A stretch of 64,000 nt of DNA. Origin: Octopus vulgaris (taxonomy: Eukaryota). The notes under the pieces were generated by a model, which was given only the letters and a program-made list of their open reading frames with translations, did not search any database and was not told the DNA's origin. A program made the position numbers and the translations under genes. Position 1 is the stretch's first letter, and every line of letters starts with the position of its first letter. Below are positions 1 through 64,000 of the stretch, piece by piece. The stretch is taken from contig OX597816.1 of assembly GCA_951406725.2 (NCBI GenBank), positions 5,456,001-5,520,000 on the forward strand. The letters are read 5' to 3'.

Positions 1-65
1 TTTGTCTGACTGTTTTACGTTCTTGTCCCATTTTTTTAGTACATAACTTTTTTATTATCTGGAGG

Positions 66-397
66 AGACCCCCTTCGGTCATGAATGACCATGGGATTGC
101 ACCTAGAAAGTTACCCTCACAGGTACAAGTCCGAGCAAGGTTGTTTGTGGAAGGCCAGCGGTCACCCATGCATATCAGCCTCCCTTCTCCACACCACTGA
201 TGTTATCCAAGGGAAATGCAAAGGAGCCGATACAGTTTGGCACCAGTGATGTCGCATCTCATTTCTACAGCTGAGTGAACTGGAGCAACATGAAATAAAT
301 TGTCTTGCTCGAGAACACAACACGCATCCCGGTCCAGGAATCGAACTCACAACCTCACAATCGTAAGCTCGACGCTTTAACCACTGAGCCATACGCC
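66..397 (-). mobile_element. tRNA-derived SINE, family D
   Basis: Minus strand begins GGCGTATGGCTCAGTGGTTAAAGCG (A box) ... GTGAGTTCGATTCC (B box); its 3' half recurs at 38377-38570. Confidence 0.85.
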
Positions 398-1049
398 TTC
401 ACAAACACATATGTATATGTGTTTGTGCGCCTTCACACACATACACACATCTGTATATGTACATATACATGGAAATTCTTAGAAAAATTATCATATCATG
501 CTCCTTCATTTGATGGTGTCCAGGAGTGGTAAATGAGACATAAGTTGTCTCCCGTTTTCTCTCTGCTTTCTTTTACAGTTTATAACTGTAACATGTAATG
601 TCATGAAAGCAGGTAATCTGTTATGCGATTGTCAACGCATTTTCTTCTTAGGATCACGTATGGAGCTTGTCACATTCCCAACTGAATCATTCGTAGTTGT
701 TCTTTGCGATAAATATAAAGATGCTGCAAAGGATTATTGAGACGTATTTTTAGTTATTTTGTAAACGTTATTCGATAAGCAGTGAGAAATAAAAATAACC
801 TTTGGGAAGTTTGTATGGATGGGTCATATCTTCCAGCGATAGAAATGTAGTTCTGTAAATTCTCACGTTATCAGTGAGTTCTGTTTCACTTTACATCAGT
901 CAATGTGGATAATATTTACCGAAACATGGTGCAAACAACGGAGCCAATCCCTCAAAAACTCAGTCCCGATTAAGCTTTATGTCTGCTACTTGTTATGTTT
1001 TCCAGTGACTCATTTGATGCATAAATTGTTGTAAATGTTCCACAAGATA

Positions 1050-1450
1050 GGCGCAGGAGTGGCTGTGTGGTAAGTAGCTTGCTAACCAACCACATGGTTC
1101 CCACTGCGTGGCATCATGGGCAAGTGTCTTCTGCTATAGCCCCGGGCCGACCAATGCCTTGTGAGTGGATTTGGTAGACGGAAACTGAAAGAAGCCTGTC
1201 GTATATATGTATATATATATGTGTGTGTGTTTGTGTGTCTGTGTTTGTCCCCCCCACCATCGCTTGACAACCGATGCTGGTGTGTTTACGTCCCCGTAAC
1301 TTAGCGGTTCGGCAAAAGAGACCGATAGAATAAGTACTGTGCTTACAAAGAATAAGTCCCGGGGTCGATTTGCTCGACTAAAGGCGGTGCTCCAGCATGG
1401 CCGCAGTCAAATGACTGAAACAAGTAAAAGAGTAAAAGAGAGTAAAGAGT
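1050..1450 (+). mobile_element. tRNA-derived SINE, family A (CORE-like; internal (TA)n(TG)n; TAAAAGAG tail)
   Basis: GGCGCAGGAGTGGCTGTGTGGTAAG head, TGGGCAAGTGTCTT core, AAGATA TSD (1044-1049/1451-1456); about 11 copies in window. Confidence 0.92.
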
Positions 1451-1699
1451 AAGATATCATCAAGAACAGCGATGAAAACAGTGATATAACTTAGTCAGGA
1501 AGAGTTGTTTAAACAATGTGACATAGAGTGCTTCTGTGCATCCTTTAAAATTTGTACAGAAAGTTTTAAGGACTGAAAGGAAGATAGAAACCGACAGAGC
1601 TTGAACAGAAGGTAAAATATGTTTAGACAGACCACAGCAATGATGCCCTATTCGTATGAAGCTGTTACAGAAAACAACTGCTTTACAGTATTTGGGTTA

Positions 1700-2070
1700 T
1701 CTCTCTATATATAAAGCTGAAGTTGTCTGTGTATGGCAGGTTTGGTAGCCTTTAACTAACACTATCTCCTCCGAGAACCTGCGGCACAAGTTGACCAAAA
1801 TTGAGAGTATGATAGAAGAAGGCTTGCTCTTCCTTCCTTAGAAGATAAAATTCAAATCGAACCATGTTAAGAACAAAAATTATTTACATCAAAAAGGTGC
1901 TTTTTTCTATGACTACTGTGTCGCCATTTTTCGGTGTATTTCAACCAGGAAAATGTTCACTTATAAAGAATAACAAGCTACATAATGCCAATTTTTTTTC
2001 TTTTCAAAAGTTCCAATTCTAAAGGGTCGAAAAGAAAACAAGCCCGAGCAATGCTGGGCGATACTGCTAG
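1700..2070 (+). mobile_element. Non-autonomous Helitron
   Basis: A|TC 5' end, subterminal hairpin GCCCGAGCAATGCTGGGC, CTAG|T 3' end, no TSD. Confidence 0.85.
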
Positions 2071-2519
2071 TTCATAGATAAAACTATCTTGTTATCAGGG
2101 GAAAATGATACAAACCCTCATAGTAAGAGCGATGGCAATTTTGAAGCGGCTCTCGGAAAATTAGTAACGTATTTTCGTCTTCAAATTTCTAAATGAGTTC
2201 TTGTAGCAAGACACAATAATCTCAAACATTTTTGGAGTAACCAGTTGAGCCGATCAATATTTCAATGCTTAAGGAAGTGGAAGGTTCTTTGAAACTAATA
2301 ATAAATGATGACAATGATATCTGCAGGAAAACATCGTCAGAGATAACGCTTTCCTCTGTTGCTAAATATATTCATTTTCATCTCATAACTGATGAGCATC
2401 ATTTATCTCCAATTCGCGGTGGTGGTCATTACCCAAGTAAATCGGTTCAAAACCCAATAAATTCTGCTTTAATATTCCAAGTATTTATCTTATATACTTT
2501 TTTTTTGTTTGTTTTGCTC

Positions 2520-2910
2520 TTTTTATTTGTTTCAGTCATTTGACTGCGGCTATGCTGGAGCACCACCTTAAATGATGTTAGTCGAAGAAATCAACCCCAA
2601 CACTTATTGTTTTGTATGCCCATTACTTATTCTATCGGCCTCTCTTGCCGAACCGCTAGGTTACAGGGACATATGCTCACCAAGCCTCGATTGTCAAGTG
2701 ATGGGGGGAACACACGCACACACGCACACACACACACACATATATGTATGTATGTATGTATGTATATATACGACTGGCTTCTTTCAGTTTCCATCTACCA
2801 AATCCTTTCACAAAGCTTTCACCAGCCCAGAGATGTAGTAAAAGACACCTGTTGAAGGTGCCACTCAGTGGGACTGAACCCGGAACCATGTGGTTGGGAA
2901 ACAAGCTACG
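2520..2910 (-). mobile_element. SINE family A, older diverged copy
   Basis: Reverse-complement similarity to 1050-1450. Confidence 0.85.
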
Positions 2911-3016
2911 TACACAGATATTTGCTTTGCAATATCTTCTACCTAAAATGTTCCCAACAAATGTTTGTCTAATAAATGTTTACCTGTAATAAGTGAAACC
3001 CAGGTACTGTCACACC

Positions 3017-3250
3017 GCGGCGAGCTGGCAGAAACGTTAGCACGCTGAGCGAAATGCGTAGCCGTATTTCGTCTGTCGTTACGTTCTGAGTTCAAATTCC
3101 GCCCAGGTCGACTTTGCCTTTCATCTTTTCGGGGGTCGATAAATTAAGTACCAGTTACGCACTGGGGTCGATGTAATCGACTTAATACCTATGTCTGTCC
3201 TTTTTTGTACTCTCTGTGTTTAGCCCCTTGTGGGTAATAAAGAAATAGGT
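3017..3250 (+). mobile_element. tRNA-derived SINE, family B (Meta-domain-like)
   Basis: GGCGAGCTGGCAGAAACGTTAG head, GAGTTCAAATTCC B box, GTCGACTTTGCCTTTCATC..GGGGTCGATAAATTAAGTACC central domain. Confidence 0.9.
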
Positions 3251-4119
3251 ATCTAATCACACCGCACAATGGAGAATTATTCTACACGCTTGCAACTCGC
3301 AGAATATTTGGAAGAGGAAAAGCAACTCTCCTGGTTGAACTCATAAGACAGGCATGAAAAAGTTATAATTAATAAAGCCTTCGTCGATCCCAAATACAAC
3401 AATATCGGTTTCATTGTACGGTTTCAAATAAATCATTCTAGCCAATTAAATTCGGAATGGAAATATCTCCACAATTTAGACAGAAATTAAATACTTAACA
3501 CACCAGGAAAATATATTCTCCGCTTGATACCGAGAGAGTCTTTTATATTGCAATGTAGTTTTCTTATTAACACCGAGGAATCTCGTTACAGTAACGAATG
3601 ATGATATTTTATTCTTTAACAACCACAACAAAGCTTCTGACGTAATCCGTATACATCTAATTTAATTTCTGTTCAAATTATGCAGATAAAATTTCATATA
3701 ATTACTTTCTTAATTCAACAAGCAGCGCTAGATATCATACGCGGTGCATAGTAATGTGGGAAATACAGCGATAGATCATTTCTATTTTATGGCGAAAATA
3801 TAAACTTAGCATTGCTTGTGTCGTTAAATGGATCAAATTTAAACACGAAAAATTACAAAGCGAAATTCAGTTGAACATAAAAGAACTCCGCCTTCTTAAA
3901 ATAACAACTGCACATAAACGAAGAATTTGCTGCATGATACCAGTCAAAAGTATATTCTGTTCATTGATCTGCGCAACATAATCATAATGTGCTTATTGAA
4001 TTTAAGGGATAAAATTTTAAATGCAGTTTTCAAACGATAGTGACGTAATAACTTGATCCAGAGCATAAAATCACGTTAAAAATACTCAAGCTTAAGGATG
4101 TAAATGAAAAATATGGTCT

Positions 4120-5165
4120 CAGGTAAATAATTTAATTATTGCTTAAATACAATCGGTAGTATATTCATTAGTGAGATTACAATCACGGAAGTAATAAACT
4201 ACGGTAACTAACGCAATAGTTCTTCAGTTTTTGGTTAAAGTCATTAATTCCATTTATTTCCAGTGACAGTGTCTATAAGGTATGAGACTTACTATACATC
4301 TTATCTCTCTTTTAATGGCGATATATTTTTATGATAGTGAAAATGTCGAAACAGTTCTGACTTCAACCTTTGAAAGGTGAGATCGATGTAGGTGGTGTCT
4401 ATTTAAGCAGTGGAGGCGCAATGGCCCTGTGGTTAGGGCAGCGGACTCGCGGTCGTAGGATCGCGGTTTCGATTCCCAGACCGGGCGTTGTGAGTGTTTA
4501 TTGAGCGAAGACACCTAAAGCTCCACGAGGCTCCGGCAGGGGATGGTGGTGATCCCTGCTGTACTCTTTCACCACAACTTTCTCTCACTCTTACTTCCTA
4601 TTTCTGTTGTACTTGTATTTCAAAAGGGCCGGCCTTGTCACTCTCTGTGTCACGCTGAATATCCCCGAGAACTACGTTAAGGGTAGTACACGTGTCTGTG
4701 GAGTGCTCAGCCACTTACACGTTAATTTCATGAGCAGGCTGTTCCGTTGATCGGATCAACCGGAACCCTCGTCGTCGTAACCGACGGAGTGCTTCCCTAT
4801 TTAAGCATCACAATACTGATATTTATGCGCAAATGAAAGATAAGGAGGGGCTTCTTGAGGGTTGCAGCTCTGGGGAGACCCAGTTTTAGTACAGGATTTT
4901 GTCAGTGAAACACATTTAGACCTACCCGGTAAATTGATCGTTGAAAATTTCTGGCAGATAAATTATTTTACAGTGAATATAACACCTATAATTTCATGGC
5001 AAGGTAATAATATTGTGGATAAACACATCCTCGGTAAATTCACCATCGAATCAAACTTGTCGATGGTAAATTTCTTCGTCATACTTTTTATCAACAGATA
5101 TTTTAATGTTTTATCTACAAAATGATTACGTTTTTTTTTCAGTGACAATGGAAAAGAAATTCAAT
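4120..5165 (+). repeat. Local segmental duplication, copy 1 (partner 6500-7295)
   Basis: Shared colinear blocks, e.g. TTGCTTAAATACAATC, TTTTTGGTTAAAG, TCTTGAGGGTTGCAGCTCTGGGGAG, ATAAACACATCCTCGGTAAATTC, TGACAATGGAAAAGAAATTC. Confidence 0.9.
4410..4796 (+). mobile_element. tRNA(Arg)-like SINE, family C, full length
   Basis: GGCGCAATGGCCCTGTGGTTAGGGCAGCGGACTCGCGG head; 11-bp TSD CTATTTAAGCA (4399-4409/4797-4807); absent from the duplicate at 6500-7295. Confidence 0.93.
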
Positions 5166-5729
5166 GCTGCACGAAAGGAAATAACTAAGGAACTGTACAT
5201 TGGTATTGATGATGTTACGTCGATTTAATATCTCTCTTGTAAATTGACTGTTATTATTGAAATATTTAAAATTTCAAGTGAAATACAGACGAAATAACAT
5301 GGATTCATACGCCCGGTCCGCAGCTCCGAGTTCAGTAACAACAAACAGATGAGAATTTATTCTTCACCTGAATAGGCTATCCATAGCTTTCCACTGGAAA
5401 TTTTAGAATATCTCTTGCCAGCAGAAAGTCAATAATCACAATACCTTGGGGATGATATGGAATTTTACAGCCAGGGAATCAAACTAAGAGTGATACTTAT
5501 ACGGCTGGTAGCCACTAAGTGTCATTTTTACTGTTAGAAACAGGAACTAAACACCCCTGAAATAGCTCTGCGCCGTCTTAAAACAGGAGTGATATGTTGG
5601 CGACATAGCCGTCGTTACACAGAAAGATAGGATGTTAGCGACTATAATGTCTTTTGTTACGGGTCTGTGCGAGCAGACCTGACTTGGTGCTTCACTATGG
5701 CTAAGGAGCCCTTTCTACCCCACTGACAC

Positions 5730-5925
5730 AGGTAATTTCTACTCTTCTCCTCTGGAAGCCATTTGCTCGCGATACCAGAGGGAACACACTCTCCTACCCT
5801 CATGTAATCTCCAGGGATACAGGCATCCAGCCACAGGACCTCCGTAATGCTATGATCGACTGTGAAGTCTGGCGTAACATAATAAATTACATTGTCTCGA
5901 CGACGGTCGAACGATGATGATGATG
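5730..5925 (+). mobile_element. RTE-type LINE 3' end fragment
   Basis: LLLWKP..TLSYPHVISRDTGIQPQDLRNAMIDCEVWR followed by (GAT)n tail. Confidence 0.7.
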
Positions 5926-6499
5926 GTGCTAAACAACTAATTCTCTGGGACATAAAAACAATGTAGCTGCCGTGAAAGCATAAGAAATGCCCAATCATTG
6001 CTCGCTTTCTCATACCATATCCACTCATCTAGTTGTCACTCTTCATTAAGGTTTGATATTTGTTGTATCATGTCCAGATATACGAAAGAACGTCTTGATT
6101 CTTGCAGAGATATATCAACAGAATTTTGTTTTGGCGGATTTTGTCAGTAATGAATGAGTGTTTGCGACAAGAACAGTAAAATGCCAGTGAAGAATCGAAC
6201 GTTTGGTTGTAGAAATACAAGTTTGTAATTTGCAAGCATTAATTCTATAGCATACTTTATACAAATTCCAACTTGTATAAAACCAGTTCCAACTATGAAG
6301 AACAGAAAGGAAAGAATGCTGATTTCCTCAAATCTAACAGATTCGTCAATTCCACTCTATAAATACAGTAATTAAAGGATATTTAATTAAAGAATACTGA
6401 TATGCCCATAGCCTAATTAATAGGATATCAATTTATCATGTGATCTGGGGCTACATTCGAATTTCATTGAATTTGTATCTCTTCAAATATGGCCACAGG

Positions 6500-7295
6500 C
6501 AAATCATTTAATCATTGCTTAAATACAATCATTGAATTGGTTATATATTCATTAACGAGAGTACAATCCCGGAAGAGATAAACTACTGTAATTAACACAA
6601 TCATTCTTCTTCGATTTTTGGTTAAAGCCATTTATTTCCTTTATTTATACGGACGATATGAGTGATACAATATATCTTGTCTCTCTTTTAATGACGATAT
6701 ATTTTGATGTCCGACATTGAAAGTGTTGAAACATTTCTGACTTCAACATTGGAACGGTGAGATCGATGTAAGTGGCGTCTGTTTAAGAATCAATACAATA
6801 ATAAATATGCGCAAACGAAGGGTAAGGAGAGGCGTCTTGAGGGTTGCAGCTCTGGGGAGGTCAGAACAGAATTTGGTCAGTGAAACATACTTTGAGATAT
6901 CTGGTAAATGTCTTGCAAACAACTTGCACATGCAAGTGCTACCAGTTAAAAGCTCCGTATACCGGAAGCTAGCAAGTGTATGGGGTCATCAGGAGAGAAT
7001 GCGCGCCGTTTCGGGGCCTACCTCTCGACGGCATCAATGCGCACCGGCTCCCCTCACTGATATGAAAATTTCTAGCAGGTAAACTATTTCGCAGCTGTAA
7101 TTTCATGGTAAGGCTGTTCCATTGCGAATAAACACATCCTCGGTAAATTCGTCATCGAACCAAATTCGTCATTGGTCAATTTCCACGTTATACTTTTTAT
7201 CAACAGAGTAAATATCTCGATAAATATTATTTGAAAGTTTTCGTTACACACAGTGATTGCATTGTATTTCACTGACAATGGAAAAGAAATTCGCA
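6500..7295 (+). repeat. Local segmental duplication, copy 2
   Basis: Colinear with 4120-5165; carries a private ~150-bp GC-rich insert at ~6910-7057. Confidence 0.9.
6986..7051 (-). ncRNA. Hammerhead-like motif with non-canonical strand order, within a ~150-bp insert
   Basis: Minus strand: GGAGCC-g-GTGCGC-attgat-GCCG-TC-GAGAGG-ta-GGCCCC-GAAA-CGGC-GCGCAT-TCTCTC-CTGATGA. Confidence 0.55.
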
Positions 7296-7883
7296 ACTAA
7301 AACATAATAATGTCAGATTTTCTCGATAAATCCCTGTAAAAACAATTCAAATTTACTTTCAGAATTTGAATCACAGAAATACAATAAAAGGATAACACTA
7401 TTTTAAATTGAATGAAGTTAAAAAAAAAAATATTCGAAAAGCACCACGTTCTAAACAATGCCACTTAAAAATTTCCTGTATTTCGCGATTTTGATATTCC
7501 TTGACAATCCATTGAATTCTTGCGTTGCTATCTTTATTTCATTATTTCATTATTTCATTATTTATTTATTTTTTTCGTTTTTTTGTCATTTGGAATTTCT
7601 GCACCGGCGATATAGTGTTCGATTATTACTTCATTTCTGAATTGTTCCTTTGTCAAGATTTCGAAGAATCTTTTAAGATGGAATTTTTGTCTTTGATTTT
7701 ATTTTTCCTTGTTACTGAAATGAGACGTATGTAATCTAGGAATAAAATCTTTAACTAATATTTAGCGGTGAATGTATTCTGTGGATAAAATGTATGAAGA
7801 TGCATTTATAAATAAATGTGTCGGTACGATGCGATGTCAGACAACGATGCTGAGGCGTAAATGAAACGTTTATGATTTCAATA

Positions 7884-8308
7884 GTATTTCTTATCTCGTT
7901 ACTACCCACAAGGGGCTACACACTGAGGGGACAGACAAGGACAGACAAATGGATTACGTCGATTAAATCGACCCCAGTGCATAACTGGTACTTAATTTAT
8001 CGACCCCGAAAGGATGAAAGGCAAAGTGAACCTCGGCAGAATTTGAACTCAGAACGTAACGGCAGACGAAATACCTATTTCTTTATTACCCACGAGGGGC
8101 TAAACACAGAGGGGACAAACAAGGACAGACATAGGTATTAAGTCGATTACATCGACCCCAGTGCGTAAATGGTACTTAATTTATCGATCCCGAAAGGATG
8201 AAAAGCAAAGTCGATCTCGGCGGAATTTGAACTCAGAACGTAACGGCAGACGAAATACCGCTAATCATTTCGCCCGGCGTGCTAACGTTTCTGCCAGCTC
8301 ACCGCCTT
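7884..8308 (-). mobile_element. SINE family B head-to-tail dimer
   Basis: Two units joined at GACGAAATAC|CTATTTCTTTATT (~8075). Confidence 0.9.
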
Positions 8309-8438
8309 TCAACATTTCAACAGCATTTCTTTCAGGGAAGTTTCTCAAGAGTCAAATATTACTGGTATGTGTCATAAAAAGATCAGAGCTTTGGTAATCA
8401 CGTTATTAAAAAAATCCATATTAGCAGTTGATTGAGAT

Positions 8439-8730
8439 CAGTGGTTCTCAACCCCTTTTTTTATCGGTGGACCTCCATTCCTTACTATCTTATTCTGGTA
8501 CCCTCCTCCGCCACCATCGATATCCGATGCTCAAAACAAGTTTTATAGATATTTCTTCTAAGATTCGTATTTCGTTTTTTCATGTGTCGGATTATGAGAG
8601 CACACTCTCGGAGATCCCGTTTCGGTGGTTCAAAACATGTTAAACTTTGTAAGACATTAGAGAAAGAAATCTAGCTTTTCCTTTTAATAAATACATCCGG
8701 AGCAAAACTGTCTTCATGGACACTTAAAAT
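8439..8730 (+). mobile_element. hAT-type MITE remnant
   Basis: Begins CAGTGGTTCTCAACC, a typical hAT/Charlie-like TIR; other end not seen. Confidence 0.5.
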
Positions 8731-8733
8731 AAT

Positions 8734-8959
8734 TATTTCTTTATTACCCACAAGGGGCTAAACACAGAGGGGACAAACAAGGACAGACAAACGGATTAAG
8801 TCGATTACATCGACCCCAGTGCGGAACTGGTACTTATTTAATCGACCCCGAAAGGATGAAAGGCAAAGTCGACCTCGGCGGAATTTGAACTCAGAACGTA
8901 ACGGCAGACGAAATACGGCTACGCATTTCGCCTAGCGTGCTAACGTTTCTGCCAGCTCA
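8734..8959 (-). mobile_element. SINE family B
   Basis: Reverse complement of the 3017-3250 family. Confidence 0.9.
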
Positions 8960-9019
8960 ATACTAACGTGAATCCCCAAGTTAGCATTTTGTTTGTGAGG
9001 ACTCTGAAAAAGCTAAATT

Positions 9020-9399
9020 CATCCATGCAATCTTTCAGGATAGTAATGCACCAATTCACACAGCTAAAGTTGTTACTTAATGGCACAAGGAACATTCTAA
9101 TGAAGTTGAACATCTTATCTGGCCACCACAGTCCCCAGATCTCAATATTATTGAACATTTATGGTGCATTTTAGAAAAACAAGTAAGAAGTCGATATCCT
9201 CCACTATCATCACTACAAGAACTGGAGATTGTTTTAGCTGAAGAATGGACAAAAATTCCTTTGGAAACAATTCAAAATTTGTACGAGTCCATACCTCATA
9301 GAATTCAAGCTATAATTACTGCCAAAGACAGTCCTACCCTATATTAAACTAAATGTGTTTGAAATTTTAAGCTGTTTCCATTATTTTGTCCAACCCTTG
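9020..9399 (+). mobile_element. Tc1-family transposon 3' fragment (transposase C-terminus and right end)
   Basis: QDSNAPIHTAKVV..HLIWPPQSPDLNIIEHLWCILEKQVR..EEWTKIPLETIQNLYESIPHRIQAII; ends TCCAACCCTTG|TA. Confidence 0.9.
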
Positions 9400-9409
9400 T
9401 ATATATTTG

Positions 9410-12400
9410 GTCACAACCAATTACTGCAACAGAACCGGATCCACTCTTGGATATTTTCAAGACTTTTCACCGAAACGATTATTGGATTAAATATTTTTAC
9501 TGGTTTTTAGTGCTGTTATCGCTGCTCCTAGTTATTTTAATATTAAATAACATTCGAGGGAATTTAGTCTCCTAATTGCACGGATGTTCCTACTTAATCG
9601 AAGTCCGTGTACCTGTTAGAATCTATCGTGAGTGCCATCTATGCAGATAATGCTGAGTTTTGAACTGACAAATCTGTAGTTCGGTCCTTCTACTTTCAAA
9701 TGCTCCTAAGTCAGAAAACGATGTCACAGTAAAATACTAAAACCGTTTCAATCGAATCAGAAAGTTTCAATCGATTATGCATATTGCATCACATTGTCGC
9801 CATTGTAATTACATGGAGCAATTCCCTTCACAAATTGGAGCAATACTCATCATAAAATACACATCTTTTGCCTATAATTACGCCCAGCACAGGCTGCACA
9901 CCCCACACATTCTCGGCGAAGAGAAAGTCAGTATATCGACTCCAGTTTATGAAAGGTATTTATGACGCATTATTAAAATTGATGGCAATATCTCTGAAAC
10001 ACTGAAGCAATAATTTATAATTCCAGTAAACACAGTTAATAGTTTAAAATTTAATCCTTAAAAAGACAACTTGAGCACAATAATTTTGCTAAATGTTATT
10101 ATCTTTCTCTGGATTTAAAATTTTATTACAGAAGTTAATTTTCTTTGCATAAATTTGGCAAGCCAGAATTTCTTTTGCGTTGTTAAACTGTCGTTTTCCA
10201 TTTTATCATCTCTGACAACAAAAACTTTGCATTTAATATTGTTAATATAGCTGGCAATCTAATAGAATTATTGATAAGGCATAAAGAATATAAAGGAACG
10301 GTTTTTTTTTTTGTTCTTAGTTTCTGTGATTTAATCTTGAGGATAATGAAACCAGTGGAGATCAAAAATATTTAGTATTCTGATGAGGATATTATTTTAT
10401 TTTAGCTTTGTATTCATAAAGGGCGAAGATATGGCAAATATAATTTTCAAAATCACAGCCTCATTTGATTTATTAAATCGCTGTTGTGATAAGTAGTAAT
10501 AATAACCTCACTCATATTCGCCTTCAAAATTCTCAACAACTGATAAATTCACAATACCATTCATTGGTTTCACTGATATTCAAAGATTTCATTTTTTATG
10601 AAATAAAATTTAAGGATTTTTTCAAGCGAGAAAACACTCAGGCGTGGATTGCTGCAACACATGCGCTCAAATATTGATAGCATTAAAACCTGTTTTGCCT
10701 GTCATCGTCACAATCACCATTAGCTCTATTTTCTCAGTCGGGCAACTCTTCTCTTCACTGTCCAAAGCTATGTTACACCGAATATGCAAAAGGCTTCCAC
10801 CTGAAACTATTATGATTCATAATACATTATAACTAATATTTCCTTCGCTGAAATATTAATTCATGCCGGAACAATGTAAGAAAGAGAGCACGTGTATAAT
10901 TGTTGATGTCTTCAAAAGGAAATGCAAATACTTTTTAAGCAGTGTTTTTAATTGTTATTTAATCGCTACGTGTAATATAAATTATACACTGAAAGTTTCC
11001 TAAGTTCACTTAAGACGTTATTTTCAAGGCAACTCTGTTACTCTGGATTTTGTCTCATCAATTTTCCATATTTTATTTTCAACTTTATTCCTTCACATCA
11101 TTTTTTTCTCTTTTGCTTCAAGTGGCCATTGGTTAAGATTTATGGAGGAATTTCTTTTTCATTAAGCTTTATTATCATTTTTATCGCTTCGCAAATGATA
11201 CTGCAGTAGATAGTGTCTCTACTTTATGGCTTCCATTACATGATAGAAATATCTGCCATCTTCAAAGATGGGAAGAATTCTTTCACCTCATAACTTAAGT
11301 CATAATTTAAGACCATCAAAAAGAAACTGCAAGAATTATAAATTACGCATTCCATTTATCACCATGCAAAGAATATTCTAGCAAAGATAAAGAAAAAGTT
11401 ATCATACTGATCCAACAAAAAATAAACTCCAAACGAAAACAGACAAGGATCACAAAACAAGTCTCTCGTGACTGAAATAACACCATAGCTCTTTAATGCA
11501 GAAATTTCATTATAGTTACCAAAATGTATCTAAGCACATATTAGAAAACCGTTTAAAATATTCGATATTTGGAACCAAACTTTTTGCAAAGAGACTACCT
11601 TAACGTAAAAAGTGATAATGTCAATAAAATAATTGCTGACAGAAAGAAATAATTTGAGAGGAAAAGGACATCAATTTCTTACCAAAAATATATCATTTCA
11701 CTCCATTGCTGTTACCTGAGGAAAGACAAACATTGTTGGATCAGACGAATTGATGATGGCATAATTTTGTACGAAAGGATTATAAGCACCCAAAGAAGTG
11801 TTTAAAAGATTAGATAAATTAAAATCCGTTTATGAAAAAGCATGTTTTTTTTTTAATCTCATAAAATAAACGGTTCGTTTTGTAAGAAAATATATGACTT
11901 TTATTAGTTTTTAGCAAAAGTTCTACATGTTTTGCTCGGAAGTGTGTACACATTAAAAACCGTTGAAAACTATATATAGATGATAATATTTATGTACAAT
12001 AAACTTGTACTGCCGAATTCCAGCTTCTAGTGGTTCTTATATATAAATTAGAATGGTCTATTGAAAAGTAAAATTTCTTAAACTATTGAATCTGTGCGAT
12101 ACGATTCAGCTATTAGATTTTAGTTCTTTATTTCCGTCGTTCTTTGTTCAAATGGCTTTGCAAACTGCAGCTTTTATTGGAACAATAATAATATTGAAGT
12201 AAATAAACTTTCAGCTTATATTGAACTTGTAGAATTTTATTGTATAAATCAACTTTTGAAAATATATTGTTCCGCAGAATTTCTTTTCAGTGTTATTACT
12301 TAATAAAATAGCGTCCAAATATTGTAAGGAATTAACAATATATATATATTTGTAGAACGGCAACTGTAAGCAAGTTAACATGAAAGACTTGGTTGAGACT
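9410..12400 (+). pseudogene. Decayed TRANK1-like coding relic, copy 2
   Basis: ~3 kb of complex sequence with broken plus-strand frames. ORF 10486-10677 FKDFIFYEIKFKDFFKRENTQAWIAATHAL resembles TRANK1 LKEYIHFLFENESARNRRESTDLWLSAMQAF; ~11220 TLWLPLHDRNICHLQRWEEFF resembles LCLPKSYIALLHYWEFLF; order is colinear (recalled sequence). Confidence 0.55.
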
Positions 12401-13085
12401 GGAATCAAAATTACATTATCGAAAATTAAACAATAAAATATAGACTACGATATATTGAAAATTGGATTTCGAAATATTCGATTTGTCTGACTTTCCAAAT
12501 GATATGAAAAATAAATCGATTTGTCTGATTTTCAAATATGAAAGTCTAGAATGAAGATTTAAAAGCATTGCATATATATCGAGATTATTTTCAGAAATAT
12601 AAACCTAATACTTTGACGCAAACAGACAATAAGACAAGAAAAAGACAAGAAAAAGAGATCCGGCCATTTTATATTGATTGATTTGTCAGGACGATTCCAT
12701 TAAGACGTTCGAATAAAGACAGGAAGATTTTAAGTAAATTAATACCATTTGCAAGAACGGTTCCGTCGTGTTTTGCTGACTCTCCATGTCTAAATTTCCT
12801 ACATTCCGAGAAGAGAAGAATGCAGGTGCTCCTATGTCAGCATATCACGTGACCGGCCTGACATTTACACATGACACTTAAATTCCACTCCATATACCTA
12901 TGTTTATATAGATTTATATTTTTGCATCATCTTTCTCTCTCTCTCTCTCACTCCCTCTTCTAAACATTCAGGCATACACATTTATAAATGTATGTATGTA
13001 GGTATAGAAGCAATTATGGGGATAAGCAAACTAGATACACCAAATATTTTAAATATATTAAGTACATCAAATACAAATTTGTATA

Positions 13086-13560
<475 letters not shown>

Positions 13561-13562
<2 letters not shown>

Positions 13563-13758
13563 TCCACGAGGCTCCGGCAGGGGGGGTGATCCCTGCTGTA
13601 CTCTCTCACCACAACTTTCTCTCACTCTTTCTTCTGTTGGCCTGCTCGCTTAGCCAGCGGGGTGGCGTCATTTGAAGGCTAAAACAATGCGAACGCATTG
13701 TGACCAGCGATGTGTAACTACATCTGATAGCCAGGTCGGTCACGGTGATCATGGTGAT
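13561..13758 (+). mobile_element. 5'-truncated family C SINE with alternative 3' tail
   Basis: CTCCACGAGGCTCCGGCAGG..CACCACAACTTTCTCTCACTCT matches family C, then an unrelated tail ending GGTGATCATGGTGAT. Confidence 0.8.
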
Positions 13759-13929
13759 ATATATATATACACACATATATATTTCATATCCAGTTAGTTC
13801 AAATACAGAAATTAAATTAAGTTTAAATTTCATGTTGAAGCTATTAATTTAATTTAAATTTTCTTGTTGAATGTTGTTAATTGGGTATTGCATGTATATA
13901 CAAACCTAGTCCTAGATGAAATATATATG

Positions 13930-14410
13930 TATGCGTGTGATCCGCGAAGCCTGATCTTTCTTTCTTGGTTCGACTACCACCCGTGATACATCACTTATAT
14001 TCCTTCCTATGACCTTCATCTCTTATGTCCCTGCCGTAAAGCTTTACATCCACACACGCCAGCTTAATCTAATTCGTCCTTAGTCGAAAGACACCTGTTG
14101 TTAATGTCCTGTTATTTGTATTTGTAATTGTGTACCATTTCTCCATTTTTCCGTCCCTGTTTTTGCATACATTCGCTTGCTTTCTTCCAAGGAATCTAGT
14201 GCTCTTAGCTTAGATTTTCTTGGGGCCGCCCAGATTGGAGCAGTCTCGAGTGTAACCGGCCGAAACTACTAATATAATCTGGCACTCGACTGAGGATAGG
14301 AAGCTCCGAATGCCCCGTCCTTATTTCTTCTTGTCCCTTTTTTGTATCGTCTAACTGTCCGCATGATTTGTTGTCTCCTATTACGTTCTTGTTCCATGTT
14401 TCTTTTTCGT
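13930..14410 (+). mobile_element. Putative Penelope-like terminal-repeat remnant
   Basis: TA-flanked, T-rich, carries a hammerhead-like motif; no ORF; classification by inference. Confidence 0.45.
14224..14296 (+). ncRNA. Hammerhead-like motif with non-canonical strand order
   Basis: GGCCG-c-CCAGATT-gg-AGCAG-TC-TCGAGTG-taac-CGGCC-GAAA-CTACT-aatat-AATCTGG-CACTCGA-CTGAGGA. Confidence 0.55.
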
Positions 14411-14428
14411 ATGTATGTATATATATAT

Positions 14429-15506
14429 TGTTACGAATACCTGGCGTCGCTCAAACTCTTCGGAAACCCGGGACCCTACCAAGTCGAGCGACGACGATTG
14501 ACCAGCCCGATCGAACGGAGAATTCGCCACGGAACGAGAGAATTCGGTGGGGAGGGGAGGTGGCAGCGAACTCGTCAACCGGCGACCGGAGAGAACAACA
14601 ACAAACAACAGGAAGAGATACAGAGAGACACGGCGGAAAGCAGTTAGCTTACGTTTAACAACAATTTATGACAATTACGACATCAAATATAATGTAAAAT
14701 ACATTAGGTACATCAAAGAGAATAACATGCAACAAAATTAACAAGATCAAAGCATGCAGGTACAATATACAGTCCGGAGACAACAGTTCAGTTCAAATTG
14801 ATGCAATATAGTTCAGAGTTCAATGTTCTACATTAGAGTCTTCCTCTTTCTTTTTCAACAACTCTGTAACACAATTCACAATGTTCTTTATAATCTCATT
14901 TCTTTAATTCAGTACTTCTTCCTCCTTTTTTTCACATCAATCTTTTACATTTCAACAATTCTTTTTCCTTCTTTAACACATCAAAACATAAACAAACATA
15001 CCGTTACGACAAATAGCCAGTGCCTTCACGCCGTAATCTCCCCCACCTCCTCAATCCTCTGTGTATATCTTTCTCAACGTTGTCGTTGCCTCTCGCTCTT
15101 CTTAATCCTAACTGCCTGTCTTCCTCCACGCTGCCATTCCTCTCGCTTGTCTGTCTTTCACATTCCTTGTCTGTCTTTCACATTCCTTGTCTGTCTTTCA
15201 CATTCCTTGTCTGTCTCTTGCCAGTCTCATTCCTTGTCTGTCTCTTTTACTCTTTTGCTGTCTCAGGCAGAACTCCTAAACTGCCCTGTTACCAATTCGC
15301 TGTCTCCGGCCGAACTGTTTAACAAACTCCCAGCTCCCGCTTTTTAAAGGGTAGCTTCCTCGACCCTTCGTTGACCAACAAAAGGGCAGAGGTCTCTTCA
15401 AAAGTCATTACTCTTTCCAGATAGTTGACAATAACTTTATATCCCAGACTTCAAGACTACAACCAGCAAAAGTAGGTCATAGCAGTGTTTCCGAATTGAC
15501 CCTCAT

Positions 15507-15510
<4 letters not shown>
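14429..15510. mobile_element. Solo LTR (Gypsy-like)
   Basis: TGTTACG...CATAACA inverted termini, ATAT 4-bp TSD in a TA tract, internal 20-bp repeat CTTGTCTGTCTTTCACATTC (15146-15245). Confidence 0.8.
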
Positions 15511-15559
<49 letters not shown>

Positions 15560-15734
15560 CATATATATGTATGTATACATATATACATACATGCATATAT
15601 ATATATATGTACACACACACAAACACTCAAATATATATATCGTATGTGTGTGTGTGTGTTTGTATGGTCTATTGTTTACGTCTGTCCAAATGGAAACACT
15701 AGGCTACACACACATGCACACACATCTCTCGTAG

Positions 15735-16070
15735 CACCTTCATCCTCCAATGTCAGCTCAACGGGTAACGAGCCTTCTCCAAACATCCCCATTCTACGAT
15801 TTTCTTTTATTTCCATTCGAGCCAACTTCCAGCTCCGATATGTACTGTGACACACCTTCTTTAGTCATCCGTTCGGTCCTTCCCTCCTTCAGGCATCCAC
15901 TCGATCACAAGCGTAGTGTGTCTCTCCTGCGATAACCGAAACATACGGCCAGTAAACCCTATCCACCGCTTGACAGCTTTTCTCATCACCGCTTCATTTC
16001 TTGGTCTGTCCCAGCAAAATGCCAAGAATTGAACGTAGGGAATGACAAGATGTGAATTGCCGTGCTGTGA
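15735..16070 (-). mobile_element. Old RTE-type LINE 3' fragment
   Basis: Minus-strand LRSILGI..RNEAVMRKA..RLSQERHTTLVIEWMPEGRK..WRRLV. Confidence 0.6.
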
Positions 16071-16536
16071 CCAGATTAAATTCCTCTCATTGATTCATAT
16101 ACATAAACAATTGAAAACTTAAATAATCAGGTGTCCATAAAATATCTTTACAAATTGAAACGTTCAGGAGAAAAATAAGGACAACTCAACAGAGTTTATT
16201 GAAGAAAAAATAGGCAAAGAAATGAAGTTTTATTAGAAACATCAGAACATTTCAACGAGGGTTTTCTTGGTTGCATACAACCTATTGAATTTCAAACTGT
16301 GAAGGTTAAATCATGGACTCACTGTATTCAGATATGAGCCAAACTGATATCTTTTCGGATTGCAAAGGACCAGTTCAAGGCTAATATTGTACTCTCGGTC
16401 TCTTATATGCCATGAAAACCTGGTGACTACACTTATGAGACCAGGGGCTAGAGGAAAATAGAATTAGAAAACAAAATATTTTAGTATGTATGTATGTGTG
16501 TATATATGTGCATGTGTATGTGTATATATATATACA

Positions 16537-16603
<67 letters not shown>

Positions 16604-16688
16604 ACAATTGAGGGTAAAATTAATTAATTAATCAATTTCACCAAGTGTTCAGTATGTAAAAGGACCATTTAAGGCGAATTCAAAATTT

Positions 16689-16751
16689 TACATTATATAA
16701 TTAGGGCTTAGTAAAATAAAGTAATTTATTTTACTAAGCCCTAATTATATA

Positions 16752-16756
<5 letters not shown>
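16689..16756. repeat. Perfect 32-bp inverted repeat with 4-nt spacer between (TA)n tracts
   Basis: TACATTATATAATTAGGGCTTAGTAAAATAAA-gtaa-reverse complement. Confidence 0.9.
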
Positions 16757-16806
<50 letters not shown>

Positions 16807-16828
16807 CATATAGACATTTATATATATA

Positions 16829-18004
16829 CTAGCATTAAAGACCCGTCGTTGCCGGGTCATAGTGCTAGTGCATGTATATATGTGTATATATATGTGTACA
16901 TATTACATGTACATCTATATATATACATCTACACATAAAATGCAAAATACAAAGTTATATCTTGATATCGCTAGTGATAACAATTCTCAAAATATATAAC
17001 AGACTGGAATTGTTAGCCCGTCTCTTGTAATTTCGATCAATTGTATCTTGTCCGCCCTCTTGTATAGAAGTGTGGCTACAATCCAGCCTACCTCTACTTC
17101 TGGGGTGGGGGGAATTTGAAATTTTTTTCCGGGACGTCCTACGTCCCAGATATAAAGGTAAAAATAAAATATTTCCACTTTGCAAGTTCGAGTCGAGTAC
17201 TCCCTTACACGCTCCGTTGACTCGAACCTTGCTTCTGTTGTGGCGAATTTACCGCCTCTGATTAGATGTCTTTCATAGTCGCACCAAGGCACTTTTCGAA
17301 GGTGCTTCCCTCCATGTGTTCAAATCTTTTTTCTCTTCATTGTATACTTTATAGACAATAGTCTTTTCTTTAATTTAATTTTTTATTATCCATCTGGACT
17401 ATTCCATTTCTGCACGCTAATTTTATTTTTAATTTATTCCCATTCATGTGAAACCACTTAATCAGTTCAAATCATTGATGCAATTTTATACCAATTGCTA
17501 TTTTTACTTTTGTTATGTTACGATTATATTATACTTTAGTTTAATTGTAATTATTACTTACTACATATAATTCAATTGCTATCATTATTTTTATTGTTGA
17601 AGTGAAAGTATCTGACATAAAATAGAGAAATGTTTTTGTTTCACATTTAACACGTCATACTGAAATAGTGGAGAAGATATGATATTGCTATGGGCTTGCT
17701 CTAGGCAAGAAGTTGAACTTTTTTTCGCCCATGAAACTACATGGACCCTAAGTAAGGCATGTGTAAAATTTGAATGAAATTGGTTGTGTAGTTCTCAAGT
17801 TTTAGGGAATCGTAGTGGAGAAGATATGATATTGCTGTGGGCTCGCCCTAGGCGAAAAATTAAAAATGTTTTTTGCCGATGACACTCCCCGGACCCTAAG
17901 TAAGGCATGTGTAAAATTTGAATGAAATTGGTTGTATAATTCTCAAGTTTTAGGGAAACACACAGACAGACAGACACACATTCTCAGTTTTATATATATA
18001 AAGA
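16829..18004 (-). mobile_element. Non-autonomous Helitron with internal ~145-bp tandem duplication
   Basis: CTAG at 16829-16832, hairpin GACCCGTCGTTGCCGGGTC, other end GA|T at 18004; duplication ~17667-17807 / 17813-17956. Confidence 0.8.
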
Positions 18005-18976
18005 TATATGTATATATATATACTTATGCATATATATATATATTTATATATACATATATATACATACATACACATATACCTGCATATTTTTATTGTACAC
18101 TAAATTATACTAGCATTAAAGTCTATGCAGTTATTGATCTCTTTGTGAAATATAACAAAAAAAATAGACAGAGATGTAATTTAAAATACATTTTCATGTA
18201 TACATACAAGCGTATGTGTATATAAAGAGAAAGGAAGGCACAGAATGGGTGTAAAAGGGAAAGAGTAGAAAACGAGAGATAGAGGGAGAGACAAAGGCGG
18301 AAAGAGTTAAAAATTATATGTATATATATACATATATACATGGGAGCAGCTTTAACTTGTATCATGTTGTTTTGAAAACATGACGATAGTTGTTTTGAAA
18401 AAAAAAATTCCATTAGGTTTTTTTTTCTAGTTTCGGCATCTTATGTTGCATTGTACCATTGAATTTGTAGACTAATTCTACAGAATATTGATGTTTCCCG
18501 TGTTCAACTTTCATTTCCAAATCTTAGTTTTAAAATTCTTCTGTGCACTTTCCTTTTGATGGTTGAATACAATATCTGGCATCGTTCCTGCCTGATACCA
18601 AATGCGTTAACAAAAGTTGTTAAGTACTATCGTGTGTATACGCACGTATAATTTGTATGTATATATGCATGCACGCTCGAACATATTTATGAAGATCTTT
18701 CTACATACATATATATGGCTGTATAGATATATACATATATATAAATACATACATACGTACAGACGGACATACAGACAGACAGACAGACAGATAGGTTGGT
18801 AGTTATATACATGTTCACACATGCATAAAGCTATATTTACTTATCTATAAATTCAAATATATTTACACATATACATCTCTCTCCTTATGCACACACATGC
18901 ATGTACGTATATATATATTTAGTCATACATATATATACCTATATATCTGTGTGTGAGTGTACATATGTATACATAC

Positions 18977-19074
<98 letters not shown>

Positions 19075-19377
19075 TTACATATATATATATATATATGCAC
19101 ATATACATATTACAGTCATCATTTATTTGTCTCATCACGATTTTATTTATTTTGCTCTTAACATTTCTTGAAATCCTATATTATATTCTTCCGTTCCATT
19201 ATTACTTATCCTTGGAATAATAATGTTCCTTGACAGATGCAGTGGTTGATCTACAGTATATAAGCTACCGTGTGCAGATGCAAGAACATACAGTGATGCA
19301 CAACAGTGGATGCACTCCCCCGCCGACATACAAAAATGTTGATGCATATGCACACAATTACGCATAAATGTATACTT

Positions 19378-19429
<52 letters not shown>

Positions 19430-19431
<2 letters not shown>

Positions 19432-19826
19432 CGCAGGAGTGGCTGTGTGGTAAGTAGCTTGCTAACCAACCACATGGTTGCGGGTTCAGTCCCACTGCGT
19501 GGCATCTTGGGCAAGTGTCTTCTGCTATAGCCCCGGGCTGACCAATGCCTTGTGAGTGGATTTGGTAGACGGAAACTGAAAGAAGCCTGTCGTATATATG
19601 TATATATATATATGTGTGTGTGTGATTGTGTGTCTGTGTTTGTCCCCTAGCATTGCTTGACAACCGATGCTGGTGTGTTTACGTCCCCGTCACTTAGCGG
19701 TTCGGCAAAAGAGACCGATAGAATAAGTACTGGGCTTACAAAGAATAAGTCCCGGGGTCGATTTGCCTGACTAAAGGCGGTGCTCCAGCATGGCCGCAGT
19801 CAAATGACTGAAACAAGTAAAAGAGA
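19430..19826 (+). mobile_element. SINE family A
   Basis: Near-identical to 1050-1450. Confidence 0.92.
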
Positions 19827-19853
19827 GAGAGAAAGAGATATATATATGTATAC

Positions 19854-19926
<73 letters not shown>

Positions 19927-20039
19927 TACATACATATGATGCCGGGAAGTAGCTCTCGTGGCTTCTGACCTTTAGCAATTGGAAGTGTTAACCTCTACAT
20001 ATTTTGTCCCGGTGCAACAGATGTATTGTGCTGTGCGGT

Positions 20040-20390
20040 CACACGCTTTTCAAACCTTCAAGGAGGGTATTTACATAAAATATCGAACAACAGGGAAATT
20101 CAGAACAAAGTCTTTTTTTTTTTACTTTACTCATTAAGGAACTCTTATCCACTGACGATTGCGATCTAATCTGTCTCTCTGAAACAGGCCTGCAATCTCT
20201 TGTATCTGCATTTGACTCGGCTTGTGATGTTTTTGGCTTGACCATCAGTTTGAAAAACACAGTTGTAATGTATCAACCTGCAAGGGGTGCTGTTTGCAAC
20301 GCCCCTAAAATGTTTGTTAAGGGTTGTTGACTCTTTCATCTATCTCAGAAGCTCTGTACAAAATGATCGAAATCTGGGCAAAATGATCAA
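20040..20390 (+). mobile_element. RTE (BovB-like) reverse transcriptase fragment
   Basis: ELLSTDDCDLICLSETGLQSLVSAFDSACDVFGLTISLKNTVVMYQPA..VVDSFIYL, the degenerate FADD region. Confidence 0.85.
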
Positions 20391-20401
20391 CATTTCCGCA
20401 A

Positions 20402-20447
20402 GACACCTGAAGAAGGCTGGAGAGTATATCAGCCGAAACGTTGTGTT
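20402..20447 (+). ncRNA. Minimal type I hammerhead ribozyme motif in a Penelope-like fragment (20395-20535)
   Basis: GACAC-CTGAAGA-a-GGCTG-loop-CAGCC-GAAA-CG-TT-GTGTT; the fragment's tail recurs at 56699-56765. Confidence 0.75.
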
Positions 20448-21638
20448 AACAACAAACAAGATGAGGACAAATATCCGTCAAATGTAAATAATGTAAATAA
20501 TGTAAATAATTCCTCGTCTCTTAAATATAGAACTGTATTGTTCTATTGTTGTAATCGACAATATTTCTATCGCGTGTAGTTAAAATGTCTGTTTTCTTTT
20601 CGTGTTTAGTATTTATATTTCGCTTTAACTCACGTAGTATTTGGGGATTTTCAGTTTCCTTCTTGTTGATGTGGTGGAAAATATCCATGGCCAGTTATCG
20701 TCGCTGACATGAAACAAAAAACGACTTTGCCGAAAAATAGAACGCAACCAACATTTTGCAAGTTCTCTGTTAATTCAATCATGGATGAACAATGTGCAAC
20801 ATGCTTCCGTAAAGTGAAGCCGTTGGGTACCGTTTACACAGAAGACTGATAGACAGATGAAAGAGCATCGAAGTCGTCACTGAATACGGACAACAGAAGC
20901 GTCAATAGTTTATGCGTTGGAGAAAAGAGCATGTCCGCACACTGCAGCGGAATGATCAGATTTGAAAATGGTTCTAATGAGCCGGTAACACAAAGAGGAC
21001 GATCTCTTGACAGAGAGAGTCGAGTCGAAAGTAAAAGAATGGAATGGATTGACTTGGAGTTCTCAAAGACAAGAAAGCTGTGGTATGCAACTTAGAAAAA
21101 CAATCGATTCTGCGGGAAATTTTTCTTCAAATAATCACGCCGGTATTCAGTAATAAATACATTTTTTTAAAATTTGCAATAGATCCCATCTCTGTTGAAA
21201 TCTAAAAATTGATGTTTATAGGTCAAAAGTTATCAGGGTCAGAGAGTTTAACCTTCTTTTCGACAAACGGTGCTGTTTGGTGTTTCTATAGATTAGAAAT
21301 GGTTTCGCATTGAATTGATAATTGAAGAATTTGTTACAGATTATCGCTATTTGTGAAGAACAACCACTTTCTGAGGAAGGATAAGAGCAGGTCAGAAGAG
21401 GGCAGCTTCCTGGAACGGAGTGTAGTGAGGTATCTTTGAGATTAGTGACTGGATTTTCCAGATTACGCGTGGAGAATAGCAGGAGGTGAATCTGTAACGA
21501 ATCTATGTCAGTATTAAGCCTTGATTAAATATAATAGCAAAAGGTGGGATGATGGTTTCGTTTTGAAGTTGTATTATCACGTATATTAATATTCATACTT
21601 AGACACAAGGGAAAAACTGCGTGTACGAATGTGTGTGC

Positions 21639-21679
<41 letters not shown>

Positions 21680-21927
21680 TGTGTGTGTATACTCAAACGC
21701 ATATATACATACATGTGTAAATGCAAAGAAATACGAGTGTCTTGGTGAACGTTAGTGTGTGGTGGTATATGTTGGTGAGTGTGAGTGTGTCTGTATGCCA
21801 AAGTAAGACATTATATATGTGTATGTGTGTGTATATATATATATAACAAAGTGGAGTTGTAACGAGTGGAATTATATATGAAAGAAGGTTTGAAAATGCA
21901 ATTTTAAAATATGCTTATTTATATATA

Positions 21928-21964
<37 letters not shown>

Positions 21965-22129
21965 TTTATATATATACATATTTACGTATATTTATATACA
22001 TATTTATATTTTATATATTTTTAATACAACAATTATTTTTCACACGTGTATATCTTTCTGATGAGTTTTGATATTGATTTCCTAATATTGATAATAATAT
22101 ATTATTAGAAAATATATATGTATATATAA

Positions 22130-22201
<72 letters not shown>

Positions 22202-23358
22202 ACGAATTAGAAAATAATAATTATTATATATATATATATATATATGTTTGTATCTATGTATGTATATACAGAGGAAGAGAAAGAGAGAAAGCAGGAAAGA
22301 TGGAAGCAATGGCTGCGAATGAGCGAAGAGAAGAGACAGATGTGCATAATTGGTTGTGTGCCGCATCTATGTGCATAGGAAGCATCATTGAAACTGTGAG
22401 CTAAATATTTTAAATACTGTAATTAACGAACTTATGAATGCTAATGAAGATAACACACACATACACACACACATACACTCACACATCTCTCTTTCTTTCT
22501 CTCTCTCCCTCTCTGACACACAAACACACGCACATACATGTACGCACACTACACGCACCACACTCATATAGCATATACACGCAAGCATATACACGCACAT
22601 ATACACACACAGTTATTCGTTACTTAAGAAAGCATAGAATGGAGAGAAATATAAAAAAAAAAAACTCTTATGTTAATACAACTGCAATTCGTTAATTTCT
22701 TTTTAATCAGCATATTATTTCAATAATTATTTGAATCTTTTCAAATTTGTCCTTTAATTCGTTTTATTGGCTTCGTGTTTTCGATAAAGTTCCATTGTGT
22801 TTCTTAAGCAGGTCTTTTCTTACGTTCTCTGTCGTTGTCGTAATTTTCTTTTATGAGAATTAAATACGTGTGAGATAGTTTGGTTTGTTACGTTTTAAAG
22901 AAAATTATTCGTTTTTGTTTTGCGTCTGAGAAAAAAATGTATTTGTTGGTAGAATCGTTTTTGTGTTTAAAGCTGAAGACAACAAAATGTTTGGGAAAAA
23001 AAAAATTTGGTGTGGCAGGATGAATGGAAGAAACTAGAAAAATTCAAGAGGAAATAAAACTGAGATAGGTTGTGTGTGTGTGTGTGTGTGTCTGTGTGTG
23101 TGTGTGACTTTAGATATGTATAGGCGAGTGTATGTGTACGTACGTATGCAGGTGTGGATATATCTGTCCGTGTGTTGACAGAGATAAATGGACTCGTGTA
23201 TATTATACAAATATACACACACACACACACAAACACGCACACACACACACAAGCACATACACACACATACACATACAAACGCATATGTATTCGTTATTAT
23301 TGAGGAGTGCAGTATTAGATCAGCAAAGTATTCTGCATCACACACACGTGCACACGCG

Positions 23359-23412
<54 letters not shown>

Positions 23413-23558
23413 TATATATATATTTATATATATGTGTGTGTGTGTGTGTGCGTGCATGTATATCGATATACACACACATATATATATAGATATATTTATA
23501 TATGCATATGTATGCACACACACATATATATATATATACATATGTATATATATATCCA

Positions 23559-23605
<47 letters not shown>

Positions 23606-23633
23606 ACATAACACATGCACACTTACACACACA

Positions 23634-23686
<53 letters not shown>

Positions 23687-23980
23687 ATATATCTGTGTGT
23701 GCTTGTATCTACCTATCCATCAAACTATATATATGTGTTGGTGCGTGTGCACTTATATATATATATATGTATGTATGTATGTATATGTATATACATATAT
23801 ATATATATATACACATATATATATATATGCGTGGTGTGCGTACTTACGTATATATATATATGTGCTTGTGTGTGTGTGTGTGTGTGCGTGTGTGTGTGTG
23901 TGTAACGGAAAGTCAAATTGAGAAAAATGAGAGAGGGAGGGAGAGAGGCAGGTAGTGGGGATATGGAATAAAAATGAAAC

Positions 23981-24016
<36 letters not shown>

Positions 24017-24704
24017 GAAAGGAAGGAAGAAATTGAGGCATAGTAAGAGAGAGATGCAAATTAAGTATATTGAGTTTATTGATAAGGTGAGGGAAGATAA
24101 CGTGGCATGGAAATAAAATTAGTTTGAAGGAAAAAATACACAGAATTATGGAGGAATAAAGCACGACGATGAAAACTAGTGCAAGAGAAAGACAGAGAGA
24201 GAGAGAGGGAAAGAAAGGGAGAGAGGGAGATGCTGAAGGAGAAAGAGAGGAAGCGAGATGTGAGAGAATGCGAGAGAAAGAAAGAAGCAATACGTAGAGG
24301 CAGACGACAGATAAATCGATAGAAGATGAAGTTGAATGTCAACTAGAGACAGTAAAACAAATATTAAAACGGTTTTTTTTTTTCAAGATTCCACAATATG
24401 TTAAATATTTTGTTCAATAAATCAACAAAACACCTTTCTTGAGATAAATTTTACGATCTATCAACTGAAAGGTTGCTAACATCTCCCCTCTATCTATACC
24501 CTTCGCTCAGCTACAAAACTAAACATTTCCGAGCGTGGCTTTTTATGTTCGTTTAGTGTGAAAGACAAAAGAAAAGAACAACAGTCCTTTCACTGTTTCA
24601 TTCTTTTATTATATAAGCCTTGAAAAATGTGTCTTATTAAAAGTGTAATGAATTATGTTTAGCGTTCGAAGCCCTTACTAAAATTGATAGAGATACAATC
24701 GGAA

Positions 24705-24864
24705 TGATTGCGTGGCCGTGAGATAAGAAGCTTAATTCCAAACTAAAGAATCCCGAGTTCAGGTCCACTGCCTGGGATATTGGGCAAGTGCTTTCTACTA
24801 AGGCCACGGGCTGACCGAAACCTTGTGAGTGGATTTGATAAGCGGAAATTGAAGGAAGCCCATC

Positions 24865-24913
<49 letters not shown>

Positions 24914-25125
24914 TGTGTGTGTGTGTGTGTTTGTCCCCTACAACCTCTTGACAACCGGTGTTCGTGTGTTTACGTTCCCGTAACTTAGCGGTTACGCAAA
25001 AGAGATTGATGGAATATGTACAGGGTTTGTAAAGCTGTTGAGGTCCATTCGTTCGACTAAAGTTTCTTCAAAGTGGTGCCCCAGTATGGCCGCAGTCTAA
25101 TGACTGAAACACAAGAATAAAAGAT
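24705..25125 (+). mobile_element. SINE family A, older subfamily
   Basis: Diverged but colinear with family A. Confidence 0.85.
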
Positions 25126-25369
25126 TTTTTAAAAAGCATGCTATTGATCCAATTCGCAGGAAATTAATTTTTATGTTTTATTCGTTTTAAACATTAGAGT
25201 GTCTCGATGGTTGCGAATAAACTTGCCGTCTTTCAGAGTCAGCTACATCCAGGAAATAACCGATGACCAATATAATACTGATCTGTCTCACTTGACCAAC
25301 AAGACATCAAGTGTCACTCTGAAATACAGTTAACTGTTTTCTCGGTCCAGACCAATGAGATGACGAAAT

Positions 25370-25940
25370 ATTCTTTTCTAATCTAGGTACAAGGCCCGAA
25401 ATTTTGGGTGAGGGGCGCCAGTCGATTAGATCGATACCAGTACGCAACTGGCACTTAATTTATCGACCCCGAAACGATGAAAGGCAAAGTCGACCTAGGC
25501 GGAATTTGAACTCAGAATGTAACGGCAGACGAAATATCTATTTCTTTACTACCCACAAGGGGCTAAACACAGAGAGGACAAACAGATTAAGTCGATTATA
25601 ACGACCCAGGGCATAACTGGTACTTATTTAATCGACCCCGAAAAGATGAAAGGCAAAGTCGACCTCGGTGGAATTTGAACTCAGAACGTAGCGGCAGACG
25701 AAATACCTATTTCTTTATTATCCGCAAGGGGCTAAACACAGAGGGGACAAACAAGGATGGACATAGGTATTAAGTCGATTACATCGACCCCAGTGCGTAA
25801 CTGCTACTTAATTTATCGACCTCGAAAGGATGAAGGGCAAAGTCGACCTTGGCGGAATTTGAACTCAGAACGTAGCGGCAGACGAAATACCGTTAATCAT
25901 TTCGCCCGGCGTGCTAACGTTTCTGCCAGCCCATCGCCTT
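25370..25940 (-). mobile_element. SINE family B head-to-tail trimer; last unit has a different tail
   Basis: Junctions GACGAAATA(T/C)|CTATTTCTTT at ~25537 and ~25706. Confidence 0.9.
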
Positions 25941-25944
25941 GAGA

Positions 25945-28420
25945 TGACGAAATATCGATGTCCTTCAAACTCTACGGAAGAGTGTGACAGGATATTAATA
26001 TTATGGCATGAGACAGAAGAAATTCAACGGAAAGAATGTTTCCACATAAGACCAGTGCAAAAAATTTGGAAGACAAATAATTTGTTGCGGGAAAAACAGA
26101 AAACTATGGGGATGTAGACTTATGTACGGCATGTGGTGGGTTATACCTGAAAAAAGATTGTCCGTATAAAATATCAAAGTGTTTTTGCTGCGAGTTCACA
26201 GGACATATAAAATCGCAAGAAAAAATAAATAGTTTGTCAGCAGGAAAGCTTGAGACTACAACAAACAGAAAATTCGTGAATGTGAGAATTGAAAGCACTA
26301 GTGTCAAAATGAAATTAGACACGGGAAGTGACATCACAATAATCATCATCATCATCATCGTTTAACGTCCGCTTTCCATGCTAGCATGGGTTGGACGGTT
26401 CAACTGGGGTCTGGGAAGCCCGAAGGCTGCACCAGGCCAGTCAGATCTGGCAGAGTTTCTACAGCTGGATGCCCTTCCTAACGCCAACCACTCCGAGAGT
26501 GTAGTGGGTGCTTTTTACGTGCCACCAGCACAGGTGCCAGGGGAGGCTGGCAAACGGTCACGCTCGGATGGTGTTTTTTGTGCCACCGACACAGGTGCAA
26601 GATGAAGCTGGCGAACGGCCACGCTCGGATGGTGTTTTTTTGTGCCACCGACACAGTTGCCAGACGAGGCTGACGAACGGCCACGCTCGGATGGTGTTTT
26701 TTACGTGCCACCGGCACGGAGGCCAGGCGAGGCTGGCATGGCCACGATTGGATGGTGTTTGTTACGTACCCACAGCACGGAGGCCAGTCGATGCGGTACT
26801 GGCTACGGCCACGTTCGGATGGTTTTCTTATGTGCCACCGGCACTGGTACCACAAAAATACAAATTCCATTGATCTTCATCGATTTTGATTTGATGAGAA
26901 ATCATGGGAACAAATGGGTAAACCAAAATTATGTAATCCCGACAAAATAGCGTACTGTGTTACGGGAAGAAAATGATATTTCACGAGCGAACGCGTTTGT
27001 AATATAATGCTGAAAGGTCAAACCAAAAAAGTGAATGTTTATATGTTGAAAAGATCCATGAATTTATTTGGCACCGAATGTATGGAGAAATTTAATTTAA
27101 TTTAACCCATAAGCGCTTTGTGCAATAACGTAAACGGAGCAGTCATACGATCGAACGAGTTCGATGAATTAAAGCAAAAAAGTGATGTGGAACATCGTGC
27201 TGAACTACCAGTAACTTTGGAAGACATAAAAAGAAATATGAAATGTGACAAATTTATAAATGAGGCAAGAATAAAACTGTGGTCGACAAAAGGAAATAAA
27301 GAAAGGTCTGATGCAAAGAACTGCCAAAATGTGAACGGGTATCGTGTATGTGATGGTGTACTAATGTACGCTCAAAAGGTGGCCACACCACAGACATTAC
27401 AAAAGAGAATGCTAAAAGAGTTCTATATGGAACACCCAGATATCTCTAGAATGAAAGCGCTGATGCGAAGTTTCGTATTCTGACCAAGCATGGACAAGGA
27501 AGTTGAAAGCCAGGTAAACGGCTGCAGCGAATATCCTACTACAAAGTGTGAACTTTGGCCGGAAGCGAAAATACAACGATCCCGATTGCATATCAACTTT
27601 GCTGGCCCGGTAAATGGATATTATAATTTAATAGTAGTGGACAGCTACACAAAATAGCCTGAGGTTGTGAGGTGTAAACGACCAACATCATATACGGTGA
27701 TAAACTTCTTACACGAGGTGTTCGCAAGATTTGACCTACCGGATATGGCGTCTCTGATAACGTAACACGGTTTATATCTCGTGAGTTTAAAAGATTCTGC
27801 GTAATATTCACGTTAGAGTATGAAACTATACCACAGCTTCACTCTAGATCGAATGGAAGGACTGAACGGTTCGGGAACTCTTTCAAGATAGTTTTAAAGA
27901 AAGCTAATAAGGAAGCCACGAACGAGGTCTAGATCCAACAATTTTTAAGGGTATACAGAGTAATTCCAAACGCAAATGCGCCAGAAGAATGTTCACCAGC
28001 AGAATTAATGTTTGCCAGAAATGTGAAGTCAGTATTTGATAAACTGTTACCTTACCTGTGAAGAAGAAAAAAAACACGTGCTAGTAAAGACAAGCCAAAA
28101 TTCTTTAGAATTGGTGATAATGTTTATGTAAGAATGTACGAAAAATGGTAAGCAATACTGGGAAGAAATAGAAATGTAACATACATAGGAAGAATGATTT
28201 ATTGTGTAAGAAGCCGAAATGGAATGGAAAGGAGATATAGAAGTCAGCTTCAGGAAAGAGTCATAGAGAAGGAACCAACAAGAGTAGAAATACCAATGGA
28301 TTGGCTATATGACACTTTTTTCAGGTTTCAACACCATTACATGAAGTCGAAAGCACATGTACAAGGAAATGAAAGAACACTGAATTCCTAAAAGTAGACC
28401 CTAAAAAAAAAGATATTGAA
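25945..28420 (+). mobile_element. Internally deleted Ty3/Gypsy retrotransposon (gag-protease-integrase; RT/RNase H not seen)
   Basis: Knuckles CTACGG..DCPYK..KCFCC..GHIKSQ (~26120-26215); protease KMKLDTGSDITII (~26305-26342); integrase HPDISRMKALMRSFVF*P, RLHINFAGP..LIVVDSYTK*PEV, SDN, SNGRTERF. Confidence 0.9.
26342..26890 (-). mobile_element. RTE-tailed non-autonomous retroelement with internal ~59-bp tandem repeats, inserted in the Gypsy protease
   Basis: (ATG)n tail on minus strand, AGGAAGGGCATCCAGCTGTAGAAA motif, 5-6 units of GTGCCACC..GGCCACGCTCGGATGGTG (26510-26850); protease-like peptide resumes DEKSWEQMGKPKL. Confidence 0.75.
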
Positions 28421-28424
28421 TATA

Positions 28425-28836
28425 TACTCTTTTACTCTTTTACTCTTTTACTTGTTTCAGTCATTTGACTGCAGCCATGCTGGAGCACCGCCTTTAGTCG
28501 AGCAAATCGACCCCGGGACTTATTCTTTGTAAGCCTTGTACTTATTCTATCGGTCTCTTTTGCCGAACCGCTAAGTCACGGGGGACATAAACACACCAGC
28601 ATCGGTTGTCAAGCAATGCTAGGGGGACAATCACAGACACACAAACACATATACATATATATATACATATACACGACAGGCTTCTTTCAGTTTCCGTCTA
28701 CCAAATCCACTCACAAGGCATTGGTCGGCCCGGGGCTATAGCAGAAGACGCTTGCCCAAGATGCCACGCAGTGGGACTGAACCCGCAACCATGTGGTTGG
28801 TTAGCAAGTTACTTACCACACAGCCACTCCTGCGCC
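28425..28836 (-). mobile_element. SINE family A
   Basis: Reverse complement of family A. Confidence 0.92.
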
Positions 28837-28922
28837 CATATATCTATATATATAGATAAAAAGGAGGAGGTAGGGTGAATAAAAGAAATTGAATGTTAAA
28901 TAAAAAAAATTAAAATGGGAGA

Positions 28923-29885
28923 TGTTATATAGTGAAACTGTACACTCCTCCCGGTAAAAGGTGGTAGGAGCCAGTCATTATAAACAGACATGTAGCCAGT
29001 CGACAGGAAAAAGGTCAGGAAAGTCGGGAGGTCGAGAGTAGGTGTAGACTGTGTTAATAGTCGTGTTTGTGCTGATATAGTAATCATACTGTGATATTGA
29101 GTGGACGTAATAACGATCCAACCTTCTGAGGATAATAATACTGTATGAGTGGAGTGGGGGTCGTAAAGTGCCAGATAGAACCATTCTGTCGGAATATAAC
29201 AATATCTGTGAAAGCGACAACTGTCGTCAAATGATGGATACGGGAAAGGAAGCACTCCGTCGGTTACGACGACGAGGGTTCCGGTTGATCCGAATCAACG
29301 GAACAGCCTGCTCGTGAAATTAACGTGTAAGTGGCTGAGCACTCCACAGACACGTGTACCCTTAAGGTAGTTCTCGGGGATATTCAGCGTGACACAGAGA
29401 GTGACAAGGACGGCCCATTGAAATACAGGTACAACAGAAACAGGAAGTAAGAGTGAGAGAAAGTTGTGGTGAAAGAGTACAGCAGGGAACACCACCATCC
29501 CCTGCCGGAGCCTCGTGGAGCTTTTAGGTGTTTTCGCTCAATAAACACTCACAACACCCGGTCTGGGAATCGAAACCGCGATCCTATGAACGCGAGTCCG
29601 CTGCCCTAACCACTGGGCCATTGCGCCTCCACAACAGCCGTAAAAGACCGCTTTGCAACAATAGTGTGCCTAAACTAAGCTCGTTACAAATTGAACTTAA
29701 TATAGGAGGATTTCCTTAAATATGATCTGAAGAAAGGGATATTCAGGTGGAAAATCGGGGAAGTATTGCTGTTGATAAGTTATGATGGGGGAAATATATT
29801 GAAGATGTCCATGTATTTCGAAAAGAATCACATGGAAAAAAAGTTAAAAGGAGACGCAAGGAAACAGAATCCGATATATATATCA
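28923..29885 (+). mobile_element. Probable 3' LTR of the Gypsy element, split by a SINE
   Basis: Purine tract AAAATGGGAGA followed by TGTTATA just after integrase; right end uncertain. Confidence 0.45.
29248..29632 (-). mobile_element. SINE family C, full length
   Basis: Reverse complement of 4410-4796. Confidence 0.92.
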
Positions 29886-29889
29886 ATAT

Positions 29890-30115
29890 TACTCTTTACT
29901 CTTTTTACTCTCTTTACTTGTTTCAGTCATTTGACTGCGGCTATGCTGGAGCACCGCCTTTAGTCGAGCAAATCGACCCCGGGACTTATTCTTTGTAAGC
30001 CCAGTACTTATTCTATCGGTCTCTTTTGCCGAACCGCTAAGTGACGGGGACGTAAACACGCCAGCATCGGTTGTCAAGCAATGCTAGGGGGACAAACACA
30101 GACACATAAACACAT

Positions 30116-30177
<62 letters not shown>

Positions 30178-30342
30178 ACGACAGGCTTCTTTCAGTTTCC
30201 GTCTACCAAATCCACTCACAAGGCATTGGTCGGCCTGGGGCTTTAGCAGAAGACACTTGCCCAAGATGCCACGCAGTGGGACTGAATCCGGAACCATGTG
30301 GTTGGTTAGCAAGCTACTTACCACACAGCCACTCCTGCGCCT
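29890..30342 (-). mobile_element. SINE family A
   Basis: Reverse complement of family A. Confidence 0.92.
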
Positions 30343-30671
30343 ATTCCCTTCAAATGTTCAAAATCTTTCTGAGGCTGGTCTTGTCATTTATCGAAGGATG
30401 CATGAATCATTGTCAGCTAACGAGAAATCTTTACCATCTGAAAGAATGTATGTTTGAAAATCCTGAAATCATATCAATAGATATTAGATTTCTGTCAATG
30501 GTCCCAGGAGACACATGGCGTTACACAATGTCAAATATCGTGAAGCTGCAACGCATGTAGCTGAGAATAAACATCTAGGTGATAAATGTCTTAAAAGCAG
30601 TCGCCCCCACCCCAAGCATAAACTTGCGACGGTCATAGTCGCTAATGAGTTCACGTATATCGTTGACTTAT

Positions 30672-30972
30672 ACCGTGGTTGCATGGTAAGAAAATTCCTT
30701 CCCAACCACATGGTTTCGGGTTCAATCCCTGTGCGTGGCAGCTTGGGCAAGTATCTTCTACTACAGTGTCGGGCCGACAAAAGTCTTGTGAATAGATTTG
30801 GTAGACGGAAACTGAGAAAAGCCAATCCTGTGTATGTATATATACATATATAAGTCGTCATGATAGATCGGTAGCCACTACACACATTTTTTCTATTCCT
30901 GAGCGTTATACTAATACATCTGTTTGTTTTGTACACCACCTGTCTTCGTCTTTTGTCTTTTTCGTGAACTCT

Positions 30973-31022
<50 letters not shown>

Positions 31023-31500
31023 CTGTACGTGTATGTATGCCTGTGTGTGTCTGCGTTTGTCCCGCACCACCTATTTCTACGAAATACTTATTTCTTTACT
31101 ACCCACAAGGGGCTAAACACAGAGAGGACAAACAAGGACAGACAAACGGATTAAGTCGATTACATCGACCCCAGTGCGAAATTGGTACTTTATTTATCGA
31201 CCCTGAAAGGATGAAAGGCAAAGTCGACCTCGGCGGAATTTGAACTCAGAACGTAACGACAGACGAAATACCGCTAAGCATTTCGTCCAGCATGCTAACG
31301 ATTCTGCCAGCTCGCCGCCTTCACCGCTCGACAAAAGGTGTTGGTGTGTTTATGTCATTGTAACCTAGCGTTTCATCAAAAGAGGCAGTCAAAGTAAGTA
31401 ACAGACATCAAAAAGTACTGCGGCCGGTTCATTCGACTAAAAATTCTTCGAGGCGGTGCCCCAGAATGGTCGCAGTCTAACAACTGAAACAAGTAAAAAA
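30672..31500 (+). mobile_element. Old SINE family A with nested inserts (unclassified fragment 30852-30976; SINE B 31072-31321 on minus)
   Basis: Family A 5' half 30672-30850 resumes at 31020-31070 and 31322-31500. Confidence 0.8.
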
Positions 31501-32471
31501 AATACAAGACGTATTTATTATTAGGTATGCATTTATGTGTTTGTGTGCGCGTCTGAACGAATCCAAACTCTACCAATTCACAGATTTTATTATTCTAAAT
31601 GAAAAAACCAGATTAATGGTAGAGTTTGCCTTCGCTGTCTGGTTATATAACACATGAAAAAAGATAATAATGATATAATATAGGAAAAAATAACAAAGAA
31701 TATCGCCATCAATTCAGTTATCACATTTAGGAGGATAGTTTAATGTGTTTCTGAAAATGAGTTTCGGAATATACAATCAATAAGAAATCAAAGCAAATAA
31801 GAATAATTCTTTGAGATTCTTGGCGTTGTGTTTTATCTTTCTTAACGTGGTCTTCGATATTGTTGCAAATAGCTAAAAGTTCAGTTGTGTGTATAAGATT
31901 TTACATCATCTCAAAAAATATTTCCGCCAACCGGAGAATTGTTAAGGAAGTAATATATTGTTAATGGTTGGAAAATTAGGTAATATTTCTGCTGAAGGTT
32001 AGGCATTGGTATACAATTCCTGAAACATAAACGAAAAATCAAAGAATTCATAATCAATTGTTTATTATCGTTTTCTCGTTCTTTTTCTTGTTTTTTAAGA
32101 GACTGGTTCTGTACAACAATACGAGGAAGGAAGAAATAAAAAAAGAAATGTAAAATAAAAACCATAAAGATGAAAGCATGACGAGAGAACCGGAACGTAT
32201 CCATAATATAAGAACCAGCTCTTAAATTCTAATAGAGTCATTAGTCTGAATGTGTAATGAGAACCAACTACGTAGAAACATTTTGGTCTCACGGAGATTA
32301 ATTTCGGTATACGTCTTTCTTCATATTATGAAATGCTAAATATAAGATTAAAGATCTTAGATTTCCAAAATAGCGGGACAATAAATATTAATTCCCTAAG
32401 TAATTAGCTGTTATTTGTAATTAGCACAAATATGTCAGTGTATAGCACTTTGCATGTGGATACATAAATAC

Positions 32472-32535
<64 letters not shown>

Positions 32536-33254
32536 GCACACACATACATACACACATACACACACACATACATACATACATACATACATACATACATACA
32601 TACATACATACATACATACATGCGGATGAGTGTGTGTGATTTAGCAGCTTATTATCTCGTTTAAGTATAAGAGGGAATATAAATAGTATAATTAGTATAG
32701 AGATAACTTGATGAGGTTAGTTAAAGATCTCGAGAGAAGGGATTAACGGAGTAATTAGTTCAGATCTGACTCTTGTGAGACAGCAGAGACAGCAAAGAAT
32801 GAGAGCAACAAGCTTTACTGTTAATCCCTTTCGATAGATTGAGAATTATTAGCGATGCTTATAGCTTTTATAGATCTCAGAGTGAAATATTAGGAGAACC
32901 AGTCTTCAATTTTATGTGCTCTTCGTTAATAAACGAGGAAAATATATTCATCACAAAATTTCTGACAGAAATATCTTCATCAAATGTTCAAACTGACGGA
33001 AAGAATGTTCGAGAAAGTTGCTTCGTAAAGTGATATGCGTGTTGAATCCCATTGGTGGAATAATAGAACAAAAGAATAATGGTTAAGCACAGTATTCTAA
33101 GTTCCACAGCTTTGAATAAAATATGTACGTAGACTGAGAGTTTATCTGACCTGTTGAACAGCTAGAAATAACAGCTAAATATGTCCCGAATAGCATCAAA
33201 TAACTAACATAAGACGACACATCGGACTTGAGCATCTTGTTGCGAAATCCTTAA

Positions 33255-33477
33255 CCCTTTAACATTTAAACCGGCCATATCCAGCCAAAAGTATTCTTCT
33301 TTGTTTTATGTTCAAACTGGCCAGATCTGGTCTCTCACACCAACCCTACAATATCATTTTAAAAATTAACAGCTACCTCATCAAAATCTCATAGCTACAA
33401 GATAATGTCTGATTATTTCGAGGCAATGTGGATAAAAGAGGGATTAATTTTGGTAGAATAATGCAAGCACTAAAGGG
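33255..33477. mobile_element. piggyBac-like MITE
   Basis: TTAA|CCCTTTA...TAAAGGG|TTAA. Confidence 0.85.
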
Positions 33478-34422
33478 TTAAGTATAAATCAGATGGGATG
33501 GTCATGGCTAGTAATGTTTTCATCATAGTTTTTATGAATCAGAGCAATCTAAGTTTTCTTGAAAAGAAGCCCTTTATTGTATGTAAATAATCAGGTATGG
33601 CGATGGTTTTCCTTTATTCTGCTCCTTACGTGTTTTGCTCACAATAGTTTTAATGCATTTTGCAAACCCTCACACACACTCACGCGCGCACTCACACACA
33701 CACTCACACACACTCACACACACACAAACACACACACAAACACACAAACACACACACACACACACGCGCGCGCACAAATACACACTCACAGTGGCCTACA
33801 ATAACTTGAATGTCAATTAAACTTGGAATAATTTCATGAAAGATTTTACAAACTGAATGAAAATTTGTCTCAGCATTTCGTACCCCCTTCTTTATCTAAT
33901 CTTACAACTTTCATAGAATTTGAGATGGATTTGATTAAATTATCATTGAGTGATTGATCCATGTTTAATCATTCGTTGATCAATGATTATTTTTTTAGTT
34001 CTGTAATTAATGCAGTAATATTTCGACGGTCTTGATGCAAAACTTCAATGAAAATTTTCTCACATGCATTCTGCTGGAGTAAGACCGAGGCGTTGAGTGA
34101 CCAATTTCCTGAGATCAGGTTTCGTGAGATCATTTCCGAGATTGGAATTCCATCTCCCTGAAACAAGGTGGTCTTCTTATTAGTTTTAGTATTGGAAGAA
34201 ATTGGTAATTTCACAGTATTTTGTCCAAAATACAGTCAAGTATTTGACAGCATTTTAGATCATATAAATGGTTTCTAAAAAAAATCATCTCTCATACATC
34301 TGTCACCCAAACTGTTCAACATAACATAACTCTAAACCATAGTATGCAAATAACGGCCGCCATGATTCAGTTTTCGTTTTTAAAAAATATCAGAATTGGC
34401 TTCTACTACACTTGTATGTGTG

Positions 34423-34455
<33 letters not shown>

Positions 34456-34767
34456 TATTACCACGATAATATTTACAAACAAGACTCGTACACCTTTGTT
34501 GCATCAATCTGCGGGTTGGATTTATTTGCAATGTTTAATAATCTCAGAATGATGGAATTTATTTTTTAAAAAAACACGTATTTGTTGGACTTAAGATCAT
34601 GAACATTCTGTGATTGTAAAGCGTAGTAAATTTCTGCTTTTACGATTCTGTGTTACAATATTTTGAAATGAGATTTTCTACAGTATTGAGGAGTCTTTCA
34701 CCTCATTTCTGCCACTCTTTCTCTCTGTATATACATATATACATACGTACATATAGATATAGAGACG

Positions 34768-34812
<45 letters not shown>

Positions 34813-35789
34813 AGAAATGAGAAACAAAAACATGGAGATATATATATATACATACGAATAAGTACGTTTTTATCCATTTCTTAAACCACAACACTCACAC
34901 ACCTACACGCACACAAACACAAAGACTAACACACGCACACACACACACGCGTATATGTATAAGTGTGTGTGTATGAGTATGTATGTATGTATGTATGTAT
35001 GTATGTATGTATGTATGTATGTATGTATGTATGTGTGTGTGTGTTGAAATACAGGGAGAGAGAGAGAGAGAGAGTTGTATAGTCACCGATTATTCAGAAG
35101 TGACTCAGATACTATCTCTCCAACTCAATCAACTGCATCATGTCGATCTAGCTGCATCTCACCAACACAAAATCGTCAAAAAACCAGCTTGTAATTTGGT
35201 TTATATTCAAATATGTTAATCACCAAGGAAACCAAACAAAAAACAAAATCAAACAAATCATCTTAAAACATGGCACACACTTTACACTCCTATATTATTC
35301 TTCCTAATGAAATTATGATTTGGCAACACAAGAATATTTGAACAATTTTCGCTTTAGCCACGAACACATTAACATTTGTTTGTTATCTTTAAACTCTTTT
35401 ACAATATATCAATAAAAAAATTCCTTAATTGGTTACTTGTAGTTGACTGTTTACATTTTAAAACGTTTCAACCAGTAAGTTTAATGAGTTTTGATAAACT
35501 TAAATTTTTAAACTAATTCCTGAAATAATAGTTGTTTAATAGTTATTTGCTTAGCTTCTGCAGCGAGGACTTTATATATGTTTATTAACGTGGGCTGACA
35601 GCGCAGCGCAGTGATGTGTATAAGCACAAATTTGTTACCAGATCAAATATGCTTGTGGTCTATTGAAATCGGCCATTCACTGTATTCGGATGTTAAAACG
35701 AACCACTGAATAGCGCAACAATTTATTGAACGTTGTTGGGAATATCATAACAGGAAACTGTCTCTTGTATCAGTTCACAGCGTCCGTTT

Positions 35790-35885
35790 TTCTCTGCATC
35801 TGAAGAGGAAATAACCACTCCGAAATACAAACAGCCAACAGTCTGCTTAGGGGAGTGCTGCAAACTGTTTGTCCACAAAGAGAAG
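35790..35885 (+). ncRNA. Decayed type I hammerhead-like motif
   Basis: CTGAAGA-GGA..TCC-GAAA-t-ACAAACAG..CTGTTTGT-C; partial stem I TTCTCT/AGAGAA. Confidence 0.4.
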
Positions 35886-36612
35886 TTTTCTCCATGACAA
35901 AATACAACGAATGGCTTTCATGCGGGTTCAAATATACTTCAAGCATATTTGAACTGGTAATAATATTTTATTTACTAACTAACTGAAGTTATAAATAATA
36001 ATATTATATTTATTAACTAGCTGAGTTATTTTGTAAATAAGTGTTCTTCGGGGTAATATTTGGTAACCGGTCAGCTATGTATGGACACACGTGTAAGTCT
36101 TCCTGTTTGTACTTAAAAAACCGGCACAAATGTATAGTGATCCAATGCATGTGCCGCACATTAGCGCACTCCCTCCATGAAATCGATGATTGCCTGCAGA
36201 GATGCACAAGTGTGCCTCGCACCAGATGTCGAAATGATCGCACGTGCGAAATGAAACGAAGTGTTTTGCTCAAGAACACAGATCACCGACCAAGCTGGGA
36301 ATGGAACCTACGATCTAGCAATCGTGAGTGCAACAACCTAACCACAAGGCTACACGCCAATACACATACACACACACACACACAAATACAAACGCACACA
36401 CACTCATAGACACAAATATACGCACACACGCATACGCACACGAATATATGTGTGTGTAGAGAGAGAGAAAGAGAGAGTGAGAGAGTGAGAGAGAGAGTGA
36501 GAAAGAGAGAGTGAGAGAGAGTGAGAGAGAGTGAGAAAGAGAGAGTGAGAGAGAGTGAGAGAGAGTGAGAGAGAGTGAGAAAGAGAGGTAATAACTAGTT
36601 AACAGTTTAGTA

Positions 36613-36833
36613 CAATAATCCCTCAACTACCGCAGGTGTTACTTTCCAAACACCCCCGCGATAGATGAAAATCCGCGAAGTAGAAACAGTACTGTACTGT
36701 ATATTTTATTTTTATTTTTACAATTTGTATATATTTATTTTATTATAAATGCAAAAAGGAGCTACGGAGGAATCGATGTAAACTTAAATAACAAACCGCA
36801 ACAGGCGAACCGCGATGCGGCGAGGGATTACCG
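36613..36833. mobile_element. Tigger/pogo-like MITE
   Basis: TA|CAATAATCCCTC...GAGGGATTACCG|TA. Confidence 0.8.
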
Positions 36834-52881: not shown

Positions 52882-53208
52882 CATCATAGCCATGTGTTAA
52901 GAGGGATTCTTTGGAGTTTGAATAATTCACATTTGGAAGCATGGGTGGTTCGTTCAACAACCTTAAACAACTCTTATTCAGGGACCTTTTGAGCAGGATG
53001 GGCTACTCGACCAGAAGAAAACTCTAACTGGGCCCCACCTGCAAGGTCATGTGCTGTTTATCTTGATATGAGATCACCATGTCGTGAACATATGGTTGTG
53101 ATGCATGTGCCTAGTGTACCCTTATCAGACGGGTAGTCATGATGGGTATACTGGGCTTCGTATAGTTTATCTCAGTATCACTTTGATGCATGCACTGCTC
53201 TCTCACTC

Positions 53209-53250
<42 letters not shown>
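52882..53250 (+). mobile_element. Family E 5'-truncated copy with (AAT)n tail
   Basis: Reverse complement of 51151-51475. Confidence 0.85.
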
Positions 53251-53295
53251 TTAGTATTAAATCAAATTTCACAATATAAATATATAAATATATAT

Positions 53296-53575
53296 ATAAA
53301 TTAGAGAAAAAACACTATTATGCAACTCAAACAATGATAGGCATGAACCAAATCATACAGAAAAAATAAAATATATTATAAAATATATAACTAGATAACA
53401 AAAAGTACATAATAGTAAATAAACAGTATATAAGTACTTATTATATACTGTTTATTTACTATTGTGTACTTTTTGTAATCTAGTTATATATTTTATTTTT
53501 TTTTTATTTATGATTTGGTTTATGTCTATCATTGTTTAAATTACATAATAGTGGTTTTTCTCTAATTTATATATA
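53296..53575. repeat. Imperfect ~135-bp-arm palindrome between (TA)n tracts
   Basis: Centre CAGTATATAAGTACTTATTATATACTG; outer TTAGAGAAAAA/TTTTTCTCTAA. Confidence 0.88.
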
Positions 53576-53587
53576 TTATATATATAT

Positions 53588-53636
<49 letters not shown>

Positions 53637-54339
53637 CATGATTGTGTATGTATGCATGTATGTATGTATGTATGTATGTATCACGACGATTTCTTCTTTA
53701 CAAAAATATAAATATATAAATTTAGTTGTAGACAAGAAATCGTGATTTACTTTGCCAGAGAATCTTTTTTTACTGAAGCATCTGATACGTTGCTCTCAGT
53801 AGGGAAGAAAGAAGTCGTTTGATGTCCTAACTACAGGATTATTTATATTTTTGATTTCGAGCTCATATTAACAAATATGTATTTTATGATGAGTTGTATA
53901 TAACTTGACAAAACGACAACTTAGCTTATGATTTAGAATTTACTTATTCACAAATTATATACGTAAACACATAAAGAGAGACACAGCAGCGCGGACATGC
54001 ATGTAAAAATACAAACCTACACAAATGCACATTTGTATAAGCATCGATGTGAAATCCTTCAAACAGATCATTAATGTCCACATACTCGCAGACAAATTAT
54101 GCATGCGGTTGAAAGACAATCTGTGAGGCTTGCATTGGTCAGTATTCATCATTTATTTGCACCTGCAAGTTTACAACTCGAGCTGACCGCCATTCATCAA
54201 CTACAATCATATCAACCTGTGATTCATGTATAACCGGTTGTAAGAGCATTTCAAATGTACAATAACATCAGCTGACCAATAACTGTGTACGAGCTTTGCA
54301 CAGCATTCTGCAAGGATTTTACCATAATCTGAATTGACC

Positions 54340-54391
<52 letters not shown>

Positions 54392-54665
54392 TATTAGTAA
54401 TGGAATTTTTCACACCCTTATATATATATATACACACACACACATATATATATATGTATATATATAAATGTATGTATGTATATCTATATATGTACGAATG
54501 TCTGTAAGTATATATATGCAGAGAGAGAGAGATACATGCGTACGGTTGCATAAGTATACATGTGTGTATGTATCTATATATACACATATGTATCTGTATG
54601 TCAATCTATGCATTTATCCATCTATCTATCTATCTATGTGCAATATATACATATATACATACATG

Positions 54666-54735
<70 letters not shown>

Positions 54736-55017
54736 GGGATATAATGAATATCCTAGAAACAGCTATAAAACCTATTTATAAATGTTCTAAAATCTACACA
54801 GCATTCTTTATTTTATCCCATTACGAAAAAAATTATATATATATATATATAATCAAAATAAGAAACAAGGATATCCACAGGTAATATCCTTGTTGCTTAT
54901 TTTTATTCTAATCAACTTATTTTGAAATTGTGTGGATAATACCGTACTAAATTAAGTACCATATTCATCTGAATCTAAATGTTTGCTGAACCTATATATA
55001 TATATACATATACATAC

Positions 55018-55082
<65 letters not shown>

Positions 55083-55087
55083 CATAC

Positions 55088-55156
<69 letters not shown>

Positions 55157-56537
55157 TGTATGTATGTATCTATGTATGGATGAATGGATGTACATATACA
55201 TATATACATGCACACACACTCACACACGCATATATATATATAATTCTTAAAAGATTAGCACATTGCTATTTAAGCCTTTTTTTCCTATTTATTTCGACAA
55301 TCTCTATGGTATTCTTACTGTTCTTCTTTTGGGTTGTATGGTAACGTTCCAAATTCAAAAATCGTATCACTTATCTAATTCATTCCCATATTATCTAACC
55401 CAGTAAATTCCTTTCAAAGCAATGTATTCGGCATATTCTCATAGTGAAGAATACAGATTAGTCGAATTTACAACAAACATTTCTATAAACGGCAGACTGT
55501 TTTTCGTACTTTGATCATATTCTCTTCTAATGTTCAAATCCTTGCGGAGTCGATTTAACTTTTTATCCTCTCGAGGTCGATAAGATAAATACAAGTAATA
55601 TAGTTAAGTCGATATTAGCTCATCCTTTGTAAAATATTGATCTTGTGTATTAACACTAGCAATCAATACCACTCAACAATGTCGGTTTATGAGAGATGTG
55701 AAACAGTTCAACGCTCGATTGGACGCCTTCGTGTATATCATTCGATTTTTATACTCTTGTGACTTCTACACACATACGTCTCTTTCTGACTTGAGATTCT
55801 CTAGGTCTCAGCTCTCCAGTAAGAATGAAAAAAAGCAAGTACCAGTAATATTTTGTATTTGGCTAATACATTCGTATCGATTTTCTGAATAATGATTTTC
55901 TGCTTAATAACACGAAATCAATAAACACGACGGACAAATCTATGGATATATCATTTCATAGATAGAAACGAAGATATTCGCTGTTTAATATCAACTCGTG
56001 TATTTGTCGTACATATTTCATTACTGTACAGAGAAATATCTAAGGTTAATGTATTCACCATACTTTAATCAAATCTCATTAACTCCAGCACAAGTACATT
56101 TTATTTGCGAAGGGAATATGAATAAATGAAACTTCAAATACACATGCTGACAGACACACAGACACAAACACATCTTGACTCGTGCTGCATTTTATATAAA
56201 TCTATAAATATCCAGGTATATAACCTACACACGCACACACACAAACACACACAAACAAAAACATATACACACACAAAGGCATACACACACACGCACACAA
56301 AGACATATACACACATGCTGACAGACACACTAAATAAATGAAACGGAAACTAAGAGTTTGTGGAGCTATTCGAGTTTCATGCCACTGCGATCTTCAGATA
56401 AGAACTGTTACAACTCGCTATTGGTGTTTATCCATTACTCTGTGTTTGTGTGTTTGTGTGCGCGCGCGTCTGTGTGTGTGTGTGTGTGTATGTGTGTGTG
56501 CAACCTAGTGCTTGTGTTTTTTCATTCGTTGGCTTTT

Positions 56538-56571
<34 letters not shown>

Positions 56572-56762
56572 TAGTGGGTTGCGATTTTCTTCACTACTTC
56601 AGGAAGCGATGACCTTGCCTGACAAGAGTACCAAGTTCAGCTGGTCCCGGCTGACAGTACCCGGTGTGGGCCTCTATCCAGGGTTACGGAAAGGAGAGAA
56701 ATATCCGTCAAATGTAAAGAACGTAAATAATGTAAATATTTCTTCATCTCTTAAATATAGAA

Positions 56763-56825
<63 letters not shown>

Positions 56826-56902
56826 GTCATACTTACACATGCATACATACATATATGCATACATACTTATACACACATACATGCATACATACATGCATAC
56901 AT

Positions 56903-57164
56903 AATAATAAATGTTCGTCCTTCGGGTTCGAAGATGACCGCTGACATCATCTGGTGGAACTGCCGCCATGAGACCGGAGGTGGCTGGTGAGGCCAATCCG
57001 GGCAAGGAAGCCCCTCCCACAGGTGGGGCAGAAGTCGGTAGGGGCCGTGCTACTGGTGCAGGCGGCTCTGGCTTTCCGCATCTGGCGTTTCTGCTCTGCT
57101 GACCGAATCCGTCCCTCCTCAGCTGTCCCTGCTCCTGTGGTGATTGCGCTGCGCCAGGATGAGC
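56903..57164 (-). mobile_element. RTE (BovB-like) LINE 3' end
   Basis: [41 protein letters not shown], short 3' UTR and (TTA)n tail. Confidence 0.88.
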
Positions 57165-57213
57165 ATGCATACATACATACATACATACATACATACATAC
57201 ATACATACATACA

Positions 57214-57249
<36 letters not shown>

Positions 57250-57888
57250 TACGCACCAATCCCGCCAGAAACATTAGCTATGATTCCAGAAAGATAATGA
57301 CCTATGACCGGTCGGTGGTAAGAAGAAAATGTGGGGATGTGCCGAACAACTTTTGATAAACAAAGCTGTAGGGTGTGAAGTGAAAAAACACATCGTAAGG
57401 ACCTTGCAGCAATACGGCTTGAAAATAGGAAGGCACGTTCTTGTTAATGGCTGCTAAAGTAGCTACATTTGGTAAAAGTGCCTACTAGCTTAAACCCTGT
57501 TATTGAGTGGCTCACAAAGACCCTGGGTAATAATTCTTACACTTAGAACTGCGAGCTGATCGTTTCCAATGTTGTAAATATTTCAAAACGAATACTTCAA
57601 AGAGATAGTCTTTCTGTAATCCTCTTCATTTTGGCATTAAATCCATTATTATTCCTACTACAAGAATATTAATGGCTACTTGCTCGTGTCTCTAATTGTT
57701 AATGTAATCCATAATCAGCTTGAGGATGACCCCTAAGATTTATGCTAAAAATATAAATATGGCCATTAAACAGCTGGAATTGACAACATTTTCAGTTGAC
57801 ATAGTAATGGAATTTGACCAAAAGAAATAGTCGTATCTGATTTTTGAACGGGGAAAATCAGCCCCTTAATACCCAAAACTTGCACATA

Positions 57889-58053
57889 GGCGCAGGAGTG
57901 GCTATGTGGTAGGTGGCTTGTCTACCAACCACATCGTTCCGGGTTCAGTCCCACTGCGTGGCACCCTGGGCAAGTGTCTTCTGCTATAGCCTCGGGTCGA
58001 CCAAGGCCCTGAGGGTGGATTTGGTAGACAGAAACTGAAAGAAGCCCGTCATA

Positions 58054-58136
<83 letters not shown>

Positions 58137-58385
58137 ATATGCGTGTGTGTGTTTGTGTGTGTGTTTGTGTGTGTGTTTGTGTGTGTGTTTGTCCCCTAGC
58201 ATTGCTTGACAACCGATGCTGGTGTGTTTATGTCCCCGTTACTTAGCGGTTCGGCAAAAGAGACCGATAGAATAAGTACTGGGCTTACAAAATAATAAGT
58301 CCCGGGGGCGAGTTGTCGATTAAAAGGTGGTGCTCCAGCATGGCCACAGTCAAATGACTGAAAGAAGTGAAAGAGTAAAAGAGTA
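57889..58385 (+). mobile_element. SINE family A nested in the R4-like LINE
   Basis: Family A match. Confidence 0.92.
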
Positions 58386-59299
58386 TCAATGATCTCATTC
58401 TCTCTGTGTCTCTCTCTGTATCTGTCTCTCTCTCTCTCCAGTCCCACATGAATGCTACATGTACCTAGGCATGGATGAAAACGTACCATATGAAGGTACT
58501 GTGAATAACGATAGAGTAAGTACAGAACACTATGCCAGGCTAAGAAAAGTGTGACAGTCAAAACTCTCCTCTTAAAATAGGACAACATCCCACAATGCAT
58601 TTGGAGTACCAATGTAGAGTTCAACATTTGGGATACTTGATTGGTCTCTAGAAGAAATCCACTTCATAGACGTTAAAATCCGTAAGATACTAGCATCAAC
58701 TGGAAATCTCTATAGAAATAGTGATATCGACAGGCTCTACTTAACAAGAGATGGAGGACGTAGAGGTTACAGATCGGAGGAGACAGTCTTCAAATGTCGC
58801 ATAGTCTCTCTCAGACAGTACTTGCTAAATAACGGCACCAAAAATAAATACATTAACTTTGTGCTGAAAAGGGAAGAGAACAATATCTTACGTGTTGGCA
58901 GCGAGCTCCTCAGGAAATACTCTTTTCCTGATGACCTACCAAGTCATCACAAAATCATCCGGACTAGCATATCTCAAAGAAGTCCTGGAGGAGAAATACT
59001 CAGCCATAAGAAGATCATTCATAGGTATGTTGCCTGAAGACTTGAAAGTGGCATTAAATATCGACGTAAAGCGAAAATTCTCTTGGAATCATGACCGCAG
59101 TATCACATTACACTTTGAAGACTAAGCATTTGAAATTTAAAAAATTAAACAGGAGACTGCTACAAAATAACTAATGAATAAAAGAGACAGCGAAGCCTTT
59201 GGAGCTCCAAGATGCAAGCAAAAATATAGAATATTTTAGATTTCTGTGGAAGATGCTACACATATGATTAGGAACTGCGGAAAAAGGTCACCAAGATAC

Positions 59300-59509
59300 C
59301 TATTTCTTTACTACCCACAAGGGGCTAAACACAGAGAGGACAAACAAGGACAGACAAACGGGTGCGTAAATGATACTTATTTAATCGACCCCGAAAGGAC
59401 GAAAGGCAAAGTCGACCTCGGCGGAATTTGAACTCACAACGTAGCGGCAGACGAAATACGGCTACACATTTCGCCCGACGTGCTAACGTTTCTGCCAGCT
59501 CGCCGCCTT
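59300..59509 (-). mobile_element. SINE family B nested in the R4-like LINE
   Basis: Imperfect TSD TCACCAAGATACC / TCATCAAGGTACC. Confidence 0.9.
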
Positions 59510-60124
59510 CATCAAGGTACCATCTCCCTATGCGACATGACGTTGTCACGAAAAAAATATACAATGCCATTCGGGAAAAAAAAACTGTCCTGGAATAAAT
59601 ATAAAGAATCCCGCTGTTATTGAATATGTATAGAAACATCAACGCAAAAAATACTGGTGGAGCATTCCTATCAAAACACCTGGCCAGATATTGCTGTTTG
59701 GGGATAGACAAGAAAAAGTATGTACGGTCATAGATGTCATCAGTCCTTGTGGTATGAATATGTCTTTGAAAATCAATGAGAAAGAGGATAACCACGGTCA
59801 AATGCTTCGAAATCTCCAGCTTCTATATGCAGATTAAAAATTCACATTTATACCAGTTAGAATTGTTGAACTTGGTTTTGGGTGTAAATGCCTATATAAC
59901 AATCTGGGATTAGCGAGGGCTTTCAGAAAAAGAAATCAACCGATTCGCACATTAGAAATATAACCTAGAAGCAGAAAAGGTAAAATTATACAAGATAGTT
60001 TTCCAGTTTAAAATCTGACATTGTTTTTATTTACATTCCGAAGATGGAGCTTTATATCTTTGTTAGACATTCGCTCTTTGTTCAGGAGAAGCATTTAAAA
60101 AATTAAAAACATAAGAGACATATA

Positions 60125-60538
60125 GGCGCAGGAGTGGCTGTGTGGTAAGTAGCTTGCTTACCAACCACATGGTTCCGGGTTCAGTCCCACTGCGTGGCAT
60201 CTTGGGCAAGTGTTTTCTGCTATAGCCTCGGGCCAACCGAAGCCTTGTGAGTGGATTTGGTAGACGGAAACTGAAAGAAGCCCATCGTATATATATATAT
60301 GTATGTGTGTGTTTGTGTTTGTGTGTCTGTGTTTGTCCCCCTAGCATTGCTTGACAACCGATGCTGGTGTGTTTATGTCCCCGTCACTTAGCGGTTCGGC
60401 AAAAGAGGCCGATAGAATAAGTACTGGGCTTACAAAGAATAAGTCCCGGGGTCAAGTTGCTCGACTAAAGGCGGTGCTCCAGCATGGCCGCAGTCAAATG
60501 ACTGAAACAAGTAAAAGAGTATAAACGAGTAAAAGAGT
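60125..60538 (+). mobile_element. SINE family A
   Basis: Family A match. Confidence 0.92.
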
Positions 60539-60688
60539 AGACCATATATGCAGACAGTGTCCAGCCTTGCCACTCACACCCAGCTTTGTGTCATTCTACA
60601 CTTCGGATGATTAATTATAATAAAATGGATGTTTTTAGTTCTATTTTCGTGGCTGCACCATCATTACATTTATTGACACACACATTCA

Positions 60689-60740
<52 letters not shown>

Positions 60741-60840
60741 CAATTGAGGATAAAATCTTTAAAAGAAATTATCAGTAGTCAAGTGAAAAACCTCGTAAGA
60801 GAAAAAATCCGTAAATTCTTCCTCTTTGAAAATATTCATT

Positions 60841-61041
60841 TATATTATATTGAGGGTACTACTATTCGTAGATACCAACACGCTAAGAGGGACCAATGCG
60901 GTCATGTGATATGTAACTGAATTCTTTTTAAAATGATGTGTTTTGAAGTTTTGCATTCGGTAAAATTTTGTTTATTTTTAGTGGTTTTGACCGCATTGGT
61001 CCCTCTTAGCGTGTTGGTATCTACGAATAGTAGTACCCTCA

Positions 61042-61051
<10 letters not shown>
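60841..61051. repeat. Perfect 64-bp inverted repeat
   Basis: 60841-60904 is the reverse complement of 60988-61051. Confidence 0.92.
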
Positions 61052-61072
<21 letters not shown>

Positions 61073-61077
<5 letters not shown>

Positions 61078-61711
61078 AAATATTGAGTTTCTAAATCTCT
61101 CGTAGAGAGGTGTACGGTGGTGGAGCGATATAATGGTTGTATACTGTCAATCTAACAAGAACGTGACAGTAGGGGGTACACCACCGTTATATAGCCCTAG
61201 GAGGCATCGAACGCCTCCTGACAGCTTCGACACATTTTATCCTGTGTCCTTATATACACATACACCGTGTTTCAGGATCATTGTCCTTCATCGGCCTAGA
61301 GGGCTATATAACGGTGGTGTACCCCCTACTGTCACGTTCTTGTTAGATTGACAGTATACAACCATTATATCGCTCCACCACCGTACACCTCTCTACGAGA
61401 GATTTAGAAACTCAATATTTCTTATTTTGATAATCAGTGAATAGACTTCACTGACAATAGATATATACAGATACGAAGTCGAGACTGACATCGCCAGCTG
61501 ACCGGTGTCTGCTACTCTAGGCCGATGAAGGACAATGATCCTGAAACACGGTGTCCCTAGAAGCAGTTCCGGCAGTTGGGGGTGTTTGTCTCCCCTTCGT
61601 ATGTGTATATAAGGACACAGGATGTGTCGAAGCTGTCAGGAGGCGTTCGATGCCTCCTAGGGCTATATAACTATCTATCTACGTTCTTGTTAGATTGACA
61701 GTATACTATCC

Positions 61712-61715
<4 letters not shown>
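61073..61715. mobile_element. Penelope-like terminal-repeat rearrangement (inverted and direct partial copies) between (TA)n tracts
   Basis: 126-bp arms 61073-61198 / 61300-61425; the spacer is an inverted, deleted copy of 61516-61670. Confidence 0.75.
61509..61566 (+). ncRNA. Type I hammerhead ribozyme motif, U4C core variant
   Basis: CTGCT-ac-TCTAGG-CCGATGA-AGGA-caatga-TCCT-GAA-ACAC-G-GTGT-C-CCTAGA-AGCAG. Confidence 0.78.
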
Positions 61716-61782
<67 letters not shown>

Positions 61783-61784
61783 CG

Positions 61785-62005
61785 CTGTTGTTTCTGGGGA
61801 GAGTCATTTTTTTTTGTGCCTTATAATGTAACACACTCACTGGTAAAATGACCACTTTTTTCTAATTTTTATTTTCCTAAAATTTTCGGTGAGTGTGTTA
61901 CATCATAAGGCGCAAAAAGAAAATGACTCTCACCAGACACAACAGAATATGCTTCAACACACAAACTCATATAAAGAATCTTGCAAAGCAAATCCAAAAA
62001 CGAAA
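61785..62005. mobile_element. Fold-back repeat fragment, same family as 39750-40040
   Basis: Arms ~61785-61849 / 61881-61945; TA-flanked. Confidence 0.7.
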
Positions 62006-62544
62006 TATATATATATATATATAGACATTCATAACACACAGACACACACACATTTATATGTACGTATGTATATATGTACGAATGTATGTGTGTAGTTATA
62101 TATGTGTTTGAGTATGTATGTATGTATGTATGTATGCATGCATGTACGTACGTATGTATACATGTATGTTTGTGTGCATATATATATATATGTATGTACG
62201 TATGTATGTGTGTAAATATGTGTGTATGTATGTGTGTATGTATGTTTGTATGTATGTATGCATGTGTGTGTGTGTGTGTGTGCGTACGTATGTAACAATG
62301 TCTGATGAATGCGTTGTTCTTTGTCGAAATCTTTCCGTCGGAAGAAAAAAATGAAGTAACAATGTCACTATTCTTTCTCGTCTCTATTCTCCTATTTTCC
62401 CTCTTTCCTTTTTCTTTGTTTCTTTCCCCGCCCCTCACTCCCTCTCTCCCTCTGTATATATGTATATATAAATATGTATGTATGTATCTGTACTATAAAT
62501 ATATATATATATATACACCTGAATAAATATATATATATATATAT

Positions 62545-62592
<48 letters not shown>

Positions 62593-63179
62593 ATACATGT
62601 ATGTATATTTGTGTGTTTGTATGCACGTGTGAATATATATATGCGTGTGTGTGTGTGAGTGTGTGTGTGTAGGTGGTTAGCAGAGCAGATCACATTCCAA
62701 GTTTAGCTGAAGAGCCGTAAAATTTTATGATCGAAATTAAGATCAGTTTTATTCTGTTGTTTCTTTAATTTCAGACATAAAAGTTATGTCGAAGAAATCC
62801 GATTACCTAAATATTACATATATACGTTCACGTTCTCTCAAGAAATTCGCAATAACGTGTATCTGAATGGAAACCATAGACTCGCTATGATTATATCTAC
62901 TTAAAAGTTATTGACGCCGTTTTTCCCATTATTCTCCCGCAGAATAAGCGATGTGGCGGTTGTGATACTATTGTAATTTCGACTCTGATGCAGTAACTTT
63001 ATTTTACATTTTGAGTCAACAGTTGAACGCTTTCTGAAAATAACGTTCATAAGAATCAAAAGATGCATAATTCTTAGGTTAATTTAGTAATATTTCTTGA
63101 CGAATTGTAAAAGCAAAGACAAAATGACGACGGCACGCCCTTATGCTTAGGGATTAAACCAAAACGTATTTAGTTCGGA

Positions 63180-63697
63180 GAATCGCGGTTGTTACGTTCC
63201 AAAAACCACCGTGATAGGTGAAAATCCGTGAAGAAGAAACAGTACTGTAGTGTATATTTATTTTCATTTTTTTTATAATTTGTATATATTTGCGGCGGGA
63301 AAAGTGTTCATAAGCCATTTAAGAAACACACAAAATCCGTTCGATTCACTTCAAGATTTAGATTTAATTTGCCAAAATATTTTCATCGCTTTGAGACCGC
63401 GACCTGTTCACTGACAAAATTCCGTGCTGCATCTCAAAGCGACGAAAATATTTCGACAAATTAAATTTAAATGTTGAAGTGAATCTAACGGTTTTAGTGT
63501 GTTTCTTAAATGGCTTGTGAACACCTTCCACGCTGCAACTGTTTTCGTTCCAGCACACGATCTCAGATCAAGTCACTTGCTATGCAAGTACGTCTCCGTA
63601 GTTCTATATATTTATTTTATTATAAATGTAAAACAACACCACAGAGGAATAGACGTAGGCTTAAATAATAAACCGCGATATGGTAAGGGTTTATTGT
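63180..63697. mobile_element. Tigger-like MITE split by a fold-back insert (63292-63600)
   Basis: MITE halves match 36613-36833; insert has ~105-bp imperfect arms 63292-63396 / 63432-63533. Confidence 0.75.
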
Positions 63698-64000
63698 ATA
63701 TTTGTAATGCTTTTGTGTACTTCACTTATGTGAAAAGTGGTTAATTTTAAATATGTCTTGGGCGACCTCATGTCATGAAAAAGTAGGAGTTATTTACATC
63801 CAGAATCATATTAGATGTATATTGTAAGTTTTCCTTTATCTAAAGAACTTTTTTCTACGATAACAGTTTAATAATTTTCCTTCCAATACTGAATAAAATA
63901 TTTACTATACAAAGAAAATATTAAATTTCTATGAAAATATTAAATTCTATTCATGGACACAGACAGAACTGTAGTATGAAGCTTGCTTACAAACGAAAGG

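Follow-up and report, generated by a model that had tools for sequence, protein, structure and literature searches.

The insert at 6.9 kb and its repeat family

The window, which is the whole stretch of 64,000 nucleotides analysed here, contains at 6.9 kb a short segment inserted in an older host repeat, and the minus strand of this segment carries the parts of a hammerhead core in an unusual order (Table 1). The first-pass annotation had described the segment as an insertion absent from a paralogous block, and the alignment bore this out: the block aligned up to 6909 and picked up again at 7058-7062, and the GC content was 0.54 within the insert vs 0.41 and 0.34 in the flanks. No clear target-site duplication was found; a few bases at each junction (7058-7065 at one of them) fit host and element alike.

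Table 1. Positions of the insert, the paralogous block and the parts of the two hammerhead-like motifs in the window
Feature	Position	Strand	Remarks
Paralogous host block without insert	4109..5162	+	alignment
5'-truncated 3' end of high-copy retroelement family (family 1)	6908..7065	-	inserted in older host repeat
Hairpin V first two bases and helix IV 5' strand, 6.9 kb	beyond truncation at 7065	-	by eye
Hairpin V remnant, 6.9 kb	7052..7065	-	3/5 pairs within window; pairing by eye from loose-end letters
Stem II 5' strand, 6.9 kb	7051-7046 with 7018-7013	-	5/6 pairs; G10.1 = 7051
Stem III strand overall, 6.9 kb	7028..7044	-	extension and 6-nt bulge; ends in U16.1
Stem III extension, 6.9 kb	7044-7039 with 7004-6999	-	6/6 pairs
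Stem III, 6.9 kb	7032-7028 with 7009-7005	-	5/5 pairs including U16.1-A15.1; U16.1 = 7028
C17, 6.9 kb	7027	-	GUC site 7029-7027; cut predicted on 3' side by analogy with hammerheads
Stem I, 6.9 kb	7026-7021 with 6998-6993	-	6/6 pairs
Stem I strand, 2-nt linker and stem II 3' strand, 6.9 kb	7013..7026	-	stem II 3' strand = 7018-7013
GAAA and stem III partner strands, 6.9 kb	6999..7012	-	GAAA = 7012-7009
Stem I partner and CUGAUGA, 6.9 kb	6986..6998	-	CUGAUGA = 6992-6986
Helix IV 3' strand (four C), 6.9 kb	6982..6985	-	directly after A9; four-G partner gone here, kept in family 1
Structured 3' tail, 6.9 kb	6908..6981	-	two hairpins and strands pairing by eye with family 1 upstream letters
Helix IV, second family (14.2 kb)	14179-14186/14297-14304	+	7/8 pairs; U-U at junction
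Hairpin V, second family	14187-14194/14216-14223	+	8/8 pairs; abuts G10.1
Stem II, second family	14224-14228/14257-14261	+	complete layout 14179..14304
C17, second family	14245	+	stem III with extension present
Stem I, second family	14246-14252/14283-14289	+	complete layout
CUGAGGA, second family	14290-14296	+	core block

The insert belongs to a repeat family, referred to as family 1, which was present whole or in part in 20 of the 24 runs listed (10 studies, covering five organisms and an insect metagenome). Family 1 contigs from four runs were aligned on window positions 6780-7200, with 3,827 contigs in run X1, which may have the same source as the window. The summed depth in X1 was ~2e5 to 1.4e6 over the insert vs 54-127 in the flanks; depth is no copy number, and the copies likely number in the thousands. 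The copies share one end, at 6905, 6908, 6909 or 6913, which is the 3' end of the ribozyme strand and lies ~119 nt past the cleavage site. In the other direction the copies matched to 7065, beyond which a nearly identical continuation of 30 letters was found in each of the four runs; the window copy has therefore lost its 5' part. Family 1 combines strong 5' truncation and a common 3' end, as in Naiad-type elements. The minus-strand 5' edge that the first-pass annotation had placed just upstream of the motif is a truncation point and not the start of the element. The 3' flanks of the copies are AT-rich, and the 6.9-kb copy lies outside any TA run.

Among 40 of the 43 variant rows listed, no change fell at CUGAUGA, GAAA or the UC site, in keeping with the expectation that these positions are kept across copies. 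Eight of the 13 changes listed in 6986-7051 were CpG transitions, and on these sequences the variation looks like neutral decay of dispersed copies, giving no covariation. Family 1 contigs span the predicted cleavage site; contigs cannot display ends, and the RNA status of run X13 is only guessed.

Three contig observations accompany this alignment. In two contigs of run X13, a short segment near the 5' strand of stem II (window 7044) is missing and the upstream letters follow directly, a deletion variant of family 1. Run X19, an RNA library labelled insect metagenome, contains a 1,271-nt contig with family 1, with 10 differences and the same continuation, which may reflect contamination, mislabelling or a wider host range. 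One X1 contig joins 6859 to 7121, and depth halves over the interval; because 261 bases are skipped, a clean empty site was ruled out, and the joint may mark another haplotype in which a larger piece is deleted or replaced.

The permuted core

On the minus strand of 6910-7065, the elements of a non-circular hammerhead core follow one another in the order cleavage site, GAAA, CUGAUGA (S-G-C). All the parts that had been proposed for 6910..7057 were found in their places, with the pairing given in Table 1. The core has CUGAnGA, GAAA and an NUH site, the pairs A15.1-U16.1 and G10.1-C11.1, and stems I, II and III adjoining it. In both window motifs (6.9 kb and 14.2 kb), not one stem II pair follows CUGAnGA directly. 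Order and core agree between the two motifs, as the first-pass annotation had it, whereas the spacing is kept only partly and the stem III region differs. A canonical or dimeric fold at 6.9 kb was ruled out, as the CCCC after CUGAUGA cannot pair with the CCCC before GAAA. Stem II at 6.9 kb contains one A-C mismatch; position 7049 is absent among 40 of the 43 family variant rows listed, which ruled out private decay of this copy.

Helices IV and V

By eye, the upstream letters of family 1 provide four G as partners for the CCCC behind A9 (helix IV), as well as a 5-bp hairpin (V) running exactly up to G10.1; in this reading the core and helices IV, V and II join without any unpaired base. Both helices had been missed in the first-pass annotation. 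Placed between A9 and G10.1, helices IV and V are predicted to close a four-way junction, and CUGAUGA is not followed by stem II because they intervene. The idea was drawn from the loose end of family 1; the 14.2-kb motif played no part in it and was used as the test. The complete layout was found there (Table 1), and the test was passed by 0 of 200,000 mononucleotide shuffles and by 389 of 100,000 random window positions.

The 14.2-kb element (window 13940-14400, plus strand) has ~240 nt upstream of its motif and sits between TA-rich runs. A Pfam search of the 300 nt upstream of the motif gave no RT or GIY-YIG, nor any other protein family in the element.

The A-C mismatch in stem II of family 1 counts against the proposed layout, as the upstream letters offer a perfect alternative partner that overlaps IV and V. 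In this other register, a six-base partner just beyond 7065, by eye fully complementary to 7018-7013, would form stem II, and 7057-7050 would pair with 6985-6978 (7/8 pairs). This register is very improbable, since the stem II 5' strand follows V directly or after one base in the 14.2-kb copy, in the coral-type loci described below and in the Naiad consensuses, which points to 7051-7046. Judging from the letters, the alternative partner could act as a switch, in which both stem II registers may form.

Tests against chance

The descriptor for the S-G-C strand order was written after the motifs had been seen, so the independent tests of helices IV and V elsewhere carry more weight. It matched the 64-kb window exactly twice, at the 6.9-kb and 14.2-kb motifs. 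The false-positive rate on dinucleotide shuffles, which had been suggested as a check, came to 129 core matches in 4,049 locally shuffled windows, 75 of them with an upstream stem II partner; 27 matches in the same windows had a stem I of at least 6 bp. With the full four-way descriptor, 1 match was obtained in 2,996 shuffled windows. The 6.9-kb copy itself fails this descriptor because the 5' strand of its helix IV is lost, and for the same reason (half of helix IV is missing) this truncated copy is likely impaired as a ribozyme.

A chance match, or the scrambled remnant of a canonical hammerhead, would fit with a descriptor written after the fact, with unremarkable folding scores and with the Rfam results. 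Plain energy folding misses the 6.9-kb structure (z -0.85 and +0.31), which is explained by its crossing helices. Narrow Rfam scans of both window motifs and three further loci gave no hammerhead, the window motifs matched no Rfam ribozyme of any kind, and in the scan of the whole window the top 150 of 407 rows were all weak or microsatellite-driven. The shuffle rates and the recurrence of the layout in unrelated sequences speak against chance, as the first-pass annotation had argued. A remnant is likewise contradicted, because the S-G-C order cannot come from circular permutation, nor can it be produced when C-G-S is cut or duplicated in tandem, and the 43 nt after CUGAUGA contain no GAAA. 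Both forms of this explanation were considered scarcely credible.

Relatives in metagenome and viral contigs

A sequence-only pattern found 42 loci in viral contigs, none of which passed stems I and III or the full test. In the metagenome the same pattern gave 118 loci of ~1,700 estimated; 13 passed stems I and III, and 5 of the 118 passed the full four-way test. In none of the 13 was stem II pairing after CUGAUGA better than chance. Nine of them form two subfamilies of one type (coral-type), and two others (L060 and L080) resemble family 1. The remaining two (L078 and L155) lie in GC-rich sequence and passed the loose test with a stem I of 4 bp; they were taken for chance matches.

When 11 of the 15 coral-type loci matching by BLASTN were aligned (short or broken ones being left out), 93.0% of 516 cells were paired vs 27-46% when the alignment was slid. 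Helix IV, the extension of stem III and stem I showed one compensatory pair apiece. This covariation amounts to three events between two subfamilies, and two of the five measures failed against shuffles (355 and 481 of 500); the available alignment (A3) has 88% identity and represents one narrow family.

The core and 3' tail of L060:1-140 (+) and L080:1030-1171 (-) resemble those of family 1, the tails weakly (54 and 60 of 20,000 shuffles score as high), which suggests, at the level of sequence, relatives of family 1 in another host. Both motifs begin at a contig end, and the IV, V and II 5' strands fall outside. The exact 22-mer of the insert had 0 matches in the viral and metagenome contigs.

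At one metagenome locus (L096), the end of an ORF lies 330 nt upstream of the motif on the same strand and is 65% identical to P0028, a protein of 953 aa with an N-terminal GIY-YIG (E 7e-4), CxC, DKA and a C-terminal RT. These are the marks given for Naiads in the accessible text of PMC8557442 (N-terminal GIY-YIG, CxC, DKA, C-terminal RT), so L096 lies behind the end of a Naiad-type RT. It belongs to a different family from family 1 with the same layout.

Naiad consensuses

According to the parts of PMC8557442 that were available, Naiads lack canonical hammerheads, although a core or half core matching none of the descriptors is present in some; Craig et al. 2021 flagged some records as 'HHR_core' or 'HHR_half_core'. 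In the accessible supplement of that paper, the split layout with IV and V was found by eye at the 3' ends of at least 9 of 54 Naiad records, and relatives of the window motifs are thus linked to Naiads. These records are Amil, Aacu and Anas (near-identical corals), one Clytia record (-3 or -4_Chem), -2_Movir, Plae, EuTe (assigned by file order), Obim and Ovul, and they comprise six unrelated sets of helix letters. Helix IV is short in Obim and Ovul, and -2_Movir has a U-U junction as in the 14.2-kb copy. At least six records of the nematode region (File S5) have, by eye, a clean 3'-end type CSG with block C intact and the order C-S-G. Eckert et al. (PMC10085705, accessible text) have only two metagenomic type-CSG sequences, which might come from nematode-type Naiads. 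The ends of the Bfor, Esco, Ppla, spider and Darwinula records were partial or deviant by eye, and no such motif was seen at the 3' ends of Chem-1, Chem-2, -1_Movir and Omin. All these counts are lower bounds, drawn from places 25-49 of 62, 5-33 of 43, 5-13 of 25 and 5-23 of 23 for four core spellings in a file whose line breaks can hide motifs.

The first-pass annotation had pointed to a Penelope parent with an RT/GIY-YIG ORF. The direction was right, leading to the Naiad clade, but no such ORF was found in the window: a Pfam search of 34 window ORFs gave nothing relevant and no RT or GIY-YIG remnant, and no Naiad protein aligned to the window in a tblastn of 39 proteins (best E 0.058). A tRNA scan of the window found no tRNA. 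The link of family 1 to a Naiad ORF is absent in the window, where the copy is truncated. None of five short motifs from both window families was found in the accessible Naiad supplement.

The same ribozyme could instead be carried in family 1 by a non-Naiad element, SINE-like or retrozyme-like, that captured the motif or evolved it separately. The window contains no ORF for it, family 1 differs from the octopus Naiad motif in the accessible part of the supplement, its copies look young, and the sequence beyond 7065 is known for 30 letters only. The age of the copies counts against Naiad parentage, as cephalopod Naiads are called long inactive in the accessible text of PMC8557442 whereas 2,186 of the 3,827 X1 contigs are at least 95% alike. 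Nevertheless, every ORF-linked example found is a Naiad, the fixed 3' end and 5' truncation fit a Naiad, and no second unit lies beside the window copy, so a non-Naiad carrier was judged unlikely.

Proposed structure and mechanism

We consider the insert to be, with a probability of about 0.65, the 3' end of a Naiad-clade Penelope-like retrotransposon or of a non-autonomous derivative, with a four-way, non-circular hammerhead core that is predicted to self-cleave after C7027. The sequences themselves show the layout, which recurs in other helix letters, as well as the constant 3' end and the loss of 5' sequence. The RNA order would be IV 5', V, II 5', III, the UC site, I, a 2-nt linker, II 3', GAAA, the III partner, the I partner, CUGAUGA and IV 3'. 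Stem II would stack on the core and IV on V, and the usual active site would form even though A9 and G10.1 are not chain neighbours. Cleavage after C17 would take place close to the element's 3' end, in transcripts that are tandem or read-through, as with hammerheads in other Penelope-like elements; once cut, the two pieces would stay attached through helices IV, II and III. As the genomic copies span the cleavage site, uncut or religated RNA would be the template for reverse transcription.

In the accessible texts of the works concerned, the non-circular cores SGC and CSG cleave in vitro (PMC10085705), a viroid hammerhead tolerates one additional base at A9/G10.1 (PMC3705267), and a Poseidon element in vitro uses mainly uncut RNA as its substrate for insertion, cutting being dispensable (PMC11167929). 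Counting against a split-C ribozyme, block C was assumed to be uninterruptible by Eckert et al. (PMC10085705, accessible text).

Should the A9/G10.1 split disable catalysis, the conserved fold would cut negligibly or not at all and would be a binding or priming signal for the element protein. Such a role, which we regard as rather improbable, would agree with genomic copies that span the site uncut and with the finding, in another clade, that insertion in vitro can do without hammerhead cutting (PMC11167929, accessible text); in the openly searchable literature, no tested ribozyme with an A9/G10.1 split was found. It fits poorly with the retention of all catalytic bases across unrelated helix sequences in several phyla and with the intact-C type CSG of nematode Naiads, a type that cleaves according to the available part of PMC10085705.

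With the self-cleaving four-way core as the preferred reading, there would probably be a hammerhead topology that the six permutations considered possible do not include, with CUGAnGA interrupted at A9/G10.1 and restored through a four-way junction; it would be active in many Naiads (cnidarians, an acanthocephalan, a crustacean, octopus), with nematode Naiads using the intact type CSG.

Comparison with known systems

The 6.9-kb motif has neither the C-G-S order nor the three-way junction of hammerhead types I-III. Of the features of type SGC (HRIMA-1 and variants; Eckert et al. 2023, PMC10085705, accessible text), it shares the S-G-C order, all conserved core bases and a short linker from I to II, typically 3 nt there and 2 nt at 6.9 kb. 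In type SGC, however, CUGAnGA runs straight into stem II, whereas at 6.9 kb block C is interrupted by IV and V, and the 5' strand of stem II precedes the cleavage block. Type SGC is also characterised by an additional helix connecting the far sides of stems I and II. Furthermore, the type-SGC RNAs came from metatranscriptomes and none from the genomes of known organisms, whereas the 6.9-kb motif is a genomic repeat. On its sequence, the 6.9-kb motif is a predicted hammerhead-like ribozyme outside types I-III and type SGC as defined. Type CSG (same paper and extent) has the same cyclic strand order, but its block C is intact, its open end is elsewhere and it has no four-way junction.

Naiads (Craig et al. 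2021, PMC8557442, accessible text) have 5' truncation and a motif near the 3' end, as does family 1, and no structure is proposed for their cores there; a (TA)n target preference is reported for some of their families. Further Naiad traits are partial tandems or pseudo-LTRs and a tail of 30-40 bp; the window copy is single. The type I hammerheads of Penelope/Poseidon elements and non-LTR retrozymes (PMC11167929; bioRxiv 10.64898/2026.07.22.740005, both in their accessible parts) likewise lie near the element end in copies that span the site, but they have canonical three-way connectivity. Retrozymes form tandem arrays (same preprint), whereas the 6.9-kb copy is single and not type I. In the plus-strand hammerhead of CChMVd, the extra A10 shows that an insertion at A9/G10.1 leaves activity (PMC3705267, accessible text); that is one base in a canonical ribozyme, compared with two helices and a chain break at 6.9 kb.

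In the searchable literature, which largely leaves subscription journals uncovered, no paper describing this topology was found, nor one reporting a permuted hammerhead for Naiads, and 'type-SGC' led to Eckert 2023 only. The accessible texts of PMC3088659, PMC6765202, PMC10162972, PMC13725137 and bioRxiv 10.64898/2026.07.22.740005 contain no such topology; that of PMC13725137 mentions hammerheads with additional helices, citing Weinberg 2015.

If true, the proposed topology would explain why Naiads seemed to be without the hammerhead of other Penelope-like clades, and it would undercut the reading of that absence as proof of dispensability. Non-circularly permuted ribozymes would move from unassigned metatranscriptome contigs into animal genomes, where they would be common, in thousands of copies, and invisible to current descriptors. 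The stated rule that the CUGAnGA block is uninterruptible would be broken, and the helix entry point at A9/G10.1 could serve engineered switches.

Other repeats in the window

The paralogous block contains a GC-richer, SINE-like insert of ~390 bp (window 4408-4796) between 10-bp direct repeats, which presumably resembles a cephalopod SINE. A DDE transposase remnant (Pfam DDE_3, E 6.8e-11) was found on the plus strand at window ~9045-9200.
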